Notes under the pieces: generated by a model | Databases searched by the model: none | What the model was told of the DNA's origin: nothing | Seen by the model: the letters and a program-made list of their open reading frames with translations, nothing else | Program-made: the position numbers and the translations under genes | NCBI GenBank assembly: GCA_965223325.1 | Contig: CBDCWI010000001.1 | Location: 800,001 to 864,000 of the forward strand | From: Candidatus Multivoradales bacterium | GTDB taxonomy: Bacteria > Acidobacteriota > Thermoanaerobaculia > Multivoradales > Multivoraceae | Length of the DNA: 64,000 nt | Direction of reading: 5' to 3' | In this document: positions 1 to 64,000 of the stretch, in pieces | Position numbering within the stretch: position 1 is the first letter of the stretch | Layout: every line of letters starts with the position of its first letter

Positions 1-142
1 TCCGCCCGGGCCAGGTTCTGGAACGAGCGAACGGCGAGCGTTTCACCCTCGGCTGCGGGCCGCGGTGAAGTAGCCGCCGGTTGGCAATCGAAAGCACTGC
101 ACATCCCCCCTTCATCGGCGCCGTCCGTGGTAAGAAGAACGG

Positions 143-1993
143 ATGTCCCCATCCCGCCCCTCTGACAGCGAGGAGGCTCCAGACGACGTCGCAGAGCCCG
201 AAGGCTCAGGCGACGCCGTCAGAGAGCCTTCTTCAGCCGACGCCAATGCGGCGGTGGAACCGCCGGCCGCCAACGCGCTGTCACGCATGCCAGAGGTCTT
301 CGCCAGGGCCATGGCAGCTCAGGGGTTCAGCGAGCTGACGCCGGTTCAGGAGGCGGTGCTCGACTCCCGACTCAGCGGCCGTGACCTGCGCATCTCTTCG
401 CAGACCGGCTCGGGCAAGACGGTCGCGCTGGGATTCGTGGTGTCGAATGCCCTCCTCGACGAAGATGGCAAGCGGAAGAAGGGCGCTCCCTCGGGACCTC
501 GCGTCCTGATGATCGCACCCACGCGCGAGCTGGCGGCGCAGCTGGGGCGTGAACTTTCCTGGCTCTACGGCGGCGTCCGGCCGGGAATTGCCGTCGTCAC
601 CGGGGGGACCGCCGTCGGCGGTGACGTGCGCGCGCTCGCGGCACGACCCGAGATCGTCGTGGGAACTCCCGGTCGCCTGGTCGACCTCATCGAGCGAGGC
701 GTACTCAGCGTGGCGGGCCTGGAGGCAGTGGTCCTCGACGAGGCTGACGAGATGCTCGACATGGGCTTTCGCGAAGAGCTCGAGAACATTCTCGATCGAA
801 CCCCCGAGCGCCGCCGCACGATCATGGCCTCTGCGACTTTCAGAGCGTCGGTCGACCAGCTCGCCAACCGATACCAGACCGACGCCATCATGGTCGAGGG
901 GACAGTCGGTTCGTCGCATCAGGACATCAGCCACAGCGCCGTCCTCGTCGAGACACGCCATCGCATGGACACGATGGTCAACCTGCTCCTGCTGCATCGC
1001 GATCAGCGCGTCCTGGTTTTCGTGCGTACCCGGGTCGCCGCCGCCGGCATTGCTGGCGAGCTGAACGCACTGGGGTTCTCCGTCAGCGCCCTCAGTGGCG
1101 AGATGGCGCAGCGCGAGCGCGCTCGCTGCCTGGCCGAGTTTCGCGCCCACCGCCTGCAATGTGTGGTGGCGACTGACGTCGCCTCGCGCGGGCTGGACAT
1201 CCGCGGCGTTCAACAAATCGTGCACTACGACCTGCCGGAAAGCCACGAGGCCTTCACCCATCGCAGCGGCCGCACAGGTCGTGCCGGTGACAAGGGAGAG
1301 AGCACGATTCTGGTGCCGCCGCGCTCCCGCCAGAGAATCGAGCGCCTCTTTCGGCAAGCCAAGGTCAAGGCAAAATGGAAGAGCCCGCCAACCCCGGCCA
1401 TCATCCGGAAGGCGAACCGCAAGCGGCTGCTCAGGAAGTTCGGTGCCTGGAAGAGTGAGCACGACCCCCGAGAGACCGGCCCGCCCGAACTGCGTGAGCT
1501 GGCTGCCAAGCTCCTCGACCAGCGTCCCGCTCTCGACCTGGTAACCGAGCTCCTACAGGAGGTCGGAGTCGACGGGCCAACCCCGCCCCGAACGATTCCG
1601 GAGGCCAGGTCATCGCGGGCGTCGAAAGCACACTCCGGGTCGGAACAGGGAGAGCGTAGGGGACCGCGTCGTGGCGGCCCTCGCGGCGGCGGTGATGGGC
1701 GATTCGTCCCGTTCCATGTCAGCTGGGGCTCGAAGCACGGTGCCAACCCCAAGAACATGCTCGCTCACGTCTGTCGGCGAGGCCGAATAACCGGCAGCCA
1801 GGTTGGTGCGATCAAGATCCACGACTTCCGCTCGGTGGTCGATATCGCCATCGAAACTGCCGAAGCCTTCGAAAAGGCGACGGCGAAAAAGGACCCGCGG
1901 AACCCCAAAGTGCGCATCCAGCGGTTCATCCCCCACGACCAGCGCCCACCGCCGAAGAAATTCGGCAAGAAGCAGAGTAAAGGGCGCAAGTAG
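143..1993 (+). CDS. DEAD-box ATP-dependent RNA helicase with C-terminal DbpA-type RNA-binding domain
   Basis: Motifs QTGSGKT, PTRELA, DEAD, SAT, HRSGRTGRAG; C-terminal DbpA/CsdA-like domain (VGAIKIHDFRSVVDI). Confidence 0.93.
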   Translation: MSPSRPSDSEEAPDDVAEPEGSGDAVREPSSADANAAVEPPAANALSRMPEVFARAMAAQGFSELTPVQEAVLDSRLSGRDLRISSQTGSGKTVALGFVVSNALLDEDGKRKKGAPSGPRVLMIAPTRELAAQLGRELSWLYGGVRPGIAVVTGGTAVGGDVRALAARPEIVVGTPGRLVDLIERGVLSVAGLEAVVLDEADEMLDMGFREELENILDRTPERRRTIMASATFRASVDQLANRYQTDAIMVEGTVGSSHQDISHSAVLVETRHRMDTMVNLLLLHRDQRVLVFVRTRVAAAGIAGELNALGFSVSALSGEMAQRERARCLAEFRAHRLQCVVATDVASRGLDIRGVQQIVHYDLPESHEAFTHRSGRTGRAGDKGESTILVPPRSRQRIERLFRQAKVKAKWKSPPTPAIIRKANRKRLLRKFGAWKSEHDPRETGPPELRELAAKLLDQRPALDLVTELLQEVGVDGPTPPRTIPEARSSRASKAHSGSEQGERRGPRRGGPRGGGDGRFVPFHVSWGSKHGANPKNMLAHVCRRGRITGSQVGAIKIHDFRSVVDIAIETAEAFEKATAKKDPRNPKVRIQRFIPHDQRPPPKKFGKKQSKGRK

Positions 1994-2209
1994 GCACCGA
2001 ACCAGAGGCCTCTGGCGCGTCGATGAGCGCGCGCACGATCTCTACGGGAAGGCCGCGGCTTTTCTACGGGGAAACACCTGAATCCGAGACCAGCGCCGTG
2101 CGAGTACAATCACGGACCGTTTTTGCCGCAGACGCCCGCCGGAGTTGCAGCTCACAGAAACCTGTCACCCGGAACCACTCTCTCCGTTAAGGGTTCCGAG
2201 GAAGTTGAG

Positions 2210-3181
2210 ATGACGCGTACGACCCCGACCCCCGCTACCGAAGAAACACTATCGCCACGAGGTGCGAGCTCGCGAATTCGCGCGGTCGTCGACCGCCAGG
2301 TGCTCTCCGATGAGACCGCCAGCCTGATCGAACAGATCAACCAGGCCCGGCGCGGAATGAAGAAGAAGGAGCGGCGCGAACTGGTCGACGCCGCGCTCCT
2401 GCGCTACTTCCAGTCAACCAGTCTCAAGCCCTACCAGGCCGAGCTCATCAAGCTGCAGCAACACATCGAGCGCACCAAGAGGAAGGCGATCATCCTCTTC
2501 GACGGGCGCGATGCGTCGGGCAAGGGCGGCACCATTCGTCGTGTCACCCGTTACATGAACGAAAAGCACTACCGGGTGGTGGCGCTCGGCAAGCCCACCG
2601 CCGAACAGCGCACCGAGCTCCACATGAAGCGCTACATCGAGCAGTTTCCCCACGCTGGCGAGATGGTCCTTTTCGATCGCAGCTGGTACAACCGGGCGAT
2701 GGTCGAGCCGGTGATGGGCTTCTGTACGCGCAAGCAGTACAAGCAGTTCATCAAACAGGTGCCGGGTTACGAGAGCCGCATCATTGCCGACGGCAAGACG
2801 GCACTCATCAAGCTCTACTTCTCCGTTTCGAAAGTCGAGCAGCAGCGGCGCTTCAACCGCCGTCGCAACGATCCTCTCCGGCAGTGGAAGCTCAGCGAAG
2901 TCGATCTCCAGGCCCAGGAATTGTGGGACGAGTTCACGGAGATGAAGTACAGACTGCTCAAGAGGACCCATACCGAGGAATCACCCTGGTGGGTCATCCG
3001 CTCCGACAACAAGCACAAGGCTCGGCTCGAGACCATCAAACTCATCCTCAACCAGATCAAGTACCGGGGCCGCAGGCGTTCACTCGACTTCTCGCCAAAC
3101 CCCGAGGTGGTGATCCCTGGCAACGTTGAGATGGAGCTGATGAAGAAGCAAAAACGCAAGCACGGTAAATTCACCAGCTGA
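2210..3181 (+). CDS. ppk2: Polyphosphate kinase 2
   Basis: DGRDASGKGG Walker A, FDRSWYNR, WKLSEVD, lid motif IRSDNKHKARL. ATG 2210 chosen after GAGGAAG; the ORF is open from 2123. Confidence 0.93.
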   Translation: MTRTTPTPATEETLSPRGASSRIRAVVDRQVLSDETASLIEQINQARRGMKKKERRELVDAALLRYFQSTSLKPYQAELIKLQQHIERTKRKAIILFDGRDASGKGGTIRRVTRYMNEKHYRVVALGKPTAEQRTELHMKRYIEQFPHAGEMVLFDRSWYNRAMVEPVMGFCTRKQYKQFIKQVPGYESRIIADGKTALIKLYFSVSKVEQQRRFNRRRNDPLRQWKLSEVDLQAQELWDEFTEMKYRLLKRTHTEESPWWVIRSDNKHKARLETIKLILNQIKYRGRRRSLDFSPNPEVVIPGNVEMELMKKQKRKHGKFTS

Positions 3182-3186
3182 GAACC

Positions 3187-4359
3187 ATGGCAAGGACTAG
3201 AAAGAAGAGGCGCGGTAGGAAGGTGGCCCAGAAAGCAAAGAAGAAGCCGACCGAGAAGAAGGTCGCGAAGAAGAAGGCCGCGAAGAAGAGGGCCACTAAG
3301 AAGGTGGCCAAGAAGAGCGCAGCCAAGAAACGGGCCGCAACCAGAAAGAGGAGCGCGGCCACGCAACCCAGGAGCAAGAAGGCCTCCGGGAGGCGAGTGG
3401 CTGCCAAGGGGGTAAAGGGAAGTAGAGGAACTCCGAAGCCCACCGCCGCCAGCAAGCGCGCCGAGGCGAAGAGCGCGCAGTCCAGCAAACAGAAGCTCAC
3501 CGAACATCGTGCCCGCAAGAGCGTCGACAGCACGCCTTCGAAGAAGCGGCACGCCGTCTGGGTCAAAAAGAAGACGCTCGCCTACGAGCAGGAGCTCCAT
3601 CGACTGCAGATCGAGCTCGCCAAGATGCAATCAGATGTCAGGCAAGACGGAAGGCGGATCGTCCTGGTCTTCGAGGGGCGCGACGCCGCCGGCAAGGGCG
3701 GCACCATCAAGCGCTTCAACGAGCACCTCAACCCGCGTGGCGCGCGGGTTGTGGCGCTCGAGAAGCCCAGCGACCGGGAAGTCACCCAGTGGTACTTCCA
3801 ACGCTACGTCGTACACCTTCCGGCGGCCGGGGAGATCGTCTTCTTCGACCGCAGTTGGTACAACCGGGCACTCGTTGAGCCGATCATGGGGTTTTGCACC
3901 GACGAAGAAAACAAGCGCTTCATCAAGGACGTGCCCCTGTTCGAGCAAATGCTGGTCAAAGACGGCATTCAGCTCTTCAAGTTCTACTTTTCGGTGTCGA
4001 AGAAGGAGCAGCGGCGGCGCTTCGACTCCCGCAAGACAGACCGTCTCAAGCACCACAAGATCTCGCCAGTCGACGAGCGCGCCCAGGAGCTCTGGGATCA
4101 CTACACCGTCAAGAAGTTCCAGATGCTGTCTGAGACCAACCGCACGATCGCCCCCTGGACGATCATCCGCTCCGACAACAAGAAGCTGGCGCGCCTCAAC
4201 TGCATCAAACACGTGCTCTCGCACGTCGAATACGAGGACAAGGCACCGAGGAAGGATCTCGATCCGGACCCGAAGATCGTCGTCTCTGGAATCGACGAGC
4301 TCAAGATGATGGAACAGAGTCTGATGACCCACGTGCCGGTGCGCGAACTCTCGACCTGA
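3187..4359 (+). CDS. ppk2: Polyphosphate kinase 2 with Lys/Ala/Arg-rich N-terminal extension
   Basis: EGRDAAGKGG, FDRSWYNR, IRSDNKKLARL; first ~120 aa are low-complexity and basic (KKVAKKKAAKKRATKK). Confidence 0.93.
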   Translation: MARTRKKRRGRKVAQKAKKKPTEKKVAKKKAAKKRATKKVAKKSAAKKRAATRKRSAATQPRSKKASGRRVAAKGVKGSRGTPKPTAASKRAEAKSAQSSKQKLTEHRARKSVDSTPSKKRHAVWVKKKTLAYEQELHRLQIELAKMQSDVRQDGRRIVLVFEGRDAAGKGGTIKRFNEHLNPRGARVVALEKPSDREVTQWYFQRYVVHLPAAGEIVFFDRSWYNRALVEPIMGFCTDEENKRFIKDVPLFEQMLVKDGIQLFKFYFSVSKKEQRRRFDSRKTDRLKHHKISPVDERAQELWDHYTVKKFQMLSETNRTIAPWTIIRSDNKKLARLNCIKHVLSHVEYEDKAPRKDLDPDPKIVVSGIDELKMMEQSLMTHVPVRELST

Positions 4360-4430
4360 AGCCCCACACTTGGGCCGAGGTATCGTGGCAGCTCGCTCCG
4401 AAATCTCAACGGCAGTCCGAGGTCCGCTTC

Positions 4431-6119
4431 ATGAAATCCACTGGTCCGAGTCCCATTCGCCCTCGGCACGCCTCACCGTTTCTTGTCGCCATTGCGCTGG
4501 CGGTGGTCGCAGCGGGTGCTATCGCCAGTGCAGCCGTCGCTCAAGACACGCCCGGAGCCGAACGCGACCCGGTCCCCGCGCGCAGCGAGGGCGAGGGACC
4601 GTGGCCGCAGTTGATTCTGCGCGGCGCCAATCTGGTCGACGGAACCGGCGCTCCGACGCGCGGCCCGGTCGACCTGGTGATCGAGAACAACCGCATCGCT
4701 GCCATTCGGGTCGTCGGGACACCGCGTTCGGGACCCGACCCGAAGCGGCGGCCGGAACTCGCCGATGGCGGCCACGAGATCGACGCATCGGGAATGACCA
4801 TTCTCCCTGGCTTCGTCGACCTGCATGGCCACCAGCACACCGAGAGCTCTGAGCAGGGAGTCCCCGCCACCTACATCCACAAGCTGTGGCTTTCGCACGG
4901 CATCACCACTACGGCCGACGTCGGCAACTTCGATGTCGACTGGTTGATGCTCCAGAAAAAGCGGTCAGCGGCCAACGAAATCACTGCACCACGCTTTCAT
5001 GCCTACGTCATCTTTGGCTCAGGCAGTGAGAGACCCATCGCAACCCCCGACGACGCCCGGGAATGGGTGCGCTGGGTCAAAGAGAAAGGGGCAGACGGCA
5101 TCAAGTTTTTCGGCGCCCCGCCGCGCATCCTGCGCGCCGCTCTCGACGAGGCAGGCAAACAGGGCCTGCGAAGCACCGAACACCACGCACAGGTCGACGT
5201 CATCGACATGAACGTGCTCGAGACTGCCCGCGCCGGGTTGACCTCGATGCAGCACTGGTACGGCCTGCCTGAGGCGCTGTTCGAAGACCAGTTGATCCAG
5301 GACTATCCGCTCGACTACAACTACGACGATGAGGCCCACCGCTTCGGCGAGGCGGGCCGCCTATGGAAGCAGGCTGCCCGGCCTGGCAGCGAACGCTGGA
5401 ACGCGGTCATGGAGGAGCTGCTCGAGCTCGACTTCACGATCGTTCCGACCTACGTTGCCTACCTGGCGAGCCGCGACCTCATGCGCCAGTCGCGAAACGA
5501 GTGGCATGCGCTCTATACACTACCCGTCCTGTGGGATTTCTATCGCCCGAGTCCGACGTCGCATGGTTCCTATTGGTTCGACTGGACGACCACCAACGAG
5601 ATCGACTGGCGCGACAACTACCGCCTGTGGATGCAGTTCGTCAACGAGTACAAGAACCGCGGCGGGCGCGTTGGCCTGGGCAGTGACTCGGGCTACATCT
5701 ACAACCTCTACGGCTTCGGCTACATCCAGGAGATGGAACTGATGCAGGAGTCGGGCTTCCACCCGCTCGAGGTCTTGCGCTCAGCAACCCTCCGCGGTGC
5801 CGAGGCCTTGGGCGCCGACGAAGAGATCGGAACCATTCACATCGGCAAGCTCGCCGACCTGGTTGTCGTTCCTGGCAACCCGGTGGCCAATCTCAAGTTG
5901 CTCTTCGGCACCGGTTCGCTGCACTACAACCAGGAGACTGGGACGATGGAACGCGCCGGCGGCATTCGCTGGGTCATAAAGGACGGCATCGTCTATGACG
6001 CCCGGGAGCTCCGCGCCGACGTTCGCGAAATGGTCGCGGCGAGCCGTCGCGAGCGAGGCCTGCCACCGCCACCGATGCCGCTCTTCATCGATAGCAACTA
6101 CGACGAGAGTCTCCCCTAG
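4431..6119 (+). CDS. Secreted metal-dependent amidohydrolase family protein
   Basis: Signal peptide; PGFVDLHGH (HxH), GSDSG, GKLADLVV motifs. Confidence 0.85.
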   Translation: MKSTGPSPIRPRHASPFLVAIALAVVAAGAIASAAVAQDTPGAERDPVPARSEGEGPWPQLILRGANLVDGTGAPTRGPVDLVIENNRIAAIRVVGTPRSGPDPKRRPELADGGHEIDASGMTILPGFVDLHGHQHTESSEQGVPATYIHKLWLSHGITTTADVGNFDVDWLMLQKKRSAANEITAPRFHAYVIFGSGSERPIATPDDAREWVRWVKEKGADGIKFFGAPPRILRAALDEAGKQGLRSTEHHAQVDVIDMNVLETARAGLTSMQHWYGLPEALFEDQLIQDYPLDYNYDDEAHRFGEAGRLWKQAARPGSERWNAVMEELLELDFTIVPTYVAYLASRDLMRQSRNEWHALYTLPVLWDFYRPSPTSHGSYWFDWTTTNEIDWRDNYRLWMQFVNEYKNRGGRVGLGSDSGYIYNLYGFGYIQEMELMQESGFHPLEVLRSATLRGAEALGADEEIGTIHIGKLADLVVVPGNPVANLKLLFGTGSLHYNQETGTMERAGGIRWVIKDGIVYDARELRADVREMVAASRRERGLPPPPMPLFIDSNYDESLP

Positions 6120-6142
6120 GAGCCCGGCTCTACAATAGCGAC

Positions 6143-7369
6143 TTGATCGTTCGCCATTTCACACCTCTGGTCCTGGTTCTTCTGAGCATCGAGTTCCTGG
6201 ACGAGCTGGTCTCCGGCGTGCCGGGAGCCGGCGCGCACGAGATCCAGCAGGGTTTCGTCGTTTCACACACCAGCATGGGAGCGCTGATCACCGCCTTCGG
6301 CCTGCTCGCCCTGTGGGTCGAGCCACCACTCTTCTTTCTTGCCGACCGCTACCCGCGGCGCTGGTTTGTTTGCGGAGGAATGCTGGCACTCGGAGCGAGC
6401 TGTCTGATGGCGGCTGCGGCACCGAGCTACTGGTGGTTGTTCGCTGCTCTCTTGTTGTTCGGGCCGGCTTCGGGGATGGGGGTTGGGCTCTCGCAGGCGA
6501 CCTTGATCGACGCCGACCCAGGGCACACCGAACGCTGGTTGACGCGCTGGACGCTGGCCGGCGAAGTCGGCGACCTCGCAACCCCTGCCCTGGTCGCCGT
6601 GATGATCACCCTCGGCTGGGGATGGCGGGGTGCTTTCGCTGCCTGTGGGGTCCTGGCGATCAGCCAAGGTGTCGCGCTCTGGTTTCAAGAGTTTCCAGAC
6701 GACGCCTTCGCGCGAAACGTCTCAGAGGACAGCGGCGCCGCAACCGAAACCACCCGGGAAGCCGGCCGCGAGGACGAAGAACCGAACTGGCGCCAAGCCA
6801 TCGGCCTCGCGCTCTCGAACCGCGCCCTGCTCCTGTGGTCTTTAGCGCTCGTCGCATGTGCCTTGCTGGATGAAATCCTGGTGGTGTTTGGTGTCTTGCA
6901 CATGACCCGCGATCTCGGCTTCTCGGAACCCCGGGCGCTGTTGGTGATTGCGGCCATGAGCGCTGGCGGAATCGCCGGCCTGGTTGCATCCGAGGCCCTG
7001 CACGACCGCTTCCCGCCGCTGCGACTCCTGGTGGCGACCTGCATCTTCACCCTCGCGGCGCTCTTCGGCTTCGTCTACTCGACCCGTCTCTTGACCCTGG
7101 TGATCTGGGGCCTCCTGCTCGGACTCGGAATCGCCCTCCAGTACCCGCTGGCCAAAGCCCAGCTCTACCGAACCATTCCCGGGCAGACTGGCACCGCTCT
7201 GGCCGTCGCCGGCCTCTTCGGCCCGATCGACCTGGCTCTGCCGATCGCGGTGGGCTTTGTCGCCGATCGCGCCGGTCTCGTCGCCGCGCTCCTGGTTCTC
7301 GGTCTACAACCCGTCGTTCTCCTCGTTGTCGCCTGGATCGCTGTAGAGCGAGCGCCGGCCGGCAGCTAG
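6143..7369 (+). CDS. MFS transporter
   Basis: About 12 hydrophobic segments, LADRYPRR motif-A variant, central hydrophilic loop; TTG start. Confidence 0.82.
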   Translation: MIVRHFTPLVLVLLSIEFLDELVSGVPGAGAHEIQQGFVVSHTSMGALITAFGLLALWVEPPLFFLADRYPRRWFVCGGMLALGASCLMAAAAPSYWWLFAALLLFGPASGMGVGLSQATLIDADPGHTERWLTRWTLAGEVGDLATPALVAVMITLGWGWRGAFAACGVLAISQGVALWFQEFPDDAFARNVSEDSGAATETTREAGREDEEPNWRQAIGLALSNRALLLWSLALVACALLDEILVVFGVLHMTRDLGFSEPRALLVIAAMSAGGIAGLVASEALHDRFPPLRLLVATCIFTLAALFGFVYSTRLLTLVIWGLLLGLGIALQYPLAKAQLYRTIPGQTGTALAVAGLFGPIDLALPIAVGFVADRAGLVAALLVLGLQPVVLLVVAWIAVERAPAGS

Positions 7370-7428
7370 GCCATCCTCTCGTCGGCCAGACCGCGACAAG
7401 CTCGCGAGCAGAGGCTACGATCGCCCCG

Positions 7429-8103
7429 ATGCCAGAAGCCGATCTCTACTTGCCGATCAAGCAGTTCCTCGAGGCCCAGGGGTACGAGGTCAAAGGCGAA
7501 GTCGGAGCCTGTGACGTCGTCGCCCTGCGGGGCGACGAGGAACCGGTGGTCGTTGAACTCAAGGAACGGCTGACCCTCACTCTGGTCCTCCAGGCCGTCG
7601 ATCGGTTGAGAGTGTCCGATGCGGTCTATGTCGCTTTCCGCATCGGCAAGGGCCACAGTGCAGCGTGGCGCACGAGCAGGAAGCGGGTCATGGCACTGGC
7701 ACGACGCCTGGGACTGGGACTCCTCACCGTCTCGGCACGAGGCAAGGTCGTGCCGGTGCTCGACCCAGGCCCCTATCGCCCGCGACCCGACAAGCGGCGG
7801 CGCCGGCGTCTGCTCAAGGAGTTCAGCGAGCGCATCGGCGATCCCACGATCGGCGGCTCGTCTTCGAGCCCACGCCTGACCGCCTACCGGCAAGACGCCA
7901 TCCGCTGCGCGCGGGCCCTCGAGGGAGCCGGTGTGCTCGAGCTGAAGACCCTGCGCGAACAAACCGGCGTCGAGCGCGCCGGGCCGATTCTGCGCGACAA
8001 CCACTACGGATGGTTCGCCCGCAAGAAGCGCGGGCACTATGAGCTCACTCCCCGGGGTCGCGAGGAACTCGAAAGCTGGCGCGCATTCCTGGACCAACCC
8101 TGA
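7429..8103 (+). CDS. DUF2161-like putative PD-(D/E)XK superfamily protein
   Basis: ExDLYxPIKxFLExQGYEVKGEV...CDVVA...VELK N-terminus; TAYRQDA and DNHYGWF C-terminus. Confidence 0.75.
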   Translation: MPEADLYLPIKQFLEAQGYEVKGEVGACDVVALRGDEEPVVVELKERLTLTLVLQAVDRLRVSDAVYVAFRIGKGHSAAWRTSRKRVMALARRLGLGLLTVSARGKVVPVLDPGPYRPRPDKRRRRRLLKEFSERIGDPTIGGSSSSPRLTAYRQDAIRCARALEGAGVLELKTLREQTGVERAGPILRDNHYGWFARKKRGHYELTPRGREELESWRAFLDQP

Positions 8104-8591
8104 GGCCTAATCCGGAAGGGTATGGGGTCTATCCGAACGGATACGCCTTACGCCGCGGCGACCACTTTTGCGGCCTCCTCGCGCTCTTTGGCCCGTGGCC
8201 CGCCTGTTGCACCATGTGTTGCACTCGTGCCTGAAAGACATCTGCAGTCGCTTGTCGACAACTACCCAGCCGACGAAGCCGGGCGATCTTCTTCGACGAC
8301 CTACCGACCTACCACTACCTGGCGCCCCTGCACTACTACCTGGGCCGCGGCCTCGAACGACGAGATGGTACGAGACGCAGAGCGGCGCGTCGAGAGCCAG
8401 GGTTGATCGAGCCAGTGCCTTCCGGGAATCGCGGCCAGACTCAGTCTGCGATCGACCTACGCCGCCAGCTCGCGCGGCCTGGCGGATCGACGGCCGCTAG
8501 CGAGTACGATGGGGACCCTCGCGCCCTTCTCCGGCGGCATTCCGGGAGGGCTCTCAGTCTGCCGACGGACCAGACCGGCAACAAGAACTCC

Positions 8592-10493
8592 ATGGACGAC
8601 TCGCAAACCACCCCGTGCCTGCAGGCCGTCTCTGGCGGTCTTAAAGGGCAGACCTTCGACATTTCGGAGAAGGGCCTCACGGTGGGTCGCCATTCGTCGA
8701 ACGACGTTCGGGTCAAGAACTCGAGCGCTTCGCGCTATCACTGTCGCCTGGAGATCGAGGACGGCGAGGCGTGGGTCGTCGACCTCGATAGCCAGCACGG
8801 GACCTTCGTCAACGGCAAGAAGGTCGAAAGAGAGCGCCTCTCCCTCGGTGACGAGGTAGCCATCGCGTCGACCGTCTTTGTGCTTATCGATGAGGCACAG
8901 TCTCCGACCACCCTGGAGCTGACGGTCGACGAGGGCTTCTATCGCCAACCAGAACTCCTTCTCTCGGAGGCGGAAGGCATTCTTGGTGTCCGCGAGCGGG
9001 TGCTCCTTCAGGCGACGCTTGCAATCGGCGAGCTGCGCGCCTTCGAGCCGCTGGTCGATCGGCTGCTCGAGCTGGTCCTCGAGGCAGTACCTACCGCCGA
9101 GCGCGCCGCGCTCTTGTTTTACGATCGTGCTGGCGACGAGAGAACCCGGCAAAGAACGAAACGCCCGGGTGGAAACGGTCAAACCGAATCGGCCGTCGAC
9201 TCTCGCCCGTTGAGCCGAACGGTGGTTGAGCGCACCCTGCGCGATCGCGTCGCACTTGTCATCGAAGACTTGAGCGATACCAGTCGTGACTGGGGCGAGA
9301 GCCTGGCCGCCCAGGAGGTCAAGACCTTCGTCGGTGTTCCACTCCTCGATCTTCACCAGCGGGCTGTCGGCCTGCTCTACCTGGACTCGGCGTCTCAGCC
9401 GCGAGAACTCGAGCGCGGCCAGCTCGAGTTTCTCACCGCCTTCGCGGGCCTCACCAGCGCAGCCCTCTCCAACCTCTTGCAGTTCGAGTGGCTGACCGCT
9501 GAGCGCGAGCGCCTGCACCAACGCGAGATCGGCGCCGAGATGATCGGTGAATCCGAGGCGATGAAGAAGGTGTTTGCACTTGTCGAGCGGGTGGCGTCCA
9601 CCGACACGACAGTCCTCCTGCTCGGTGAGAGTGGGAGTGGCAAAGAACTCGCCGCCAAAGCCATTCACCGTGCGAGCGAGCGCGCAGGTCGGCCGTTTGT
9701 CGCCATCAACTGCGCCGCCTTGAGCGAGAGCCTGCTCGAAAGCGAGCTCTTTGGCCACGAAAAGGGTGCCTTCACAGGCGCCGACCGGCGCAAGTCAGGG
9801 CGTCTCGAGATCGCCGCTAGCGGCACCCTCTTCCTCGATGAAATCGGTGAGATGGCGCCCGGTCTGCAGGCCAAACTCCTCCGCGTGCTCGAGGAACGCA
9901 CCTTCGAGCGGGTCGGGGGCAACCACCCCATCGAAGCCGACCTACGAGTCATCGCGGCGACCAACCGCGACCTGCAAGCGGCGATCAAGAGCGGCGACTT
10001 CCGCGAAGACCTCTACTACCGACTCAACGTGCTGTCGATCACCCTTCCCCCACTACGAGACCGCAAGACCGACGTGATGTTGCTCGCAGACCACCTGCGC
10101 CTCAGGTTCAGCGAGACCGCCGGCCGGCCGGTACAGGGTTTTACCCCGGCCGCCAAACGAGCGCTCGAAGCGTACTCGTGGCCCGGCAATGTACGCCAGC
10201 TCTCGAACGCCATCGAGCGCGCCGTCGTGCTAGTTGACAGCGACCGCATCGACGTCCACGACCTACCCGAAGAACTGCACGAGGTGGCGGCGGTCGCTGC
10301 TCAGAGCGGCTCGTACCAGGAGGTCCTGCGAGAAACCAAACGACGCCTGATCAAAGAGGCCGTACTGGCCAAGAAGGGGCGATACACCGAAGCCGCCAAG
10401 GCGCTCGACCTGCATCCGAACTACCTGCACCGCCTGATCCGCAACCTCGAGCTCAAAGCAGAGCTCGAAGACGGACTACGCAGCCAGGGCTGA
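8592..10493 (+). CDS. Sigma-54-dependent transcriptional activator (FHA-GAF-AAA+-HTH)
   Basis: FHA (VGRH...SRYH...SQHGTFVNG), [31 protein letters not shown], Fis-type HTH. The ORF is open from 8403; ATG 8592 is preferred. Confidence 0.92.
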
Positions 10494-10505
10494 CCCCTTT
10501 CGCCC

Positions 10506-13178
10506 CTACTCAGCCGTCAGCATCCAGATGTCAGAACTGTTCGATTGCGAAGCGGTGACGATGCTCTGACCATCACGCGATACCGAGAAGCCCTGTAGTC
10601 GATCGGGGCTGAAAGAGAGCACAAGCTCGTCCGCGCCTTCAGTCGTGCGCTTCCAGAGACTGCGCTGATCCGGCGACCGATAGAGAAAACTCTCGGCGCC
10701 TGGCAACCAGAGCGGGCGATCAGAGCCCGGCAACATAGCGCGTGCCGGTCCGCTCTGAGGTCCGACATAGATGTGGCCGTTGAAGGCGAGAATCTGGTCG
10801 TTGGACGACACATCCCAGACAAAGGGGATCGGACCGTCGCCCGCCGCGCCAGTGAAGGCGGCTCCCCACTCCGCGAGATCACCGACGACTTCGTGCGTCT
10901 GGGTGTCGATGAATTCGCTGACATACACCGATCGATTCACGATCACCTGTGTGCCATCGTGCAACGGCACTGGAGCCTGCGCCCCGCCCTCCGCGTAGTC
11001 GGTCAGCTGCTCGAGGCCCGAACCGTCTGCGCGAACACGAAACGCCTGCCAATCTCCGCGACGGTCGGAGAAGAACACGATGTTTTCATCGTCGATCCAG
11101 CGCGGCGCGCGATCCTTCGCCGGGTCGTCGGTCAGCCGACGGATGCGACCCCGATCGAGGAGATACAGGTCTTCCTGGATGGCGCCTGTGCTGTCGACCA
11201 CGACGCGTTTGCCGTCCGGAGAGATGGCGGGGTTTCTGTAGACGCGGCTGCCGCGCGCGAGTCGCGTGGCCTGCCCAACGGCAGACGTCCTCGGGTCGTA
11301 CGGGTACGACAGAAGCTGCACCTGGCTGACCTCGGCGACGAACGCGATGCGATCGCCTGCCGACGTCAGCGAGGCGTTGTACGAGTTGAAAGACGGCGTC
11401 GGTACCAACTCGACCGGCCCCGCCGCGCCACCGTCTTCACCGATCGCAACGCGATGAAGCGCCATGGAACCAAAGCGATCGCTGGCGAAGAAGAGGTGGC
11501 GACTGTCCGGTGCCCAGACGGGACTCCAATCGAGGGCGCTGTCCTCGGTGACCTGTACAGGCTCGCCACCACCAACCGGAATTGTCCACAGGTCGCGCTG
11601 CCCACCGCGATGAATCCCCCAGAACGCGATGCGTCGACCGTCTGGTGACCAGACTGGCTGTACCGCGTCGCGAGCCGGCAAATGGCGGCTCTCCCCCGAA
11701 GGCACATCCACGACAAAGAGCCGACTGTCGAACCCCCGGGCGCCTGGATCGACCACCCGCTCGTCGCAGACCACCAGGGACTTGCCATCTGGGGACCAGG
11801 AAGGGTGAAAACCGAAGTCGGTCAAACGACGAACGTCCTCTCCGGTTGCTCCCATGATGAAGATCCCGCCTCCCAGGCGTTCCGAGCGAAAGGCGATGCG
11901 CTCACCGTCGGGCGAGAAGGCGGGATGCAGGTCATCGGTGCTCGAACCCTCGGTCAGGTTGATTGGCACACCTCCGCTCGCTCGCTGGAGGTAGATGTCC
12001 CAGACGCCCTCCGAGTCGCCCTGATACACCACCAGCTTGCCGTCAAAGGAGAGACTGGGAAAGCGCTCATTGCCGACATCCTCGGTCAGTTGGGTGAACC
12101 GAACCGACCGCAAGTCGAGGAACGGATCTTCCGGGTCTTTGGGTGGCAAGACACCGCTCGCCACCAACAACACGGCGAGCACAGAAGCGGCGAGCATCCC
12201 CAGAAGGACCTGCTGCCATCGGATATCAGACCTCCCCGATGTCTCCTGCCGCGCCGCCGGATCGCGCTTCGGACGTCGCGAACCTCCCGACACCGACGAC
12301 GAGGAGTGCAAGTCTGAACCCAGCCGGTCGAGAGCTGACTTGAAGTCGGCCGCAGACTGAAACCGCAGCTCGCGGTCCTTCTCGAGCGCCCGGCCGACGA
12401 TCCAGTCGGTCTCGTGGTTGAGCGACAGGCGTTCAGCGAGCGGCGGGGGCGAATGGTTGAGCACCGCATCGTAGGTCGAACCAATCGCATCACGACGAAA
12501 CGGCGAGCTACCGCCCAACATCTCGTACAGCACCGCGCCGAGACTGAAAAGATCGGAGCGACCGTCGACCTCCTCGCCGCGTGCCTGTTCCGGCGACATG
12601 TAGGCGGCAGTACCTACCACCGCACCGTGTCGAGTCAGGGTAGCCGTCTGGGCGTCAGAATCCCCCGAGGCCTGCTCCTGCTCGAGCTTCGCCAACCCGA
12701 AATCGACGACCTTCACCCCGCCGTCGGAACGCAGCATGATGTTGCCCGGTTTGATGTCGCGATGCAGAATGCCGGCGGCATGTGCGGCGCCCAGGGCGGC
12801 AGCGACCTGGCCCGCAATGGCGACGGCAGTTTTCGACGGAATGCGCCCCGACTCGAGGCGCTCTTGCAGGCTCTCCCCGTCCACGAGCTCGGTGGCCATG
12901 AAAGGACGACCCTGCCAGGTTCCGATCTCGAAGATGGTCAGGATGTTCGGATGGTTGAGTGCTGAAGCAGCCCGAGCCTCGCGAGCGAAGCGGGCGACCG
13001 CCTGCTCCATCCCGCCATACTGAGGCGCGATCAGCTTGATCGCCACGTCACGATCAAGCCGTGTATCGCGCGCCAGGAAGACCTGCCCCATGCCGCCTTC
13101 TCCGAGCTGGCGAACGACCTCGAAGTGCTCGATTCGGACACCCGCCATGGACTGTGGAGGTGATTCCGGGTCGGCCAT
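10506..13178 (-). CDS. Membrane Ser/Thr protein kinase with TolB-like/PD40 beta-propeller C-terminus
   Basis: LGEGGMGQV, VAIK, HRDIKPGN, DFGLAK, YMSPEQ; one TM helix; repeated PxWSPDG motifs. Confidence 0.93.
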   Translation of the reverse strand: MADPESPPQSMAGVRIEHFEVVRQLGEGGMGQVFLARDTRLDRDVAIKLIAPQYGGMEQAVARFAREARAASALNHPNILTIFEIGTWQGRPFMATELVDGESLQERLESGRIPSKTAVAIAGQVAAALGAAHAAGILHRDIKPGNIMLRSDGGVKVVDFGLAKLEQEQASGDSDAQTATLTRHGAVVGTAAYMSPEQARGEEVDGRSDLFSLGAVLYEMLGGSSPFRRDAIGSTYDAVLNHSPPPLAERLSLNHETDWIVGRALEKDRELRFQSAADFKSALDRLGSDLHSSSSVSGGSRRPKRDPAARQETSGRSDIRWQQVLLGMLAASVLAVLLVASGVLPPKDPEDPFLDLRSVRFTQLTEDVGNERFPSLSFDGKLVVYQGDSEGVWDIYLQRASGGVPINLTEGSSTDDLHPAFSPDGERIAFRSERLGGGIFIMGATGEDVRRLTDFGFHPSWSPDGKSLVVCDERVVDPGARGFDSRLFVVDVPSGESRHLPARDAVQPVWSPDGRRIAFWGIHRGGQRDLWTIPVGGGEPVQVTEDSALDWSPVWAPDSRHLFFASDRFGSMALHRVAIGEDGGAAGPVELVPTPSFNSYNASLTSAGDRIAFVAEVSQVQLLSYPYDPRTSAVGQATRLARGSRVYRNPAISPDGKRVVVDSTGAIQEDLYLLDRGRIRRLTDDPAKDRAPRWIDDENIVFFSDRRGDWQAFRVRADGSGLEQLTDYAEGGAQAPVPLHDGTQVIVNRSVYVSEFIDTQTHEVVGDLAEWGAAFTGAAGDGPIPFVWDVSSNDQILAFNGHIYVGPQSGPARAMLPGSDRPLWLPGAESFLYRSPDQRSLWKRTTEGADELVLSFSPDRLQGFSVSRDGQSIVTASQSNSSDIWMLTAE

Positions 13179-13536
13179 GGCAGCAATATTAGTCCAGCCC
13201 CTCAGAAGAACTGCTGAGAAACCATGAAACTGGCGGAATCATCGCACCGCTTCACGAAAACCGGTGAATACCTCTCGATGATAGCGCTCCGATACCCAAT
13301 CAGGCCGTTCCGCCACGCTCCGATACGCTCGGCATCGCGATGATCAGATCAGGACCTGAAACCGTCACCGAGCCGGCGTTCGCCGCCGCCAACGTCCAGG
13401 CGGTCTCCGCGCACTACCCCGAGGCAGTCTGCGAAGCGCTTCTCCACCCGCGAGCGTTGATCTTCGAAGTCGCGCTGGTGCCGTCACCTGTTGGGCGCTC
13501 TTCGTTCCACGCCGCCCCGCCAACGCTGGAACCGAA

Positions 13537-14007
13537 ATGAGTGAGATCCCTCCCAAAGTACGGGCCGTGCTCGAAGCGCACGGTCTTGTGCCGACCGAGT
13601 CCGCCCCGGGCAGCACCCCCACGGCGCAGATGGCCGCCGACCAGCTCGGCGTCGAGGTCGGCCAGATCGCAAAGTCGATTCTGTGGAAGGCCAAGAACGG
13701 GACGTTCTATCTAGTGGTCGCCGCGGGAGATCGCCGGATCGACAACAAGCTGTTCAAGGCGGCGGTCGGCTACAAAGCGCGCATGGCGACCGCCGAAGAG
13801 ACCGAGGGTGTGACGGGGTTCCGCCCGGGCGCGGTGTGCCCCTTCGGGCTCGAAGGCACCGAAGAGCTTACGCTTCTGGTCGACACCAGCCTCGACCGCT
13901 TCGACATCGTCTATCCGGCAGCCGGCACCGACTCGAGCGGTGTTCCCCTGACCGTTCAACAACTGGTCGAAATCACCGGCGCCGAGCGCTGTTCGGTGAC
14001 CCGCTAG
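13537..14007 (+). CDS. YbaK/EbsC (aminoacyl-tRNA deacylase) family protein
   Basis: TAQMAA...QIAKS, GFRPGAVCPFG, VYPAAG motifs. Confidence 0.88.
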   Translation: MSEIPPKVRAVLEAHGLVPTESAPGSTPTAQMAADQLGVEVGQIAKSILWKAKNGTFYLVVAAGDRRIDNKLFKAAVGYKARMATAEETEGVTGFRPGAVCPFGLEGTEELTLLVDTSLDRFDIVYPAAGTDSSGVPLTVQQLVEITGAERCSVTR

Positions 14008-14012
14008 GGGGG

Positions 14013-15503
14013 TCAGTCGACCCCGAGCCTCCGGCTGAGATGCCAGGCTGCATAGAGCGCCACGACGGTCGGCACGACTGCCAGCGCGTGCACCACCAGA
14101 AATCCCTCGCCAATTCCGGCGCGCGCACCTCCTGCGATCGCGACCCCTTCTTCGGCCAGCGCCTGGCGCACCGCGGCTTCGTCGCCGGAACGGCGCGCTG
14201 CCACCTCGATGAGAACCGCGCCGCAAAAGCCGGCGCCGAGACTGGTCGCGAGAGTTCGCGCGAACTGGTGCGCCGAAGTCACGCGACCAAGAACCTCAGG
14301 CGCTGCGAGCTTCTGGACCAGGGTCAAGCAGGCGTTGGTGGCGACACCGATCGCCAGACCCATCGCGAAGAAGGCGAGGAACAAGGTCCACAGCCCGAGC
14401 TGCAGGTGAACCGATGCCGCCGAGAGCGCCACCGCCGGCAGCATGAGGACACCTCCCCAGAAGGCACAGCGCGCCTCGCTGATGCTCTCGTACAGGCGAC
14501 TCGAGATGTTCGCGCCGATAGTCCAGCCGAGTGCCAGGAACAGGACCGACCAGGCGCCGGTCGCCACTGAAGTGCCGCGCCCCCCACGCAGGTAGAGCGG
14601 CAGGTAGGCCTCGACTCCCATTCCCGCGCCCATCAGACCACCAGCAACCAACGCCAGACCGCGAAACGGCGGAGCACCGTAGTGTTCGAAGCGCATCACC
14701 GCACGCGGACCTCTGGTGTGACGCCAGAAGAGGCAGCCGAAGACCACCGCCACCAGCATGACGGCGAGACCGCGCGCGCTGAGCTCGGAGACCGCGTACA
14801 AGAGCGCCGCCACCAGGATCGTCAAGTAGATCGTGCCGAGCAGGTCGAACGACTCTGCCTCCCTCACTTCCTGGTCATCCAGAGGTCGGAGCCGGCTGGG
14901 GAAAGCGCGCCAGGCCACCACCAGCGCCAGGAGCACCAAGGGCAGGTTGATCCAGAACAAAAAGCGCCAATCGAGGAAGGTGAGAATCCAGCCGGCAATC
15001 GCCGGGCCGCCAAACGCGACAACCCCCCAGACCGTGGCCGCCAGGGCGTAGACCCGCGAGCGCAGGGCAACCGGATACACCAGGCCGATCGCAGTGGTAC
15101 TGGCGGTGGTCACCGCACCGCCGGCCGCACCCTGGAGGATGCGCGCTGCGACGAGGAGGGGAACCGTAGGCGCGAGCGCACACAGAACACTGGCGAGTGC
15201 AAAGCCAAGGGCCGAGAGGCGAAACATCGTACGCGTGCCCAGTCCGTCGACTGATGGCCCGGCCACGGCGATGGCAAGACCAGACGACAGGAGGTAGCCC
15301 GTCACCACCCAGGGCAGCGCACGAACTCCCCCGAGGTCGGCACCAATCGGCGGCAAGGCCGCAAAAACCGAGAGCCCTTCGAAAGCCGACAGGGTCGAGG
15401 TCAGGATGATCGCGAAGCTGACCGCGATGTAGGGCGACGAAAAGACACCCTCACTGGCCGGGGGGCTGTTGCCGGCGGTGGCTCGTTGAGGGGTGTCTTC
15501 CAT
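14013..15503 (-). CDS. MFS drug-resistance (DHA2-like) transporter
   Basis: About 14 TM segments; ARILQG, GPAIAG, WRFLFWINLP motifs. Start trimmed from the 681-aa ORF, which overlaps the opposite-strand peptidase. Confidence 0.85.
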   Translation of the reverse strand: MEDTPQRATAGNSPPASEGVFSSPYIAVSFAIILTSTLSAFEGLSVFAALPPIGADLGGVRALPWVVTGYLLSSGLAIAVAGPSVDGLGTRTMFRLSALGFALASVLCALAPTVPLLVAARILQGAAGGAVTTASTTAIGLVYPVALRSRVYALAATVWGVVAFGGPAIAGWILTFLDWRFLFWINLPLVLLALVVAWRAFPSRLRPLDDQEVREAESFDLLGTIYLTILVAALLYAVSELSARGLAVMLVAVVFGCLFWRHTRGPRAVMRFEHYGAPPFRGLALVAGGLMGAGMGVEAYLPLYLRGGRGTSVATGAWSVLFLALGWTIGANISSRLYESISEARCAFWGGVLMLPAVALSAASVHLQLGLWTLFLAFFAMGLAIGVATNACLTLVQKLAAPEVLGRVTSAHQFARTLATSLGAGFCGAVLIEVAARRSGDEAAVRQALAEEGVAIAGGARAGIGEGFLVVHALAVVPTVVALYAAWHLSRRLGVD

Positions 15504-15686
15504 TGAGTCATTGGGGGGGCGCCAAGCGTCCAACGCCCCCCGGGCCCGAATGTGCGGGGGAGCCAGCGCGACCCGACCGCGGTACTGTGACAGACACCAT
15601 CGCACCTTATGGACCCGTTGCGAACCGGACACCAGAGGAACGTCGCTTTCGAAACTGCCCCTGTCTAGCGCAGAAAGGACTCCGTC

Positions 15687-17183
15687 GTGAGACGCACCCC
15701 ACACACTCACCCGCTGAGAATCCTGGCCTTTAGAAAACCAGCCCGCGGGGCAACGCTTTATGACCCACCCGCCGCGTTGGGCGCTCTGTTGATCGCCGCC
15801 ACGGTCGTTTGCGCTGCCTCGGTCACCGCGCAGCGGGTCGAGTACCCGGCCACCGAGTTCACCGAACGCCGCGCCCGCCTGTGCGAAGCACTCCGGGCGG
15901 CATCGGCTGAGCCAGCTGGCGGTGCAGCGCTCCTGTTCTCGGCCACCCTGCCGCGCTACGGCGTTCGATTTCGGCAAGACCACGACTTCTACTACGCCAG
16001 CGGTGTCGAAAGTCGCAACGCCGCACTGCTCATCGACGTCGCAACCTGTGACGCCCACCTCTTTCTGCCGGTTCTCGGCGAGCGCGAGAAGTTCATCGAC
16101 GGCCCCAACTGGCTCGATCGTCCCCAGGAGGGAATCGACCGCGGCTTCGCCACCGTGCAGCCGGTGACATACCTGCCGGAAGCCCTCGCCCGCCGTCGTG
16201 GGCGTGGCGGCCCGCAGGGAGACCTCACCCTGTGGATGCGGCTCTCTGAGCGTGACGAGATCGACCTTTCACGCTCGGAGAAGGGAATCTTTCTTGGGCG
16301 GCGCGAAGGCGGGCCGCTGGGTGGCCTCCCGTCTGAGAGTTCGCAACAGGTCGAGACCCTGCGGGCGCGTTACCCGCAGTACGAGATCCGCGACATCGCA
16401 CCGAAACTCGACACCTTGCGCATGATCAAGACCGCGCGCGAGATCAAAGCACTCAGGCAGGCAGGTCGCGTTTCGGCCAACGGCATCGGGCGGGCAATCG
16501 CGGTCACCAGGCCGGGCCTCTACGAGTACGACCTCGAGGCCGAGGCCAAGCATGTCTTCTTGAAGGGCGGCGCCGAAATGGAGGCCTACCCGGCCATCGT
16601 CGGTTCGGGGCCCAACGGCAACATCTGGCACTGGAACAAGAACGACCGGGTGCTCGAGGCCGGCGACATGATCGTGATGGACTATGGCGGCTCGTTCGGC
16701 TACCAGACGATGGACATCACCCGCACCTGGCCGGTCAGCGGCCGTTTCGACGACATCCAGAAGCGCGCCTACAAAGCGGTGCTCGAAGCCCAGAAGGCCA
16801 TCATCGAGGCGATGGTGCCCGGTGCAACCAGGGCCGAAACGACTGCCATCTGCCGTGAGATCTACGACCGTCACGGCTTCCAGGACAAGCCCGCCCACGG
16901 CGCTGGGCACTTCGTCGGCATGTCTGTACACGATGTCGGCGACCCCGACCTGCCCTTCGCACCTGGCATGGTGATCGCGGTCGAACCGATCATCGAGATC
17001 CCCGAATACAACATCCACGTGCGCATCGAGGACACCGTCCTGATCACCGAAGGTACGCCCGAGAACCTGAGCATCGGCGTACCCAAAGAAGTCGACGAAC
17101 TCCTCGCCCTGGTCGGTTCCGCGAGCCGCCCTCGAGAGGGAGCGGCGAGCGACGCCACAACCGCCGGTCAGCGTGACGTTTGA
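15687..17183 (+). CDS. Xaa-Pro aminopeptidase (M24 family), probably exported
   Basis: FRQDHDFYYASG N-domain; DITRTWP, GHFVGMSVHD, EP, RIEDTV metal-ligand motifs. Confidence 0.9.
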   Translation: MRRTPHTHPLRILAFRKPARGATLYDPPAALGALLIAATVVCAASVTAQRVEYPATEFTERRARLCEALRAASAEPAGGAALLFSATLPRYGVRFRQDHDFYYASGVESRNAALLIDVATCDAHLFLPVLGEREKFIDGPNWLDRPQEGIDRGFATVQPVTYLPEALARRRGRGGPQGDLTLWMRLSERDEIDLSRSEKGIFLGRREGGPLGGLPSESSQQVETLRARYPQYEIRDIAPKLDTLRMIKTAREIKALRQAGRVSANGIGRAIAVTRPGLYEYDLEAEAKHVFLKGGAEMEAYPAIVGSGPNGNIWHWNKNDRVLEAGDMIVMDYGGSFGYQTMDITRTWPVSGRFDDIQKRAYKAVLEAQKAIIEAMVPGATRAETTAICREIYDRHGFQDKPAHGAGHFVGMSVHDVGDPDLPFAPGMVIAVEPIIEIPEYNIHVRIEDTVLITEGTPENLSIGVPKEVDELLALVGSASRPREGAASDATTAGQRDV

Positions 17184-17214
17184 CCCGATTCGACCAAGCC
17201 AACGGAGCTCCGAC

Positions 17215-18552
17215 ATGACACCAAGACCATTCCTTCGCCGGGCCGTGTGCTCTCTCCCACTTCTCGCGTTCTGCATCGGAGGGGCTGTGCTTTCGTCACC
17301 CGCTCAGGCGGCGTCAGAGAATGCAGCACACCAGAGAATCGAGGAGTCCGCCCTGGCAGTCGAAGACCGGGTCATCGCCTGGCGGCGCGACATTCACCAG
17401 AACCCCGAACTCGGCAACCGCGAGTTCCGCACCGCGAAGCTGGTGGCAGACCATCTAAGGGCCCTGGGCCTCGAGGTCACGACTGAGGTCGCTCACACCG
17501 GTGTCGTCGGTGTCCTCCATGGGGGCAAACCGGGACCGACCGTCGCCCTCCGCGCCGACATGGACGCCCTCCCGGTCAGAGAACGGGTCGACCTGCCCTT
17601 CGCCTCCAAGATCGAGAGCGAGTACGCCGGCCAGAAGGTCGGCGTGATGCACGCCTGCGGCCACGACAATCACGTCGCGATTCTGATGGGCGCCGCCGAG
17701 GTTCTAGCCGGGATGCGTGAGGACCTTCCCGGCACCGTCAAGTTCATCTTCCAGCCAGCCGAAGAAGGGCCACCGCCAGGAGAAGAAGGTGGAGCCAAGA
17801 TGATGATCGCCGAAGGTGTCCTCGAGGACCCGGCGCCGGAGGCGATCTTCGGCCTGCACGTCGGCCCGACTCCACCGGGTTTGATCAGCTACCGCCCCGA
17901 GGGGGCCCTGGCAGCTGCCGACGGTCTCCAGATCGTCGTCGAGGGGAGGCAGACCCACGGCTCTTCGCCCTGGCGGGGCGTCGATCCGATCATCGTCTCG
18001 GCGCACATCATGGTCGCCCTCCAGGCCATTCCCAGCCGGCAGCTCGACATCACGCGCGCCCCCGCGGTGGTCACCATCGGCAGAATTCATGGCGGTGTGC
18101 GCGGCAACATCATTCCCGACTCAGTCGAAATGACCGGCACCATTCGTACGTTCGACACCGCCATGCGCGACGACTTCCTCGAACGCATCAAGAGAACCGC
18201 CGAGAGCATTGCCGAAGCTTCGGGTGCCAAGGCTACCGTCACCATCGACCCGTACGCGCCGGTGACCTGGAACGATCCGGCACTCACCAAGCGCATGCTG
18301 CCAACCCTCGAATGGGCGGCGGCTGGCAACGTCTTCGAGTCGCCGCCCATCATGGGTTCTGAGGACTTCGCGTTCTTCCAGGAGAAGATCCCCGGGGTCT
18401 ACTTCTCGCTTGGCGTCAACAAGGAAGGGGTCTCACCGGCTGAAGCCGCGCCAAACCACTCGCCGCTGTTTTACGCCAACGAAGACGCGCTGATCGTCGG
18501 GGTGCGAGCCATGGCTGGCATGGCGTGGGACTTTCTCACGGACGCCAACTGA
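17215..18552 (+). CDS. M20D family amidohydrolase/peptidase, exported
   Basis: IHQNPELG, RADMDALP, MHACGHD, FQPAEEG, SEDF, NHSP; GGAG RBS before ATG 17215. Confidence 0.92.
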   Translation: MTPRPFLRRAVCSLPLLAFCIGGAVLSSPAQAASENAAHQRIEESALAVEDRVIAWRRDIHQNPELGNREFRTAKLVADHLRALGLEVTTEVAHTGVVGVLHGGKPGPTVALRADMDALPVRERVDLPFASKIESEYAGQKVGVMHACGHDNHVAILMGAAEVLAGMREDLPGTVKFIFQPAEEGPPPGEEGGAKMMIAEGVLEDPAPEAIFGLHVGPTPPGLISYRPEGALAAADGLQIVVEGRQTHGSSPWRGVDPIIVSAHIMVALQAIPSRQLDITRAPAVVTIGRIHGGVRGNIIPDSVEMTGTIRTFDTAMRDDFLERIKRTAESIAEASGAKATVTIDPYAPVTWNDPALTKRMLPTLEWAAAGNVFESPPIMGSEDFAFFQEKIPGVYFSLGVNKEGVSPAEAAPNHSPLFYANEDALIVGVRAMAGMAWDFLTDAN

Positions 18553-18572
18553 ACCGCGACCTGAGTCTAGTC

Positions 18573-19295
18573 ATGCGAATCTTGCTGCTACAGGCGCGCA
18601 CCGAGGGTGACCCCACTCGGGTGGAGGAGCGTGAGTCGTTCGCGCGTCACAGTGGAGTGGAAACCGAAGCGATTGAGCCCTGGGATCTCCTCGAGGGCCC
18701 CCCGAGCCTCGCCGACCTCGCGCCCTACGACGCAGTGATGGTTGGCGGCGCGGGTGAGTTCTACGTCTCGAAGGGCGATCTGCCCCATCAAGAACGATTC
18801 TTCGACCTGCTCCTCGAACTCACCGTGACCGGGCCACCGACGTTCGCCTCGTGCTTCGGTTTTCAGTGTCTCGTCGAAGCGGCGGGCGGAGAGATCGTGC
18901 ACGATGCTGAGGGCCTGGAGGTGGGGACCTACCCACTCGAACTCACCGCCGCGGGCCAGGCCGACCCGCTCTTTGGCCATCTGCCGCACACGTTTCTCGC
19001 CCAGATGGGGCGCAAAGATCGAGCAACCCGGCTGCCCGATGGCTGGCAGAATCTTGCCAGTAGTTCTCTCTGTCCCTTCCAGGCGACGCGGGTTCCCGGG
19101 CGACCCTTCTGGGCGTCGCAGTTTCATCCGGAGCTCGATCAGGAGGGAAACCTGGGCCGTTTCAAGCGCTACCTCGACGGCTACGCGGCGGCGATGACCG
19201 AACAAGAGAAGTACAAGGCGTTCGACAATTACCAGCCAACGCCCGAGACCGCCGAGATCCTGACCATCTTCCTCGACCTGGTCCGTCGAGGGTAG
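18573..19295 (+). CDS. Class I glutamine amidotransferase-like protein
   Basis: SCFGFQ nucleophile elbow and QFHPE catalytic motif. Confidence 0.85.
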   Translation: MRILLLQARTEGDPTRVEERESFARHSGVETEAIEPWDLLEGPPSLADLAPYDAVMVGGAGEFYVSKGDLPHQERFFDLLLELTVTGPPTFASCFGFQCLVEAAGGEIVHDAEGLEVGTYPLELTAAGQADPLFGHLPHTFLAQMGRKDRATRLPDGWQNLASSSLCPFQATRVPGRPFWASQFHPELDQEGNLGRFKRYLDGYAAAMTEQEKYKAFDNYQPTPETAEILTIFLDLVRRG

Positions 19296-19567
19296 GTGAG
19301 AGCCGCAAAAGAACTCCTGGGGCGAGCGCCCTGCACCTCTGACCGCAAACTTCGATGATCCGTCGCGCCCCTTGAATCGAGTCGAAACTCACCCCTTCGG
19401 CGGCTGCTGCTGGTAACCTCGACCACAACGATAAAGAGCCGCCTCGATGCGCCGGGTTGCAGCGTGTAGCGAACCAGCTACCGGTGCCGGGTGAGTGCGT
19501 GCCAGTGCTCGGGCCATCTGGGCCGCGAGACTGGCTGAGGGGCTAAAGCCACTTGGAGGACCAAACC

Positions 19568-19930
19568 ATGGGTGAAATTTTCGACAAAGCAAAAGAGAAG
19601 GTCGGCAACGTTGCAGACAAGGTCGGCGATGCCGCCGAAGCAGCGGTCGACAAAGTCGGTGACGTCGCCGAGGCTGCCATCGACAAGGCTGGTGACATCA
19701 CCGAAGCCGGCGTCGACACCGCCAAGAACGTCGCGGGCAAGGTCGGTGACGCCGCCGAAGGCGCCTGGGACAAAGCAACCGACGTGGCCGACGCCGCAGT
19801 CGACAAGGTAGAGAACATCGCCGAAGCCGCAGTCGACAAGGCCGATGACATCAAAGACGCAGCAGCCGACAAAGTGGCAGCCGCCGCTGAGAAGGTCCAG
19901 GACGTCGCCGAGGACGCCAAGGGCGACTAG
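19568..19930 (+). CDS. LEA/CsbD-like 11-mer repeat hydrophilic protein
   Basis: GGAGG RBS; 11-aa periodic repeats (VGDAAEAAVDK); acidic and Ala-rich. Confidence 0.7.
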   Translation: MGEIFDKAKEKVGNVADKVGDAAEAAVDKVGDVAEAAIDKAGDITEAGVDTAKNVAGKVGDAAEGAWDKATDVADAAVDKVENIAEAAVDKADDIKDAAADKVAAAAEKVQDVAEDAKGD

Positions 19931-21001
19931 GTTGCGATGGTCGTGGTTGCGGCCTGCGGGTCGCGCTCCATCGTTTCTTGAGACCTTGGGGTTGGGGTTG
20001 CGATCGTGGCTTCGTCAGAATGGCGTTACCACGACCATCGCAACCGATCACTCTTGCGGGGCAAGCGGTCCGCCCGGCGGGCCGTCTTCCATGGCGGCCG
20101 CCTTGCAGTTGCGGCATAGGACTGCAAAGTTCCGGCGCGCCCCGCGGATTCGTGCCTCCGATGGAACGATGATCGTGAATGTTGCGGCCTGCGGGTCGCG
20201 CTCCATCGTTTCTTGAGACCTTGGGGTTGGGGTTGCGATCGTGGCTTCGTCAGAATGGCGTTACCACGACCATCGCAACCGATCACATTTGCGGGGCAAG
20301 CGGTCCGCCCGGCGGGCCGTCTTCCATGGCGGCCGCCTTGCAGTTGCGGCATAGGACTGCAAAGTTCCGGCGCGCCCCGCGGATTCGTGCCTCCGATGGA
20401 ACGATGATCGTGAATGCTGCGGCCTGCGGGTCGCGCTCCATCATTTCTTGAGACCTTGGGGTTGGGGTTGCGATCGTGGCTTCGTCAGAATGGCGTTACC
20501 ACGACCATCGCAACCGATCACTCTTGCGGGGCAAGCGGTCCGCCCGGCGGGCCGTCTTCCATGGCGGCCGCCTTGCAGTTGCGGCATAGGACTGCAAAGG
20601 GCCGGCGCGCCCCGCGGATTCGTGCCTCCGATGGAACGATGATCGTGAATGCTGCGGCCTGCGGGTCGCGCTCCATCGTTTCTTGAGACCTTGGGGTTGG
20701 GGTTGCGATCGTGGCTTCGTCAGAATGGCGTTACCACGACCATCGCAACCGATCACATTTGCGGGGCAAGCGGTCCGCCCGGCGGGCCGTCTTCCATGGC
20801 GGCCGCCTTGCAGTTGCGGCATAGGACTGCAAAGTTCCGGCGCGCCCCGCGGATTCGTGCCTCCGATGGAACGATGATCGTGAATGCTGCGGCCTGCGGG
20901 TCGCGCTCCATCGTTTCTTGAGACCTTGGGGTTGGGGTTGCGATCGTGGCTTCGTCAGAATGGCGTTACCACGACCATCGCAACCGATCACTTTTGCCGC
21001 G
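19931..21001 (+). repeat. Tandem array A: 235-bp unit, 4 full copies plus first half of unit 5
   Basis: GCGGCCTGCGGGTCGCGCTCCA recurs at 19949, 20184, 20419, 20654 and 20889 (period 235); copies are nearly identical. Confidence 0.97.
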
Positions 21002-22911
21002 ATCGCGGTAGGAGCGCCGGTTGCCCGGCGCCCCCCGCACAGATCCCAGCGTGCACTGCTAATGCACTGGGCTCCTGCCTCAGGTATTGACGACAAGTCG
21101 CTCATCAGGCCAGGGATGTTGGACTCGGGCTTTGGGTAGGTAGTGGGCCACCAGGGCCCACATCCGTTTCCAGGACGTGCGGTCTTTGTCACTGCGTCGG
21201 CGCAGAGCGCGCATCCAGTGCCGAATGACCTCCTGTCGAAAGGCGTTCAACGCCGCTGAGTTGCCGGGTACGCCGTAGTAGGCATTGAAGCCTCGCACCA
21301 CGGATCCCAGCCAGAGACCTTGCTCTGGTAGCGGCGAGTGTCGGTGTCCCAGAAGGGCCGTACCGACAGCCTTCAGTGTCCTGCGGATTCGGTGGCGGCT
21401 CGTGATGCGCTTCAGCAAGAACCTCCCTCGACTAGACTGCGCACAGCAGTGCGTAAAGCCTAGAAACTCGAAGGTCTCCGGCCGCCCGAGACCTCGCGCG
21501 CGTCGGTTGTAGGCCGCAAAGCGGCCAAACTCCAGCAGGCGCGTCTTCTCGGGTTGGATCTCCAACGAGAAGTCACGGAGTCGCAGGTTCAGTTCCTCGA
21601 GGAATCGTTCTGCCTCCTCCTGCCTCTCAAATCCAACGATGAAGTCATCCGCGTAGCGCACGAAGATCATGTCCCCAAGCGCGTTGCGTTTCCTCCACTG
21701 CTGGACCCAGAGATCGAGCACGTAGTGCAGGTACACGTTCCCGAGGAGAGGCGAAATCGTCGCCCCCTGAGGAGTCCCCCGCGTGCTCGCGTGCCACTTA
21801 CCGTCTTCCATCACTCCGGACCTCAGCCATTTCTGGATGAGGCGAAGGATCCTACGGTCTCCGATACGGTGCTCGAGAAACTTCACCAGCCACTCGTGGT
21901 CCAGGGCATCGAAGAACCCACGAATGTCTGCGTCGAGCACCCAGTTCACCTTCCGCTTTGTGATTCCAACGAATAGCGCATCCAAAGCATCGTGCTGGCT
22001 GCGGCCTCGCCTGAATCCGTATGAGTACCCGAGAAAGTCTTCCTCGTAGATCGCATCCAACACCGAGACGACGGCGCGCTGAAGGATCTTGTCCTCCAAC
22101 GTGGCGATGCCAAGCGGTCGGAACCGCCCATCCGATTTCTCGATGTAGACGCGACGAGTCGCACTCGCCCGGTAGCTCCCACGGTGGACACGAGAGTGCA
22201 GGTCCTCGAGATTGCTCAGCAAAGATTCTGCGTACTCGCTCCATGACACTCCGTCCACTCCTGCCGCTGCGTCTCGGTGCAACACGTCAAATGCGCTCCG
22301 GAGTCGCTCGACCGTGATGTGGTGAAGAAGCGCTGTGAACTTCACTTCCTTGCCCCTGCGGGCGGCTTCTCGTACACGGCCCAGCGCATTGCTCGCACTC
22401 TCCATCCGGCTCTGTGTCCGGGGTGCGTTTTGCTTGCCCGTGTTCCCCTTGGCCAGGCCCCTTCCCTCCACCGCCTCCGCCGCTGGTCTCCCACCGTTGT
22501 TCGACGACTTCGCAGGTACTACGGGCCTGTCTGACTTCCGCCATCCGTGCGTCATCGGCTTACGGCCTCTAGCCTTCCCGATGCGGACCAGATACCCAAC
22601 TGGCCAGATCGCGGATCTCCCGGTTCTCGCGCATGGAGATTCCACACATGCACAGGGTCTACGACCGCGGGGAGTCGCCGCAGAGCTCGCGATAGCGCGC
22701 TACGGAGTCTCGCCTTCCGCTTCGCTTGACAGCGTCGGCACTCCCAAATTCTTATTTCGCGGCTCAATACCCGGCCTGTGTGTGCCCCTGTCAACGCTTC
22801 ACCGCACCCTCGCGGGAGCCGGCGCATGACTCGGGGACCCTCTGGGTCGCTACCCCTTCGAGGGTGGGACTCTCTCATTCCTTTCTCCATGCCGGTTTAT
22901 CCCGGCGTATC
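21002..22911 (-). mobile_element. Group II intron (bacterial IIB-type, class E-like), apparently full length
   Basis: Minus strand: 5' end (G)ATACGCCGGGATAAACCGGC; domain V GAGCCCAGTGCATTAGCAGTGCACGCTGGGATC; domain VI hairpin with bulged A, ending ...CTACCGCGAT. Removing it restores an intact 235-bp unit. The 5' boundary is 22910 or 22911; the class assignment is from memory. Confidence 0.92.
21080..22555 (-). CDS. ltrA: Group II intron reverse transcriptase/maturase (no HNH endonuclease domain)
   Basis: AAGVDG, RPLGI, SYGFRRGR, DADIRGFFD, GTPQGATISPLL, YADD, FEFLGF, domain X (RGFNAYY); stop immediately before domain V. Confidence 0.95.
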   Translation of the reverse strand: MTHGWRKSDRPVVPAKSSNNGGRPAAEAVEGRGLAKGNTGKQNAPRTQSRMESASNALGRVREAARRGKEVKFTALLHHITVERLRSAFDVLHRDAAAGVDGVSWSEYAESLLSNLEDLHSRVHRGSYRASATRRVYIEKSDGRFRPLGIATLEDKILQRAVVSVLDAIYEEDFLGYSYGFRRGRSQHDALDALFVGITKRKVNWVLDADIRGFFDALDHEWLVKFLEHRIGDRRILRLIQKWLRSGVMEDGKWHASTRGTPQGATISPLLGNVYLHYVLDLWVQQWRKRNALGDMIFVRYADDFIVGFERQEEAERFLEELNLRLRDFSLEIQPEKTRLLEFGRFAAYNRRARGLGRPETFEFLGFTHCCAQSSRGRFLLKRITSRHRIRRTLKAVGTALLGHRHSPLPEQGLWLGSVVRGFNAYYGVPGNSAALNAFRQEVIRHWMRALRRRSDKDRTSWKRMWALVAHYLPKARVQHPWPDERLVVNT

Positions 22912-23066
22912 CAAGCGGTCCGCCCGGCGGGCCGTCTTCCATGGCGGCCGCCTTGCAGTTGCGGCATAGGACTGCAAAGTTCCGGCGCGCCCCGCGGATT
23001 CGTGCCTCCGATGGAACGATGATCGTGAATGGTGCGGCCTGCGGGTCGCGCTTCAACATTTGGTAG
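22912..23066 (+). repeat. Second half of array A unit 5 plus a partial sixth unit
   Basis: CAAGCGGTCCGCCCGGCGGGCCGTCTTCC... resumes exactly where the unit was interrupted at 21001. Confidence 0.95.
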
Positions 23067-23250
23067 CGTTCACGGTTGGCACCCTACCGAAGCCAGGTCG
23101 AAACCCCTCAACCCGACGTCAGTACCAAACCCGAGAGTGGCAACCCAGAGGCCAATCGATAGACGGCTTCAGAACTCCACTCCAACACGTCCTACCAAAC
23201 GCTGGAGCGCGACCCGGCCGATCCGCCGATCTGAAGAAGAGCGCTCCATC

Positions 23251-24175
23251 GAGGCACGAATCCGCGGGGCGCGCCGGAACTAGGCAGTCCAAAACCGCAA
23301 CTGCAGGGCGGCCGCCATGGAACACGGCACGCGCTACGGACCGCTTGCCCCGCAAAGGTGACCAGTAGCGATGGTCGTGGTAACGACCCGACGCCGAAGC
23401 CACATCGCAACCCCAACTCCAACGTCCTACCAAACGTTGAAGCGCGACCCACAAGCCGCTACCACGATCATCGCTACATCGGAGGCACGAATCCGCGGGG
23501 CGCGACGGAACTAGGCAGTCCAAAACCGCAACTGCAGGGCGGCCGCCATGGAACACGGCACGCGCTACGAACCGCTTGCCCCGCAAAGGTGACCAGTAGC
23601 GATGGTCGTGGTAACGACCCGACGCCGAAGCCACATCGCAACCCCAACTCCAACGTCCTACCAAACGTTGAAGCGCGACCCACAAGCCGCTACCACGGTC
23701 ATCGCTACATCGGAGGCACGAATCCGCGGGGCGCGACGGAACTAGGCAGTCCAAAACCGCAACTGCAGGGCGGCCGCCATGGAACACGGCACGCGCTACG
23801 GACCGCTTGCCCCGCAAAGGTGACCAGTAGCGATGGTCGTGGTAACGACCCGACGCCGAAGCCACATCGCAACCCCAACTCCAACGTCCTACCAAACGTT
23901 GAAGCGCGACCCACAGGCCGCTACCATGGTCATCGCTACATCGGAGGCACGAATCCGCGGGGCGCGACGGAACTAGGCAGTCCAAAACCGCAACTGCAGG
24001 GCGGCCGCCATGGAACACGGCACGCGCTACGGACCGCTTGCCCCGCAAAGGTGACCAGTAGCGATGGTCGTGGTAACGACCCGACGCCGAAGCCACATCG
24101 CAACCCCAACTCCAACGTCCTACCAAACGTTGAAGCGCGACCCACAGGCCGCAACAACCACGACCATCGCTACAC
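23251..24175 (-). repeat. Tandem array B: four 231-bp units, an inverted and diverged homolog of array A
   Basis: GAGGCACGAATCCGCGGGGCGCG at 23251, 23482, 23713 and 23944; it is the reverse complement of array A's CGCGCCCCGCGGATTCGTGCCTC. Confidence 0.97.
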
Positions 24176-25591
24176 CGGCCAGTCAGGGTGCCAGGGCTTG
24201 CTGCGCTCGAAAGCCATCGATGCCTGCAGCACCAGATCCTCGCGATGCCGTGGCCCGACGATCTGCAAACCAACCGGCAGACCCACATCCGAGAGTCCTG
24301 CCCGCACCGAGGCCGCCGGGTGCCACGAGAGGTTGAACGGGATCGTGAACACCGCGACTCCGGCTGGAGGTTGCACGCGACCCTCGGTCTCCTTCGGAAA
24401 CGGTCCGCCGGCGGGCGGCGGATCGTACGGCACCGTTGGCGTGAGCAAGAGATCGAAGCGCTCGAAGACCTCGGCTGTCCATTCGACGACTCGAGCGCGC
24501 GCGCGGGCAGCGGCACCCCAGCGCTCGGGCGTCATATCCCAGGCGGTCTTCAGACCGCGGGCAAACGCCCGGGTAATGTCGTCGGGCCGCTCTTCGAGCG
24601 CCTCGTGAAGCTGCGCGGCGATCTCGAAGTTGCCCAGCGATCCCCAGGCCTCGCCCAGCGCGGGCGGACCGCCTTCGATTCTTTTGACGTCGTGACCAAG
24701 AGCCTCGAAGGCACCAACCGCCTCTTCGACGACCCGCGCCACGTCACTCTGCACTACGCCCACGCCGAGGTCGGGCGCGAAGGCGATGTGCAACCGGCGG
24801 TCGAACGGTTGGCGGACCAGGTCGAGGTAAGAAAACTCGGGGTGTGGCAGTGAGGCAGGATCACCGAGCGACGTCCCCACAACCTGGTCGAGCACCAGCG
24901 CCGCATCTTCCACCGTGCGGGTCAACGGGCCGTAGACCGCAGTCGCCCCGTAGTCCCAGGCGGAAAGTGGATCACGCGGCACGCGACCGTACGACGGCTT
25001 GAGGCCGTAGGCGCCGGTGAAGCTCGCCGGAATGCGAATGGAGCCGCCGCCGTCGCTTGCGGTCACCAGGGGAATGACTCCGCCGGCGAGAACCGCTGCC
25101 GAGCCACCCGAAGAACCACCGGGGGTGCGCTCCGGGTCCCAGGGAGAAGACGTCGTTCCGAACGGCAGGTTCTTGCTGATGGCCGTGAAGCCGAACTCAG
25201 GCGTATTGGTCTTCGCCACCACGATCGCGCCCGCCGCTTTCAGGCGCGCCACCTGCGTCGAGTCGCGCTCGGCCACCTTGCCCTCGAAGAGTTTCGAGCC
25301 CATCGAAGTCGGCATCTCCCGAACATCCTCGAGATCCTTGACCCCGAGCGGGATACCCTCGAGCGCACCACCCTCACCGCGGGCAATGCGCTCCTCGCTG
25401 CGACGAGCATCGAGCATGCACAGCTCCGGATCGCGGCCGACCGTCACGGCGTTCAAGGTGCCCCGGGTCGCCTCGATGCGCGCCAGCACCACTTCCATGA
25501 GCTCGACCGGCGACAGGTCCTTGCGATGGATCCGCTGGGTCAGCTCAACCAGGCTCAGTGTAAAGACTTCGTGCACAGCGCTCCCTCCCAT
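24170..25591 (-). CDS. Amidase signature family protein
   Basis: GVKDL, KTNTPEFG, PGGSSGGS, SDGGGSIRIPAS (Ser-cisSer-Lys triad). Alternative start GTG 25576. Confidence 0.93.
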   Translation of the reverse strand: MGGSAVHEVFTLSLVELTQRIHRKDLSPVELMEVVLARIEATRGTLNAVTVGRDPELCMLDARRSEERIARGEGGALEGIPLGVKDLEDVREMPTSMGSKLFEGKVAERDSTQVARLKAAGAIVVAKTNTPEFGFTAISKNLPFGTTSSPWDPERTPGGSSGGSAAVLAGGVIPLVTASDGGGSIRIPASFTGAYGLKPSYGRVPRDPLSAWDYGATAVYGPLTRTVEDAALVLDQVVGTSLGDPASLPHPEFSYLDLVRQPFDRRLHIAFAPDLGVGVVQSDVARVVEEAVGAFEALGHDVKRIEGGPPALGEAWGSLGNFEIAAQLHEALEERPDDITRAFARGLKTAWDMTPERWGAAARARARVVEWTAEVFERFDLLLTPTVPYDPPPAGGPFPKETEGRVQPPAGVAVFTIPFNLSWHPAASVRAGLSDVGLPVGLQIVGPRHREDLVLQASMAFERSKPWHPDWPV

Positions 25592-25620
25592 GGTGTGAGC
25601 CTAGCAGCCCCACCGATCGG

Positions 25621-25650
25621 AAAAAGGCCGACTCCTGACGGAGTCGGCCT
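25621..25650 (-). terminator. Rho-independent terminator downstream of the PDZ gene
   Basis: Minus strand AGGCCGACTCC-GTCA-GGAGTCGGCCT followed by TTTT. Confidence 0.85.
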
Positions 25651-25683
25651 GGGAATCGGCTCACGCCGGAATGGGCTCGAAAC

Positions 25684-26634
25684 TCAGTCGAAACCCAGTG
25701 CCTGGCACTCGACACTCTCACCGTTCACCAAGCAGTCGCAGGCGCCGTCGTCCTCGCACTGGACCTGGATCTCACACTCGCCACCGTCACCGCAAAACTC
25801 ACTGGTGTCGTGGATGCCGATGACCGATGCACCGCAGTCGGCGTCGTCGCCATCACATTCGACCTTGATCCGCTTGACCATTTTCTGCATGTGGCCCGCG
25901 ACCTCCTGCTCGGGACGCTCGGCGAGCGTCGCCGCGAAGCTCTCGACGCCACCGTCGCGGTAGGCCTGGACCGCAACCGTTTCACCTGTGTCGCGGCCGG
26001 CAATGAGACCCATCAGCGACGAAGACGAAGTCACCGCCTCGCCATCGACTTGCGTCAAGACATCACCTACCTGCAGGCCAGCAGTCTCAGCCGGGCTACC
26101 GGCCACAACCTTCGAAATCAGAACGCCCTCACCCTCCGGTACCCCGAAGTGCGCCCGCAACTCCGGCGTGAGATCGGTCATCGCAACACCGAGAAACGGA
26201 CCGTCGTGGCTGCCATGAATGAAGCGGAAGCCATGCTCCCCGGCCTCTGGGTCCTTCGAGACCCAGACGTGCATGTCGTCGTCACCGTCGCCACTGCCCA
26301 GCACCTGGACATGACCGTCTTCGGAAACAAAGACCTTGCGGTGCAGCTCGCCATCGCCATGACCGAAGACCTGGGTCTCACCGTCTTTCGAAACGAAGAT
26401 CTTCCGATGAACGGTGCCATCGCCCTCGTCGTCGCCCCCAAAGACCTGCACCTTGCCGTCCTCAGAGACAAACACCTGGCGAACCTCCCCGCCGTCACCC
26501 TCGCCCGAGTGAACCTTGACAACCACCTTCTTCTCTTCCGGTTCCTCGGCCAGAGCCGGGGCAAAGAAAGCCAGGGCTCCAGCCGCCAGCACAACGGCGG
26601 CACCTGCAACAAACCTCATCGAAATGCGCTTCAT
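25684..26634 (-). CDS. Secreted PDZ-domain protein with beta-repeats and a Cys-rich C-terminus
   Basis: Signal peptide; three (K/Q)(V/I)FVS(E/K)DGxxQVFG-like repeats; PDZ (FLGV...V..GSPAETAGLQVGDV); 8 Cys in the tail. Confidence 0.8.
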   Translation of the reverse strand: MKRISMRFVAGAAVVLAAGALAFFAPALAEEPEEKKVVVKVHSGEGDGGEVRQVFVSEDGKVQVFGGDDEGDGTVHRKIFVSKDGETQVFGHGDGELHRKVFVSEDGHVQVLGSGDGDDDMHVWVSKDPEAGEHGFRFIHGSHDGPFLGVAMTDLTPELRAHFGVPEGEGVLISKVVAGSPAETAGLQVGDVLTQVDGEAVTSSSSLMGLIAGRDTGETVAVQAYRDGGVESFAATLAERPEQEVAGHMQKMVKRIKVECDGDDADCGASVIGIHDTSEFCGDGGECEIQVQCEDDGACDCLVNGESVECQALGFD

Positions 26635-26847
26635 GTGACCTGATTCTCCTGTGAACAAGTGGGCCCGAGCGAGTGTGCCCAGACGTGCAATCGGAACGAT
26701 TCTGCCAAAGCGGGCCTCCTTAGCCAAAAGCCCCATTCCTCGCTCCCTCTAGAGAAGAACCCACGAACCCGAGAACGGTTCCCATCGGGCAGCAAGAACC
26801 CACGATCGCACGAGTTTCCAAGGGAGACGCCTTCTCTGAGTGCGTCT

Positions 26848-27918
26848 TCAAGTGCGGAGCAGCACTGCCCCCCAGTGCAAGCCGGCGCCCAGGGCCGTAA
26901 ACGCCACCAGATCACCCGTCCCGACCTTGCCAGCAGAGCGGGCATGGAAGAAGGTCAATGGCAATGTCGCAGAGGTCGTGTTGCCGTACCGCTGAATCAC
27001 GTTGTGAACTCGGTCGTCAGGAAGCCCCAGGGCCTTCTGAGCCGCCTCGTTGATGCGCAGATTCGCCTGGTGCATCACCAGAAGCCGCACATCGGAAAGC
27101 TCGAAGCCCTCTCGCTCCAGCAGACTCCTGGTCACCGCCGGCATCCTGGTGACCGCCAACTTGAACGTCTTACGCCCATCCATGACCGGAACCCAGCCGC
27201 CGTCATCGAGCATCTCATGCGACACCATCGGGCGCGACCGCGAGCCAACACCCGGCACGTGCAGCGTGTCCCAGTTCTCGCCCTCGCCATAGATCTCGCT
27301 TCCCACAATGCCGCGCCCATCATCGCCCTCGTGGGCTCGGAAGACCATCGCACCGGCCGCGTCACCAAACAACACCAGCAAATGACGGAAGCGGTTGTTC
27401 CACTCGATGGCCTCTGGGCTGAGACGGCTGTCGTCATCGCCGTGAATGACATCGAAGGTGCGGTCGTCAAAGGGCATCAGACTGGTGTGCACATCGGTTC
27501 CCACCAGCAGCACCGTGCGCGCGATTCCACTCCGAATCAGCGCATCGACCGTTTGTAGGCCATAGGCAAAACCGGCGCACTGCTGTCGCAGGTCGAGCGC
27601 CGGCCGCGGCGGAATCCCCAAACCATGTTGGATGATCGTGCCAGTGCCCGGGAAGTAGTGATCCGGCGTCATCGTCGCGCAGACCACATAGTCGATCTCC
27701 TCGGCCTCGATCCCGGCATCGGCGATCGCACCCTTCGCCGCCTCGATCCCCAGGTCCGAGGACGCAACGCCCGGCTCGACAAAGTAGCGCTGCTCAATGC
27801 CCGTGCGCTCACGAATCCACTGGTCGTCGGTATCCATCACCCGGCCCAGACGATCGTTCTCGACACAGCGCGACCCACGCGCGATCCCACAGCCCAGCAA
27901 CAGTGCCCGCTTTTTCAT
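26848..27918 (-). CDS. fabH: 3-oxoacyl-ACP synthase III (FabH family)
   Basis: DTDDQWIRERTGI, catalytic C in QQCAGF, LFGDAAGA, HQANLRI, YGNTTSA, GAGLHWG. Confidence 0.9.
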   Translation of the reverse strand: MKKRALLLGCGIARGSRCVENDRLGRVMDTDDQWIRERTGIEQRYFVEPGVASSDLGIEAAKGAIADAGIEAEEIDYVVCATMTPDHYFPGTGTIIQHGLGIPPRPALDLRQQCAGFAYGLQTVDALIRSGIARTVLLVGTDVHTSLMPFDDRTFDVIHGDDDSRLSPEAIEWNNRFRHLLVLFGDAAGAMVFRAHEGDDGRGIVGSEIYGEGENWDTLHVPGVGSRSRPMVSHEMLDDGGWVPVMDGRKTFKLAVTRMPAVTRSLLEREGFELSDVRLLVMHQANLRINEAAQKALGLPDDRVHNVIQRYGNTTSATLPLTFFHARSAGKVGTGDLVAFTALGAGLHWGAVLLRT

Positions 27919-28107
27919 TTGAAGGTCTCCTCGAACGAACTTCCCACCGGAAACAGTGAGTGGATCATAGCCGCCCGACTCTAGACTCTCGTTCGAACCG
28001 AAAGACCGCGCACCTGACCAACCCCTCCGATTTCTCGACCGGCCGTCCGGTAGGTTAGAATCGTCGACCCACCCCCCGAAACCGAGTCCACGAGGAGCGC
28101 CCATCTC

Positions 28108-29292
28108 ATGGAGATGAACTTCACCCCCGAAGACGACCAGTTCCGCCAGGAAGTCGCCGAATGGATCCAGACCGCCATGCCCGCCGACATCGCGCTCAAG
28201 GCGCGCGAGGGGGGTGGCTTCTCTGCCGAGGAGACACGCACCTGGCACCGCATCCTCGCCGAGCGCGGTTGGGCAGCTCCCCACTGGCCTGAAGAATACG
28301 GCGGCACCGGCTGGGACGTGACCCGTCGATTCATCTTTCAAGAAGAGATGATCGCCGCGAATGCTCCCTCTCTGTCGCCTTTCGGTCTCAACATGGTTGG
28401 CCCGCTGATCATCCAGTTCGGAACCGACACCCAGAAGGAACGTTTCCTGCCGAAGATTCTGAGCGCCGATGAAATGTGGTGCCAGGGCTACTCCGAGCCG
28501 AACGCCGGCTCCGACCTCGCGAGCCTGCAGTTGCGCGCCGACAAAGACGGCGACGACTACATCCTCAACGGCCAGAAAACCTGGACCAGCGCCGCGCAGT
28601 ACGCCGACTGGATCTTCGTCCTCGCCCGCACCTCGAGCGACGGCAAGAAGCAGGAAGGCATCAGCTTCCTGCTCGCCGACATCAAGAACACCGAGGGCAT
28701 CGAGGTCAAGCCCTTCATGACCATCGGCGGCACGCCAGCCTTCTCCGACACGTTCTTCAAGGATGCACGCGTTCCGCAGTCGAACCGCATCGGTCCCGAA
28801 GGCGGCGGCTGGGCAATGGCCAAGGCCCTGCTCGGCCACGAGCGCGTCGGTATCGGCGGTGTCGGCTCGTCGGCGCGGTGGCTGAACCTGGTCAAGCGCA
28901 TTGCGCAAGAGACCGAAGTCGGCGACCAGACGCTCTTCGACGACCCCACCTTCCGGCGCCGGATCGCACGACTCTCGATGCGTCAGCGCGCCCTCGCGAT
29001 GGCCAACTACCGCACCCTCGCCGCGGCACAGGTCGGTCGCGCGCCGGGTCCGGAAAGTTCGATTCTCAAGATCGTCGGTACCGAGCTCGGCCAGGAAGTC
29101 ACCGAGCTCGCGATGGACGCCCTCGGCCACAGCGCTCAGGGCTGGCTCGACGCGCCCGAGGGCACCGTTCCCGCCTACCAGCGCACAATCGCCAGTGAGT
29201 TCAACTACCTGCGTGCCGCGACGATCTACGGCGGCTCCAACGAGATCCAAAAGAACATCATCTCGAAGAACATCCTCAACCTGCCGCGTTAG
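28108..29292 (+). CDS. Acyl-CoA dehydrogenase (PimC-like catalytic subunit)
   Basis: WCQGYSEPNAGSDLASL, NGQKTWTS, TIYGGSNEIQ with catalytic Glu. Confidence 0.92.
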   Translation: MEMNFTPEDDQFRQEVAEWIQTAMPADIALKAREGGGFSAEETRTWHRILAERGWAAPHWPEEYGGTGWDVTRRFIFQEEMIAANAPSLSPFGLNMVGPLIIQFGTDTQKERFLPKILSADEMWCQGYSEPNAGSDLASLQLRADKDGDDYILNGQKTWTSAAQYADWIFVLARTSSDGKKQEGISFLLADIKNTEGIEVKPFMTIGGTPAFSDTFFKDARVPQSNRIGPEGGGWAMAKALLGHERVGIGGVGSSARWLNLVKRIAQETEVGDQTLFDDPTFRRRIARLSMRQRALAMANYRTLAAAQVGRAPGPESSILKIVGTELGQEVTELAMDALGHSAQGWLDAPEGTVPAYQRTIASEFNYLRAATIYGGSNEIQKNIISKNILNLPR

Positions 29293-29321
29293 GCCCTCAG
29301 GCCCCAGCCGAGGAAAGAATC

Positions 29322-30464
29322 ATGAATTTCGATCTGAGCAAAGAACAAGAGATGATCGTTGCGTCGGTCGCCGGCTTCGTCAAAGACGAGTCGCCCGTCG
29401 AGCGCTTCCGGGAGCTGCGCGGTACCGACCAGGGTTGGGACCCGCGGGTCTGGAAGGAAATGGGCGACTACGGTTGGCTCGGCATCGCCTTCCCCGAAGA
29501 GTACGGCGGCATCGATGGCAGCTTCATCGACATGGCGCTCATCCTCGAGCAGCTCGGCCGCGGCCTGGTTCCCGAGCCATACATCGCTTCGGTAGTGCTC
29601 GCTGGCTGGTTGGTGTTCGAGCGCGGCAGCGACGAGCAAAAGAACGCCTGGCTGCGCCCGATGATCGAGGGCGACATCTCACTCGCTCTTGCCTACGTCG
29701 AAGCCGGCAGTCGCTACGACCTGGCACGCGTCGGCACCTCTGCCACCGCTGCCGGCGACGGCACCTACAAGCTCACCGGCCAGAAGACCTGGGTGCTGAA
29801 TGGGCACGCCGCCAACGGCATCGTCGTTTCGGCGCGCACCGGCGGCGAAGCCGGGACTGAGGACGGAGTGTCTCTCTTCCTGGTGGAAGGTGATGCGGCC
29901 GGGCTCGAACGCACGCCAGTCAACGGTATGGACGGCCACAAGACGGCGTTTCTCCAGTTCGCCGACACGCCGGCCACCCTACTCGGCGGAGAAGGAGATG
30001 CCTTCGAAGACCTTTGCTGGGCCATTGACCGGGGAGCTGCTGCGGCGTGCGCCGAGGGCCAGGGCCACCTGCAGGAGATGTTCGAGCGCACCATCGAATA
30101 CCTCAAGCAGCGCGAACAATTCGGGGTCAAGATCGGCACCTTCCAGGCGCTGCAGCACAAGGCCGCCGACATGTTCGCCGAAACCGAGCTCTGCCGGGGA
30201 ACCATGATCCTCGCCGCGCTGCAGGCCGAAGTCGAGGATCGAACGGAACGCGAGACTGAGATCTCGGCTGCCAAGTTGCAACTCACCGATGGTGGCTGGC
30301 TCGTCCAGGAAAACTGCATTCAGCTGCATGGCGGAATCGGCATTACCGACGAGGCTGACGTCGGGCTGTTCTTCAAACGCCTGCGGGTGCTCCAGGGGCT
30401 GTTTGGCGACGCCGACTACCACGTCGGGCGAGTCGCCGACGCTCCCACCTTCGCCGCGGTCTAG
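29322..30464 (+). CDS. Acyl-CoA dehydrogenase (PimD-like partner subunit)
   Basis: REQFGVKIGTFQALQH, IQLHGGIG; lacks the C-terminal catalytic Glu, as in heteromeric pairs. Confidence 0.88.
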   Translation: MNFDLSKEQEMIVASVAGFVKDESPVERFRELRGTDQGWDPRVWKEMGDYGWLGIAFPEEYGGIDGSFIDMALILEQLGRGLVPEPYIASVVLAGWLVFERGSDEQKNAWLRPMIEGDISLALAYVEAGSRYDLARVGTSATAAGDGTYKLTGQKTWVLNGHAANGIVVSARTGGEAGTEDGVSLFLVEGDAAGLERTPVNGMDGHKTAFLQFADTPATLLGGEGDAFEDLCWAIDRGAAAACAEGQGHLQEMFERTIEYLKQREQFGVKIGTFQALQHKAADMFAETELCRGTMILAALQAEVEDRTERETEISAAKLQLTDGGWLVQENCIQLHGGIGITDEADVGLFFKRLRVLQGLFGDADYHVGRVADAPTFAAV

Positions 30465-30622
30465 TCCGCGAGCTCTCCTCGTCGGGGGAAGGGACAGCCC
30501 ACAGCCTGTTTCGCCGCTCGGCAATCGCGGAGGGCGACCCTATAAAACCTACGATTTCTTGAAAAGGGTCCATCTGCTTCCTATACTCGACCCTGCCCAG
30601 AAGGGCACCGAGGACGGACGCT

Positions 30623-31576
30623 ATGCCCGAAGCAGGACCAGACCGACGCTCCGGCGCCAGCCGGAGGCGCCACAAGCGATGGAGCCGTCGCCTGGCCGTG
30701 ACCTATTGGGACCGTGCCAAGCCCCAACGCCGCTACTCGGCCTACACCCAGGACGTTTCCTCGCACGGCACCTACATCGCGACCCAGAGTCCTTTCAAGA
30801 AAGGGTCACGCCTCGAAATGGAGTTCAGCACCGAGAATGGAACGGTACATCTCGGCGGTGAGGTGCGTTTCTCGAAGTCGGTACCGAAGGCTATGCAGAG
30901 GATCAAGATGGGCGGCATGGGAATCCGTTTCCTGCGCGTCGAGGAGTTGATCCGCGAGATCCTCCCCGGCGCACCGGGCACTCTGGTCGAGGGCCAAACC
31001 AACTCGACGGAACAACCAGGGCAGGCGCCCGAGCCGACACCAGACCGCCGCGCGGTGGGCACGACTTCCAAGGCCAGGCCTGGCGATTTCGTCGAAGAAG
31101 AAGAGCCGAGCCCGGAACCGCCCCCTGAAGAGGCGCCACCCGAAGAGGAGCAGCCGAAGACGGAGCCCGAGGCTCCGCAGCTCACCACACGGGCCTGGCT
31201 CACGACCGAAGAACTGTCGACGAAGTCCGCCGAGAAGAGCGTGCCCAGAGAACTCGGCGAGAAGGTCTTGCCGGCTTTCACGGTCGACTTCGAATCGCGC
31301 GATGCCTTCCTCGAGGTCTACGAGCGTGACCTCAAATTCGGCGGGCTCTTCGTGTCGACTCCGGCACCGGCGGCGCTCGACTCGGCGATCGAGCTGGTTT
31401 TGGTTGTCACCTCTGACCCAAGAGTCGAGCTCCGACTGCCGGCCACGGTGGTCCACGTCATGGACCAGCCCAGCCGTTCCCCAGAGTCCAACCTGCTGGC
31501 GGGAATGGGTGTTCAGGTCACCGACCAGGATGCACTGAGACGCCTTTCCGAGCTCGCCACGCCGGCGGCACCCTAA
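30623..31576 (+). CDS. Tandem PilZ-domain protein
   Basis: RRHKR...DVSSHG...GMGIRF (PilZ 1); Pro/Glu linker; DLKFGGLFV...GMGVQ (PilZ 2). Confidence 0.8.
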   Translation: MPEAGPDRRSGASRRRHKRWSRRLAVTYWDRAKPQRRYSAYTQDVSSHGTYIATQSPFKKGSRLEMEFSTENGTVHLGGEVRFSKSVPKAMQRIKMGGMGIRFLRVEELIREILPGAPGTLVEGQTNSTEQPGQAPEPTPDRRAVGTTSKARPGDFVEEEEPSPEPPPEEAPPEEEQPKTEPEAPQLTTRAWLTTEELSTKSAEKSVPRELGEKVLPAFTVDFESRDAFLEVYERDLKFGGLFVSTPAPAALDSAIELVLVVTSDPRVELRLPATVVHVMDQPSRSPESNLLAGMGVQVTDQDALRRLSELATPAAP

Positions 31577-31688
31577 GCCACGACACCGCGCTCCTCGGCC
31601 CCGCATCCCCGCCGGGCCCCATTTCAAAGGCTTTCTTGCCTAGTTATTTGCTATTTGCTATATTTCTACCTTCTGCAAGGAAGCCACG

Positions 31689-32669
31689 ATGTTCGCCCCC
31701 CACAAACCTCACCCCCTGGCGCTCGCCCCCAACCGCCCGCAACCGGCAGGCTGGGAACGCATGCTGCTCCGCACCAGGGAGCGCGCGGCCTGGCTGGCCC
31801 TGGCAACCAGCGCCGGTCTGACGACCACGGCCATGCTTCTGGTGTCACGACCCGAGGCCGATGCGGAACATGGAATCGCCATCGCCTCGGGCCTCCTGGT
31901 GGCCGCGATCGGAGCCCTCGTCGCGCTGGCGTTTCGAACCACCAACCAGCAGAAGCGCGAACACTCGCAGGAGACGATCAGCATCGCCGGTGGCGTCGCC
32001 CACGGTTTCAACAACCAGCTGACCGCCATCCTCGGCCACGTCGGCCAGGTCCGCGATGAACTCGAGCGCCTCGGTGTCAGCGACCACATCGTCCAGGACC
32101 TCGACGGGATCGAGCTGGCTGCTGACGAATGCGCCAACGTAACCAGCAATCTGCTCGCCTTCGCCGCACCCCACCCCGGCAGAAAGGAGAGCCTGCAGCT
32201 CGATGATCTGCTCCGGCAGCGCCTGACGAGTCCGAACCGTGTCGAAGGCTCGCTAGCGGTCTATCTGACCGTCGACACTCCCGGCGTCACGGTAACCGCC
32301 GACCGCGAATGGTTGCTGCGCATCTTCGACGAACTGTTGGCAAACGCCGCGCTCGCGGTTGCCGATCATGTTCGCGTACGGGTGGTGGCCGAACCCGTCA
32401 CCCAGGGCGCGCCCGCCCTGACACGAATCTCCTTCATCGACGACGGCGAAGGTATCGCGCAACAAGACCTGGCGCGAATCTTCGAGCCCTTCTTCACCAC
32501 CCGCGGGCTCGCCAGCGCTCGCGGCCTCGGCCTGGCGGCGGTCGAAGGACTGGTCACGGCGATGGGCGGCGAAGTCACGGCCACTTCGGAGGTCGGTCGC
32601 GGGACCGAAGTCTCCTTCACCCTTCCCCTCCGTGACCAGGCCAGCGCCAGGAGACGGCTGGTGGGCTAG
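31689..32669 (+). CDS. Small membrane sensor histidine kinase
   Basis: Two TM helices; H-box AHGFNNQL; N-box ELLANA; DDGEGI, FEPFFTT, GLGLA. Confidence 0.82.
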   Translation: MFAPHKPHPLALAPNRPQPAGWERMLLRTRERAAWLALATSAGLTTTAMLLVSRPEADAEHGIAIASGLLVAAIGALVALAFRTTNQQKREHSQETISIAGGVAHGFNNQLTAILGHVGQVRDELERLGVSDHIVQDLDGIELAADECANVTSNLLAFAAPHPGRKESLQLDDLLRQRLTSPNRVEGSLAVYLTVDTPGVTVTADREWLLRIFDELLANAALAVADHVRVRVVAEPVTQGAPALTRISFIDDGEGIAQQDLARIFEPFFTTRGLASARGLGLAAVEGLVTAMGGEVTATSEVGRGTEVSFTLPLRDQASARRRLVG

Positions 32670-32715
32670 GCAGGGGCGGCTCGGTGCCGGTGCACAAGCG
32701 GTAGGATCCTGCGCC

Positions 32716-34140
<1,425 letters not shown>

Positions 34141-34169
34141 CGCGCGGTCCGGCGCCGTAGCGACCCAAC

Positions 34170-34847
34170 ATGGCTGACAACAATGGAATCCTCAGGGGCT
34201 GCGGCTGCAGCTGTGCAGGCTGTGCGATCCTGATCGTCGCCGCTATGGCGATTCTGACCGCGCTCTCGCCCGGCCTGGTCGAGCGCGGCCGCGAAGCCTT
34301 CGAGAACGTCACCAGTCACCAGGAGCTCTTGTCTTCCTGGACTGGATCGGGTCCAGACACACCGGCCAGCGAGCGCTTCCCCGAAGCGTTCCAGGTCGAA
34401 GGCAAGGCGGCCACTCTGGTCGCCCTCGACACCGCGGACCGGGCGGAGGTTCTCGAGCTCGACCTCGCAGGCGCCGATCACGCCCTCTATGACTACGCCG
34501 GGAAACAGGTCGAGGTCTGGGCCTTGTCGACGACCCGACAGGCCGGTGACGACTTCATGGACGACGTGAGTCGCCAGGTGACCAACATCAAGGGCGGCGT
34601 CTCGAGCCAGCTCGAACTGGGCCGCCTGTATCGATTCTCGAGCTCAAACCCCGAGATGCACGGCGAAGTCTGGACGCCTGGCGGGTGGTCCTTTCTCTTC
34701 CTGACCACTGCCGACGAAGGGCTCGATGGCTTTGCCTCGACCTTCATGCGAGCAACAGATCAGGGAGCCGCCGGCTCGCCAGACGAGCTACCGGCAGAAG
34801 ATCCGGCACTAGCCAAAGCTGAGGCCGAGGCGTCGCCCGAAGAGTGA
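34170..34847 (+). CDS. Hypothetical membrane-anchored protein
   Basis: GCGCSCAGC followed by an N-terminal TM helix; fills the intergenic space. Confidence 0.6.
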   Translation: MADNNGILRGCGCSCAGCAILIVAAMAILTALSPGLVERGREAFENVTSHQELLSSWTGSGPDTPASERFPEAFQVEGKAATLVALDTADRAEVLELDLAGADHALYDYAGKQVEVWALSTTRQAGDDFMDDVSRQVTNIKGGVSSQLELGRLYRFSSSNPEMHGEVWTPGGWSFLFLTTADEGLDGFASTFMRATDQGAAGSPDELPAEDPALAKAEAEASPEE

Positions 34848-34885
34848 CCGGCGAAGCCGCCCGCGACTCGTTGCGACTCGTTGAC

Positions 34886-35578
34886 TTAGCCGCCGAGATC
34901 CTCGGTGAGCTTGTCGAGGCGAGCTTCGACCCTTTCGAGTCGTGACTCGAGCTCTCGCACCCGCGTATCGAGCGCCGGCTGGCTGAGCGACGCGGTTTCG
35001 ATGGCACGCTCAGTCGCCACCTGGGGAACCGGGTCGTCGGGCCGCGCCGGACCGCTGGGGCGGCTCTCGTCCTGCGGTTCCTCGCTCCCCATCAAATGGC
35101 GGTAGCGCGTCTCGCGCTGCCCGGGTCGACGCGCCATCTCGGCAACCAGCGGGTTGGGGCCCTCCGACATCTCTTCGAGCACTCGCTCGACCTCCTCGGC
35201 ATCGGCGAAGTCGACCATGCGCGCCGTGCGCGTGCGGAGCTCACCGGGAGTCTGCGGCCCGCGCAGGAGAAGCACCGTCATGATCGCCTTCTTGGCCCGC
35301 GTGTCGAGATGCCAGCGAGTCCCAACCCGGTGCTCCCAACGCTCGGCGCGCGCTCCGTCGCTACGCCAGGTCAGGACATCGGCTCGCAGTCGATCGAGCG
35401 CCTCGATGAGAGCACCTTCCCCGAGCTTCATCACCGGATCACGATTGCTCTTCTGGTTGCACGCTGAAAGCAGCGCGTTGATGGTCATCGGGTAGCTGTC
35501 GGGGGTCGTCTGCTCCTTCTCGAGCAGCGCGCCGAGGACCCGGGCCTCGATGGCGTCGACTGTGCGGGTGTAAGGCAT
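34886..35578 (-). CDS. YceH/DUF480 family protein
   Basis: EARVLGALLEK, TTPDSYPMT, ACNQKSNRDP, LLRGPQTPGELR; C-terminal coiled coil. Confidence 0.9.
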   Translation of the reverse strand: MPYTRTVDAIEARVLGALLEKEQTTPDSYPMTINALLSACNQKSNRDPVMKLGEGALIEALDRLRADVLTWRSDGARAERWEHRVGTRWHLDTRAKKAIMTVLLLRGPQTPGELRTRTARMVDFADAEEVERVLEEMSEGPNPLVAEMARRPGQRETRYRHLMGSEEPQDESRPSGPARPDDPVPQVATERAIETASLSQPALDTRVRELESRLERVEARLDKLTEDLGG

Positions 35579-35617
35579 GACGTAGGGAGGATACGTCGGA
35601 GCACAGCGAGTTGCCAG

Positions 35618-36844
35618 CTACGGCCGCACGGATTTCAGAAGTATCCTCACCAGGCGATCCGCAATGCCCGGCCAACGAAACTGCCGGGCATGCTCGCGAC
35701 AGGCCTCGGCCGACGGCCAGTGTCCATCGCCGCTCTTCGGCTGCGCTTCGAGACCGACGAGACGCGCAAGCTCGCCGGCCAGCGCCGAGGCGTCCGGTGA
35801 GTCGACGAAGAACCCGCTGCGCCCCTCCGCCACCGCGTCGACCGCTCCGCCGGCGCGATGCGCCAGAGACGGTGTGCCACACGCCGCCGCCTCGACGTAG
35901 ACCATGCCGAACCCTTCGACGTCGCCGGCCGTCGCCCGCGACGCGAGGACGAAGAGGTCGGCGGCGGTGTACTCAGCACGCAGGCCCAGGTCGTCGAGGC
36001 GGCCAAGAAACTGCACCCGGCCGGCAAGGTCGAGCTCACGAGCGAGCGCTTCGAGCCGCCCACGATCGTCCCCGTCGCCAACGATCCGCAACTCGACACG
36101 AACAGAGTCACGAACGAGCATCGCCACCGCCTGCAACAACCCGTCGATGTTCTTGCGATCGGTGGCGCGCGCGAGCCGCGCGACTGTCAACAGCCGAAAG
36201 GGGCGTGCACCTCTCGAAGTCACTTCTGGGAGCGGTTCTTCAAACCACGACGCGGCGATTCCGGGCGGCACGACTTCGACTTCCAGCGCCGGTTCGGCGC
36301 CCGCGGCTCGCCGGTCGAGAGCCAGAAGTCGATCGCCGGTCGGGCGACTGTTGGCAAGAAGGACTGCACAATCAAACAGGGCGCGACCGATCGCACGCCG
36401 CCTGAGGGCATGGCGAAGCGGTGCGACGTAAGGCCACCTCAGGCGCTCGATCGATCGCGGCCCGCAGGCGATCCATGGCCGCAGGAAGTCGTTGCCGTGG
36501 GCATAGAGCGCCAGCCGGCCGGGGAGCTTCCCGGCGAGCGGAGCGAGACCGGCGTTGAGTGCCAACCAGACATCAGGAACCGGCAACGCCTCGAGCCGAC
36601 CGGCTGTCTGGTGCAGGTCGTCATTGAGGAGTGCATGTCCGATGATCGAGCTCCCAGGCAGAGCCTCGTCGACCACGCTGTCCTCGCGGGTGACCACTCT
36701 GAGCTCGGAGACCTGAGGGTGCTCGGCAAGGGCCCTCGTCAGTCCAGCCGCCAGGCGCTCCATGCCGCCGGCGCCCGGAGGGAGCTCGGGCGCCAGAACG
36801 CCGAGGTTCAAAGCGAGTTCGATCGTGCCAAGGTTGCGACTCAC
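35618..36844 (-). CDS. Glycosyltransferase family 4
   Basis: GGMER, LLTVARL...RKNID, EGFGMVYVEAAACG. Start set at GTG 36844 because the longer ORF overlaps the next gene. Confidence 0.87.
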   Translation of the reverse strand: MSRNLGTIELALNLGVLAPELPPGAGGMERLAAGLTRALAEHPQVSELRVVTREDSVVDEALPGSSIIGHALLNDDLHQTAGRLEALPVPDVWLALNAGLAPLAGKLPGRLALYAHGNDFLRPWIACGPRSIERLRWPYVAPLRHALRRRAIGRALFDCAVLLANSRPTGDRLLALDRRAAGAEPALEVEVVPPGIAASWFEEPLPEVTSRGARPFRLLTVARLARATDRKNIDGLLQAVAMLVRDSVRVELRIVGDGDDRGRLEALARELDLAGRVQFLGRLDDLGLRAEYTAADLFVLASRATAGDVEGFGMVYVEAAACGTPSLAHRAGGAVDAVAEGRSGFFVDSPDASALAGELARLVGLEAQPKSGDGHWPSAEACREHARQFRWPGIADRLVRILLKSVRP

Positions 36845-36916
36845 GCCAGAACAATAGCCGTGCGGGCCGCCCACTGCTATCTCTGCCCCACCGCCAGCAC
36901 GTAGCATGCAAGTCTC

Positions 36917-38155
36917 ATGGCCCGCACTCCGAGAATCTCGGCGCACAGTGCGTCGCACCTCCTGCTCGCAGCTCAGGACCTGCTCGCCGATCCAACCCGG
37001 GGCGCCCAACCGGCAAGCGTTCTGCGGGCGATCAAACGCCTGGGGTATGTACAGGTCGACTCGATCCAGGTCTTCGAGCGCGCCCATCACAGCATTCTGG
37101 GCGCGCGCTTCTTCGGCTACCGGCCGCGCCACCTCGAACACCTACTCGAACGCAACCGGCGCACCTTCGAGCATTGGACGCACGATGCCTCGGTGCTACC
37201 GTTCGAGTTCTACCCGTACTGGCAGCCACGGTTCGCTCGCTTCGCCGAACGCATCGCGATGAGCCCCGGCTGGCAGCGGCGCCTGGGCGAAGATCCCGAG
37301 GCAACCAAGGCCAGCGTTCTGGAACGCATCCGGCGCGAGGGGCCACTCCGCTCAGCCGACTTTCGCGCTCCCGAAGGTCACGAAACCGGTGGCTGGTGGA
37401 ACTGGAAGCCGCAGAAAGCCGCCCTCGAAGCCCTATGGTTTACTGGTCTCCTGGCGATTCGCGGTCGCGACCGCTTCCAGAAGATCTACGACCTGCCCGA
37501 ACGCGTCTGGAACGATGTACCGCACTGGCAGCCGCCCACGGCGGCCCACGCCACCAACGCCCATGCCGACTTCATCGACTGGGCCTGCCGTGAAGCCCTC
37601 GACCGCTTGACGCTCGCCACTCCCGGCGAGCTCGCCGGCTTCTGGGGCGGGGTGAGGAATCCGGAGGCACGGGCCTGGTGCGAGGCAGCGCTCGAGCGGG
37701 GCGCGGCAGAGGAAGTCGAGGTCACCGATCATGATCGAGATGCTCCTCGCACCACCGTGATCGCTCACCCGCAGTGGCGCGCGCGGGTGCGGCGGCTCAA
37801 AGACCCGCCGTCGGTGCTTCGCCTGCTCTCACCGTTCGACCCCCTGGTGCGCGATCGCGCTCGCTGCGAGCGTTTGTTCGGTTTCGCCTACCGCTTCGAA
37901 GCCTTCGTACCACAAGCCAAACGACGGTACGGCTACTACGTGCTGCCGCTACTCGATGGCGCCGACCTCGTCGGCCGCCTGGACGCCAAACACGACCGGC
38001 AGCGCCGTCGCCTCACGGTTCGCGGCCTGTGGTGGGAACCTGGCTCTCTTTCGAGGCCAGGGACGGCTCGCCACCGGCGCCTGGAAGAGGAACTCGCCCG
38101 CGTGTGCCAGCGCATCGGCGCAGACGATTTCGAGCTCCCCGCGGCCACGCGGTGA
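36917..38155 (+). CDS. Crosslink-repair DNA glycosylase, YcaQ family (winged helix)
   Basis: VQVD (QxD) motif, FEHWTHDAS, LLSPFDPLVRDR, YGYYVLPLL. Confidence 0.88.
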   Translation: MARTPRISAHSASHLLLAAQDLLADPTRGAQPASVLRAIKRLGYVQVDSIQVFERAHHSILGARFFGYRPRHLEHLLERNRRTFEHWTHDASVLPFEFYPYWQPRFARFAERIAMSPGWQRRLGEDPEATKASVLERIRREGPLRSADFRAPEGHETGGWWNWKPQKAALEALWFTGLLAIRGRDRFQKIYDLPERVWNDVPHWQPPTAAHATNAHADFIDWACREALDRLTLATPGELAGFWGGVRNPEARAWCEAALERGAAEEVEVTDHDRDAPRTTVIAHPQWRARVRRLKDPPSVLRLLSPFDPLVRDRARCERLFGFAYRFEAFVPQAKRRYGYYVLPLLDGADLVGRLDAKHDRQRRRLTVRGLWWEPGSLSRPGTARHRRLEEELARVCQRIGADDFELPAATR

Positions 38156-38216
38156 GCTCCGCTCGAGCGACTGATGGCCCTGCCATCCGCCGGTCGCGCC
38201 CCCTATACTGCCGCCC

Positions 38217-38726
38217 ATGAACAAGAAGCTACACAAGTGTCTCAACGATCACCTGGCGCTCGAATTCGACGCCGCCCACAAGTACTTCGCCATGTCCGTC
38301 TGGTTCGACTCGCAAGACCTCACGGGTTTCGCCGGCTGGCTGCGCCAACAGTCCGACGAGGAGGTCCAGCACGCGCGTCGCATCATCAACCACCTGCTCG
38401 AGCGTGACCAGGCGGTCCAACTGCCTGCGATCACCAAACCACCGGCGCGCTGGGCATCGGCAGAAAAGGCCGTCGAGGCGGTCATGGCAAGTGAAAAGAA
38501 GGTCACCAAAGCGATCGGCGCCCTCTACGACCAGGCTGCCGCCACCAACGACCGGGCGGCGCTGATCATGTTGCAGTGGTTCGTCGAGGAACAAATCGAA
38601 GAGGAGAACCTGGTCAGGGGCATCCTCGGCCGGCTGCGCCTCGCCGGAAGCGAAGGAGTGGGGCTCTTGATGGTCGACCAGGAAGTCGGTTCGGGCAAGC
38701 TCACTCCGGAACCCGGCGCGGAATAG
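38217..38726 (+). CDS. ftnA: Ferritin (non-heme)
   Basis: ExxAxxxY, QSDEEVQHA, LQWFVEEQIEEE ferroxidase motifs. Confidence 0.88.
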   Translation: MNKKLHKCLNDHLALEFDAAHKYFAMSVWFDSQDLTGFAGWLRQQSDEEVQHARRIINHLLERDQAVQLPAITKPPARWASAEKAVEAVMASEKKVTKAIGALYDQAAATNDRAALIMLQWFVEEQIEEENLVRGILGRLRLAGSEGVGLLMVDQEVGSGKLTPEPGAE

Positions 38727-38755
38727 GCGCCCCGGGAACGAGGAAACCGCACGCG

Positions 38756-39592
38756 ATGGTTCGAACGGCGCTCGTTCCGGCGGCTGGGCGTGGTACGCGT
38801 ATGCAGCCTATCTCGAACTGGTTGCCGAAGGAGATGGTGCCACTCGGCGCCATTCCTGCCCTCGACTTCGTCATTGCCGAGGCGCGAGCCGCCTCGATCG
38901 ACCGCATCGGCTTCGTCGTGCGGCCCGACAAACCGATGCTCGAGGCCTACGCGCGGGAGCTCACCCACGACGACGGAGTGCTCGCTGGGTGTGAGGTGTG
39001 CTTCATTCCCCAGGCCGACCCGAAAGGTCTCGGGGATGCGCTCCTGTGCGCACGCGACTTTCTCGCCGGCGAGTCCTTCGCCCTTCTCCTGCCCGACAAC
39101 TTCTTGCCGTCGCCAGACTACGCTCTCCGAGACCTCGTCGACCTGTATTCCGAAAGCGGTCGCGACGTCCTCGGTGTGCTCGAGCTCGACGCAACCGATA
39201 GCGGCCAGTACGGCAACTGCGGTCGCATCCGGTACCGCGACTTCGAAACCACCAACCAACGCCTGAAAGGCCGAGCACTCGAGTTGATCGAACTCTCTCC
39301 AAAGGGAAAGGGAACGATCGAGATTCCCGCCGGCTCGACCATTCGGCGCACCTGTGGGCGCTACGTCTGCCGACCGCATCTGCTCGACTGGCTCGAGCGG
39401 GTAAGGCCCGAGGTGATGGAGCAGGGAACCGAAGGCGGCGAGCTGTCGGAGGTGCCGGCCTATCAACGCATCGTCGCCGAGGTCGGCGCCTGTGGCCTGG
39501 TGCTGCCGCGACCGGTATTCGACATCGGAATCCCAGCGGGCTACCTCGCCGCCTCGGCCTGGCTCAACGAGCAGGCTGCCAACCCGTCGTAG
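38756..39592 (+). CDS. Sugar-1-phosphate nucleotidyltransferase (GalU-like)
   Basis: PAAGRGTRM...PKEM, QADPKGLGDA, LLPDN, FDIG. Confidence 0.82.
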   Translation: MVRTALVPAAGRGTRMQPISNWLPKEMVPLGAIPALDFVIAEARAASIDRIGFVVRPDKPMLEAYARELTHDDGVLAGCEVCFIPQADPKGLGDALLCARDFLAGESFALLLPDNFLPSPDYALRDLVDLYSESGRDVLGVLELDATDSGQYGNCGRIRYRDFETTNQRLKGRALELIELSPKGKGTIEIPAGSTIRRTCGRYVCRPHLLDWLERVRPEVMEQGTEGGELSEVPAYQRIVAEVGACGLVLPRPVFDIGIPAGYLAASAWLNEQAANPS

Positions 39593-39602
39593 CAGTGGGC
39601 CG

Positions 39603-40796
39603 CTAAGGGACCACTCCGGCACCGGCCGCGAGGCCTGAAACCAGCACCATCGGCCGCTGGCCGTAGCTCCTCTCGAAGACAGAGGCGAGGCGTTCTTCGA
39701 GCGCCGCCGCTCGATCCTCTGCCACGAGGCAGAGGACACAGCCGCCGAACCCACCGCCAGCCAGACGCGCACCCACACATCCGCGCGTATCCCAGGCGGT
39801 TTCGGCCAGCACATCGAGCTCCGGGATGGTGACCTGATAAAGATCTCGCGAGCTTGCATGCGATGCACACATCAACTGCCCGAGCGTCTCGAGGTCGCCA
39901 CGACAAAGAGCAGCGGCTCCTTCGCGCACCCGTTGCATCTCGGTAACCGCATGCCGCGCGCGTCGGAGAAGCACCGGGTCGAGTAGCTCGCGATGTTCTT
40001 CCAGCGCCTCGGGCGACACGTCGCGCAGGGTACGAATCTCGGGAAGTGCAAAACGGAGATCGCGCACCGCCTGCTCACACTCGGCACGCCGGTCGTTGAA
40101 TCCCGACGATGACAAGCGCCGACGAACACCACTGTCGACCACCAGCACGACATGGTCGCCGGGCACGCGCAAGACCTCGTGCTCGAGAGTGCGACAGTCG
40201 AGAAGCAGCGCGCTCGCTGGCTCGCCGTGGAGCGATGCGAACTGGTCCATGATGCCCGAGCCGACGCCCACGTAGTCGTTCTCACACTCGCGCCCGAGGA
40301 GCGCCATGGTCAGCCTGTCGAGGACCGCGCCGCCCACCTCCTGGTGCGCCAGCAGGAGACCGACCTCGAGAGCCGCCGACGACGAGACGCCGGCACCAAT
40401 GGGAACGTCACTGGCATACGCCACATCCATTCCAGACAGATCGAGCTCACGACCCGAGAGCACCCACATCAACCCGGCTGGATAGTCCGACCATGTCGCC
40501 TCCCGAACCTGGCGCTTCTTGACTGGCGGTCGGAGGCCCCCGGGATCCAGGTCTTCGTTCTCGTCGAGATCGAGGGCCGCGAGTCGCCAGCGGTTCTGGT
40601 CGCGCGCTCGCGCAGCGACCCACATCGCCGGTTCGATCGCGGCCGGGAGAACCCAGCCTTCGCTGTAGTCGACGTGCCCACCGAGCAGGTTGACGCGCCC
40701 GGGAGCACGCACCAGGACATCGGGGCTACCGCCAAAGTGGCGCTCGAAGCCGGCCAGGGCGCGGTCGCCGGCGGGGAGGCTCGTGGGTTCGTTCAT
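39603..40796 (-). CDS. galK: Galactokinase
   Basis: APGRVNLLGGHVDY, PIGAGVSSSAA, GIMDQ, GARLAGGGFGG. Confidence 0.9.
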   Translation of the reverse strand: MNEPTSLPAGDRALAGFERHFGGSPDVLVRAPGRVNLLGGHVDYSEGWVLPAAIEPAMWVAARARDQNRWRLAALDLDENEDLDPGGLRPPVKKRQVREATWSDYPAGLMWVLSGRELDLSGMDVAYASDVPIGAGVSSSAALEVGLLLAHQEVGGAVLDRLTMALLGRECENDYVGVGSGIMDQFASLHGEPASALLLDCRTLEHEVLRVPGDHVVLVVDSGVRRRLSSSGFNDRRAECEQAVRDLRFALPEIRTLRDVSPEALEEHRELLDPVLLRRARHAVTEMQRVREGAAALCRGDLETLGQLMCASHASSRDLYQVTIPELDVLAETAWDTRGCVGARLAGGGFGGCVLCLVAEDRAAALEERLASVFERSYGQRPMVLVSGLAAGAGVVP

Positions 40797-43063
40797 GACG
40801 CTTGGAGAGTGCCTCTGTTCGGAGGGACGAACTCGACCCTTTGTTGGCTGATCGCCAGGTCGTCGTGCCGCGCTTCGAGCACTGCCGTCCAGGTCGAGTT
40901 GGCAGAAAGCTCGGAGGTGTCGTCAAAGCGACGGCGCAGAACGACGATACGCCCCCTGCCGTTCTGCACCAGATACTCGCCGAGGGCGTTCAGCCCCCGC
41001 AACTCGACCTCTCGGTCGACGCTTTCGATCTGAATGCGCCCCTGCCAGTCGCGCACCCGCCGGCCCTCCGCGTCGACCACCAGGACTTCGACCTCACCGA
41101 GATCTCCAGGCAACAGGCGGCGGCCGCGGGCTCGCAAACGAAGCGCCGTCGCCCGCCCCCAAGGGTCGACTCGGGCCTCGACTGGCGACGCGAGACCAGG
41201 GACCCGAGCCATCAACGGCGCGTTGTCGAACGGCATTTCGAAGGTCGCCACCGGCCAGGCGGCCCCTGCCGTCGACAGATCGATTTCCTTCTGCACGCCC
41301 GCGCAGTCGACCTGCACCCGGGCCTGGTTCGAAACCACGGTCAGCTTCCTCTGCCGGGGACCGTCTTCAGACCAGTCTCCGTCGAGATGAACGAAGGGCT
41401 CGGTGGCGTAGCGGGCTCGCATCCACCAGGCGCCAATCCGCGGCTGCCTCATGCCGTCGAGGAGACCAGCTGCGCGAACGGTGCGATCGCGATAGCGGGT
41501 CGGGTAGTCGGCAAAACACCAGACCAGAAAGCCGGCGACGAAATCATGCGCCTGAATGATCGGCAGTTCGCGTTCCATGACGGTCGCCTGGCGCTCGGCG
41601 AGAGGCTCTTCGCCGAAACCGTGCGCTTCCAGACAGGGGTTCATGCATTCCGTCACCAGAACAGACCCAGCAGTCGCCGCCGCCTTCGCCCTCTCGAGCA
41701 CGTCGAGTTCATAGTTCACCCCCCACACCGCCGGCAGGCCAGTGGTGCGCCAGCGACGGGCACGGTAGAGGTGATTCTCGGCGTAGGTCACTGGGCGGGT
41801 GCCGTCGAGCAGACGCGCGGTATCGGCGAGCTGCAAGTAGGCACGACGCGACCGTGACTCGTTCCCCATGCCCCAGATCACCACCGAGGGCCGGTTGCGG
41901 TCGCGAGTAATCAAGCCGCGCCACTGGTCGAGAGCGCGGCGCAACCATCGACCCCCGCGAACGCTCTTCCAACTCGCCAGTTCGGCATAGACCATGAGGC
42001 CCTTCTCGTCGCAAGCGTCGAGAAACGCCGGGCTCTGCGGGTAGTGCGACAGGCGCACGAGGTTGCACCCGAGAGCCACGAGCTCGTCGACGTCGCGACG
42101 CGCCAGGGCCTCCGGAACCGCACTGCCAAAACCCGGGTGACACTCGTGCCGGTTCGCTCCGCGGAGCTCCAGACGTTCACCGTTCAAATGGAAGCCGGTC
42201 TCGCCCCAGCGCACCGAGCGGGCGCCGAAACGGAGCCGCTGACGGTCGAGCACTAGACCCTGTTCGTCAATCAGTTCGCCTCGCAGCTCGAGAAGACGCG
42301 GGTTCGCCGGCGACCAGCGTTCGAGGCGCGGACCTTGAAGCGTCAAGCGGCCAGCATCTGCCGAGCCGCGGGTCGTGGTTGCCGGAGCCGTTCCAACGGT
42401 CGACCAACCAGGCAACGGATCGCCCGCCGGGTCCACCAGGCTCCAGCGCGTCTGGAGCCGGCGGCTTGTCGAACCTTCGTTGCGAGCCCGGAAGCGCACC
42501 GTCAGGCGATCGGTAGCGCCCGCCTCAGCGGAGGTCGCGAGCCGCTGTTCCAGTTGAGTGATTCGCGTTCGCAGGTGGACCTCGGGAACGCGAACCAACT
42601 CCATCGAGCCTGCCAACCCACCGTAGAGCAGAAAGTCTGGTTCCTTGATGCCGGGTAGCCGGGACCTTTTGTGTTTGTTCTCGAGGCGTATGCCGATCTG
42701 GTGATGACCGGCCGAAACGACCTCTGACACATCGAGCCAGGTACCGAGAGAGGCGCCCTCGACCTTTCCCAGGCGACGCCTGTTCCAGAAGATCTCGGCA
42801 CTGCCCCAGAAGCCGCCCACCGAGAGACGCCAGCGAAAGCCCGGCACCCAGGCCCAGTCTTCGATCTCTAAAGTGCGCCAGTAGCAACCGAAACCACGCT
42901 GGTAGGAACCGGGATCCCAACCCTCGAAGGCGTTCCAGCAGTGCGGCAGATCAACCGGCTCTGAACCGGCGAGCGGCGCCTCCCCACGCCACGAGCGGCC
43001 TCCGTGGCCGAGCGCGAAGCTCCAATCGCGGTTCATTGGCAACACGAGGCGGTCGCCACTCAT
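40793..43063 (-). CDS. Glycoside hydrolase family 2 (beta-galactosidase/glucuronidase-like)
   Basis: LRGANRHE, RLSHYPQ, CDEKG, WGMGNE acid/base; ATGA overlap with galK. Confidence 0.87.
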   Translation of the reverse strand: MSGDRLVLPMNRDWSFALGHGGRSWRGEAPLAGSEPVDLPHCWNAFEGWDPGSYQRGFGCYWRTLEIEDWAWVPGFRWRLSVGGFWGSAEIFWNRRRLGKVEGASLGTWLDVSEVVSAGHHQIGIRLENKHKRSRLPGIKEPDFLLYGGLAGSMELVRVPEVHLRTRITQLEQRLATSAEAGATDRLTVRFRARNEGSTSRRLQTRWSLVDPAGDPLPGWSTVGTAPATTTRGSADAGRLTLQGPRLERWSPANPRLLELRGELIDEQGLVLDRQRLRFGARSVRWGETGFHLNGERLELRGANRHECHPGFGSAVPEALARRDVDELVALGCNLVRLSHYPQSPAFLDACDEKGLMVYAELASWKSVRGGRWLRRALDQWRGLITRDRNRPSVVIWGMGNESRSRRAYLQLADTARLLDGTRPVTYAENHLYRARRWRTTGLPAVWGVNYELDVLERAKAAATAGSVLVTECMNPCLEAHGFGEEPLAERQATVMERELPIIQAHDFVAGFLVWCFADYPTRYRDRTVRAAGLLDGMRQPRIGAWWMRARYATEPFVHLDGDWSEDGPRQRKLTVVSNQARVQVDCAGVQKEIDLSTAGAAWPVATFEMPFDNAPLMARVPGLASPVEARVDPWGRATALRLRARGRRLLPGDLGEVEVLVVDAEGRRVRDWQGRIQIESVDREVELRGLNALGEYLVQNGRGRIVVLRRRFDDTSELSANSTWTAVLEARHDDLAISQQRVEFVPPNRGTLQAS

Positions 43064-43359
43064 GACGTCGTCCGGCCAGGAGGAAATCAGCTACCCGCTC
43101 CATCGACGCGGTTCGGGAGCCCAGCAAGTCCAGCAGGCAGCTCTCTCGCTCAGGTGACGAACGCCTGGAACCTGCAGAACCATCGAACAAACTCCTCGCG
43201 GAAGAACTCACACCCGGCGTGGGACGCACGGCAACCGCGCCATGGGTGCAGAGCGGCGAAACGAAAACCAGGGGTCATGCTATCCGCTGCGGCCTCCCCA
43301 AAGGGCAGCCACCGGCCTCCAAGCTCGGAAGCGCAACCTACCGGAGCAACCGAGACTTC

Positions 43360-45690
43360 CTAGCGCAGGCCCAGCCGGTAGGTCACGACGAAGTTGCGCT
43401 CCGGTTGCGGGCGAAAGGCCCCGATGTTGGTGAACTCGGCGTAGAGCTCGTCGGTGAGGTTCTCGATCACCAGACCCAGACGATGCTCCTGGCGGTCGTT
43501 CGAAACCAAGGTCGTAAACGCCGCGATCTCGTGCAGCGTGAACGACGGCAGGGTCGGCCCGGCGAGCGGGACCGGATCGCCGGCTTCGAACACCGCGCGG
43601 CGATCTTCGTTATGGCGGAGGCGATACTCGACACTCCACCGGGGGCGCTCGTAGCGCGCCCACAGGCTGCCCTTGTCTTCGGGGACATCACCCGACGGAG
43701 GATTGTCGGCATCGATGCGCTCGCTGTTGAGATGGGTGTAGCTACCGCCGACGCTCCAGCTCTTTGCGAAGCTCCAGCCGCCCGAGACCTCGACACCCTC
43801 GAAGCGCACCCGATCGACGTTGCGCTGTTGCACCACGAAGCTGGCGCCGGCCTGCGCGATCGCCTGGCGGGTCACAGCCGGCAGGCCCGCGATCTCTGCG
43901 GGTGACAGAAAATCCTGCACGATGCCGTTGTCGATCTGGTTCTCGAAGTACACAGCTTCGGCCCACCCTCTGCGGTTGCGGTACTTGAAGCCAAAGTCGA
44001 AGTAGTCGCTGGTCTCGGACTCGAGTGACGGGTTGAGAATCTGGTAGCCGAACCCTTCCGGGGTGACGCCGTTGAACAGGCGCTCGATGATGCTGGGGGC
44101 GCGGAAAGCGGTACCCACCGAGCCGACCAACTCGAATGAGTCGTTGAGCTGCCAGAGCACATTGAGCGCCCCGACCACCTGGTCGTCATCGAAATCGAGA
44201 CCCTGGGTGTCGAGCCCCGGCGTGTTGACGGCGCGCGTTTCGACGTTCTGGTAGCGCACCCCGAGGATCAACTGCAGGCGATCGGTGACTGCGAACTCGT
44301 CCTGGACGAAGAGCCCGTAGGAGGTGTTGCGCGCGTTAGGAGTGTTGGCCACCGTATCGGTATCACTGAAGCTGCACTCGAAGGGCGGTGCGAAGTCGAT
44401 GCAGGTGAAGCCAGGGATCTCACCGATGACAGACGGCGGGAACGGAAAACGAAAGGTGGTGACCTGGTCCGAGCGATCGGTGTTTCGAGAGTCGTCCTCG
44501 CCCCATTCGACGCCGGCGGTGAGAAAGTTGCGTTCACCGGCTCTCCGCGTCGCCTCGGCCCGCACACCACGTGTATCGACATCGGTGAAGTTGAGCGTAT
44601 CGATGGTGATACCCGAGGACGGTGCTCCCGGAAAAATCGGCCCGATGTTGATGTCACCGAGGAACGCCAGCTCACGCTCGTTGCTCTGGTCGAAGATGCG
44701 CACGTCGAAGGTATTGAGCGCCGTGCCGGTGTAGCCGCCACCGCTCCAGTGCAACACGTAGCGATCGAAGTCCTGGAAGGGATACAGAATGCGGGTCTGT
44801 GTGCCGTTGAAGGCCGGGTCGATGAGCTCGGGATCGACGAAGCCGAAGCCGAACTGGTCGGCGCGGTAGCGATGGCCTCTAAAGGTCAGCGACTGGCGCT
44901 CGTTCCACTGCCAGCCGAGCCGGCCGGATACTGTGTCGTCTTCGACTCCACTGTCGATGACCTCAGTGGCACCGTCGAGCCGAATCGCACCGAAGGAACC
45001 GCTCGGCGCGTCGTAGTTCTCGGCGTCTCGCGTCGAGCCGCGCAGCGAGAAGGCGAAGGTCGGTCCCGAACCGGCGAGCCAGCCACCGAGCTTTTCCTGC
45101 TCGTCGGCACTCGAGGCACGCACATCGAGGCCACCACGATAGGCGACGGGCGCAGAAAACGTCGTGCCGGTGGGAACCAGGTTGATGACCCCCCCGATCG
45201 CACCGCTGCCATAGAGCACTGACGCCGGCCCACGCACGACTTCGACCTTCGCTACCCCGTCGAGGTCGGAAAGGCCTGTGATCTCGCCGAAGTCTGCCTG
45301 CCGCCGCGGGTTGTTGATCGACAGCCCGTCCTCGAGAAACAGGATGCGCAGGCCGCGCTGGCCGCGAATCACTGGCCTGACCTGGTTCGGGCCGACCCCG
45401 TTGAGGTCGACTCCTGGCTCCAAGGCCAGCAGCTCGGCGGGGTTGTCGACGGGATGTTCGTCGATGTCCTCGATGACCGAAACCGACATCGGGACGTCGA
45501 AGACGTCGACCTCGGTGCGGGTCGCGGTCACTGTGGTCTCGATGTGCAGGATGTCCCGGGCGTCGTCGTCCTTGTCGGCAGACGCCTGGGCCATCAGCGG
45601 AGCCACGAAGGCGACCAGTGAAAACAGGAACAGGCCGAACCGGGAGGATGAGAGGGGCAGTCGAGATCGATTCTCACACTGGCGATGCAT
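43360..45690 (-). CDS. TonB-dependent outer-membrane receptor
   Basis: Signal peptide, TVTATRT, PVIRG, VEVVRGPASVLYGSGAIGGVIN, FRAP/NPSL, ENLTDELY. Confidence 0.92.
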   Translation of the reverse strand: MHRQCENRSRLPLSSSRFGLFLFSLVAFVAPLMAQASADKDDDARDILHIETTVTATRTEVDVFDVPMSVSVIEDIDEHPVDNPAELLALEPGVDLNGVGPNQVRPVIRGQRGLRILFLEDGLSINNPRRQADFGEITGLSDLDGVAKVEVVRGPASVLYGSGAIGGVINLVPTGTTFSAPVAYRGGLDVRASSADEQEKLGGWLAGSGPTFAFSLRGSTRDAENYDAPSGSFGAIRLDGATEVIDSGVEDDTVSGRLGWQWNERQSLTFRGHRYRADQFGFGFVDPELIDPAFNGTQTRILYPFQDFDRYVLHWSGGGYTGTALNTFDVRIFDQSNERELAFLGDINIGPIFPGAPSSGITIDTLNFTDVDTRGVRAEATRRAGERNFLTAGVEWGEDDSRNTDRSDQVTTFRFPFPPSVIGEIPGFTCIDFAPPFECSFSDTDTVANTPNARNTSYGLFVQDEFAVTDRLQLILGVRYQNVETRAVNTPGLDTQGLDFDDDQVVGALNVLWQLNDSFELVGSVGTAFRAPSIIERLFNGVTPEGFGYQILNPSLESETSDYFDFGFKYRNRRGWAEAVYFENQIDNGIVQDFLSPAEIAGLPAVTRQAIAQAGASFVVQQRNVDRVRFEGVEVSGGWSFAKSWSVGGSYTHLNSERIDADNPPSGDVPEDKGSLWARYERPRWSVEYRLRHNEDRRAVFEAGDPVPLAGPTLPSFTLHEIAAFTTLVSNDRQEHRLGLVIENLTDELYAEFTNIGAFRPQPERNFVVTYRLGLR

Positions 45691-45818
45691 GGCAGAGCTC
45701 CGATGCCACGAGGAGGACCGTGGCACAGTCAAGACTAGGTTCCGAAAGTACGTCTCAAGGAACCTCCATCCTGACCGCGGCGGAGGCCATCTTTGTCACC
45801 GTCACGTCACCCGAGTTT

Positions 45819-46748
45819 CTACCGCCGCTTCTCCTTGCCCGATCCACCCGCCGCCAACGGCTCGGCGGGAGCTTTGAACGCTTCCGGCTCACTCGGCCGC
45901 CTGAGCGCACGAACGACGAGATAGAGCCCCACCAGAAAGATCGGAATCGAAAACAGCTGGCCCTTGCTCATCCAGCCGAAGAAGAGCTCGTAGCCGGTGT
46001 CGGGTTCGCGCCAGAACTCGTCACAGATTCGTACCACCGCATAGGTGATCGCCGCGGCGCCGGAGGTCAGGCCGGGGCGACGGCTGAACTTGTGCACCAA
46101 CGAAGCGACCACGAAGACCAGAAGACCCTCGCCGAGCGCGGCGTAGAGCTGCGATGGGTGGCGAGGTGTGGGAACGCCGCCGTCGGCCCAGCGCGTCGCC
46201 TCGGGGAAGATCACCGCCCAGGGCACTTCTGATGGCCTTCCCCAAAGCTCGCCGTTGATGAAGTTCGCGATGCGGCCGAGGAAGACGCCAATCGGCGCCG
46301 TCGCCGCCACCGCGTCCAGCATGACCAGGCGGGAACGGTTGTGACGGGTCGCCCAGATGGCCACGCCAACTAGAAGGCCGATGATCCCACCGTGACTCGC
46401 CATACCACCTTCCCAGACTCGGAAGACATAGAGCGGGTCGCTCACCAGACGGTCCCAGGCGTAGAGCACGCAGTAGCCAAGGCGCCCGCCAACGAACATC
46501 GGAAGGAAGGCGCCGTAGAGAACGAACTCTTCGACCCGCCACGCCGGCAAGGGCAGGCGGTCCTCGCGCGCGAAGCGGCGCATCATCCACCAGGCCGCGA
46601 GGGCACCGACGAGGTAGGCGAGCCCATACCAGCGCAAGGCCAGTTGATCGGTGATGTGGATGATCTCGCTATCGAGATCATGCACCCACCAGGTGCGCTC
46701 GATGGCTGCCTTGGAGGCCTCTTGGAACGCGGCGATTGTTATAGTCAT
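45819..46748 (-). CDS. lgt: Prolipoprotein diacylglyceryl transferase
   Basis: RWYGLAY, GGRLGY, GGMASHGG, GRIANFINGELWGR, HPSQLY. Confidence 0.95.
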   Translation of the reverse strand: MTITIAAFQEASKAAIERTWWVHDLDSEIIHITDQLALRWYGLAYLVGALAAWWMMRRFAREDRLPLPAWRVEEFVLYGAFLPMFVGGRLGYCVLYAWDRLVSDPLYVFRVWEGGMASHGGIIGLLVGVAIWATRHNRSRLVMLDAVAATAPIGVFLGRIANFINGELWGRPSEVPWAVIFPEATRWADGGVPTPRHPSQLYAALGEGLLVFVVASLVHKFSRRPGLTSGAAAITYAVVRICDEFWREPDTGYELFFGWMSKGQLFSIPIFLVGLYLVVRALRRPSEPEAFKAPAEPLAAGGSGKEKRR

Positions 46749-47027
46749 GACTTCGATTCAAGCTTCCAGGAGAACTGGCCGGAAGGACGTACCACCGCGA
46801 AGCGCACCCGGCCGAAGTTCCTCTCACCGGGAATGCATCCGTTCGCTGAGCACGAACGGATGCCTCTGACACCTGAGCTTCTAACGGTGAGCGTCACCCG
46901 CGACGCACATCTTCCTGGTTGTTCCGAACGCTCCCAATGAGCGGAGATCGTAGCAGTCGGGCCCGTACTCCGGGCGCTCTCTCACGATCGGGATGCGTCC
47001 CATCCTCCCGCAGCAGAAGGACTCCCC

Positions 47028-47870
47028 ATGACCCCCAACGTTAAGCAACCCGCCACCGAGCTGGCCGACATCCAGAACAGTGAAGACCTGCGGGACGTGC
47101 GCATCGACAAGGTCGGTGTCTCGCGAATCGACTGGCCGATCGTGGTTGAGGACCGTGCACACGGCAAGCAGAACACGGTCGCCCGCATCAACATGTTCGT
47201 TGACCTTCCAGCGCACTTCAAGGGAACCCACATGAGTCGTTTCCTCGAGGTCCTGGGTGCCTACGAGGGAGCGATCAGTGCCGACTCCATCCCGGAGATC
47301 CTCGACCGCATGCGCGATCGGCTCAACGCGGACACCGCCCACTTCCGCGCCGAGTTCCCCTACTTCATGGAGAAGCGCGCCCCGGTCACCGACAAACCCG
47401 GCATGATGGGGTTTACCTGCACCTTCGACGCATGCGCGGGCACCCACAACGACTTCGTGCTGGGTGTCGACGTTCCGGTCACCACCCTGTGCCCATGCTC
47501 GAAGGAGATCAGCGCTCGCGGCGCACACAACCAGCGCGGCCTCGTGAAGCTGCGCGTTCGATTCACCGAACGCGTCTGGCTCGAGGAACTGATCGAGTGG
47601 ATCGAGGCCTCGGCGAGCTGCGCGCTCTACCCGGTCCTGAAGCGCCCAGACGAGAAGTGGGTCACCGAGCGCGCCTACGACAACCCGCGCTTCGTCGAGG
47701 ACCTCAGCCGCGAAGTCGTGGTGCGACTGCGCAAGGACGAGCGTATTCGCTGGTTCTCAGTCGAGGTCGAGAACTTCGAGTCCATCCACGCCCACAACGC
47801 CTACGCCTCGATCACCGGTTGGATGGACGGCCACGAGCCGACCGCCGACTGCGCCGGAAACAGCAGTTGA
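47028..47870 (+). CDS. folE2: GTP cyclohydrolase I type 2 (FolE2)
   Basis: KGTHMSRF, TTLCPCSKEIS, GAHNQR, LKRPDEK, ESIHAHNA. Confidence 0.94.
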   Translation: MTPNVKQPATELADIQNSEDLRDVRIDKVGVSRIDWPIVVEDRAHGKQNTVARINMFVDLPAHFKGTHMSRFLEVLGAYEGAISADSIPEILDRMRDRLNADTAHFRAEFPYFMEKRAPVTDKPGMMGFTCTFDACAGTHNDFVLGVDVPVTTLCPCSKEISARGAHNQRGLVKLRVRFTERVWLEELIEWIEASASCALYPVLKRPDEKWVTERAYDNPRFVEDLSREVVVRLRKDERIRWFSVEVENFESIHAHNAYASITGWMDGHEPTADCAGNSS

Positions 47871-47872
47871 GC

Positions 47873-49300
47873 ATGAGCATCGAAGTGCCGCGTTTCGAGA
47901 CTACGCAAGAGAGAACACTCGTGCCACGGCGCCGTGTCGCCCGCGGTCTCACCGTTCTGTTCCTCTCGTGCGCCCTATGGGCCTGCGGCGACGAAGACCC
48001 CTTCGAGGTCCTGCCCGAGGAGCCTCCCTCGATCGTGCTGATCGACCTGGGAACGCTGCGGGCCGATCGCCTCGGCGCCTGGGGCTACGAGCGCGCCTCG
48101 ACAGCGGCGATCGACGAGCTCGCTGCCAAGTCGGTGCGTTTCGACTGGGCCTTCGCGCAAGCTCCAGAGCCAGCGGCGGCGCACGCCTCGCTGCTCACAG
48201 GCCTCTACCCCACCACGCACGGCATGGTCGGCCCGACCTCGAAACTCGCCGAAGACACCCCAACCATCGCAACGCTCTTGGCGGAGGCCGGCTATGCCAC
48301 CGCCGCCTTCACCGACGGCGGCTACCTGAGCGCCGGCAGCGGTCTCCTGAATGGTTTCGAGCACCAGACCAACGTCGAGGGTGGCGGCTTCGCGCGCGGC
48401 GCCGAAGCGGCGCTGGCGTGGATCATGGAGCAGCCAAGCGAGCGACCGTTCTTCGTCCTCATCCATGGTGAAGACCTGCGCGCCCCCTATGGCTGGCCCG
48501 AAGTGCTCAACGACCCGTACTTCAAAACCCTCTGGAACGAACCAATTCCCGCAGGCTTCGACCCGACTCCCCAGGGCCTCGCCGCGATGCGCGCCGAGGA
48601 CCCCGACGACGAGCGGCATGCCAAGACAGTGGAACTGCTGAGAGCGCTCTACGACACCAGTCTCCATCGCCTCGACCAGAGCATCGGAGCGTTCTCGAGT
48701 GGGCTTCGGGGAAAAGGGGGTCTGCCCAACACCGTGATCGTCTTCGCCGGTGCCCACGGCGAGAACTTCGGGGAGCGCGGTGAACTGCTCCACGACGCGC
48801 TCCTGCCGAGCAGTGTCCGGGTGCCGCTTCTCCTCACCCTGCCAGCGGCAGGCGACGACCAGGCGCAGATCGAGACCACCCGTACGATCGAACACGCGGT
48901 CGAAATGGTCGACGTGGCGCCAACCCTCCTCGATCTGGCGGGCGCTCCGATTCCGGCCAACCTGCAGGGCGACAGCCTGACGCCGCTCCTCGTCGGGCTC
49001 TCCTTTCCGCGCTACTTCGCCTTCTCCGAAGCGGGCGGCGACGACGGGCCGCGCGCCGCGACCCTCGAGGGCTGGCAGCTACTCCGCCACGCGGATGGGA
49101 CGCACGAACTGTTCGCGCTCGCCAGCAATACGCCCCTCGCCAACGCCGCAGCCCAAGCACCCGACAAACTGCTGGTGCTCAGCCGTCACCTCGACGCCTG
49201 GCAGGAGAGGGCGCTAGCGGCCCGTGCGGGAGACAGCGGCGAGGCCACCCTGGATGAAGAGACCCTGCGCCAGCTCGAAAACCTCGGCTACATCCAGTAA
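47873..49300 (+). CDS. Sulfatase-like lipoprotein with a degenerate active site
   Basis: Lipobox LWAC; TLRADRLG, HASLLTGLYP, HGENFGE, VDVAPTLL, QLENLGYIQ terminus. Confidence 0.8.
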   Translation: MSIEVPRFETTQERTLVPRRRVARGLTVLFLSCALWACGDEDPFEVLPEEPPSIVLIDLGTLRADRLGAWGYERASTAAIDELAAKSVRFDWAFAQAPEPAAAHASLLTGLYPTTHGMVGPTSKLAEDTPTIATLLAEAGYATAAFTDGGYLSAGSGLLNGFEHQTNVEGGGFARGAEAALAWIMEQPSERPFFVLIHGEDLRAPYGWPEVLNDPYFKTLWNEPIPAGFDPTPQGLAAMRAEDPDDERHAKTVELLRALYDTSLHRLDQSIGAFSSGLRGKGGLPNTVIVFAGAHGENFGERGELLHDALLPSSVRVPLLLTLPAAGDDQAQIETTRTIEHAVEMVDVAPTLLDLAGAPIPANLQGDSLTPLLVGLSFPRYFAFSEAGGDDGPRAATLEGWQLLRHADGTHELFALASNTPLANAAAQAPDKLLVLSRHLDAWQERALAARAGDSGEATLDEETLRQLENLGYIQ

Positions 49301-49525
49301 CCCTCTCATTCACCGGCCAGGCCCAGAGGGGGAACCAACCTCCCAGGCCGCTCGGAGAGTCGACCTACGGTTTCCCGAGGGGTGACCTGTTGCCGCTCCG
49401 CCTCTAACCTGCTGCGGAGTCGCCTCATCTATTGTTCAACTCCGTGGTAGTGCCGTCTTCCAGTCGGCGCGCGCTCGAGCGACCCCCGTCGCGCCCCGAG
49501 TCACCGTCCCTGGAGGAAGGTAGCC

Positions 49526-50032
49526 GTGACAGAGATCCTCACCTGGATCGAGAACACCGGGCTTGCGGTCTGGGTCCGCGAGTCGGTCTCGCTTTGGGCC
49601 TTCCCCGGTATTTTGTCGTTTCACACATTCGGGTTGGCGTTCCTGGTCGGAATCAGCGCCGCTTTCGATCTCAGGGTCCTGGGGATAGCCAAGAGCATCC
49701 CGCTGCACCCCATGCGGCAATTCTTTCGCGCCGCCTGGCTGGGCTTCTGGGTGAACACCATCTCGGGTGTCCTGCTGCTGATGGCCTACGCCACTTCGCT
49801 GGCCAAGAACCCGGTGTTCATCGTCAAGATGGTTCTGGTCTTCCTGGCGGTCGCTAACATGTACTGGCTCAACCGCACGGTCTACGCGGCTTCGGCAAAC
49901 GACCTGTCGGAGAACCGGCTACCTGAGAAGGCACGCATGCTCGCCCTTTCCTCGCTGGGCCTGTGGTTCGGCGCGATCGTCACCGGCCGACTGGTGGCCT
50001 ACATCGATCTGGTCAAGGGGCTCTTCACATGA
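49526..50032 (+). CDS. DUF6644-like 4-TM membrane protein
   Basis: H..GLA.LVG....DLR.LG, SGxLL, FxxKM, GRLVAY. Confidence 0.7.
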   Translation: MTEILTWIENTGLAVWVRESVSLWAFPGILSFHTFGLAFLVGISAAFDLRVLGIAKSIPLHPMRQFFRAAWLGFWVNTISGVLLLMAYATSLAKNPVFIVKMVLVFLAVANMYWLNRTVYAASANDLSENRLPEKARMLALSSLGLWFGAIVTGRLVAYIDLVKGLFT

Positions 50033-50059
50033 GCTCGGGCACATGAAGAAGGGGCGCTC

Positions 50060-50599
50060 GTGATGTTGCAGAATCTCTCAGATTGGTTGTGGCAAGAGTG
50101 GCTGGCGGATGCGGTCGTGGAGTACTCCTTTCTCCAGCCGTGCTTCGAAGTTCTGCACTTCACCGGCTTGGCGCTTCTGGTTGGCATCGTTGGCATGCTC
50201 GACCTTCGCCTCCTCGGGCTCGGCAAGGGAGTTCCGATCGCCGCCATTCACCGGCTCTTGCCGTGGGGCATCTTCGGGTTTGGCCTCACTCTCGTCACTG
50301 GCGTCTTGTTCATCGTCGGGGATCCGTTCAAGGAGCCACTGGTGTTCTTTCTGAACCTCTCCTTCCGCCTCAAGATGCTGTTCGTTGTCCTCGCCGGCAT
50401 CAACGCTCTGTCGTTCTACGTCACCGGGATCGCGAAACGAACCGACGCACTCGGACCGCACGACGACGCGCCGATGGGCGCCAAGTTCATTGCCGCCACG
50501 TCAATCCTCTTGTGGATCGGAGTGATGTACTTCGGCCGCATGCTGCCGTGGGCAGACGCGCTCTACCTGCTGTTCGGCGAACCCGACACTTTCGGCTGA
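50060..50599 (+). CDS. DUF6644-like 4-TM membrane protein (paralog)
   Basis: LHFTGLALLVG...DLRLLG, FRLKM, GRMLPW. Confidence 0.7.
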   Translation: MMLQNLSDWLWQEWLADAVVEYSFLQPCFEVLHFTGLALLVGIVGMLDLRLLGLGKGVPIAAIHRLLPWGIFGFGLTLVTGVLFIVGDPFKEPLVFFLNLSFRLKMLFVVLAGINALSFYVTGIAKRTDALGPHDDAPMGAKFIAATSILLWIGVMYFGRMLPWADALYLLFGEPDTFG

Positions 50600-50630
50600 T
50601 CCCCGGCCAGGACCGGCGCTCCGAAACGGC

Positions 50631-51590
50631 CTACTCGGGGTCGCTGGGAGTGGCGGTGCGCGCGGCGTCGAGGCTCGCGGCGGCGTCGTCGATGACCATC
50701 GGCTCGGGGCTGGCGGATGCGCTGACCTCGTTCTGCTCGTTCTGGAGTTCGGTGTCCCGGTCGACGATCTGTACGGTGCCCGTCAGGGTGCGATGTGGGA
50801 AGGGGATCTCGATCCCGTTCTCGGCGAAAGAGTCGTGAATCTTGTGTTGCAGGCTGGTCTTCGCCTCGAGAAAGTTCTCACGAGTCGCCCACACTGAAAA
50901 CTGCAGAGTCACTGCTGAGTCGCCGAAACCAGTCACCATGAACACAGGCCTGGGGTCGTCGAGGCAGGTGGGATGGTTCTCGACGAGGTCGAGAAGCAGC
51001 TCGCGAACGACGGCTAGATCACTGCCGTAGGCGACCCCGATCACGAGATCGATGCGCCGGATGGGGAACCGCGAGAGATTGATCACCTCCGACTTGATGA
51101 TGTTCTCGTTGGGAATGCGTACGAAGAGGTTGTCGAACGTTCGTAGCTTGACCGACAGGAGGTCGATCGACAGAACCTCGCCCGAGGTTGCGCCGATGCG
51201 CACCGCGTCGCCGAGCTCGAAGGGTCGCTCGGAGATGAGAAACAGGCCGCTGATCAAGTTCGAAGCCGAGGTCTGGGACGCGAAGCCGATCGCCACCGTG
51301 AGCACACCCGCGGCCCCGGCCAGGAACCCGACTTCGAAACCGAGGTTGTCGAGAGCCATCAGGGTAAAGAGCGCCAGGACCGCCCAGAACCAGAGCTGAC
51401 GCAAGAGGACGGTTTGCTGCGGCGCCAGGCGCTCCTGGAAGATGCGCGCAAAGATCCTCGACACCACCCGTGCGGCAAACACGCCACCGACGAAGAGGAG
51501 TGCCGCCCGCACGCCGCCAGTGATTGCCTCGGGGCTCAACCAGGGCACCTCAGCGACCCAGCTGCGCACGCTGTCTACTGCTTCTTGCAT
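50631..51590 (-). CDS. Small-conductance mechanosensitive channel (MscS family)
   Basis: IGFASQ..SNLISG, RPFELGD, RIPN, VAYGSD, GIEIPFP. Confidence 0.92.
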   Translation of the reverse strand: MQEAVDSVRSWVAEVPWLSPEAITGGVRAALLFVGGVFAARVVSRIFARIFQERLAPQQTVLLRQLWFWAVLALFTLMALDNLGFEVGFLAGAAGVLTVAIGFASQTSASNLISGLFLISERPFELGDAVRIGATSGEVLSIDLLSVKLRTFDNLFVRIPNENIIKSEVINLSRFPIRRIDLVIGVAYGSDLAVVRELLLDLVENHPTCLDDPRPVFMVTGFGDSAVTLQFSVWATRENFLEAKTSLQHKIHDSFAENGIEIPFPHRTLTGTVQIVDRDTELQNEQNEVSASASPEPMVIDDAAASLDAARTATPSDPE

Positions 51591-51614
51591 GTCATATCGA
51601 ATCTTCGAGGAACA

Positions 51615-52424
51615 TCACGAGAACAGGTCGGCCACGCCACTGAACGCACGAATCAATGGGCTCTCTTCCTTCTGCTCCTCGCGCGCGGGCGACAGCTCCT
51701 TCGCAGCATCGCTCGGCGGCCCACTCTCGACCTCGAAGCGCGCAAACTCGCTGTCGCGTTCGCGAGTCATTTTGACCGACTGTGTCCACAAGGAGCCATC
51801 GCCACCGTCGTAGAGCGCCAGCAAGGGAACCGGAAGCTTCAAGCGTTGAAGCTCGAGAGGCTCGGAGCTGTCGTTGTGCACGCGCACGGCGGTCACTGCG
51901 CGGCGCGACATGTGAGGCACAAAGGTGCGGTCGAGCGCTGCACTCGTACGCGTGACGTAGCAGAGCTCGCCTTCGCGGCTGGTACCAAACCAGGTGTCTG
52001 ATGGACGACGCACCGGAATCTCGCACAACGACCGCTCAGGTTCGTCGAGTCCGATCTCAACCCATACCGGCGAGCCCACGAACAAGGTCACCGCTTCGCC
52101 GGCGAGAAGATGCAGGGGAATCCGCGGCAGAGTGACCACTGGGCGATCGGCCAACCGAGGCCGCAACCACAGGCCTGGCCCGGTGCGAGCGAGCGCGTAG
52201 CGTTCGAGATTCCCGTGCTGCGGCATGTCGGCTGCTTCGTCGCTCTGCCAGTCCACCCCGTCGCCTGACGGAGCCTGGTCGGCGGCCTCGACGGCCTGCT
52301 CCTGCCACGCCACCTGCCACTCTGAGGCGAACCGCGCAATCGCCAGGTCGCACCGTCCGACGCGCCAGGTCCGCACTCCGCCCTCAGAAAGCGAGTAGCG
52401 ACCCCACCAGCTCGTGAGTCCCAT
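51615..52424 (-). CDS. DUF432-like hypothetical protein
   Basis: PRLADRPVV, SDTWFG, GELCY motifs; directly upstream of mscS. Confidence 0.6.
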   Translation of the reverse strand: MGLTSWWGRYSLSEGGVRTWRVGRCDLAIARFASEWQVAWQEQAVEAADQAPSGDGVDWQSDEAADMPQHGNLERYALARTGPGLWLRPRLADRPVVTLPRIPLHLLAGEAVTLFVGSPVWVEIGLDEPERSLCEIPVRRPSDTWFGTSREGELCYVTRTSAALDRTFVPHMSRRAVTAVRVHNDSSEPLELQRLKLPVPLLALYDGGDGSLWTQSVKMTRERDSEFARFEVESGPPSDAAKELSPAREEQKEESPLIRAFSGVADLFS

Positions 52425-52441
52425 GGCGACCCAAGGCCCCT

Positions 52442-54484
52442 TCAGGCCTTGACGGAAGGCGGCGCCATGAGGTCCCGACCGACCATCTCGCGCGGCTTGC
52501 CGATCCCGAAGAACGACAGGATGGTGACCGGCAGGTCGACGATCTCGGGATCTGAAGTAGCGATCGGCTGACTCGAGAACAAGACTCCCGGTACGAGATC
52601 TTTGGCCATCGAGTGGTCGCCGGACCACGCCCAGCGGTTCAGCTCGATCAGGCTCTGGCCGGTTTCACCCAGCACCGACGCGGCCGAGTGGCGATATCCC
52701 GGGCGGTAACCCACCAGCAGCTCCGGCATGTCGGGAGTGACCGGACCGCTGTAGAGCGCATCGCGATCATAGATCTGGGCGACCGGTGCGAAGCCGGTTT
52801 CGTCATCCCGCACTGCCGCTAGGTCTTTGCGCAGCGTCGCCAGAAGGCGCTTCTCGGTCGACGAGCCGCGCTCGATGACCCCATCGCGCTCGCGCCCCTT
52901 GAGGTTGAGGTAGAGGCCGTTGAACCCCAACGCGTAGGCGTAGGTATGGGCCCAATCGATATCCAGGATCGAGGCCTCGTCTTTGTTCTTGGCGCTGTCT
53001 TTGAGCTTCAAGAGGCCCTTCTCGCGCAGCCAGGTGTTGAGGTGGAACTCTCGGCCAAACTGGGCAAAGCCGTGGTCCGAGCACACCATGAGTAGCGTGT
53101 CGTCATCTGCCGCATCGAGCACTCGCCCGACCAGCCCGTCCATCTCTTCGTAGAGATGCATCAGATAGCCGGCGAAACGCGGGTCGGCACGATCGTGCAG
53201 CGGGTGGGTCTCGTCCATGTTGCGCCACAACATGTGGGCGTCCTGATCGGTCGACGACACGTAGAAGTAGAAGAGCCCTTCCTCGAAGCGCTCCCACTCG
53301 TGCTCGAAGAGTGCCAGCCGTTCCGCCAGGATGCTCTCTGCCTGACTGACGTAGTTTTCATCGGAGAAGACACCATGGTCGAAGGCCTTGGTGTCGGCAG
53401 GAAGACCTTTGGTGTAGAAGGGGCCGATGGCGTCGGCGAGTTCGGCACCGTACTCCTCGGGCCAGGTCACCGGGGTCGCCTGCGCGGACGGGTCGATGTT
53501 GATCGGCGAAACGTAGAGCTGCAGATGTGGCCGCACACTCTTGAGCAGGAAGCGGCACATGCCGTTCGCGGTTCCAACCACCGGAATCAGTTCGAAGTCG
53601 ACCGGCACCCACTCGCTCCACTCTCCTTCACGAAGGAGCACCGTGCGCCCCGAAACGTCGATCCGCACGACGTCAGACTCGCCGTCGATGTGCACCTCGA
53701 GCGGGGTGCGCGCAAAGTCGGCATAGGGTCGGCGGTCCTTCTCGCAGTGGACCGCAAAGCTGTTCTGGGGCCCGACGAGCTCGGCACCAACGTAGCCGTC
53801 GAGCACGTCGACATAGTGCACGTAGCCGCCGCTCACATCAGGATAGTCCTCGAACGGATCAGATGTGTAGTAGTTGAAGAGCCCGTAGGCATCGGCTAGG
53901 TCGGGCGTCCCCATGCCACCGACGGCACGCGTCGCGGTTTCGTCGAGTGGGTAGTTGGTCGGGATCTTGACCACCACCGCCGGAATGCCACTCTCGGTCA
54001 ACCACGACCAGAACGGTCGCCCCCGGCGGCCACTATGCGTGTCGCCACCGCCCAGCGGCAGCTCATAGCAGCCCAACGACACGACCCGCGACGGCGGATC
54101 GGCACCGTAGATCGAAAACACCGGCAGGTACGTTTCGGGGTCCCGCATGATGAAGTCACCGATGCCATGGCCACCAGGAGTCAGGCCGGTGATGAAACTC
54201 GACCAGGCGACGGGTGAAAGCGCCGGCATCGTGGTTCCGAGCCGATGGAACGAGCCCATCCCGAGCAGCTTCTTGAAGTTCGGAGCCCGGCCAGCATCGA
54301 TCAGACCCTGGAGCAACTGTGGGTCGAGACCGTCGAGACCCAGCACCACCACCTTCTTGCCGGTACCGGTTGGCCGACGGGCACACGAGGCGAGCGATGG
54401 CCCGGTTCCGGCGACCGCCGCGCTGCCTGCGAGCAGGCGAAGGAAGTTTCGCCGATCGATCTCCTGCTGTGTTTCTCGGGTCAC
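52442..54484 (-). CDS. Tat-exported alkaline phosphatase/nucleotide pyrophosphatase superfamily lipoprotein
   Basis: DRRNFL Tat motif plus LASC lipobox; GLDGLD, SPVAWSSFITG, SDHGF, SGDH. Confidence 0.85.
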   Translation of the reverse strand: MTRETQQEIDRRNFLRLLAGSAAVAGTGPSLASCARRPTGTGKKVVVLGLDGLDPQLLQGLIDAGRAPNFKKLLGMGSFHRLGTTMPALSPVAWSSFITGLTPGGHGIGDFIMRDPETYLPVFSIYGADPPSRVVSLGCYELPLGGGDTHSGRRGRPFWSWLTESGIPAVVVKIPTNYPLDETATRAVGGMGTPDLADAYGLFNYYTSDPFEDYPDVSGGYVHYVDVLDGYVGAELVGPQNSFAVHCEKDRRPYADFARTPLEVHIDGESDVVRIDVSGRTVLLREGEWSEWVPVDFELIPVVGTANGMCRFLLKSVRPHLQLYVSPINIDPSAQATPVTWPEEYGAELADAIGPFYTKGLPADTKAFDHGVFSDENYVSQAESILAERLALFEHEWERFEEGLFYFYVSSTDQDAHMLWRNMDETHPLHDRADPRFAGYLMHLYEEMDGLVGRVLDAADDDTLLMVCSDHGFAQFGREFHLNTWLREKGLLKLKDSAKNKDEASILDIDWAHTYAYALGFNGLYLNLKGRERDGVIERGSSTEKRLLATLRKDLAAVRDDETGFAPVAQIYDRDALYSGPVTPDMPELLVGYRPGYRHSAASVLGETGQSLIELNRWAWSGDHSMAKDLVPGVLFSSQPIATSDPEIVDLPVTILSFFGIGKPREMVGRDLMAPPSVKA

Positions 54485-54508
54485 GGTTGCCTCTTCCCTG
54501 GTCGTGGC

Positions 54509-55822
54509 TCACGCGTCGTGAGCAATCTCGGGTAGCAGCTCGACGCGAACCGGCATGAGGTTCCAGGTGAACCGGCCGAGACCGTCGAGGTGCAGGGTGA
54601 GCAGTTCTTTGTGCCACTCGCCGCCCGAGTACACGTAGCGGTTGATCTCGTCGTGATCGTCGCTGGCAACGTAGAGCTCATCGGTGCCGTCGCCGTCAAG
54701 GTCTGTCAGTAAGGCCGCATGCTCGAAGCCGCCGGAGTCGGCGTCGATCAACTCCTTCTGCCACTCCCCATCGACCGAGCGCAAGAGAAACACGCCGGCC
54801 TGCTTGGCTGCCGCCACCATTTCCTTCTTGCCGTCGCCGTCGATGTCACCGGCAGTCAGAAAGCGGGTCAGCGAATCGTCGATGGTGGCGACGATCTGCC
54901 CGGCTGCAGGATCGGTATCTGCGTCGTAGCGTCGGATCTCGACCTCCCCACCCGAGACGGCCTCGATCGCGACGTAGAGTTCATCGCGACCATCACCATC
55001 GACGTCATCGACGAGGATCTCTTTGGCGTGCCGGTCGCCCATCTCCACGACGACGGTGCGTTCGCCGCCAGCCGCCGGGACGTATCGCACAACCCAGCCC
55101 TCCTGGTGCGAACCGTCCAGCTTGTTGGGCTCACTGGGCGTGGCGTAGACCTCCATCGCCCCATCGCCATCGAGGTCTCCGATCTCGACCTCGTGCACGA
55201 TGATTGCGTCGTCGCTGCTGTCGAGCAGGTCGACCTCGAAGCTGCCGTCGTCATGCGGACGCAACACGGCGACCTCGCCGCGGTCGTGGGTCGCGATGGC
55301 GATCGCCAGCGTGCCGTCGCCGTAGATGTCACCGACTTCGCCGTCTCGCATGCGAGAGAACTTGCCTCCGAAATCTTTCTGCCAGAGCGTTTCCTTCTCG
55401 CCGTTCGGACGCCACAGCTTGACCACGGCCGCGGTCCCACCGAGGGTCAAGATCCCGTCGCCGTACTCCATCGCCTTGTGGAAGACGTTGCTGTCGGAAT
55501 CTTCGAGGTAGCCGTAGTCCCAGAGCCCATCTTTCCGGGTCACCACGCCGAGCCTGGCGGGCAGGAGCTTCGGGCTGCCGTCGTCGTTCTTGTCGATCGC
55601 CGCCAGAGCGACCAACAAACCGCGGGAAAGGTCATCGGGCACGGTGGGCGATACCGCGGCGTCGGTGGAGCCGGCATCGCTCTCTTCGTTGGCAGTTTCT
55701 CCTCCGCTGCAGCTGGCCAGCAAGCCAACGAGGAGAATAGCCGTCAGGAGGAGTCGAAGAAGCGCTCGACGCTCGGGCACTGGACGATAGGAGAAGGGGT
55801 CAACGGGTTGGCTCGGGTTCAT
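54509..55822 (-). CDS. FG-GAP/VCBS repeat lipoprotein
   Basis: Lipobox LASC; five DxDGDG Ca-binding-type loops. Confidence 0.8.
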   Translation of the reverse strand: MNPSQPVDPFSYRPVPERRALLRLLLTAILLVGLLASCSGGETANEESDAGSTDAAVSPTVPDDLSRGLLVALAAIDKNDDGSPKLLPARLGVVTRKDGLWDYGYLEDSDSNVFHKAMEYGDGILTLGGTAAVVKLWRPNGEKETLWQKDFGGKFSRMRDGEVGDIYGDGTLAIAIATHDRGEVAVLRPHDDGSFEVDLLDSSDDAIIVHEVEIGDLDGDGAMEVYATPSEPNKLDGSHQEGWVVRYVPAAGGERTVVVEMGDRHAKEILVDDVDGDGRDELYVAIEAVSGGEVEIRRYDADTDPAAGQIVATIDDSLTRFLTAGDIDGDGKKEMVAAAKQAGVFLLRSVDGEWQKELIDADSGGFEHAALLTDLDGDGTDELYVASDDHDEINRYVYSGGEWHKELLTLHLDGLGRFTWNLMPVRVELLPEIAHDA

Positions 55823-56097
55823 GAAATCGTTCTCTCTTGGTGTTCACCCTGAACCGCTCCCCTGCTGGCAACCTGCAGGTGTGGCCGTTCGAGGCGGGTG
55901 TCGCCGCGGCAGGACTCTCGAGGGCGCAGTGGTAAAACGGCGACGGGCAGCGGGCGCGCTCGGGGCGCCAACCGGGGTGGCTGTCTCCTGGGGAGTCGAG
56001 GAGGCCTCGACGGTACTGAAGCTGTGGCGATCCTAGCAGTCTCCTCGGCCGCCGGGGCCGGATCGGCTGACACTCCACCGTGCTACCCTGCCGCGCG

Positions 56098-56688
56098 ATG
56101 TCAGCCGCCGCTTTTGCCCAGCGCCTCCACCGCCTCGGCGCCGTCCAATTCGGAGAGTTCACCCTCAAAGACGGCTCGCTATCGCCGGTCTACTGCGACC
56201 TCCGGCTACTCATCTCAGACGCGATGACCCTGCGCGCCGCCGGCGACGAATTCGCCCGCCTGCTGGCCAGCCTGCAGTTCGATCGGCTGGCAGCGATTCC
56301 CTACGCTGGACTGCCGCTGGGCACGGCCGCGGCCCTGGCAGCCGAGGTGCCACTGATCTTTCCGCGCAAGGAGAAGAAGGAGTATGGCACCGGGAAGACG
56401 ATCGAGGGGCGCTTTGCCCCTGGGGAGCGCGCCGTGGTGCTCGACGACTTGATCTCGAGCGGCAAGAGCAAGCTCGAGGCCATCGCCCCGCTCGAAGCCG
56501 CCGGGCTCGAGGTGTCCGACATCGTCGTGCTCATCGACCGCCGACCTGCCGGACCCTGCGAGGTCGAGGACGCCGGTTACGCGGTGCACGCCGCGTTCAC
56601 CCTGCCCGAGATTGCTGCCGCGCTTGCCGACGGTGGACGGATTGAGGCGAGTGAACGGCGGGCGATCGAGAAGTTCCTCGGCGGTTGA
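56098..56688 (+). CDS. pyrE: Orotate phosphoribosyltransferase
   Basis: FGEFTLKDG..SPVYCDLR, RKEKKEYGT, VVLDDLISSG PRPP motif. Confidence 0.92.
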   Translation: MSAAAFAQRLHRLGAVQFGEFTLKDGSLSPVYCDLRLLISDAMTLRAAGDEFARLLASLQFDRLAAIPYAGLPLGTAAALAAEVPLIFPRKEKKEYGTGKTIEGRFAPGERAVVLDDLISSGKSKLEAIAPLEAAGLEVSDIVVLIDRRPAGPCEVEDAGYAVHAAFTLPEIAAALADGGRIEASERRAIEKFLGG

Positions 56689-56716
56689 GCCCCGGCGGGT
56701 CGACCGAACCACTTCG

Positions 56717-57000
56717 AACCGCAGCACTCGCCAGAACAGGGACGGCTCGATCTCCGTCCTTGCCGCTTTCTTTGTTGCTTCTTGTGGTTGGTGGTTGTGG
56801 TTGGTTGTTGGTGGTTCGTGGTTGGTGGTTGGTTGTTGGTGGTTCGTGGTTGGTGGTTGGTTGTTGGTTGTTGGTTGTTGGTTGTTGGTTGTTGGAGATG
56901 TTGGGGCGGGATCGGCCGTGCGGGCGGGCGATGGGCGACGGTCCAGGGCACGGCGACGCTTTTTCGGACTGCGGTGGGTAGCGCCACCTGCGCTCGACGG
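56717..57000 (+). repeat. Left copy of an inverted repeat pair, interrupted by a microsatellite
   Basis: AACAGGGACGGCTCGATCTCCGTCCTTGCCGCTT and TCCAGGGCACGGCGACGCTT match the reverse complement of 58514-58702. Confidence 0.85.
56783..56895 (+). repeat. G/T-rich microsatellite (GGTTGTT/GGTTGGT-based)
   Basis: About 110 bp of almost only G and T, ending in a run of GGTTGTT heptamers. Confidence 0.93.
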
Positions 57001-57100
57001 CCGCGTATCGTTTGTCGCCTGCGATGGCAGTACTAGTTCGGCCGTCGAGGGCACCCTGGACCGTCGCCCATGCGCCCGCCCGCACTCTCGCGCTACAAAC

Positions 57101-57647
57101 ATCGTCAGCACGACAGGTGGGGACGCGGCATCTGGACGGACGGGGATCTCGCTCAGGGCGGGGGGTTGGGTGGTGGCGTGTCGGTTGGGAGAGAGCTGGG
57201 CTGTCTACCGCTGGCGAGGTCACTGAGAGAGCTACGACCATCGTCAGCACAGGAGGGGGGGCGCCGGCATCTGGACGGACGGGGATCTCGCTCAGGGCGG
57301 GGGGTTGGGTGGTGGCGTGTCGGTTGGGAGAGAGCTGGGCTGTCTACCGCTGGCGAGGTCACTGAGAGAGCTACGACCATCGTCAGCACAGGAGGGGGGG
57401 CACCGGCCTCTGGACGGACGGGGATCTCGCTCAGGGCGGGGGTTGGGTGGTGGCGTCTCGGTTGGGAGAGAGCTGGGCTGTTCGCCGCTGGCGAGGTCAC
57501 TGAGAGAGCTACGACCATCGTCAGCACAGGAGGGGGGCGCCGGCATCTGGACGGACGGGGATCTCGCTCAGGGCGGGGGTTGGGTGGTGGCGTCTCGGTT
57601 GGGAGAGAGCTGGGCTGTTCGCCGCTGGCGAGGTCACTGAGAGAGCT
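57101..57647 (+). repeat. G-rich tandem array, four units of 138-139 bp
   Basis: ATCGTCAGCA at 57101, 57240, 57379 and 57517. Confidence 0.95.
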
Positions 57648-57782
57648 CGATTGAGCCGGTTGGACCGGTTGCCCGGGTCGACCTACGCGGGACGGAACTA
57701 GGATCGGCCGCCGACTGATCGCCCGAGTCGAACCGCAGTGATCGCCGGACTGAAGCCGCTATTCGGCTGTATCGTGTCTATG

Positions 57783-58493
57783 ATGGCTACTGACCGGATA
57801 TCAGAGGCGCGTCAACGCGCCACGCTCCGTGCGCTGCTCGTGGCGACCCTGGAGCTCGGTCGGGTTCCGACCCGGGCCGAGCTTGGCGATCGGGTCGAAG
57901 GCACGCCGGATGCACTTCGGCGGGACCTCATCGCGCTAGCGGAAGCACACGAGGTGGTGCTGGAAGACACCCTCGAGGTGCGCATGTTGATGCCGTTCTC
58001 GGCGCGCCAGACGCAGCATGTCGTCCGCGCCTCAGGACAGAGGTGGTTCGCCAACTGCGCCTGGGATGCGTTGGGCATTCCCCAGGCACTTGCAGGGATG
58101 GGGACGGCGAAAGAGCGAACCAGTGAACCGGCGTGGCCCCTCGGCGCGGCCATCGAGACCAGCTGTCCAATCACCGGCGAGATCTTCGGAGTCGAGCGAG
58201 GAGATCCCTGGTGCGCACACTTCGCGGTTCCCGCCAGCCGCTGGTGGGAGGACATCGGCTTCACCTGAGCGACCATCCTGTTCTTCCGGTCGGAAGAAGA
58301 CGTTTCGAGATGGTGCAAGGAGCGGCGATCAGACCCCGGTGCCATTCTCGATCTAGAGACGCTCAACGACCTGGCAAGCATCTGGTGGGGAGGCCGTTTG
58401 CGTCCCGACTGGCGTCGTAGGACACTAGTCGAGGCGCAGGCAGTCTTCGAGAGTCTCGGGCTGACCTGCTCCTTCTGGGACCTCAGCGCATGA
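57783..58493 (+). CDS. MerB-like organomercurial lyase, predicted selenoprotein (UGA 58266-58268 = Sec)
   Basis: N-terminal HTH, MPFS, FANCAWDA (CxxD); the frame continues for 74 codons after the TGA (ATILFFRSEE...FWDLSA*). Confidence 0.8.
58281..58298 (+). promoter_or_regulatory. Putative bacterial SECIS hairpin
   Basis: TTCTTCC-GGTC-GGAAGAA perfect 7-bp stem with a G/GU-containing apical loop, starting 12 nt after the in-frame TGA. Confidence 0.72.
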
Positions 58494-58513
58494 CAACGAG
58501 CAAGGACACCGGA

Positions 58514-58702
58514 CCGTCGAGCCTAGCCTCTATCGAGGCCAGCGGGCGGCGCTGCCCGCGGTAGTCCGAACAAGCGTCGCCGTGCCCTGGAGCGCCGCCC
58601 ATCGCCCTCCACACGGCCGACCCTGCCCCAACACTTCCGACAACCTGAACCGAGAAGCGGCAAGGACGGAGATCGAGCCGTCCCTGTTGTGGTACTGCGG
58701 TT
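58514..58702 (-). repeat. Right copy of the inverted repeat pair
   Basis: Its reverse complement aligns with 56717-56770 and 56899-57000. Confidence 0.85.
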
Positions 58703-58926
58703 GGGTCGCGAGAACTCTGAGGTGCCGGAGCTTTGCGCGCCGACTTTCGGCTGGCAAGAGAATGTGAGATTCTTCCCGTTCGCCAACCACCGACAACTCG
58801 ATCTCGCATCCAACCGGCCGCCCGCTGCCACGCGCTACCAGCGTGGAGCGCCGTTCGCCGCCCAGATGGCCTGTCGCTGAAACGACAGAGGGCCCACTGC
58901 GTACACAAGAGCGACACCCCTTCACC

Positions 58927-60150
58927 ATGGCCATGACCCAGCACACCGACTCCGAATCCCCGCGACCCAAGCTCGACCTGTCGGCGCTCTCGATGGACGA
59001 GACCGAGCGCGAACCGCCACGCCGGCGCCTGGGGCTCCTGGCCGCCATCCTCTTGCCGTTGGTTGCGATTGCCGTCCTGGTGATCCCGCGGCTCGACCTG
59101 CCGTTCCTGCTTCCCGAGGTCGAGACCACGACCGTCCAGAGCATCACCCCCACCCAAAGCCAGACAGTGCTCACCGCGACCGGCTACACCTATGCCCGCA
59201 CCCGCGCCGCCGTGGGTTCGAAGATCATTGGGCGGGTCGTTGACCTGCGGGTCGACGAAGGCGACCGCGTCAGACGCGGCGATGTGATCACGGTGCTCGA
59301 CAGCGACGACCTGCGCGCGGCGCTGCGCCAGGCGGAGGCCCGGCTCGCCGAGGCAGAGGCGCGTCTCGTTGACGCCGAGCGTGAGTTCGGCCGCCAAGAG
59401 CGTCTGGTCGACGCCGGCATCAACGCCCAAGCGGCCTACGACAGCGCCGAGACCCAGCTCGGCATCGCCCGCGCCACCGTCGACACCGCCCAGGCCGCCG
59501 TCGATTCGGTCAACGCCAACCTCGCCTACACCGTCATCCACTCACCCATCGACGGCGTCGTGATCGAACGCAACGTCGAGGTCGGCGAAATGGTGGCGCC
59601 CGGCGGCTTCACCAGCCAACAGTCGACCGGTGCCATCGTTCGCCTCGCCGACCCCCAGTCGCTCGAAGTCGAAGCCGACGTCAACGAGTCCTATGTGTCG
59701 CGGCTGGTTTCCGGCATGCCGGCGCGCATCAAGGTCGACGCGGTCCCTGACCACACCTACAACGGCGAACTGCGGCAGATCGTGCCGACGGCCGATCGCC
59801 AGCGCGCCGTGGTCGAGGTCAAGGTCACGATCGACGACCGCGACGAGCGCCTGGTGCCTGACATGAGCTGTTCGGTGACGTTTCTCGAGGAAGGCACCGA
59901 TCGCGCGGCGCTCGACGCCGAGCCACGCTTGATGGTCGCCGGTTCAGCGCTCCTCTATGAAGGGGGCGAGGTCTTTGTCTATCGGGTCACCGAAGGGCGG
60001 CTGCGCAAGGTGCGCGTCGACGTCTCGGAGGGTGACGGAGCTGCAGCCGACATGGTTCAAGTCACCGGCGGAGTCGCAGCCGGTGACGTGCTCGTGCGAC
60101 GCCCAACCGCCGAGCTGAGCGACGGTCTCGACGTGCGAGTCGCCGGGTAG
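58927..60150 (+). CDS. Efflux periplasmic adaptor subunit (MacA/HlyD-like)
   Basis: TM anchor, lipoyl-like halves (VDEGDRV, SPIDGVV..VEVGE), helical hairpin. Confidence 0.9.
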
Positions 60151-60227
60151 CACGCCCCGCAGAGCATCGCCGGCGGTATGGTCAAGAGAACCCCACGAAG
60201 AGTGAACGTCTTTCCAGGAGAGACCGT

Positions 60228-60965
60228 ATGTCTGAAGCCAATAGCCCGCTCGTCCACGTCGAGAACGTCGTCAAGACCTACGAGCGCGATTCATTCGAGA
60301 TCAAGGTACTCGATGGTCTCTCGCTGGTCGCCAATGAAGGTGAGTTCCTGGCGCTCATGGGGCCCTCGGGCTCCGGCAAGAGCACGCTGCTCAACCTGTT
60401 GGCCGGCATCGACCGTCCTACCTCCGGCAAGATCCGCGTTGCAGGCCAGGACGTCACCAGCCTCAGCGAGTCTCAGATGGCACGCTGGCGACAGCGCCAC
60501 ATCGGCTTCATCTTCCAGTTCTACAACCTGGTACCAGTGCTCAACGCGTTCGAGAACGTCGAGCTCCCGCTCACCCTGACCCGGCTGGGAAAGGCCGAGC
60601 GCAGGAAGAAGGTCGAGGTGGCGCTCGAGGTCGTTGGCCTCGCGGACCGCATGACGCACTATCCGCGCCAGCTTTCGGGCGGCCAGGAACAGCGCGTCGC
60701 CATCGCCCGCGCCATCGTCACCGACCCGACCCTCTTGCTCGCCGACGAACCCACCGGCGACCTCGACGCCGAGTCCGCAACCGAGATCCTCGACCTCCTC
60801 GGAGCCTTGAACAGCGACTACGGCAAGACCATTCTGATGGTCACCCACGACCCGCGCGCCGCCCAGCGCGCCTCGCGCCAGATCCGCCTCGACAAGGGGC
60901 GCCTGATCGATGGCCAGGACCACGTCGACGCTGCGGTCACGGCCGCCGAGGAGGTCTCTGCATGA
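60228..60965 (+). CDS. ABC transporter ATP-binding protein (MacB/LolD-like)
   Basis: [28 protein letters not shown]. Confidence 0.95.
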
Positions 60966-62113
60966 TCCGCCTGGTCTGGCGCAACCTGTTGCGCAACAAG
61001 CGCCGCACCATCCTCACCGTCTTGAGTGTGGCGATGGCGATCTTCCTGTTGGTTCTGCTCGGCTCCGTCCTCCAGGCGATGACCGACGTCGGCAACCCCA
61101 GTGAGGCCAGCATGCTCGTGGTTCGCAACGCGATCTCGCTCACCTTTCAGATTCCCGAGGCCTACGGCCCGCGCATCGCGGCCCTCCCCCACGTGGTGGC
61201 GGTGACACCGCTCGACTGGTTCCAGGGGGTCTACAAAGACAACCGGCCCGAGAACTTCTTCCCGCGCTTCGCTACCGATCCAGAGACTTTGCGTGACGTG
61301 TTCACCGACGTCACTGTCGATGAGGCTCAGTGGGACGACTTCCGGCGTGAACGCACCGCCTTCGCCAGCGGCCGTCGCCTGGCCGAGAAGCAGGGCTGGG
61401 AGATCGGCGATGTGATCGCCATCAAAGGCGACATCTACCCGGTCGACCTCGAGTTGACCTTGCGCGCCATCTTCACGTACCCCGGCAACGAGGGCCAGGA
61501 GAACCTGATCTACCTGCACCGTAAGTACGTTCAGGAGGCGATTGGCAACCCGGGCACGGTCAACAACTTCTGGCTCCAGATCGACGATCCGGAGAACGCA
61601 ACGGCGGTGATTCGCGAAATCGAAGGCATGTTCGAGAACTCGCAGGCCCAGGTGCGCGCCGAAACCGCTCAGGCGTTCGCACTGTCGTTCGTCAACATGC
61701 TCGGCAACGTGCGTTTTCTGTTCGGCTCGATCGGCCTGGCCATCGTGGTCTCGATTCTTCTCATCACCGCCAACACCATGGCAATGGCGGCGCGCGAAAG
61801 AACCCGTGAGGTCGCCGTGCTGCGCACCCTCGGTTTTCGCCGCGGGCAGGTCACCGCAATGGTCATTCTCGAGGCGTTGGTCGTCGGAGTGGTTGGCTCC
61901 GCCCTCGGGCTCGCCGGCGCGACGATGGTCACCCGTGCCATCGATCCGATCCTGCAGGAGAACGGCCTGTCGTTTTCGAACCTCGCCATCGACCCACAGA
62001 GAGTGGCGATCGGCCTCGCCATCGGCCTCTTGATCGGCCTCATTGCCGGCGCCTTCCCAGCCTGGACCGCATCGCGCATGAAGATCGTCGACGGCTTGAG
62101 GAGAATCGCGTGA
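60962..62113 (+). CDS. ABC transporter permease (MacB/FtsX-like)
   Basis: [24 protein letters not shown]; ATGA overlap with the ATPase gene. Confidence 0.92.
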
Positions 62114-63270
62114 TTCCCATCAAGTACAACGTCCGCAGCCTGTTCGCGCGTTCCGGTACAACGCTCATGACGGTGCTCTCGATTGCCTTCGTAGTCCTCG
62201 TCTACATCGGGGTGCTGGCTCTCGCCGGTGGCCTCGGTGCTGCCTTCAAGGCAGCCGGTGACGAAACGACCGTCATCGTTTTGCGCGACGGCGCGCGCTC
62301 TGAGATGGAGAGTGGCTATGCGCTCGACACGCAGCGCATTCTGGCGGCGCTACCAGGTATCGCCACCGATGAACGCGGTGAACCGCTGGTCTCGGGCGAG
62401 GCGTTTCACATCCAGATCCTCGAGAAACTCGACGGCAACGAGGCCAACGTACCAATTCGCGCCGTTTCTGAACGCGCTTTTGCGATTCGGCCCCAGGTAC
62501 GCATCGCCGAGGGGCGCCAGTTCGAGAAGGGGCAGAGCGAAGTCGTCGTCGGCAAGCAGATCGCCAATCGCTACGGGCTCGGACTCGGCTCGGAGATCAA
62601 GCTGGGCCGCAACCCGTTCCGGGTGGTCGGCGTGCTCGACTCAGGCGGCGGTGCCCTCGAATCGGAGATCTGGGGCGACGCGACCGAAATCGGTGACACC
62701 TACCGGCGCTCGAACTACGTCTCTTCGGTGCGCATCCGGGTGCCATCGAAGGCTGACATCCCGGCGATGATCGACCGCATCTCCGCCGACCAGCGGCTGC
62801 AGGTCGAAGCGATTCCTGAGACGACCTTCTTCGAACGTCAAACCGAAGGGTCGACCGCGTTGTTCATTATTCTCGGCAACGCACTGGCCGTATTGATGGC
62901 TTTTGGTGCCTGTTTCGCTGCCGCCAACACCATGTATGCCCAGGTTGCGGCGCGCTCGCGTGAAATCGGAACGCTCCGCGCGCTGGGGTTCAAGAGGCGC
63001 TCGATTCTTTCGGCGTTCGTCATTGAAGCGTTGGTTCTCGGGCTCGCCGCGGGCCTTCTCGGAGCCCTTCTGAGCCTGCCGCTCAACGGTTTCACCACCG
63101 GAACGATGAACCAGGCCGCCTTCTCCGAGGTGAGCTTTGCGCTGCGGACCACGCCGCCGATTCTTCTCGGTGGAGTGATGTTGGCGACCTTCACCGCTCT
63201 CATCGGCGGCCTTCTGCCGGCGATCTCGGCCTCGCGACAACCGATCACGTCACTCCTGCGCAGCACCTGA
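62110..63270 (+). CDS. ABC transporter permease (MacB/FtsX-like), second subunit
   Basis: RSREIGTLRALGF, GGLLPA; GTGA overlap with the previous gene. Confidence 0.92.
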   Translation: MIPIKYNVRSLFARSGTTLMTVLSIAFVVLVYIGVLALAGGLGAAFKAAGDETTVIVLRDGARSEMESGYALDTQRILAALPGIATDERGEPLVSGEAFHIQILEKLDGNEANVPIRAVSERAFAIRPQVRIAEGRQFEKGQSEVVVGKQIANRYGLGLGSEIKLGRNPFRVVGVLDSGGGALESEIWGDATEIGDTYRRSNYVSSVRIRVPSKADIPAMIDRISADQRLQVEAIPETTFFERQTEGSTALFIILGNALAVLMAFGACFAAANTMYAQVAARSREIGTLRALGFKRRSILSAFVIEALVLGLAAGLLGALLSLPLNGFTTGTMNQAAFSEVSFALRTTPPILLGGVMLATFTALIGGLLPAISASRQPITSLLRST

Positions 63271-63302
63271 GTCCGGGGGCTTTTCAAAGGCTCAGTCGCC
63301 CG

Positions 63303-64000
63303 GTGAACTTCTACCAAATGCTCCAGGACCGGATGGCGCTCGACGAGCACGGCAACCATCCGTGTCTGGGTTCGGGAGCACTCGAGAACACGAGCTCCCG
63401 CCACCTGCCGCTCAGCTACCGCCAGCTCGATGCCTTCGCCGGGCGCCTGGCGAGCGGCCTCGCCGAGCGCGGTGTCGCGCCCGGCGACCGCGTTGTCTGC
63501 CAGGTCGACAAGGGGCCGGCGGCTCTGGCTCTCTATCTCGCGGTGCTGCGCCACGGCGCCGTGTATGTGCCGCTCAACCCGGCCTACACCAAAGAGGAGG
63601 TGCGCTTCTTTCTCGAAGATGCGGCGCCGCACCTGTTCGTTGGCCGGAGCGCAGCGCGCCAGGAACTCGAACCACTCGCGCACAAAGCCGGGGTTCAGGC
63701 TGTCGAGTGGCTAGCTGGAATGACCGAAGAGACCGAGGCCCGCACTGGCCCCGACTTTGCCGAGCAGGTGGCCGAACTCGACCCGAGTCCCGAAATCGCC
63801 GCTCGCCAGGGTTCGGACCTTGCGGGCATCTTCTACACCTCAGGCACCACCGGGCGCTCGAAAGGCGCGGGACTCACTCACCGGAACCTCGCCGAGAATG
63901 CAACCGCACTTCACGCTGCCTGGGGCTTCGAAGAAGGTGACGTGCTCTTGCATGCCCTCCCCATCTTTCACATCCATGGGTTGTTCGTCGCTCTCCACAC
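63303..64000 (+). CDS. Malonyl-CoA synthetase (MatB)-like AMP-binding enzyme, truncated by the window end
   Basis: Own translation: VYVPLNPAYT, YTSGTTGRSKG, LLHALPIFHIHGLFVA; absent from the ORF track because there is no stop in the window. Confidence 0.85.
   Translation, partial: MNFYQMLQDRMALDEHGNHPCLGSGALENTSSRHLPLSYRQLDAFAGRLASGLAERGVAPGDRVVCQVDKGPAALALYLAVLRHGAVYVPLNPAYTKEEVRFFLEDAAPHLFVGRSAARQELEPLAHKAGVQAVEWLAGMTEETEARTGPDFAEQVAELDPSPEIAARQGSDLAGIFYTSGTTGRSKGAGLTHRNLAENATALHAAWGFEEGDVLLHALPIFHIHGLFVALH

Follow-up and report, generated by a model that had tools for sequence, protein, structure and literature searches.

The present analysis identified, in a window of 64,000 nucleotides (the whole stretch of DNA that was analysed), a locus that we interpret, with a probability of about 0.6, as two sister arrays of a lineage-specific, non-coding gene-end repeat on which a mobile group II intron has landed. 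The repeat family appears to be a selfish hairpin element that acts at the level of DNA and resembles REPs, REPINs and BIMEs. Database comparisons support a repeat family without match in the searched libraries, the conserved tail of which is apparently seen in this genome only.

Organisation of the locus

Together, the two arrays occupy the entire gap between two convergent genes, from the TAG at 19928-19930 to the TAG of an amidase gene at 24170-24172 (minus strand), as had been stated in the original prediction. The ORF upstream of array A (19553-19930, plus strand) encodes a small protein with 11-residue repeats, which Tandem Repeats Finder detected as tandem 33-nt repeats; the only Pfam matches of its product were Apolipoprotein/YtxH-like and all sub-threshold. 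The left arm of the inverted repeat anchoring array A (19930-19947, plus strand) is 18 nt long, forms a perfect stem and has CGTGGT at its end. It begins at the final base of the TAG stop, and its partner is the right arm present in each unit, first at 20028-20045. Array A itself (19948-21001, plus strand) comprises four complete units of 235 bp that are 98-100% alike (units 1-4), followed by the 5' part of unit 5 (20888-21001). At 21001|22912, unit 5 is interrupted by a 1,910-nt insert with a reverse transcriptase (RT) gene. Its 3' part (22912-23066, plus strand), recovered at 22912-23061 with 98% in a repeat search of the locus, belongs to the most diverged unit and continues into a partial next unit.

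Array B (23242-24156, minus strand) is composed of four 231-bp units, which are 97-99% alike and 82-84% like those of array A. The left arm of its anchoring inverted repeat (24157-24174, minus strand) includes the TAG of the amidase gene (24170-25591, minus strand; Pfam Amidase, E 5.2e-95). This amidase shares 65% identity with a same-genus orthologue, the stop codon of which is TGA and lies one residue later. The inter-array spacer (23067-23241) consists of the decayed distal ends of both arrays; with the insert removed, A and B are separated by about 110-175 nt of degenerate unit ends, which is near the predicted spacer of about 125 bp.

Both opposed arrays proved to be real. Tandem Repeats Finder reported a period of 235 with 4.5 copies and 98% matches at 19948-20997, and a period of 231 with 4.0 copies and 97% matches, inverted, at 23242-24178. 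The repeat search yielded four copies at 99-100% in either array and also detected inverted arms of 172 nt between the arrays, with 82-84% complementarity. Array B is the closest relative of array A genome-wide. The concerted evolution within each arm that had been proposed proved right; whole units are 97-100% identical inside an array versus 82-84% between arrays. The absence of a credible ORF, a transposase and unique spacers was likewise borne out: across the conserved part of the unit, any given reading frame is uninterrupted at 13 of 31 loci at most, no transposase was found in the array region, and unique spacers of the kind that a CRISPR array would hold are absent from it.

A quasi-palindrome of this kind could also arise from repeats mis-joined or inflated in the assembly, as tandem repeats and 14 intron copies are difficult to assemble and none of the examined reads or contigs spans the arrays. 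Nevertheless, such an artefact appears highly improbable. The source assembly consists of two contigs with zero N, both arrays connect in frame, at the stop codon, with gene ends of unique sequence, and the gene-anchored build is common to 38 arrays, each with private sequence. In addition, the k-mer depth in run X1, a short-read metagenome that is a possible source sample and gives a weak independent hint, was 29-34 for unit contigs, about three times that of the unique flanks (8.6-11), and about 103 for the intron.

Extent of the repeat family

The BLASTN check that had been suggested for the unit gave 94 matches genome-wide, far above chance, and an nhmmer search of the genome counted 188 units at 62 loci. 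The family accounts for 38 of the 68 genome arrays with a period of at least 100. If our reading is correct, a gene-end palindromic repeat would extend in one genome over 62 loci and more than half of the long-period tandem arrays. The unit length differs from array to array (128-326 nt), and arrays from different loci are only about 70-78% alike. Each array is co-oriented with its preceding gene and starts on the stop codon of that gene. The host genes include housekeeping genes, namely those for IMPDH, RecA, ArgG and RibBA, so that guaB, recA, argG and ribBA would count among the array-bearing gene ends.

Rfam 15, searched at E<=1 over 18000-26500, returned the group II intron RF02005 as its sole match and no known RNA family for the unit. 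A covariance model of the conserved tail matched none of 56 other genomes of the host's taxonomic family, in which the host genes are conserved. A 25-nt motif matched one species-representative genome and three JGI metagenome contigs, and none of these four matches was confirmed by the covariance model. Shorter stop-codon hairpins exist in related genera: a model of the hairpin module detected hairpins of the same build, 46-86 nt long, in 7 of 24 genomes of the same taxonomic family. Of the 17 inspected, at least 7 are located at the stop codon (TAG or TGA) of an ORF with 147-501 codons, and their right arm is fitted to that stop.

Unit architecture and the stop-codon stem

The unit is made up of two modules, a hairpin of 116-124 nt (M1) and a conserved tail of about 125 nt (M2). 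M1 starts with six conserved bases (CGTGGT), which a loop of about 75-80 nt separates from ACCACG and the 11-12 locus-specific bases after it. At the gene-proximal end, these locus-specific bases are perfectly complementary to the 11-12 bases located 5' of the first CGTGGT. This stretch is made up of the native stop codon, preceded by one or two bases from the final sense codon and followed by a spacer of 5-7 nt. Across 56 loci, arms match their own partner at a mean of 15.7 of 17 positions versus 9.6 of 17 between loci; 55 distinct left arms were found, only 6 nt per arm being conserved. Stem length, scored at 46 loci, was 18 nt at 25, 17 nt at 18, 16 nt at two and 19 nt at one.

With regard to pairing, 96.9% of the stem cells in 40 loci are paired, 15 of the 18 stem pairs vary on both sides, and changes on one side only are virtually absent. 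Two-sided changes were observed in 206 cells, as opposed to 55 +/- 6.5 in shuffled stems (0 of 500 reached 206) and 31-58 in slid controls. G-U pairs were found in five cells of the outermost pair, one of them counted as a one-sided change, in one cell of pair 12 and in none of the other 16 pairs. A near-zero G-U content of this kind is characteristic of inverted repeats in DNA, and the inverted repeat that forms the stem shows strand-symmetric Watson-Crick pairing.

As judged by comparison with orthologues, the stop codon within the arm occupies the native stop position. In all four host genes with conserved C-termini, its position equals that of the orthologues' stop (IMPDH, four of five relatives; arginase-family protein, three of four; RibBA, four of five; class II tRNA synthetase, five of five). 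ORFs of at least 250 codons end in the arm at 32 loci, with TAG in 26 cases, TGA in four and TAA in two; a crude genome-wide count gave 36% TAG, 58% TGA and 5.5% TAA. The arm starts with CTAG at 19 loci, GTAG at 12 and TTAG at two. The sequence TAG+CGAGGGG+CG(T/C)GGT is common to five different gene ends, and since about ten further copies of the TAG+CGAGGGG 10-mer lack the element, the spacer is element-borne. Two to three bases outside the TAG vary among these five loci, and the right arm fits its own host each time. The spacer therefore moves with the element, and the outermost stem bases fit each host gene. If this holds generally, the stop codon and last-codon bases would lie in a perfect, locus-specific inverted repeat whose neighbouring spacer is inherited with the element.

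The first-unit stem surpasses all internal stems in 21 of 22 arrays (mean 16.8 versus 10.3 of 17). Homology between units 1 and 2 begins at CGTGGT (CGGTG in one array) in five of the ten arrays inspected, and a few bases further in in two more. The repeated unit was thus shown to start at CGTGGT, the true left arm being present only in the first, gene-proximal unit.

Several features would suit a functional 3'-UTR RNA, in which the arrays are co-transcribed with the upstream gene, hairpin and tail act in mRNA stabilisation, translation termination or ribosome rescue, and additional units serve as decoys or spare right arms. The co-orientation of the arrays and their start on the stop codon leave no space for a terminator, and no terminator-like site was found inside the arrays. 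M1 folds more stably in the sense than in the antisense direction in 40 of 40 loci, and M2 and the inner M1 helix contain several conserved G-U pairs, which exist only on the gene-co-oriented strand; the inner parts may for these reasons have an RNA or sense-strand role. Housekeeping host genes such as those for IMPDH, RecA, ArgG and RibBA fit this explanation as well, and PMC3733652 discusses a role in post-transcriptional control for REPs close to stop codons. We nevertheless regard it as unlikely. The main stem is almost free of G-U in 40 loci, which distinguishes it from RNA helices that evolve through compensatory substitutions. M2 does not exceed shuffled sequence in stability (mean z -0.45), its covariation is limited to the closing stem (GC at 21 loci, CG at nine), and it is missing from 56 of 56 other genomes of the taxonomic family despite conserved host genes.

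The original prediction had spoken of a new structured repeat or ncRNA family. The former stands, as a repeat family without library match; the latter finds no support, given the nearly G-U-free stem and the z value of the tail. It is very improbable that the units form a tandem series of genes for a structured ncRNA, linear or circular and about 235 nt long, with convergent read-through giving long complementary RNAs. The conservation of M2 sequence over 62 loci, the closing-stem covariation and the regularity of the units are in favour of this idea. However, the unit had zero Rfam matches at E<=1, known self-cleaving ribozymes included, 0 promoter-like sites were found versus 0.9 expected, the M2 fold is no better than that of shuffles, the unit length is inconstant between arrays, and the family is limited to one genome in the searched collections. 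Arrays of this type should not be labelled ncRNA genes or CRISPR-like loci in annotation.

Comparison with known palindromic and mobile elements

The selfish hairpin element that we favour has a precedent among REPs. According to Di Nocera et al. 2013 (PMC3733652), ORFs next to GTAG-tagged REPs often receive their TAG stop from a REP terminus, and REP clusters show tandem reiteration together with flanking DNA. The present family shares with the GTAG-REPs and BIMEs described there its non-coding palindromic nature, its location at the ends of convergent or co-directional genes, an outer stem end (G/C)TAG that is often the TAG stop, tandem clusters that include adjacent DNA, and a genome rich in Y1 tyrosine-transposase genes (PMC3733652). 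The extragenic gene-end position is combined with a GTAG-type terminus, and TAG ends 26 of the 32 long ORFs. In contrast, REPs are described in that source as 20-40 bp long with a family-wide consensus (PMC3733652), whereas the units of this family measure 128-326 bp and the outer 11-12 nt of their stem are private to the locus (55 distinct arms at 56 loci). The hairpin further differs by its 75-80-nt loop and the attached 125-nt conserved tail, the entire unit (about 130-330 nt) is arrayed, and the complement of the stop codon is located inside the element.

The suggested co-occurrence with a REP-associated tyrosine transposase was not recovered, as no cognate RAYT was found adjoining the family repeats, the flanks of part of the 29 Y1 (HUH) transposase genes (PF01797 matches) in the genome having been read. 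Five Y1 types with mapped copies are multi-copy elements of about 1.3-1.5 kb; in the one type whose ends were read, the terminal repeats differ from the family. The best RAYT-like gene in the genome is followed by yet another repeat.

RAYTs mobilise REPINs, which consist of inverted REP arms around a spacer (Bertels and Rainey 2011, PMC3116915, PMC3337134). REPINs resemble M1 in being two-arm hairpins of about 100-120 nt thought to be the mobile unit, handled as DNA and non-autonomous. REPIN arms are, however, REPs conserved in the population, and REPINs are dispersed singly (PMC3116915, PMC3337134), whereas here the arms are private to the locus and head-to-tail arrays carry the left arm in the first unit only. 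With its 116-124 nt, the hairpin is REPIN-sized, and its arms are not conserved across copies.

Guide-target complementarity in IS200/IS605 elements covers 3-4 nt; here, 11-12 nt plus 6 nt are complementary in one continuous stem. The element also lacks a transposase gene, and the outermost bases of its internal segment vary by host gene, which those of a fixed guide would not. On the other hand, the element lies directly 3' of a short flank on one strand, the flank is complementary to an internal segment in a manner resembling guide-target logic, and a subterminal hairpin is present without direct target duplication, as in IS200/IS605-type single-strand transposition (see also PMC6006769). 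A MITE of a DDE transposon (IS5 or IS630 type) was rejected, since the flanks are inverted and not direct (GTAG...CTAC at 12 loci, TAACG...CGTTA at one). No insertion sequence with the arms of the family was found in the genome.

Proposed origin of the arrays

The element would be processed as single-stranded or cruciform DNA by some enzyme acting in trans and would land directly 3' of stop codons, mostly TAG. New units would then join locally beside the anchoring arm, giving arrays that are homogeneous within and private to the locus. Local unit addition and unequal crossing-over would leave indistinguishable patterns. At the present locus, array B or a B-like copy may have seeded array A over the gap in inverted orientation. 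Element mobility is only inferred, since no insertion site was seen filled in one case and empty in another; the nearest genome shares only about 70% DNA identity.

As the known REP, MITE and IS200 models do not predict a host-fitted stem next to an element-borne spacer, this combination would, if it holds, point to a testable templated step. We tentatively suggest, as a possibility that is more doubtful than not, that at each insertion the element derives some of its inverted repeat from the host: landing exactly 3' of a stop codon, it would write an inverted copy of this codon and of one to three last-codon bases into its right arm. The rewritten arm could be regarded as an inverted duplication of the target site or as a guide that can be rewritten. 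The perfect stem formed in this way would steer further copies to the same junction, so that arrays grow from the gene end. This would represent a transposition or repair mechanism without described counterpart, and would explain gene-end hairpins with locus-specific arms recurring across several soil phyla.

The group II intron and its reverse transcriptase

The 1,910-nt insert (21002-22911, minus strand) is a group II intron with 5' GAUACG and 3' GCGAU, antisense to the repeat unit; its boundaries were derived from 14 aligned copies and the rejoined exons. The ribozyme matches RF02005 (D1-D4) at 22655-22873 with 180.6 bits (E 1.2e-53; gathering score 49). D5- and D6-like hairpins were read by eye, the Rfam D5/D6 models giving no match in the intron at E<=1. 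The maximal ORF of the intron-encoded RT/maturase (21080-22645, minus strand; Pfam RVT_1, E 9.2e-39) probably extends beyond the real start, which would lie further in. The RT matches NCBIfam TIGR04416 with 342.3 bits versus a cut-off of 300, and no endonuclease domain was reported in it by Pfam.

The genome contains 14 full intron copies of 98.5-100% identity, all directly 3' of GCTTG, and 13 of them sit antisense at one fixed site of family units, that is, at 13 of the 62 loci. The rejoined exons give the uninterrupted unit consensus. The EBS1 candidate CAAGCG (intron positions 184-189) can pair with CGCUUG, the six final bases of the exon, and the intron is thus predicted to home to one target by EBS1-IBS1 pairing with this M2 sequence. 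Its spread, as read from copy identity, is a recent burst. Because arrays at different loci are about 70-78% alike and the intron copies 98.5-100%, the arrays are older than the intron. As 13 of the 14 near-identical copies occupy one fixed repeat site, the intron is a recent passenger and not the maker of the arrays, which settles in favour of the former the choice that the original prediction had left between the two.

Array formation by this or another RT, through repeated reverse transcription of unit RNA and integration, is accordingly extremely unlikely. The RT does lie within an array, and some defence RTs produce tandem cDNA by rolling-circle reverse transcription, which counts in favour of such a process. 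However, the RT scores above the curated cut-off as an ordinary maturase of group II introns, the intron is antisense to the unit and present at a minority of loci, its copies are nearly uniform while arrays differ by 22-30% between loci, and intron-free arrays have the same build.

Group II introns are known to home into repeats or hairpins, such as RmInt1 in ISRm2011-2 and class C introns behind terminators or attC sites. The present intron resembles such cases in having no detectable endonuclease domain, many near-identical copies and one fixed target, recognised via EBS1-IBS1, in a multicopy harmless element. It differs in that the target is a tandem gene-end repeat and not an insertion sequence or terminator, and in its 5' end, GAUACG in place of the usual GUGYG. 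In the reading that we prefer, the intron would have homed later, in antisense orientation, into the diverged distal unit of array A by this pairing. The locus would then offer a clean natural example of nested parasitism, with an intron that uses another repeat as a safe landing site, present in many copies and entered in antisense orientation. In unit 5, the two bases adjoining the intron differ from those of units 1-4 and break the closing stem of M2.

Two opposed arrays of a multicopy repeat

This analysis showed that the two-array description of the original prediction was right: both arrays were found again by Tandem Repeats Finder and by a repeat search. Array A, on the plus strand, occupies 19948-20997 (period 235, 4.5 copies, 98% matches), and array B, on the minus strand, occupies 23242-24178 (period 231, 4.0 copies, 97% matches). 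In the repeat search the copies of both arrays were in register, with inverted arms of 172 nt, an A versus B complementarity of 82-84% and, at 22912-23061, another 150 nt of A-unit sequence. The predicted fifth A unit does exist, but it is split by a 1.9-kb insert. Since the TAG stop of the left gene (19928-19930), where the repeat-filled gap starts, and that of the amidase gene (24170-24172, minus) both abut arrays, the entire intergenic gap is occupied by repeats. Arrays A and B, 82-84% alike, are each other's closest relatives in the genome, and the most diverged units are the distal ones, unit 5 of A being 92% like units 1-4.

The A unit gave 94 BLAST matches in the genome, confirming a multicopy repeat, and three rounds of nhmmer extended the family to 188 units at 62 loci, 18 of which are single matches. 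It accounts for 38 of the 68 non-overlapping tandem arrays with a period of at least 100. Each array has its own period, between 128 and 326 nt; units are typically more than 90% alike within an array (84-100% by Tandem Repeats Finder), and arrays of different loci are about 70-78% alike. Misassembly is a rival explanation for such arrays, and none of the short-read contigs spans an array or the intron junctions. We regard the description as solid. The reading that we favour is a selfish hairpin repeat acting at the DNA level, of the REP/REPIN/BIME kind.

Two further observations concern the window. The upstream gene of array A consists of 33-nt (11-residue) tandem repeats at 19607-19912; its sole Pfam matches are sub-threshold and Apolipoprotein/YtxH-like, and it may encode an LEA-like protein. 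Another tandem array, at 57092-57647 (four copies of 139 bp, 95% matches), lies outside the repeat family.

A private hairpin and a conserved tail

Aligning a single unit from each locus revealed two modules, M1 and M2. The first, M1, is a hairpin 116-124 nt long, whose left arm consists of one or two bases, a stop codon, a 5-7-nt spacer and CGTGGT, and whose right arm begins with ACCACG and continues as the exact complement of the left arm. Across 56 loci, 55 distinct left arms were found, and the arms matched their own partners at 15.7 of 17 positions, compared with 9.6 of 17 between loci. The stem measures 18 nt in 25 of the 46 scored loci, 17 in 18, 16 in 2 and 19 in 1. Among 40 loci, 96.9% of the stem cells are paired and 15 of the 18 pairs are altered on both sides, one-sided changes being nearly absent. 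Two-sided changes amount to 206 cells, as opposed to 55 +/- 6.5 in shuffles (0 of 500 reach 206) and 31-58 in slid controls. In the stem of these 40 loci, the outermost pair accounts for five G-U cells and all other pairs for one. G-U intermediates are common in helices evolving as RNA; their scarcity here, in a strand-symmetric Watson-Crick stem, points to a repeat maintained as DNA.

M2, of about 125 nt, is conserved in sequence. Its covariation is confined to the closing stem (GC in 21 loci, CG in 9), and its folding energy is not better than that of shuffles (mean z of -0.45 sense and -0.12 antisense). A function as RNA in the 3'-UTR is one rival to the DNA-level reading. Conserved G-U pairs do occur, on the gene's strand only, in parts of M2 and in the inner M1 helix, and M1 is more stable in sense than in antisense in 40 of 40 loci; these inner parts may have a sense-strand role. 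Tandem ncRNA genes are another rival. The promoter and terminator scan returned nothing inside the arrays. The coding test on the unit was negative, with at most 13 of 31 loci open in any one frame. With regard to known RNA families, the Rfam scan proposed in the original prediction gave no match to the repeat unit itself at E<=1 in 18000-26500.

The host stop codon lies in the left arm

At 32 loci, an ORF of at least 250 codons ends inside the left arm, with TAG in 26 cases, TGA in 4 and TAA in 2. Stop usage in the genome, estimated crudely from 3,660 long ORFs, is 36% TAG, 58% TGA and 5.5% TAA, and CTAG occurs at 0.22 of its expected frequency. The host genes include those for IMPDH, argininosuccinate synthase, RecA, an arginase-family enzyme, RibBA and a class II tRNA synthetase. 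These six were compared with five same-family genomes; the ends of ArgG and RecA are variable, and the stop-position test was informative for the four genes with conserved C-termini. The stop lies at the position of the orthologues' stop in 4 of 5 relatives for IMPDH, 3 of 4 for the arginase-family enzyme, 4 of 5 for RibBA and 5 of 5 for the synthetase. In each of the four, the final sense codon agrees in its last two bases with at least one orthologue. Judged by these orthologues, the arm holds the gene's native stop codon. The stop codons of the orthologues themselves are mixed; for the arginase-family gene, TGA is found in 4 of 4 orthologues versus TAG here. The amidase in the window is one residue shorter at its C-terminus than its same-genus orthologue, whose stop is TGA.

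A 10-mer, TAGCGAGGGG, followed by CG(T/C)GGT is common to five unrelated gene ends, and about ten further genome copies of the 10-mer occur without the element. By our own estimate, chance would yield about 0.1-0.4 such gene ends. Five sharing gene ends against this expectation argue that the spacer is element-borne, and its presence at unrelated genes rules out that these 7 nt were native to the hosts. Immediately before TAG, two or three bases vary among the five loci, and each right arm carries their complement. The same holds in another genus, where two hairpins with the same spacer lie on TAG and TGA and have right arms of CTA and TCA, respectively; at a TAA locus, the partner in the arm is TTA. 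A direct target duplication (CTAG or TA) is ruled out, as GTAG pairs with CTAC, and TAA with TTA. On this comparison, the spacer must have been inherited with the element and the outermost bases must be local. Right arms complementary to the host stop and outer bases identify the flanks as inverted copies, and the outer bases of the right arm were either copied from the host at insertion or corrected to it later.

In array A, the usual position of TAG in the arm is taken by TTG, with CAA as partner, and the gene's own TAG lies slightly upstream. This fits a B-like copy as the putative seed of array A. Nearly identical gene-end bases (CACGAACTAG T(G/T)ATC) were also noted at C2:3706300-3706424, C2:2722065-2722182 and C2:1072511-1072627 (C1 and C2 denote the two contigs of this genome). 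One of these three loci is entirely devoid of M1, which may have been deleted between short direct repeats or may have been missing from the ancestor.

Arrays are anchored at the gene end

Twenty-two arrays offered three or more scorable units for a comparison of stems. In the unit next to the gene, the stem is almost perfect, with a mean of 16.8 of 17; units further inside score 10.3 of 17, about the between-locus level, and the first stem beats every internal one in 21 of the 22. The likeness between units 1 and 2 starts at CGTGGT in 5 of 10 arrays inspected (CGGTG in one) and a few bases further in for two more. This onset of homology shows that the arrayed unit begins at CGTGGT, with stop codon and spacer outside it. 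The arrayed unit excludes the left arm, and the right arm of every unit is complementary to the single left arm at the gene end. Array B and one further array depart from this pattern, with internal left arms still at 14-17 of 17. In the mechanism that we propose, the element would land behind stop codons, preferably TAG, and arrays would grow as new units are added locally, next to the anchoring arm.

A group II intron resides in the arrays

The insert in unit 5 of array A is a group II intron. It is the sole Rfam match at E<=1 in 18000-26500 (group-II-D1D4-6, 22655-22873, minus, 180.6 bits, E 1.2e-53). Its reverse transcriptase ORF (21080-22645, minus) matches RVT_1 and scores 342 bits against a cut-off of 300 with the NCBIfam group II RT/maturase model. 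The junctions of aligned copies give a length of 1,910 nt, from window position 22911 down to 21002. BLAST found 14 full copies in the genome at 98.5-100% identity, all 14 directly preceded by GCTTG, and in addition one fragment. Thirteen lie inside family units, at one fixed position and antisense to the unit; the remaining copy is at C2:2349733-2351633. When the exons are rejoined, the uninterrupted unit consensus is regained. Intron positions 184-189, CAAGCG in a hairpin loop, are complementary to the last six exon bases. The 5' end is GAUACG in all 14 copies (22906-22911, minus), which is out of the ordinary, the usual start being GUGYG.

That the reverse transcriptase made the arrays is another rival reading, and whether it is a passenger had been raised in the original prediction. 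It belongs to an intron whose near-identical copies lie, with one exception, in family units, and our reading is that this intron is a late passenger of the arrays. The four bases adjoining its 3' end (20994-21001 compared with 20054-20061) are CGCG on the intron strand in unit 5 as opposed to CCCC in units 1-4. This change, limited to unit 5, disrupts the M2 closing stem; it could stem from a target requirement or from co-conversion. A purine at +2 is present in 14 of 14 copies.

In some M2 variants (C2:3795008-3795277, C2:4113946-4114215 and C2:4366966-4367240), an additional C5/G5 hairpin, about 25 nt long, is inserted at or adjoining the intron target position, and two intron copies lie beside such inserts. 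Metagenome runs from nine other studies (X5-X13) share 21-48% of the query's words; contigs from X5, X7 and X8 fall mostly on the intron, with thinly covered flanks. The intron or the organism may be present in other samples.

The hairpin is more widespread than its tail

The BLASTN comparison with relatives suggested in the original prediction retrieved the unit in 0 of 40. The covariance searches were capped in the candidates scored for each genome; at 54 per genome and under strict filters, the M2 model found nothing in 56 other genomes of the family. A scan with a 25-nt motif gave one match in genome contigs, in a betaproteobacterium, and three in metagenome contigs; none of the four fits the model at E<=1, and all were taken as chance. 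With the M1 model, hairpins of the same build, 46-86 nt long, were found in 7 of the 24 genomes from the same family, as against 0 of 15 from other families of the order. At least 7 of 17 inspected hairpins in relatives sit on the stop codon of an ORF (147-501 codons), and most of the 17 then run into other conserved tails. In this genome, too, other arrays couple an M1-type stop-codon hairpin to tails unrelated to M2 (C2:90912-91687, C2:1640895-1641514, C1:1218265-1218568 and C1:1222505-1222910). The hairpin thus seems to be a building block shared by several tails. Its occurrence in relatives, with M2 found in this genome alone among those searched, argues that the hairpin is the older, shared module and that the M2 tail and the large loop are local.

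The literature outside subscription journals yielded work on REP, REPIN and RAYT, nothing on tandem stop-codon-anchored arrays with locus-specific arms, and no description of this acidobacterial family. The distinctive points, which appear new, are the unit without a left arm, the native stop in the arm, the inherited spacer with local outer bases and the stem without G-U pairs.

Candidate mobilising enzymes

Y1_Tnp has 29 matches in the genome, 25 of them above the cut-off. The proteins span 171-388 residues, most of them 301-347, and in NCBIfam they match the REP-associated tyrosine transposase best, with scores below its cut-off. Most of the genes form multi-copy elements, each roughly 1.3-1.5 kb long. 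Ends were inspected for one type (C1:968716-972675, C1:1242409-1243765 and C1:1917230-1918603), which has its own G-rich terminal inverted repeats (GTCGGGGGGACTTTCCC ... GGGAAAGTCCCCCCGAC). In this respect the Y1 elements resemble the TIR-associated tyrosine transposases reported for Acidobacteria in PMC3733652.

Neither M1 nor M2 was found in the Y1 elements, one Y1 copy (C1:1242409-1243765) lies about 60 nt past an array, and a search of the 5 kb around each arm revealed no autonomous element sharing these arms. As for the originally envisaged co-occurrence with a REP-associated tyrosine transposase, Y1 genes are many, yet no link to the arrays by adjacency or shared ends was found that would mark them as the mobiliser.

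The G-rich end motif GTCGGGGGGACTTTCCC/GGGAAAGTCCCCCCGAC also builds a small tandem array of its own at C2:1745184-1745588. Multi-copy elements some 1.3-1.5 kb long are densely clustered at C1:2125000-2144090 and C2:4455000-4488000, and each encodes a single Y1 (HUH) transposase-like protein, about 300-350 residues long. One Y1 cluster reaches the end of contig 1, and these repeats may be the cause of the two-contig assembly.

What the first reader, a model, noticed from the sequence alone, without database searches (positions are those of the whole stretch)
21002..22917. Group II intron whose EBS1 matches the repeat unit: 1 occupied and 8 vacant target sites in the same locus
Seen: excising 21002-22911 restores unit 5. 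The 5' exon ends in CGCTTG (minus strand, 22917-22912). The domain I hairpin GCCGACGCTGT-CAAGCG-AAGCGGAAGGC exposes the exact complement CAAGCG (22728-22723). The same hexamer lies in every other unit (20062, 20297, 20532, 20767; 23342, 23573, 23804, 24035), at the base of a conserved hairpin. Established: EBS1-IBS1 pairing sets homing specificity, and En-minus introns use exposed ssDNA. I found no obvious EBS2. Inference: the intron uses a multi-copy structured repeat as a safe harbour, possibly recognising hairpin plus EBS1.
Basis: partly seen in the sequence, partly recalled or inferred. Interest (0 to 1): 0.75.

Follow-up and report, generated by a model that had tools for sequence, protein, structure and literature searches.

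The report
Mobile intron homing into genome repeats
A self-splicing mobile intron, present in 14 near-identical copies, inserts almost only at one spot of a roughly 250-base folded repeat that is scattered through this bacterium's genome; this is a clear natural case of a 'safe harbour' strategy, not a new kind of element.

Summary
Window 22911..21002 (minus strand) is a complete 1910-nt group II intron (Rfam RF02005, 180.6 bits). It encodes a reverse transcriptase/maturase with no endonuclease domain. The hexamer CAAGCG (22728-22723) sits in a domain I terminal loop and complements the 5' exon end CGCTTG. This is EBS1: in homologous introns from other phyla the same loop changes together with their 5' exons.

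The genome holds 14 full copies. All 14 follow CGCTTG and precede C. Thirteen sit at the same position of a dispersed repeat family (about 170-180 units at 58 loci, mostly tandem arrays); one sits in a GNAT gene. CGCTTGC occurs about 1,800 times in the genome, so EBS1 plus the +1 base cannot explain this preference.

The repeat has two covarying helices, and the insertion point lies inside one of them, not beside an exposed hairpin. The intron does not look like class IIC, because EBS1 is 6 nt. I found no EBS2. The eight vacant sites in the window differ from all occupied sites at +2.

The intron is a new member of a known kind: En-minus homing into a multicopy target. The repeat family, which abuts the TAG stop codons of convergent genes, is the less expected part.

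The parts
21002..22911 (-). Complete group II intron, 1910 nt, one of 14 full copies in the genome
   Evidence: Rfam D1 match. 14 matches over 1-1910 listed at 100% identity, 12 at 3445 and 2 at 3441 bits. Flanks diverge exactly at these ends.
22912..22917 (-). IBS1 (CGCUUG), last six bases of the 5' exon
   Evidence: Present at 14 of 14 copies. Complementary to the EBS1 loop.
22723..22728 (-). EBS1 (CAAGCG) in the terminal loop of a domain I hairpin
   Evidence: Rfam alignment. Loop and exon covary in homologs.
22655..22873 (-). Domain I core matched by RF02005
   Evidence: 180.6 bits, model 1-225 of 225.
21080..22555 (-). Intron-encoded reverse transcriptase/maturase, up to 491 aa, start codon not settled, no endonuclease domain
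   Evidence: TIGR04416 at 342.6 bits against a cut-off of 300. RVT_1 was the only Pfam hit. YADD is seen in the ORF translation.
21041..21074 (-). Domain V (about 34 nt) with an AGC triad, a 2-nt bulge, and a loop that is not a GNRA tetraloop
   Evidence: MFE fold, z = -3.5. RF00029 found no match at E<=1.
21005..21038 (-). Domain VI: 14-bp helix, GCAA loop, bulged UA with the candidate branch A at 21009, 7 nt before the 3' end
   Evidence: MFE fold.
20992..21001 (-). First 10 bases of the 3' exon. They differ from the neighbouring units at +2, +4 and +9/+10 and are identical to the 3' exon of copy C2:2708381.
   Evidence: The tract breaks two pairs of helix H2 in this unit (columns).
22912..23044 (-). 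5' part of the occupied repeat unit (unit 5 of array A)
   Evidence: nhmmer match to model positions 1-108.
19913..20876 (-). Array A: four vacant units (period 235), each with CGCTTG|C. The last unit ends in a CTAG that holds the stop codon of gene 19553..19930.
   Evidence: (CM hits at C1:819913-820876).
23239..24191 (+). Array B: four vacant units (period 231), inverted relative to A. It ends at the stop codon of the amidase gene.
   Evidence: (CM hits at C1:823239-824191).
19553..19930 (+). Small protein gene with 11-residue repeats. Its TAG stop lies in the terminal CTAG of array A.
   Evidence: ORF list. Only sub-threshold Pfam hits.
24170..25591 (-). Amidase gene. Its TAG stop abuts the last unit of array B.
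   Evidence: PF01425 at 319.5 bits..

Best explanation
This is an active, endonuclease-less (En-minus), IIB-like bacterial group II intron. Its homing site is the most conserved block of a multicopy, non-coding, structured repeat. The spliced intron RNA, bound to its RT/maturase, reverse-splices into the repeat strand that reads ...GGACCGCTTG|CGCC. The 6-nt EBS1 loop CAAGCG pairs with CGCTTG, and a G (EBS3, not located) probably pairs with the C at +1. A cDNA is then made from a host-supplied primer, since the protein has no nuclease. That last step is inferred from what is known of En-minus introns. The repeat offers about 115 further CGCTTG|C sites in harmless intergenic DNA, so the intron can multiply without breaking genes. 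Some further determinant must add specificity, because the 7-nt match alone does not explain the preference. It could be extended sequence read by the protein, the folded state of the repeat, or fork stalling in the arrays. Which one it is remains unknown.
For: Intron identity: RF02005 at 180.6 bits; TIGR04416 at 342.6 bits with no En domain; well-formed D5 and D6 with a bulged A. Activity: 14 full copies listed at 100% identity, plus a 5'-truncated 237-nt copy. EBS1: 14 of 14 copies follow CGCTTG and precede C. In 13 homologous introns of four EBS1 types the loop is complementary to the intron's own 5' exon, including a compensatory G-to-C/C-to-G change in L035. Their +1 base is C in 12 of 13 and T in 1. 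Repeat as home: 13 of 14 copies lie at model position 108|109 of a family with 183 nhmmer hits at 58 loci. The fourteenth shares only GAGCGCTTG|C and sits, in sense, in a GNAT gene. Preference beyond the 7-mer: after removing the introns, CGCTTGC occurs 128 times in repeats (sense strand) and 1683 times elsewhere. With a crude coding mask and both strands counted, this splits into 135 in or near repeats, 306 other non-coding and 1370 coding. The chance that all 13 non-coding insertions fall in repeats is then about 2e-7. The repeat is structured: 24 pairs, 15 with compensatory changes, 97.9% of cells paired against 81.6% in shuffles (0 of 500 as high), and at most 48% when the pairs are slid. 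A related lineage uses another multicopy target, a DDE transposase gene.
Against: No RNA data exist for this organism in the runs offered, so splicing and transcription of the repeat strand are not shown. No mobility event was observed directly. I found no EBS2, although IIB-like introns usually have one. There is no replication-strand bias: 8 copies co-oriented with the fork and 6 opposed; arrays 29 and 31. In the folded repeat, 4 of 6 IBS1 bases and +1 are base-paired, which should hinder rather than help EBS1 pairing. The coding mask behind the 2e-7 figure is my own crude ORF/GC3 call, and selection against other non-coding sites is not modelled. Only about 10% of matching repeat sites are occupied, with never two in one array.
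Confidence: 0.8

Rival explanations
1. Targeting resembles class IIC. The intron recognises a DNA or RNA stem-loop of the repeat together with a short IBS1, as class C introns do at terminators and attC sites. The structure is then the main determinant.
For: No EBS2 was found. The ribozyme is compact: about 356 nt 5' and 78 nt 3' of the ORF. The nearest solved RTs are from IIC introns, although only by a small margin: 5hhl, 7uim and 5hhj at about 1e-41, 6ar1 at 1.6e-38, LtrA at 8e-38 and 6me0 (which I recall as TeI4h) at 5e-36. Preference for the repeat exceeds what the 7-nt match explains. The target lies in a covarying helix.
Against: EBS1-IBS1 is a full 6 bp, whereas IIC introns are described as lacking part of EBS1 (passage of PMC3753933). 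The site is inside the 3' strand of a helix, not in single-stranded sequence just 3' of a hairpin. No local hairpin directly upstream of IBS1 is conserved across the family. The ectopic copy and the homologs in transposase genes have no such structure. The D1 model matched is RF02005; from memory, not from a call, the O. iheyensis IIC intron belongs to another Rfam D1-D4 model.
Confidence: 0.12
2. The intron has no real preference for the repeat. It inserts at any CGCTTG|C, and only copies in harmless non-coding repeats survive. The 13:1 ratio is survivorship.
For: One copy does sit in a gene, with only the 7-nt match plus loose upstream similarity. About 76% of CGCTTGC sites are in crude coding calls, where antisense or unspliced insertions would be selected against.
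Against: 306 CGCTTGC sites lie in other non-coding DNA against 135 in or near repeats, yet 13 of 13 non-coding copies are in repeats. All copies are identical or nearly so, so there has been little time for purifying selection to sort them.
Confidence: 0.06
3. The intron spreads among repeat units at the DNA level, by gene conversion or recombination between homologous units. Alternatively it spreads by cDNA copied from unspliced transcripts and recombined through exon homology. Either way, reverse splicing is not the route.
For: The window copy carries 3' exon bases +1 to +10 identical to those of copy C2:2708381 and unlike its own four neighbours. This looks like co-conversion of donor exon sequence and breaks two pairs of helix H2. 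All targets are homologous to each other.
Against: Such a tract is seen in 1 array only, out of about 8 arrays that have comparable neighbours. Units of different loci are only about 70-75% identical, which is poor substrate for homologous recombination. The ectopic GNAT site has no homology beyond about 10 nt. Junctions are exact to the base in 14 of 14 copies, and EBS1 covaries with the target in homologs.
Confidence: 0.06

Closest known systems
RmInt1 of Sinorhizobium meliloti (class D, En-minus) homing into the insertion sequence ISRm2011-2
   Same: Both are En-minus RT/maturase introns present in many copies whose homing site lies in a multicopy genetic element, so spread does little harm to host genes. 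A homolog lineage of the present intron also sits in a transposase gene.
   Different: RmInt1 uses EBS1, EBS2 and EBS3 and shows a lagging-strand bias (recalled, and abstracts listed). Here I found no EBS2 and no strand bias. The target here is a non-coding structured repeat, not a gene.
Class C (IIC) introns such as B.h.I1 and S.ma.I2, which insert after intrinsic terminators or into attC sites
   Same: Both have intergenic, structured, multicopy targets near the ends of genes, no EBS2 and no En domain. The review passages read name these as the only non-homing specificities known.
   Different: IIC introns pair with only 3-4 nt (recalled) lying just 3' of the stem-loop. Here 6 nt are paired and the site lies inside a helix strand. 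The RNA matches another D1 model. The intron is antisense to the gene whose stop codon the repeat abuts.
Group IIE / IIF introns (Nagy et al. 2013, PMC3753933, passages read)
   Same: Both are small IIB-like ribozymes, 450-700 nt without the ORF, with an En-minus protein and a domain V loop that is not the usual 4-nt loop. An alpha'-like sequence may sit in the terminal loop of a D1d hairpin; that is my reading of the alignment and is not secure.
   Different: Those introns have a clear covarying EBS2-IBS2; none is seen here. I could not do a class assignment by protein phylogeny because no reference sequences were available.
Group II intron of Pseudomonas putida KT2440 associated with REP sequences (table in PMC1525189)
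   Same: A bacterial group II intron found next to or in an intergenic palindromic repeat family.
   Different: There only 2 of 9 copies are REP-associated. Here 13 of 14 are at one exact position of the repeat.
REP/BIME elements and mycobacterial MIRU minisatellites (recalled; a comparison for the repeat, not the intron)
   Same: Both are intergenic, structured, multicopy repeats placed directly after stop codons, often in tandem arrays with locus-specific copy number.
   Different: The unit here is about 250 nt, with two long covarying helices and a hypervariable stem. It is strand-specific, and the stop codon itself is part of the terminal helix.

Membership tests
Mobile bacterial group II intron | Domain I fold | tested here: met
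   RF02005 at 180.6 bits against a gathering score of 49, full model 1-225.
Mobile bacterial group II intron | Domain V with the catalytic AGC and a 2-nt bulge, and domain VI with a bulged A near the 3' end | tested here: met
   The MFE fold of 21084-21002 gives both. However, RF00029 finds no match at E<=1, so D5/D6 are atypical in sequence.
Mobile bacterial group II intron | Intron-encoded RT with maturase (X) region in domain IV | tested here: met
   TIGR04416 at 342.6 bits against a cut-off of 300, profile 6-352 of 353. Pfam's separate maturase model gave no hit; only RVT_1 hit.
Mobile bacterial group II intron | EBS1-IBS1 pairing that covaries with the target | tested here: met
   14 of 14 own copies, and 13 homologs of four EBS1 types.
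Mobile bacterial group II intron | Canonical 5' end GUGYG | tested here: not met
   The 5' end is GAUACG. Homologs have GUACG, GUAGCG and GAUGCG. This is a lineage variant and does not affect the other features.
Mobile bacterial group II intron | Splicing and retromobility in vivo | not testable with these tools
   No RNA run is listed and only contigs are available. Fourteen identical or near-identical copies are indirect evidence.
Class C (IIC) introns | Short (3-4 nt) IBS1, part of EBS1 missing | tested here: not met
   6-bp pairing in all copies and in homologs. The criterion comes from the PMC3753933 passage.
Class C (IIC) introns | Insertion just 3' of a terminator or attC stem-loop | tested here: not met
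   The site lies between two pairs of helix H2. There are no terminator-like sites in the units and no conserved upstream hairpin.
Class C (IIC) introns | No EBS2 | tested here: met
   I found none. The -7 to -14 bases vary among identical intron copies in one MAG.
Group IIE/IIF | Covarying EBS2-IBS2 | tested here: not met
   As in the row above.
Group IIE/IIF | Domain V loop of 5 nt, and alpha' in a terminal loop of D1d | tested here: inconclusive
   The D5 loop is predicted at 3-5 nt. The alpha-alpha' assignment was made by eye only.
En-minus introns primed at replication forks | No endonuclease domain | tested here: met
En-minus introns primed at replication forks | Orientation bias relative to replication | tested here: not met
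   8 copies co-oriented and 6 opposed, with ori and ter inferred from GC skew.

The most novel reading that the evidence does not exclude
The roughly 250-nt repeat may be an undescribed class of strand-specific structured element (RNA or single-stranded DNA). Its terminal helix incorporates the TAG stop codon of a convergent gene. It is conserved in shorter form in other genera of the family, and it carries a hypervariable but perfectly compensated stem. The intron would then be a specialised parasite of its most conserved helix. In that case the extra specificity would come from the folded or fork-stalling state of the arrays. The imported 3'-exon tract in the window copy would point to a homology-assisted retrohoming route in which donor exon sequence is copied together with the intron.
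Probability: 0.3. Interest if true: 0.75.

Novelty: new member of a known kind. Interest (0 to 1): 0.5.

Why it matters
Bacterial group II introns are said to use three target strategies: a 20-35 bp homing site, terminator motifs, and attC sites (review passage). This intron falls between them. It is a non-IIC intron with a full EBS1 and no visible EBS2, and it lives almost only in a non-coding structured repeat. It prefers that repeat well beyond what its 7-nt match explains.

With 14 identical or near-identical copies and about 115 vacant matching sites, the genome is a natural system for asking what else an En-minus intron reads in its target. Candidates are protein contacts, DNA structure and replication context.

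The repeat also deserves study in its own right. It is a covarying two-helix element at 58 loci that abuts TAG stop codons, often those of outer-membrane protein genes. Five full-text searches listed no paper describing such a repeat or this intron-repeat pairing, judging from the listings and the passages I read.

Tried and rejected
EBS2: I looked for complementarity between domain I and positions -7 to -16. UCCGU in a D1d stem could pair with ACGGA, but the equivalent segments of the homologs do not match their exons. Rejected.

RNA evidence: no RNA holder was listed. All four runs laid were contigs.

The 'skips 1914' joint in run X1, with CCCC between the sides, is a neighbouring vacant unit and not an empty allele. 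Its depth is 34, against 103 for the 14-copy intron.

Runs X5-X7 hold the intron at 99% or more, with flanks equal to other copies in this genome. This gives no independent information.

Co-conversion as a general feature: seen only in the window copy, 1 of about 8 arrays with comparable neighbours.

Replication-strand bias: none.

Promoters and terminators in the units: 0 promoter-like sites, and no terminator-like site inside a unit.

Rfam on the repeats: nothing at E<=1.

BLAST of one window unit found nothing in 40 relatives. An exact two-block pattern gave 69 matches in this genome and 0 in 400 other genomes of the phylum. Only the covariance model found the shorter relatives.

The boundaries of the intron in G005 (L015) could not be fixed, so it was left out of the EBS1 count. 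L014 (6 of 7 bases match, boundary uncertain by one base) and the ORF-less L016 were also left out.

Y1 transposases: there are 28 PF01797 matches in the genome, only one within 400 nt of an array. No link was shown.

Class assignment by phylogeny was not possible.

Selection note: the 22 units in alignment A1 comprise 20 fetched units plus the two window units. All were taken from the 51 locus representatives, and the 20 fetched units came from those with the best-formed helix H3. In the unselected set, 28 of 51 score 14 or more.
Full report
OBSERVATION. On the minus strand a 5' exon ends ...GGACCGCTTG at 22912. An insert begins GAUACGCCGGG at 22911 and ends ...CUACCGCGAU at 21002. Rfam's group-II-D1D4-6 model (RF02005) matches 22873-22655 over its full length at 180.6 bits. 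It places CAAGCG (22728-22723) in the 9-nt terminal loop of a hairpin near the end of domain I.

The insert carries an ORF of up to 491 aa. It passes NCBIfam's group II RT/maturase model (TIGR04416, 342.6 bits, cut-off 300) and shows only RVT_1 in Pfam, with no nuclease domain. The last 83 nt fold into a domain V with an AGC triad and a 2-nt bulge, and into a 14-bp domain VI with a bulged A seven bases from the end (z = -3.5). The generic D5/D6 model RF00029 does not match, and the 5' end is GAUACG rather than GUGYG.

The eight further CGCTTG hexamers are at the stated places. Four lie on the minus strand in a 235-bp array and four on the plus strand in an inverted 231-bp array.

COPIES AND FLANKS. 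The window lies in a 6.69-Mb genome held as two contigs. BLAST finds 14 full-length copies: 12 at 3445 bits and 2 at 3441, all listed as 100% identical over 1-1910. It also finds a 237-nt 3' fragment.

Thirteen of the 14 flanks belong to one repeat family, and the intron sits at the same position in all of them: model 108|109, consensus ...ACGGACCGCTTG|CGCCGCAAG. The fourteenth copy (C2:2349730) shares only GAGCGCTTG|C. It lies in the sense strand of a GNAT acetyltransferase gene, at a codon boundary.

EBS1 IS PROVEN BY COVARIATION. A search of one genome per species gave 15 loci with related proteins, most of them 59-62% identical, in gammaproteobacterial, Solirubrobacterales and Acidimicrobiales MAGs. 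Aligning the 5' regions shows the same hairpin with a different loop in each lineage, and each loop complements its own exon:
- TAAGCG with CGCTTA in seven copies from three genomes.
- TAACCG with CGGTTA in L035.
- TAAGCU with GGCTTA in L038.
- CCAGGU with ACTTGG or ATCTGG in three Solirubrobacterales copies.

The first 3' exon base is C in 12 of these 13 and T in one, as expected for a G at EBS3. I dropped L014 (boundary uncertain by one base), L016 (ORF-less) and L015 (boundaries not found) from this count.

The bases upstream of IBS1 vary among identical intron copies within one MAG. I found no domain I segment whose complementarity to them is kept across lineages, so I see no EBS2.

THE REPEAT. 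Iterated nhmmer finds 183 matches at 58 loci, or 174 once the introns are cut out. Most are tandem arrays of 2-7 units with locus-specific periods of 130-360 bp. Units are 97-100% alike within an array and about 70-75% alike between loci.

The full unit is about 250 nt. It has two helices.
- H2 pairs GCGGCGCGCG with CGC-TT-GCGCCGC across about 70 nt. GC/CG swaps occur at two positions (81:34 and 110:7 among unique units), and GC/TA swaps also occur.
- H3 is a 14-22 bp helix, CTAG-N8-CGTGGT ... ACCACG-N8'-CTAG, closing an 80-nt C/A-rich stretch. The N8 part is different at almost every locus yet complementary.

On an alignment of 22 units, RNAalifold predicts 24 pairs, 15 of them with compensatory changes. 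Of all cells, 97.9% are paired, against 81.6% in shuffles (0 of 500 as high) and at most 48% when partners are slid. The 20 fetched units were chosen for a good H3; in the unselected 51 locus representatives, 28 have a helix score of 14 or more.

Wobble pairs outnumber A-C mismatches about 12:2 in the alignment and about 15:3 in the script count. This points to the strand that carries CGCTTG, the intron's sense strand, as the one that folds.

The intron's insertion point lies between the first and second pair of the outer part of H2. Four of the six IBS1 bases and +1 are paired in the folded unit. For the family as a whole, however, the site is inside a long-range helix.

PREFERENCE. With the introns removed, CGCTTGC occurs 128 times in repeats in the right orientation and 1683 times elsewhere. 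Using a crude mask of GC3-supported ORFs and counting both strands, 1370 of the sites are coding, 306 are other non-coding and 135 are in or next to repeats. All 13 non-coding copies are in repeats, which has a probability of about 2e-7 if sites were equal.

The 10-mer GACCGCTTGC is found 91 times in repeats and 38 times elsewhere. Extended sequence could therefore be what is read. Structure or replication context could be too. I cannot tell which.

About 115 matching repeat sites are vacant, and no array has two copies.

The eight vacant sites of the window have C at +2. The occupied sites have G (12 of 14) or A (2 of 14), and the homologs have G at +2 in 9 of 13. The vacancy of these eight sites may therefore not be accidental.

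A DONOR TRACT. The occupied window unit differs from its four neighbours at +2, +4 and +9 or +10, and at only one distant position elsewhere. Those ten bases equal the 3' exon of copy C2:2708381. They break two H2 pairs, because the unit's 5' strand is of the GCGGGGC type. This looks like co-conversion of donor exon sequence. I saw it in this array only.

CONTEXT. GC skew indicates one chromosome, with the origin near C2:3.50 Mb and the terminus near C2:0.34 Mb. Intron copies are co-oriented with the fork in 8 cases and opposed in 6. Arrays split 29 and 31.

In the element's orientation, 57 of 60 strand-split arrays have a GC3-rich ORF on the opposite strand just downstream. In 46 of 60 its stop codon lies within 96 nt of the core's end, at the terminal CTA of H3. 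In 39 of those 46 the stop is TAG, against 38% TAG among 3075 crude ORFs. The window shows this rule twice: the small repeat protein gene ends in array A's last CTAG, and the amidase gene ends at array B's last unit.

The intron is therefore antisense to the gene that its array abuts. It can be transcribed only from the other side, where a co-oriented upstream gene exists at 26 of 60 arrays, or from an unknown promoter.

Fifteen of 45 abutting ORFs end in Phe and three in Trp. Of ten of these, five are outer-membrane beta-barrels: Omp85, an autotransporter, two TonB-dependent receptors and OMP_b-brl_4.

RELATIVES. A covariance model of the unit finds 81 scored matches in this genome. It finds none in the other genome of the genus, 35 in G005, 4 in G009, 3 in G004, and one or two weak matches in seven further genomes among the 24 relatives searched.

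The G005 elements are about 150 nt. They have a plain H2 hairpin that still contains GCTTGC, the same H3, and the same CTAG at the stop of a convergent ORF.

Related introns at 65-85% identity occur in 8 of 40 relatives, mostly as fragments. The same-genus genome has only decayed pieces, outside any such repeat.

COMPARISON WITH WHAT IS KNOWN. A review states that bacterial introns either home to 20-35 bp sites, insert after terminators, or insert into attC, the last two being class C only (passages).

This intron is not IIC by the tests I could run: 6-bp EBS1, a site inside a helix, and another D1 model. It shares with IIC the lack of EBS2 and the intergenic structured target. Its small size and odd domain V loop recall the IIE/IIF lineages (passages), but those have a covarying EBS2. 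I leave the class open.

The nearest lifestyle is RmInt1 in ISRm2011-2. The nearest precedent for a repeat target is the P. putida intron, where only 2 of 9 copies are REP-associated (table).

Five full-text searches listed nothing that describes this pairing or this repeat. I read listings and selected passages only, and supplements were closed.

VERDICT. It is unproven on hairpin recognition. It is probably too generous in calling the eight neighbouring sites equivalent targets. The intron is a new member of a known kind. The repeat family is the more novel object and deserves its own study.

Noticed in passing
whole genome G000; in the window 19913-20876 (-) and 23239-24191 (+): The repeat is a roughly 250-nt two-helix element found at 58 loci. 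Its terminal helix (CTAG-N8-CGTGGT...ACCACG-N8'-CTAG) has a locus-specific but complementary N8. Its last CTA is the stop codon of a convergent gene in 46 of 60 arrays, and the stop is TAG in 39 of those 46, against a 38% background.
   Followed up: yes
genes abutting the arrays, e.g. G000:C1:65456-66808, C2:4063896-4065248: 15 of 45 abutting ORFs end in Phe and 3 in Trp. Of 10 checked by Pfam, 5 are outer-membrane beta-barrel proteins: Omp85, an autotransporter, two TonB-dependent receptors and OMP_b-brl_4.
   Followed up: partly
window 20992-21001 (-): The first ten 3' exon bases of the occupied unit match another intron copy's exon (C2:2708381), not the neighbouring units. They break two pairs of helix H2. 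This is a possible donor-exon co-conversion tract, seen in this array only.
   Followed up: partly
G005 (35 CM matches; L082:1501-1629), G004, G009, G013: Other genera of the family hold shorter relatives of the repeat, about 150 nt, with a plain H2 hairpin containing GCTTGC and the same H3 at a stop codon. The other genome of the same genus has none.
   Followed up: partly
G000:C2:4455-4487 kb, C1:2126-2144 kb and elsewhere: There are 28 matches to the IS200-like Y1 transposase domain (PF01797) in open frames of about 175-410 aa, many in tight clusters. One (C1:1243225-1243485) lies about 340 nt from a repeat array. No link to the repeats was shown.
   Followed up: no
L016/L020 (G034:C5:2461187-2461620 approx.): An ORF-less relative of the intron, about 430 nt: the D1 model matches at 140.9 bits and a D5/D6-like 3' end follows about 170 nt later.
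   Followed up: no
L031, L034, L037 (Solirubrobacterales MAG): Three copies of a 59%-identical (protein) intron relative sit in the sense strand near the 5' end of a DDE transposase gene (DUF772 + DDE_Tnp_1 in L034). This is another multicopy target.
   Followed up: partly
G000:C2:4242250-4242488: A 5'-truncated intron copy (last 237 nt, 97% identical) is joined to a normal 3' half of a repeat unit, with unrelated AT-rich sequence upstream.
   Followed up: no
repeat loci such as G000:C2:3795038-3795726, C2:4065335, C2:85297, C2:510636, C2:4366989: A subfamily of units carries an extra C5-N3-4-G5 hairpin plus AGGGGGGAGA inserted right after CGCTTGCGCC, just 3' of the intron site. Two occupied units are of this type.
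   Followed up: no
G000:C2:700738-701480: One occupied array consists of four 130-bp units that hold only the 5' part of the element. Homology ends at ...ACTGCTT, within two bases of the intron insertion point. A full occupied unit follows.
   Followed up: no
contigs C1 and C2 of G000: Cumulative GC skew falls monotonically along the whole of C1. On C2 it has one minimum (about 3.50 Mb) and one maximum (about 0.34 Mb). The two contigs therefore look like one circular chromosome, not two replicons.
   Followed up: partly

Follow-up and report, generated by a model that had tools for sequence, protein, structure and literature searches.

An apparent mid-gene stop codon, almost certainly a selenocysteine codon, at the metal-binding site of a MerB relative in an Acidobacteriota genome

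A gene that seems to break off halfway may be damaged, may really end there, or may carry a stop codon that is read as an amino acid. The forward-strand frame at positions 57783-58493 of the window, that is, the whole stretch of 64,000 nucleotides analysed here, raises this question. Its upstream part, starting at GTG 57738 or ATG 57783, ends in ...WWEDIGFT and is followed by TGA 58266-58268. As the sequence-only reading had pointed out, the same frame remains open past this codon for 74 more codons (ATILFFRSEEDVSRWCKE...FWDLSA), up to TGA 58491-58493. When read through, the coding sequence (57783-58493, + strand) consists of 236 codons and the terminal TGA, contains a single internal TGA and would yield a product of 236 aa. 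The matching end of the read-through ORFs in homologues identifies TGA 58491-58493 (+) as the true terminal stop. Start codon candidates are ATG 57780, ATG 57783 and the in-frame GTG 57738; a scan of 57400-58900 found no promoter or terminator consensus and fixed no ribosome-binding site. The gene is present as a single copy in the genome. No RNA runs holding the gene are listed, which says nothing on its expression.

The earlier claim that a selenoprotein gene is hidden here is borne out by the open frame, the conservation of the TGA, the cysteine-coding homologues, the downstream hairpin and the selenocysteine machinery of the genome. The apparent mid-gene stop almost certainly codes for selenocysteine (Sec) at the metal-binding site of a MerB relative. 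The whole explanation, an intact Sec gene with a MerB fold that stands alone and belongs to a clade distinct from SaoL, is in our judgement highly likely.

Conservation of the TGA codon across homologues

The column of the internal TGA was inspected in 160 loci (80 from genomes and 80 from metagenomes), the best 160 of ~1,180 relatives from two scans. The codon is TGA in 79 of the 80 genome loci, the other being TAG, and in 80 of the 80 metagenome loci. In the same best 160 of ~1,180 relatives, homology beyond the TGA runs to residues 232-236, 138 of 159 read-through ORFs have 210-250 codons and a stop of their own, and the residue before the TGA is T, in a few loci N, S or A, and never C (0/160). 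Among 40 relatives, all seven strong matches hold TGA. A sample of the phylum gave TGA in 27 of the 29 matches scoring ~200 bits or more (25/27 without two unpublished genomes).

Pairing of Cys with UGA at this column, proposed earlier as a check, was found in the full-length homologues, 12 of 14 of which have Cys there, as well as in a library search (967 clusters at 50% identity, E <= 0.001; 149 representatives analysed), where Cys occupies the column in 82 of the 93 representatives that span it. N-terminal fragments make up 52 of the 149 representatives, and 45 of these 52 end exactly at residue 161; four database fragments start just past the TGA, at query residues 165-167. A few homologues have other residues at the column, namely W (3), R, Q, Y, H, L, S and A. 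Two relatives from the same phylum, G280 and G061, code for Cys (TGC).

The private mutation or sequencing error that the sequence-only reading had named as a danger to its claim, whereby the TGA would be a nonsense mutation, a pseudogene lesion or an error and the downstream frame a relic, draws on the gene callers, which stop at the TGA (the database entry for the window's gene has 162 aa, and a GenBank 'organomercurial lyase' of the same group has 151 aa), and on the TAG of homologue L096, from which it follows that dead copies exist, but it is extremely improbable given a TGA at the identical column in 159/160 loci of many phyla (best 160 of ~1,180), an open and conserved downstream frame with W201, G226 and W232 invariant in alignment A5 (44 read-through references), and the identity of the TGA between two assemblies of one study, perhaps the one from which this DNA comes, and a 151-nt contig from another.

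The clade is found under MAG names that include Gaiellaceae, Gemmatimonadota, Chloroflexota, Acidobacteriota, Actinomycetes, Planctomycetota and others. The highest identity of the window protein to any homologue found is 49%, the gene was not found in a genome of the same genus, and 2 of 24 genomes of the family have a match, one of them weak. Therefore, the gene may be a recent arrival in this lineage.

The downstream hairpin and the selenocysteine machinery

A perfect hairpin, TTCTTCC-GGTC-GGAAGAA, had been described as starting 12 nt after the UGA, and it is indeed present at 58281-58298 (+), the position of the candidate upper stem-loop of a bacterial SECIS element. The stem is formed by 58281-58287 and 58292-58298 (7 bp), the apical loop is GGUC (58288-58291) and the UGA-to-loop spacing is 19 nt. 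In the published bacterial SECIS model (PMC13188914, Fig. 2) the stem has 4-16 bp, the loop has 3-9 nt and a G in its first two positions, the UGA-to-loop distance is 16-37 nt and the minimum free energy is -7.5 kcal/mol or lower. The hairpin fits this model: its loop has 4 nt and opens with GG, its stem has 7 bp, the spacing is 19 nt and its core reaches -8.8 kcal/mol. A search against Rfam at E <= 1 over 55500-59500 returned no SECIS family and only three sub-threshold chance matches.

Judged by the single sequence, the hairpin could be due to chance, as the fold of 65 nt (-17.5 kcal/mol, z = 0.34) is equalled or bettered by 125 of 200 shuffles. Comparative evidence makes it more than chance, because a TGA at the column in 159/160 loci is accompanied by 93-95% pairing and by compensatory changes. 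The upper stem is paired at 95.2% and 93.1% in the two locus sets (best 160 of ~1,180 relatives), and its closing pair, among the best relatives examined, is CG in 70, UA in 4, GC in 3, AU in 2, UG in 1 and another combination in 1. The covariation score of 0.183, as compared to 0.116 in shuffles, was reached by none of 500 shuffles. Codon choice points in the same direction: in the best 160 of ~1,180 relatives a synonymous Arg site is CGG in 145/160 and CGC, CGT, CGA or AGA in 0/160, and a synonymous Ser site is TCG in 150/160. Where these codons change in the metagenome loci (among the best 160), they tend to change together, AGG occurring with TCT (2/2), TGG with TCA (4/5) and GGY with xCC (3/3). 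The Cys-coding G280 and G061 are without the hairpin and have no GGUC loop, their cores amounting to -4.0 and -2.0 kcal/mol. A lower helix predicted between about 58272-58277 and 58308-58313 is peculiar to the window sequence and not conserved; across loci it is 78.7% paired, with pair 9-39 open in 33/81 (among the best relatives examined).

Machinery for Sec insertion, whose presence had been put forward as a check, was found in full in the genome: selA (449 bits), selB (297 bits, or 327 with a C-terminal piece) and selD (223 bits) all score above the curated cut-offs, and the tRNA-Sec (71.9 bits, anticodon tca) is called tRNA-SeC(tca) by ARAGORN. Elsewhere in the genome a formate-dehydrogenase-like frame has one in-frame TGA. 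In a comparison of co-occurrence with the TGA form, selA was present in 40 of 41 kin genomes, so that this comparison carries no weight either way. In our reading, the GGUC-loop hairpin 12 nt downstream would bring SelB and tRNA-Sec to the UGA at 58266-58268, where selenocysteine is inserted and translation goes on to give the 236-residue product; strong comparative evidence makes this route very probable indeed.

Read-through could in principle occur without Sec, either by near-cognate insertion of Trp, Cys or Arg or because the code is reassigned, the hairpin then serving as a general stimulator. The few homologues with other residues at the column, several of them one base off TGA, would be in keeping with this. 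However, the genetic code is not reassigned, since the gene itself terminates on TGA 58491-58493 and the other genes of the genome are found without internal stops under table 11. The hairpin moreover fits the SelB-type model in its loop-initial G positions and 19-nt spacing, the genome has the full Sec machinery, and the main alternative residue at the column is Cys (82/93), the usual partner of Sec. We regard read-through of this kind as highly improbable.

MerB fold, metal site and possible function

The read-through protein matches the Pfam MerB family (PF03243) with 74.6 bits, the gathering cut-off being 27, over residues 72-201, which span the TGA. A family profile compared to solved structures recovered MerB2 (5c17, E 2.8e-18) and MerB (3f2g/1s6l, E 2e-11 to 8e-11), and the triad columns coincide. 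The AlphaFold model of the read-through protein has a pLDDT of 93.8 and a pTM of 0.90, and all 11 Foldseek matches of this model at E <= 0.001 are MerB or MerB2 with probability 1.00. The N-terminal helical, winged-helix-like domain (about residues 1-60; 57783-57962, +) is indicated by the model, by weak fold matches and by the MerB2 alignment. In the model it contains helices at residues 2-25, 31-35 and 42-54 (pLDDT 85-97); its ~60 residues give weak Foldseek matches to LexA/DtxR DNA-binding domains (E 0.26-0.8), a profile search gives LexA at E 0.18, and MerB2 is aligned from profile position 17, N-terminal domain included. As judged from profile and model, the fold is that of MerB, in which a winged-helix-like N-terminal domain is combined with a catalytic core.

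At any bacterial Sec codon, insertion of Sec has to compete with termination. A UGA that acts as a true stop would leave a protein of 161 residues without the second metal ligand, the downstream part being either untranslated or a separate small protein, for which the four database fragments starting just past the TGA might be taken. Against this, the 74 downstream codons are in frame and conserved at the protein level in all loci (best 160 of ~1,180), the upstream and downstream parts are joined in the Cys-coding homologues, and in the model residues 161-237, which follow the UGA, have a pLDDT of 91-98 and complete the MerB core. The codon bias and compensatory changes of the hairpin are as expected of an RNA signal, not of a second start. 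A true stop is therefore very unlikely.

Returning to the selenoprotein, its metal site can be located by alignment. The motif CAWD had been equated with MerB Cys96 and Asp99, and the profile alignment to solved MerB chains does set NCAWD on WCALD. The first ligand is Cys92 (TGC, 58056-58058, +), which is invariant in the family alignments A1 and A5; its column has Cys in 159/160 Sec-form loci and TGA in the other one (best 160 of ~1,180 relatives). The putative proton donor is Asp95 (GAT, 58065-58067, +), with Asp in 160/160 Sec-form loci (best 160 of ~1,180 relatives). The in-frame UGA (58266-58268, +), read as Sec at residue 162, lies within the motif F-T-U-A and five residues ahead of FF, and its column falls on the first Cys of 'fCSHVHFF', in agreement with its earlier assignment to the Cys159 site; the assignment draws on alignments as well as homologous loci. 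Alignment and model thus indicate that the MerB catalytic triad is kept with selenium for one sulphur, Cys92/Asp95/Sec162 taking the places of Cys96/Asp99/Cys159.

The surroundings of the gene do not resemble a mer operon. Absence of merA, merR and merT from the vicinity had been remarked upon, and the five neighbours in the window code for an FG-GAP protein, pyrE, an RND-type adaptor, an ABC ATPase and an FtsX permease. The Sao models of NCBIfam gave 0 matches to these five. In the whole genome, no MerA is above its cut-off (best 404.5 vs 454.45 bits, on the other contig), MerT has no match and the best MerR candidate scores 142.5 vs 150.85 bits, also on the other contig. A Pfam scan of 74 ORFs at 13 homologous loci, taken from 146 ORFs at 28 loci, revealed no recurring neighbour. 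The gene is solitary, accompanied by neither a MerA partner nor a mer operon nor an SAO locus. Class I methyltransferases occur near 3 of the 13 homologous loci, which we take as chance.

It is possible that the protein is a selenoprotein but not a lyase, and that it binds, buffers or senses a metal(loid) or acts as a winged-helix regulator with a Cys/Sec sensor. This possibility overlaps with the explanation preferred here and does not exclude it, since both take the gene for a genuine selenoprotein. Its N-terminal domain is like DNA-binding winged helices, neither MerA nor MerT nor a conserved partner is present to remove a metal product, and Cys replaces Asp in 38 of 73 aligned Cys-form relatives, producing a three-thiol site typical of binding. 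Other metals are known to be bound by MerB variants, as noted in the discussion of bioRxiv 10.1101/2022.07.06.499078. True MerB, on the other hand, shares the N-terminal domain yet is no regulator. The retention of the proton-donor Asp in 160/160 Sec-form loci (best 160 of ~1,180) speaks against a mere binding site, which would not need it. Selenocysteine, moreover, is costly and typically kept at catalytic sites. A protein that is no lyase is on balance unlikely.

If the protein is instead a lyase, the thiolate and the selenolate would hold an organometal(loid) between them, and the carbon-metal bond would be cut by protonolysis from the Asp. By homology, the chances are about even that it binds an organometal(loid) and cleaves the carbon-metal bond in the manner of MerB. 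That the natural substrate is an organomercurial seems rather doubtful. How Hg(II) is released without MerA is described as unsolved even for genomes that have only an ordinary MerB (PMC8261052, in the text available), and by our own reasoning an Hg-Se bond should resist breakage even more.

We tentatively suggest, as a possibility more doubtful than probable, that the Cys/Asp/Sec clade consists of stand-alone, MerA-independent carbon-metal(loid) lyases found in many phyla, mostly of soil and marine lineages that go by MAG names such as Gaiellaceae, Gemmatimonadota, Chloroflexota and Acidobacteriota, and so far uncatalogued. Were this true, whether for methylmercury demethylation or for cleavage of other natural organometal(loid)s, the clade would be a hidden pool of such activity, and the strict Sec-Asp pairing, as opposed to Cys-Cys in many relatives, would reflect a change of role from metal binding to catalysis. 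Surveys of merB demand Cys at position 159 (PMC8261052, in the available text), and the clade has been missed by them because its genes are recorded truncated and fail this filter. Gene callers split the clade's genes into fragments of ~148 aa and ~72 aa, and hundreds of database entries of the group represent only half a gene each. With a selenolate at the metal site, both reactivity and product release should be altered, and for this reason the enzyme merits testing.

Comparison with SaoL, MerB and the cysteine forms

Selenocysteine-containing relatives of MerB had been mentioned for other lineages in the sequence-only reading. They do exist, in the form of SaoL, the 'selenocysteine-assisted organometallic lyase' (NCBIfam NF040728; Haft & Gwadz, bioRxiv 10.1101/2022.07.06.499078, as far as its available text goes), but the window gene falls outside SaoL. 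According to the same text, SaoL belongs to the MerB family (PF03243), its Sec aligns with MerB Cys159, and the equivalents of Cys96 and Asp99 are kept in both; SaoL database entries are also truncated at the UGA and its substrate is likewise unknown. However, SaoL is described there with a C-U dipeptide, whereas the window gene has T-U, and it marks a nine-gene SAO locus of strict anaerobes, whereas the window gene has no conserved neighbourhood and its clade, by MAG names, occurs in lineages outside those strict anaerobes. The window protein scores 24.9 bits against the SaoL model, the cut-off being 140, and this, the lack of C-U and the lack of SAO neighbours rule out membership. Among 59 family members the best E-value against the SaoL model is 3.6e-16; going by E-values, which are listed without bit scores, we infer that the other members are likewise below 140 bits.

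MerB itself (EC 4.99.1.2, plasmid R831b; PDB 1S6L, 3F0O, 3F0P, 3F2F) has the same fold (Foldseek E 5.8e-8, TM 0.52-0.61) and matches the window protein in its triad positions and N-terminal domain. The two differ in that identity is 19-21%, Sec stands for Cys159 and is not followed by a second Cys as in the C159-C160 of MerB, and the window protein has a C-terminal extension of ~35 residues with the invariant W201, G226 and W232; no mer operon surrounds the gene. The merB survey of Christakis et al. (PMC8261052, in its available text) takes Cys96, Asp99, Cys159 and also Cys117 as the signature. The curated MerB models NF033555 and PRK13239 are missed, at 24.4 vs 200 bits and 23.8 vs 193 bits, and the best E-values of the other 58 family members, listed without bit scores, are 1.4e-20 and 7.3e-15. 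With these scores, a UGA codon as the Cys159 equivalent and no mer operon, the gene does not qualify as MerB proper. MerB2 (PDB 5C17) is the best match among solved structures (E 2.8e-18; TM 0.57-0.65, rmsd 3.9), and it differs in having Ser at the position of the window's Asp ('CAIST' vs 'CAWDA') and Cys, not Sec, as the second ligand.

Closest in build are the Cys-coding members of the clade (P0003, P0004, P0007-P0015, and G280 and G061 in the window's phylum), which are equal to the window protein in length, architecture and C-terminal extension and share 32-44% identity with it. They differ in having TGC/Cys at the column, in not keeping the hairpin or, often, its F-R-S-E-E peptide, and in that many have Cys for Asp95 ('CAWC').

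Two reviews credit the GOS selenoproteome paper with a 'MerB-like' selenoprotein; the main text of that paper names no alkylmercury lyase, and 'mercury', 'MerB' or 'lyase' do not occur in the four supplementary files examined. None of these words occurs in the main text of Peng et al. 2016. A 2026 catalogue of 119 prokaryotic selenoprotein families and subfamilies has, under MerB, only SaoL with its CU motif. In our reading, the window gene belongs to a so far uncatalogued group of Sec-containing MerB-family proteins that extends over many phyla and is distinct from SaoL, and this T-U clade would be a further selenoprotein subfamily.

Conservation of the in-frame TGA

The MerB-like gene is interrupted by a TGA at 58266–58268. 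Upstream of it, on the forward strand, an open frame runs from a GTG at 57738 (with in-frame ATGs at 57780 and 57783) and ends in ...WWEDIGFT, and ORF reading shows the same frame to continue for 74 further codons to a TGA at 58491–58493. A perfect hairpin with a 7-bp stem, TTCTTCC-GGTC-GGAAGAA (58281–58298, forward strand), begins 12 nt past the first TGA. The sequence-only reading had described the frame past the TGA, the hairpin 12 nt on and a CAWD motif, and on re-reading was right in every detail. The read-through product has 236 residues, and its match to Pfam MerB (PF03243; 74.6 bits against a cut-off of 27) takes in residues 72–201 and therefore crosses the TGA.

As judged from homologous sequences, the TGA is not private to this gene. 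A protein search returned 600 relatives, and the 120 listed comprise the window's own 162-aa entry, 14 full-length matches (220–240 aa) and 105 short ones (134–189 aa). In the alignment, the TGA column of the 14 full-length matches holds Cys in 12, Arg in one and Trp in one, while the eight short matches included all finish precisely at the Thr preceding this column. A scan of one genome per species found at least 591 relatives; 79 of the best 80 have TGA as the column codon and the remaining one has TAG, with homology extending on to residues 232–236. The TAG locus (L096:4397–4399), in which the hairpin is intact, is probably a disabled copy; it comes from Blastococcus jejuensis, and none of the other 79 genome loci is from a named isolate. 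Metagenome contigs gave at least 588 relatives, with TGA in all of the best 80. A read-through ORF of 210–250 codons ending on its own stop is present in 138 of the 159 TGA loci.

Closer to the window genome, 40 relatives yielded seven strong matches, all with TGA; a same-genus genome among the 40 had no match to the gene. In a sample of 400 genomes taken evenly from the phylum, matches at E <= 1e-10 occurred in 37 besides the window's own, and the 29 matches of about 200 bits or more have TGA in 27 and no stop in two (25 of 27 when the unpublished-flagged genomes G063 and G189 are left aside). When 1.84 billion cluster representatives were searched exhaustively, 967 matched at E <= 0.001, of which 233 reached E <= 1e-10, and 149 of the best 150 were analysed, the window's own entry being left out. 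Cys occupies the TGA column in 82 of the 93 representatives spanning it, so that the Cys/UGA pairing proposed as a check is seen here as well as in the full-length matches. A further 52 of the 149 are N-terminal fragments, 45 of which stop precisely at residue 161, and four are C-terminal fragments starting at residues 165–167. Such a pattern is the signature of a gene split by callers at a Sec codon.

A private nonsense mutation or a sequencing error is dismissed, since the TGA is common to 159 of 160 loci and, in one study (the possible origin of the window DNA), two runs have contigs that span the TGA stretch and are identical to the window there. A contig of 151 nt from a different study is likewise identical to the window over 58125–58275.

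The probable recoding hairpin and the selenocysteine machinery

The hairpin is by itself unremarkable on the window sequence, where a 65-nt stretch has a folding energy of −17.5 kcal/mol (z = 0.34), equalled or bettered by 125 of 200 shuffles; the case for selenocysteine stands on comparison. The consensus bacterial SECIS model, as given in PMC13188914, has an apical loop of 3–9 nt with a G in its first two positions, an upper stem of 4–16 bp, a UGA-to-loop distance of 16–37 nt and a minimum free energy of −7.5 kcal/mol or lower. With its GGUC loop, 7-bp stem, 19-nt spacing and a 24-nt core of −8.8 kcal/mol, the window hairpin lies within this model.

In the genome alignment of 81 sequences TCCGGTCGGA does not vary and pairing in the stem is 95.2%; a lower helix (columns 9–12 with 36–39) reaches just 78.7% there and is not claimed. 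The metagenome alignment is more diverse, with the stem 93.1% paired and both sides changing in four of the seven pairs, the closing pair being CG in 70 sequences, UA in 4, GC in 3, AU in 2, UG in 1 and another combination in 1. Its covariation score of 0.183 (0.116 ± 0.008 when shuffled) was reached in none of 500 shuffles, and sliding the partner by 1–3 columns lowers pairing to 47–62%. Codon usage over the 160 loci points the same way: Arg is encoded by CGG in 145 and AGG in two and never by CGC, CGT, CGA or AGA, and Ser by TCG in 150. The exceptions compensate: both AGG loci have TCT, each change being synonymous; four of the five TGG loci have TCA and the other one forms a G-U pair; and all three GGY loci have TCC or GCC. 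By these codon counts and compensating exceptions, the constraint acts on the RNA and not on the F-R-S-E-E peptide alone. Five loci have the loop AGUC, in which the second-position G is kept.

The two stop-free relatives from the phylum sample have TGC at the column and lack the hairpin, reading ...TTCAGGGACGAG... and ...TTCACGAACGAG... at its site, with cores of −4.0 and −2.0 kcal/mol; R-S-E is kept in just 3 of the 12 Cys-bearing full-length matches. Contigs of other organisms (at least six in metagenome run X1 and at least seven in X3) match the window only over 58241–58303, the stretch of the UGA and hairpin, at 85–90% likeness, as would be expected if no other part of the gene were as conserved in its DNA.

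The genes selA, selB, selC and selD had been proposed as a further check, and selA (449.1 bits), selB (296.9 bits, or 327.4 including a C-terminal piece) and selD (222.8 bits) are all above curated cut-offs, together with a tRNA-Sec (71.9 bits; called by ARAGORN as tRNA-SeC, anticodon tca). By its gene content, the window genome can make selenoproteins. A formate-dehydrogenase-like frame of 995 codons with one in-frame TGA (G000:C2:861336–862079) is likely its second selenoprotein. selD lies within a 769-codon open frame (G000:C1:1388290–1390062) that may be an oxidoreductase–SelD fusion, since its upstream part matches the FAD/NAD region of pyridine-nucleotide-disulfide oxidoreductases.

Comparison across loci shows UGA-162 to be a conserved coding position, followed by a conserved, covarying hairpin of SelB type, and the genome has the complete set of Sec genes. 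We consider recoding of the UGA as selenocysteine very probable.

Fold, active site and proposed chemistry

A profile of the window protein and 22 homologues, searched against solved structures, matched MerB2 (5c17, E 2.8e-18) and MerB (3f2g, 3fn8 and 1s6l, E 2e-11 to 8e-11; 3f2g is a C160S mutant according to its title). NCAWD aligned onto WCALD of MerB (Cys96 and Asp99), and the TGA column fell on the first Cys of 'fCSHVHFF', Cys159, both as the sequence-only reading had placed them. An AlphaFold model from 59 sequences has a mean pLDDT of 93.8 and a pTM of 0.90, with no segment below 50. Its 11 Foldseek matches in the PDB at E <= 0.001 are all MerB or MerB2 (E 5.8e-8 to 4.4e-5, TM 0.44–0.65); the next, at E >= 0.26, are winged-helix repressors restricted to about the first 60 residues.

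The Asp is the proton donor in MerB. PMC8261052 names Cys96, Asp99 and Cys159 as essential and notes that activity of MerB-only organisms was never reported. The Asp99 column holds Asp in all 160 Sec-form loci, whereas among 73 aligned Cys-form representatives it holds Cys in 38 ('CAWC') and Asp in 25. Between the two forms the metal site switches in concert, Sec going with Asp and Cys often with Cys. One metagenome locus of the 160, L115, has TGA at both the Cys92 column (3052–3054, WWAN-TGA-AWD) and the Sec162 column (3238–3240) in an otherwise open frame and may be a double-selenocysteine form.

SelB carrying Sec-tRNA would bind the hairpin when the ribosome gets to the UGA, and insertion of Sec would give a MerB-fold protein with a Cys92/Asp95/Sec162 site. 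For the enzymology, we infer that a carbon–metal bond would be held between thiolate and selenolate and cleaved by protonolysis. Catalysis rather than mere binding seems favoured, because the proton donor of MerB is kept throughout the Sec forms, as against Cys in many Cys forms.

Genomic surroundings and relation to SaoL and MerB

Model scans identify the neighbours of the gene as an FG-GAP repeat protein, pyrE (122 bits, cut-off 106.8), an RND-type adaptor, an ABC ATPase and an FtsX-type permease, with no match to Sao or mer models among them. Downstream on the same strand, the adaptor, ATPase and FtsX/MacB-type permease form a MacAB-like efflux set (58843–62113), which was not seen at 13 other loci; these loci (74 ORFs) have no recurring neighbour. 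Genome-wide, the best MerA (404.5 bits, cut-off 454.45) and MerR (142.5, cut-off 150.85) matches are on the other contig and MerT has none, in keeping with the earlier remark that merA, merR and merT are absent nearby.

On either side of the gene (56731–57017 and 58497–58692) lies a copy of a roughly 200-nt repeat, the two being inverted and forming four collinear arm pairs, 73–97% complementary. With about 20 more matches on both genome contigs, several of which lie close together as pairs, the repeat resembles a MITE-like element dispersed between genes. Its left arm contains a GGTTGTT/GGTGGTT-type microsatellite (56783–56911; 14-nt period, seven overlapping copies). A tandem array with no Rfam match (57092–57644) takes up most of the space in front of the gene; its roughly 139-nt unit occurs four times head to tail, the later copies being 94%, 60% and 61% identical to the first.

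The gene is a real selenoprotein gene, MerB-like and outside SaoL. In the literature on selenoproteins and MerB-like or organomercurial lyases, SaoL was the sole MerB-like selenoprotein found, and it is the sole MerB entry (NF040728, CU motif) among the 119 families and subfamilies in Table 1 of a 2026 review. A 2022 review names the papers GOS 2008 and Peng 2016 as the origin of a 'MerB-like' selenoprotein; this entry was not found in their main texts or in four GOS supplements, and therefore sequences of the clade may already have been recorded under a different name. No model of NCBIfam release 20 claims the family, as scanned with 59 members including the window protein, and GenBank holds a 151-aa truncated 'organomercurial lyase' from the same group. 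The gene bears on selenoprotein and mercury-cycling research, tempered by the SaoL precedent and a context that gives no functional clue.

MerB proper does not accommodate the window protein (24.4 bits against 200 and 23.8 against 193 in two models). The Sec-containing MerB relatives mentioned in the sequence-only reading do exist, as SaoL, and the window protein falls outside that family (24.9 bits against 140). Best E-values among 59 family members are 3.6e-16 for SaoL and 1.4e-20 for MerB. As described in bioRxiv 10.1101/2022.07.06.499078, SaoL has a C-U motif and belongs to the nine-gene SAO locus of strict anaerobes, whereas in the window family Sec is preceded by Thr (N, S or A in a few loci), and never by Cys, across the 160 loci.
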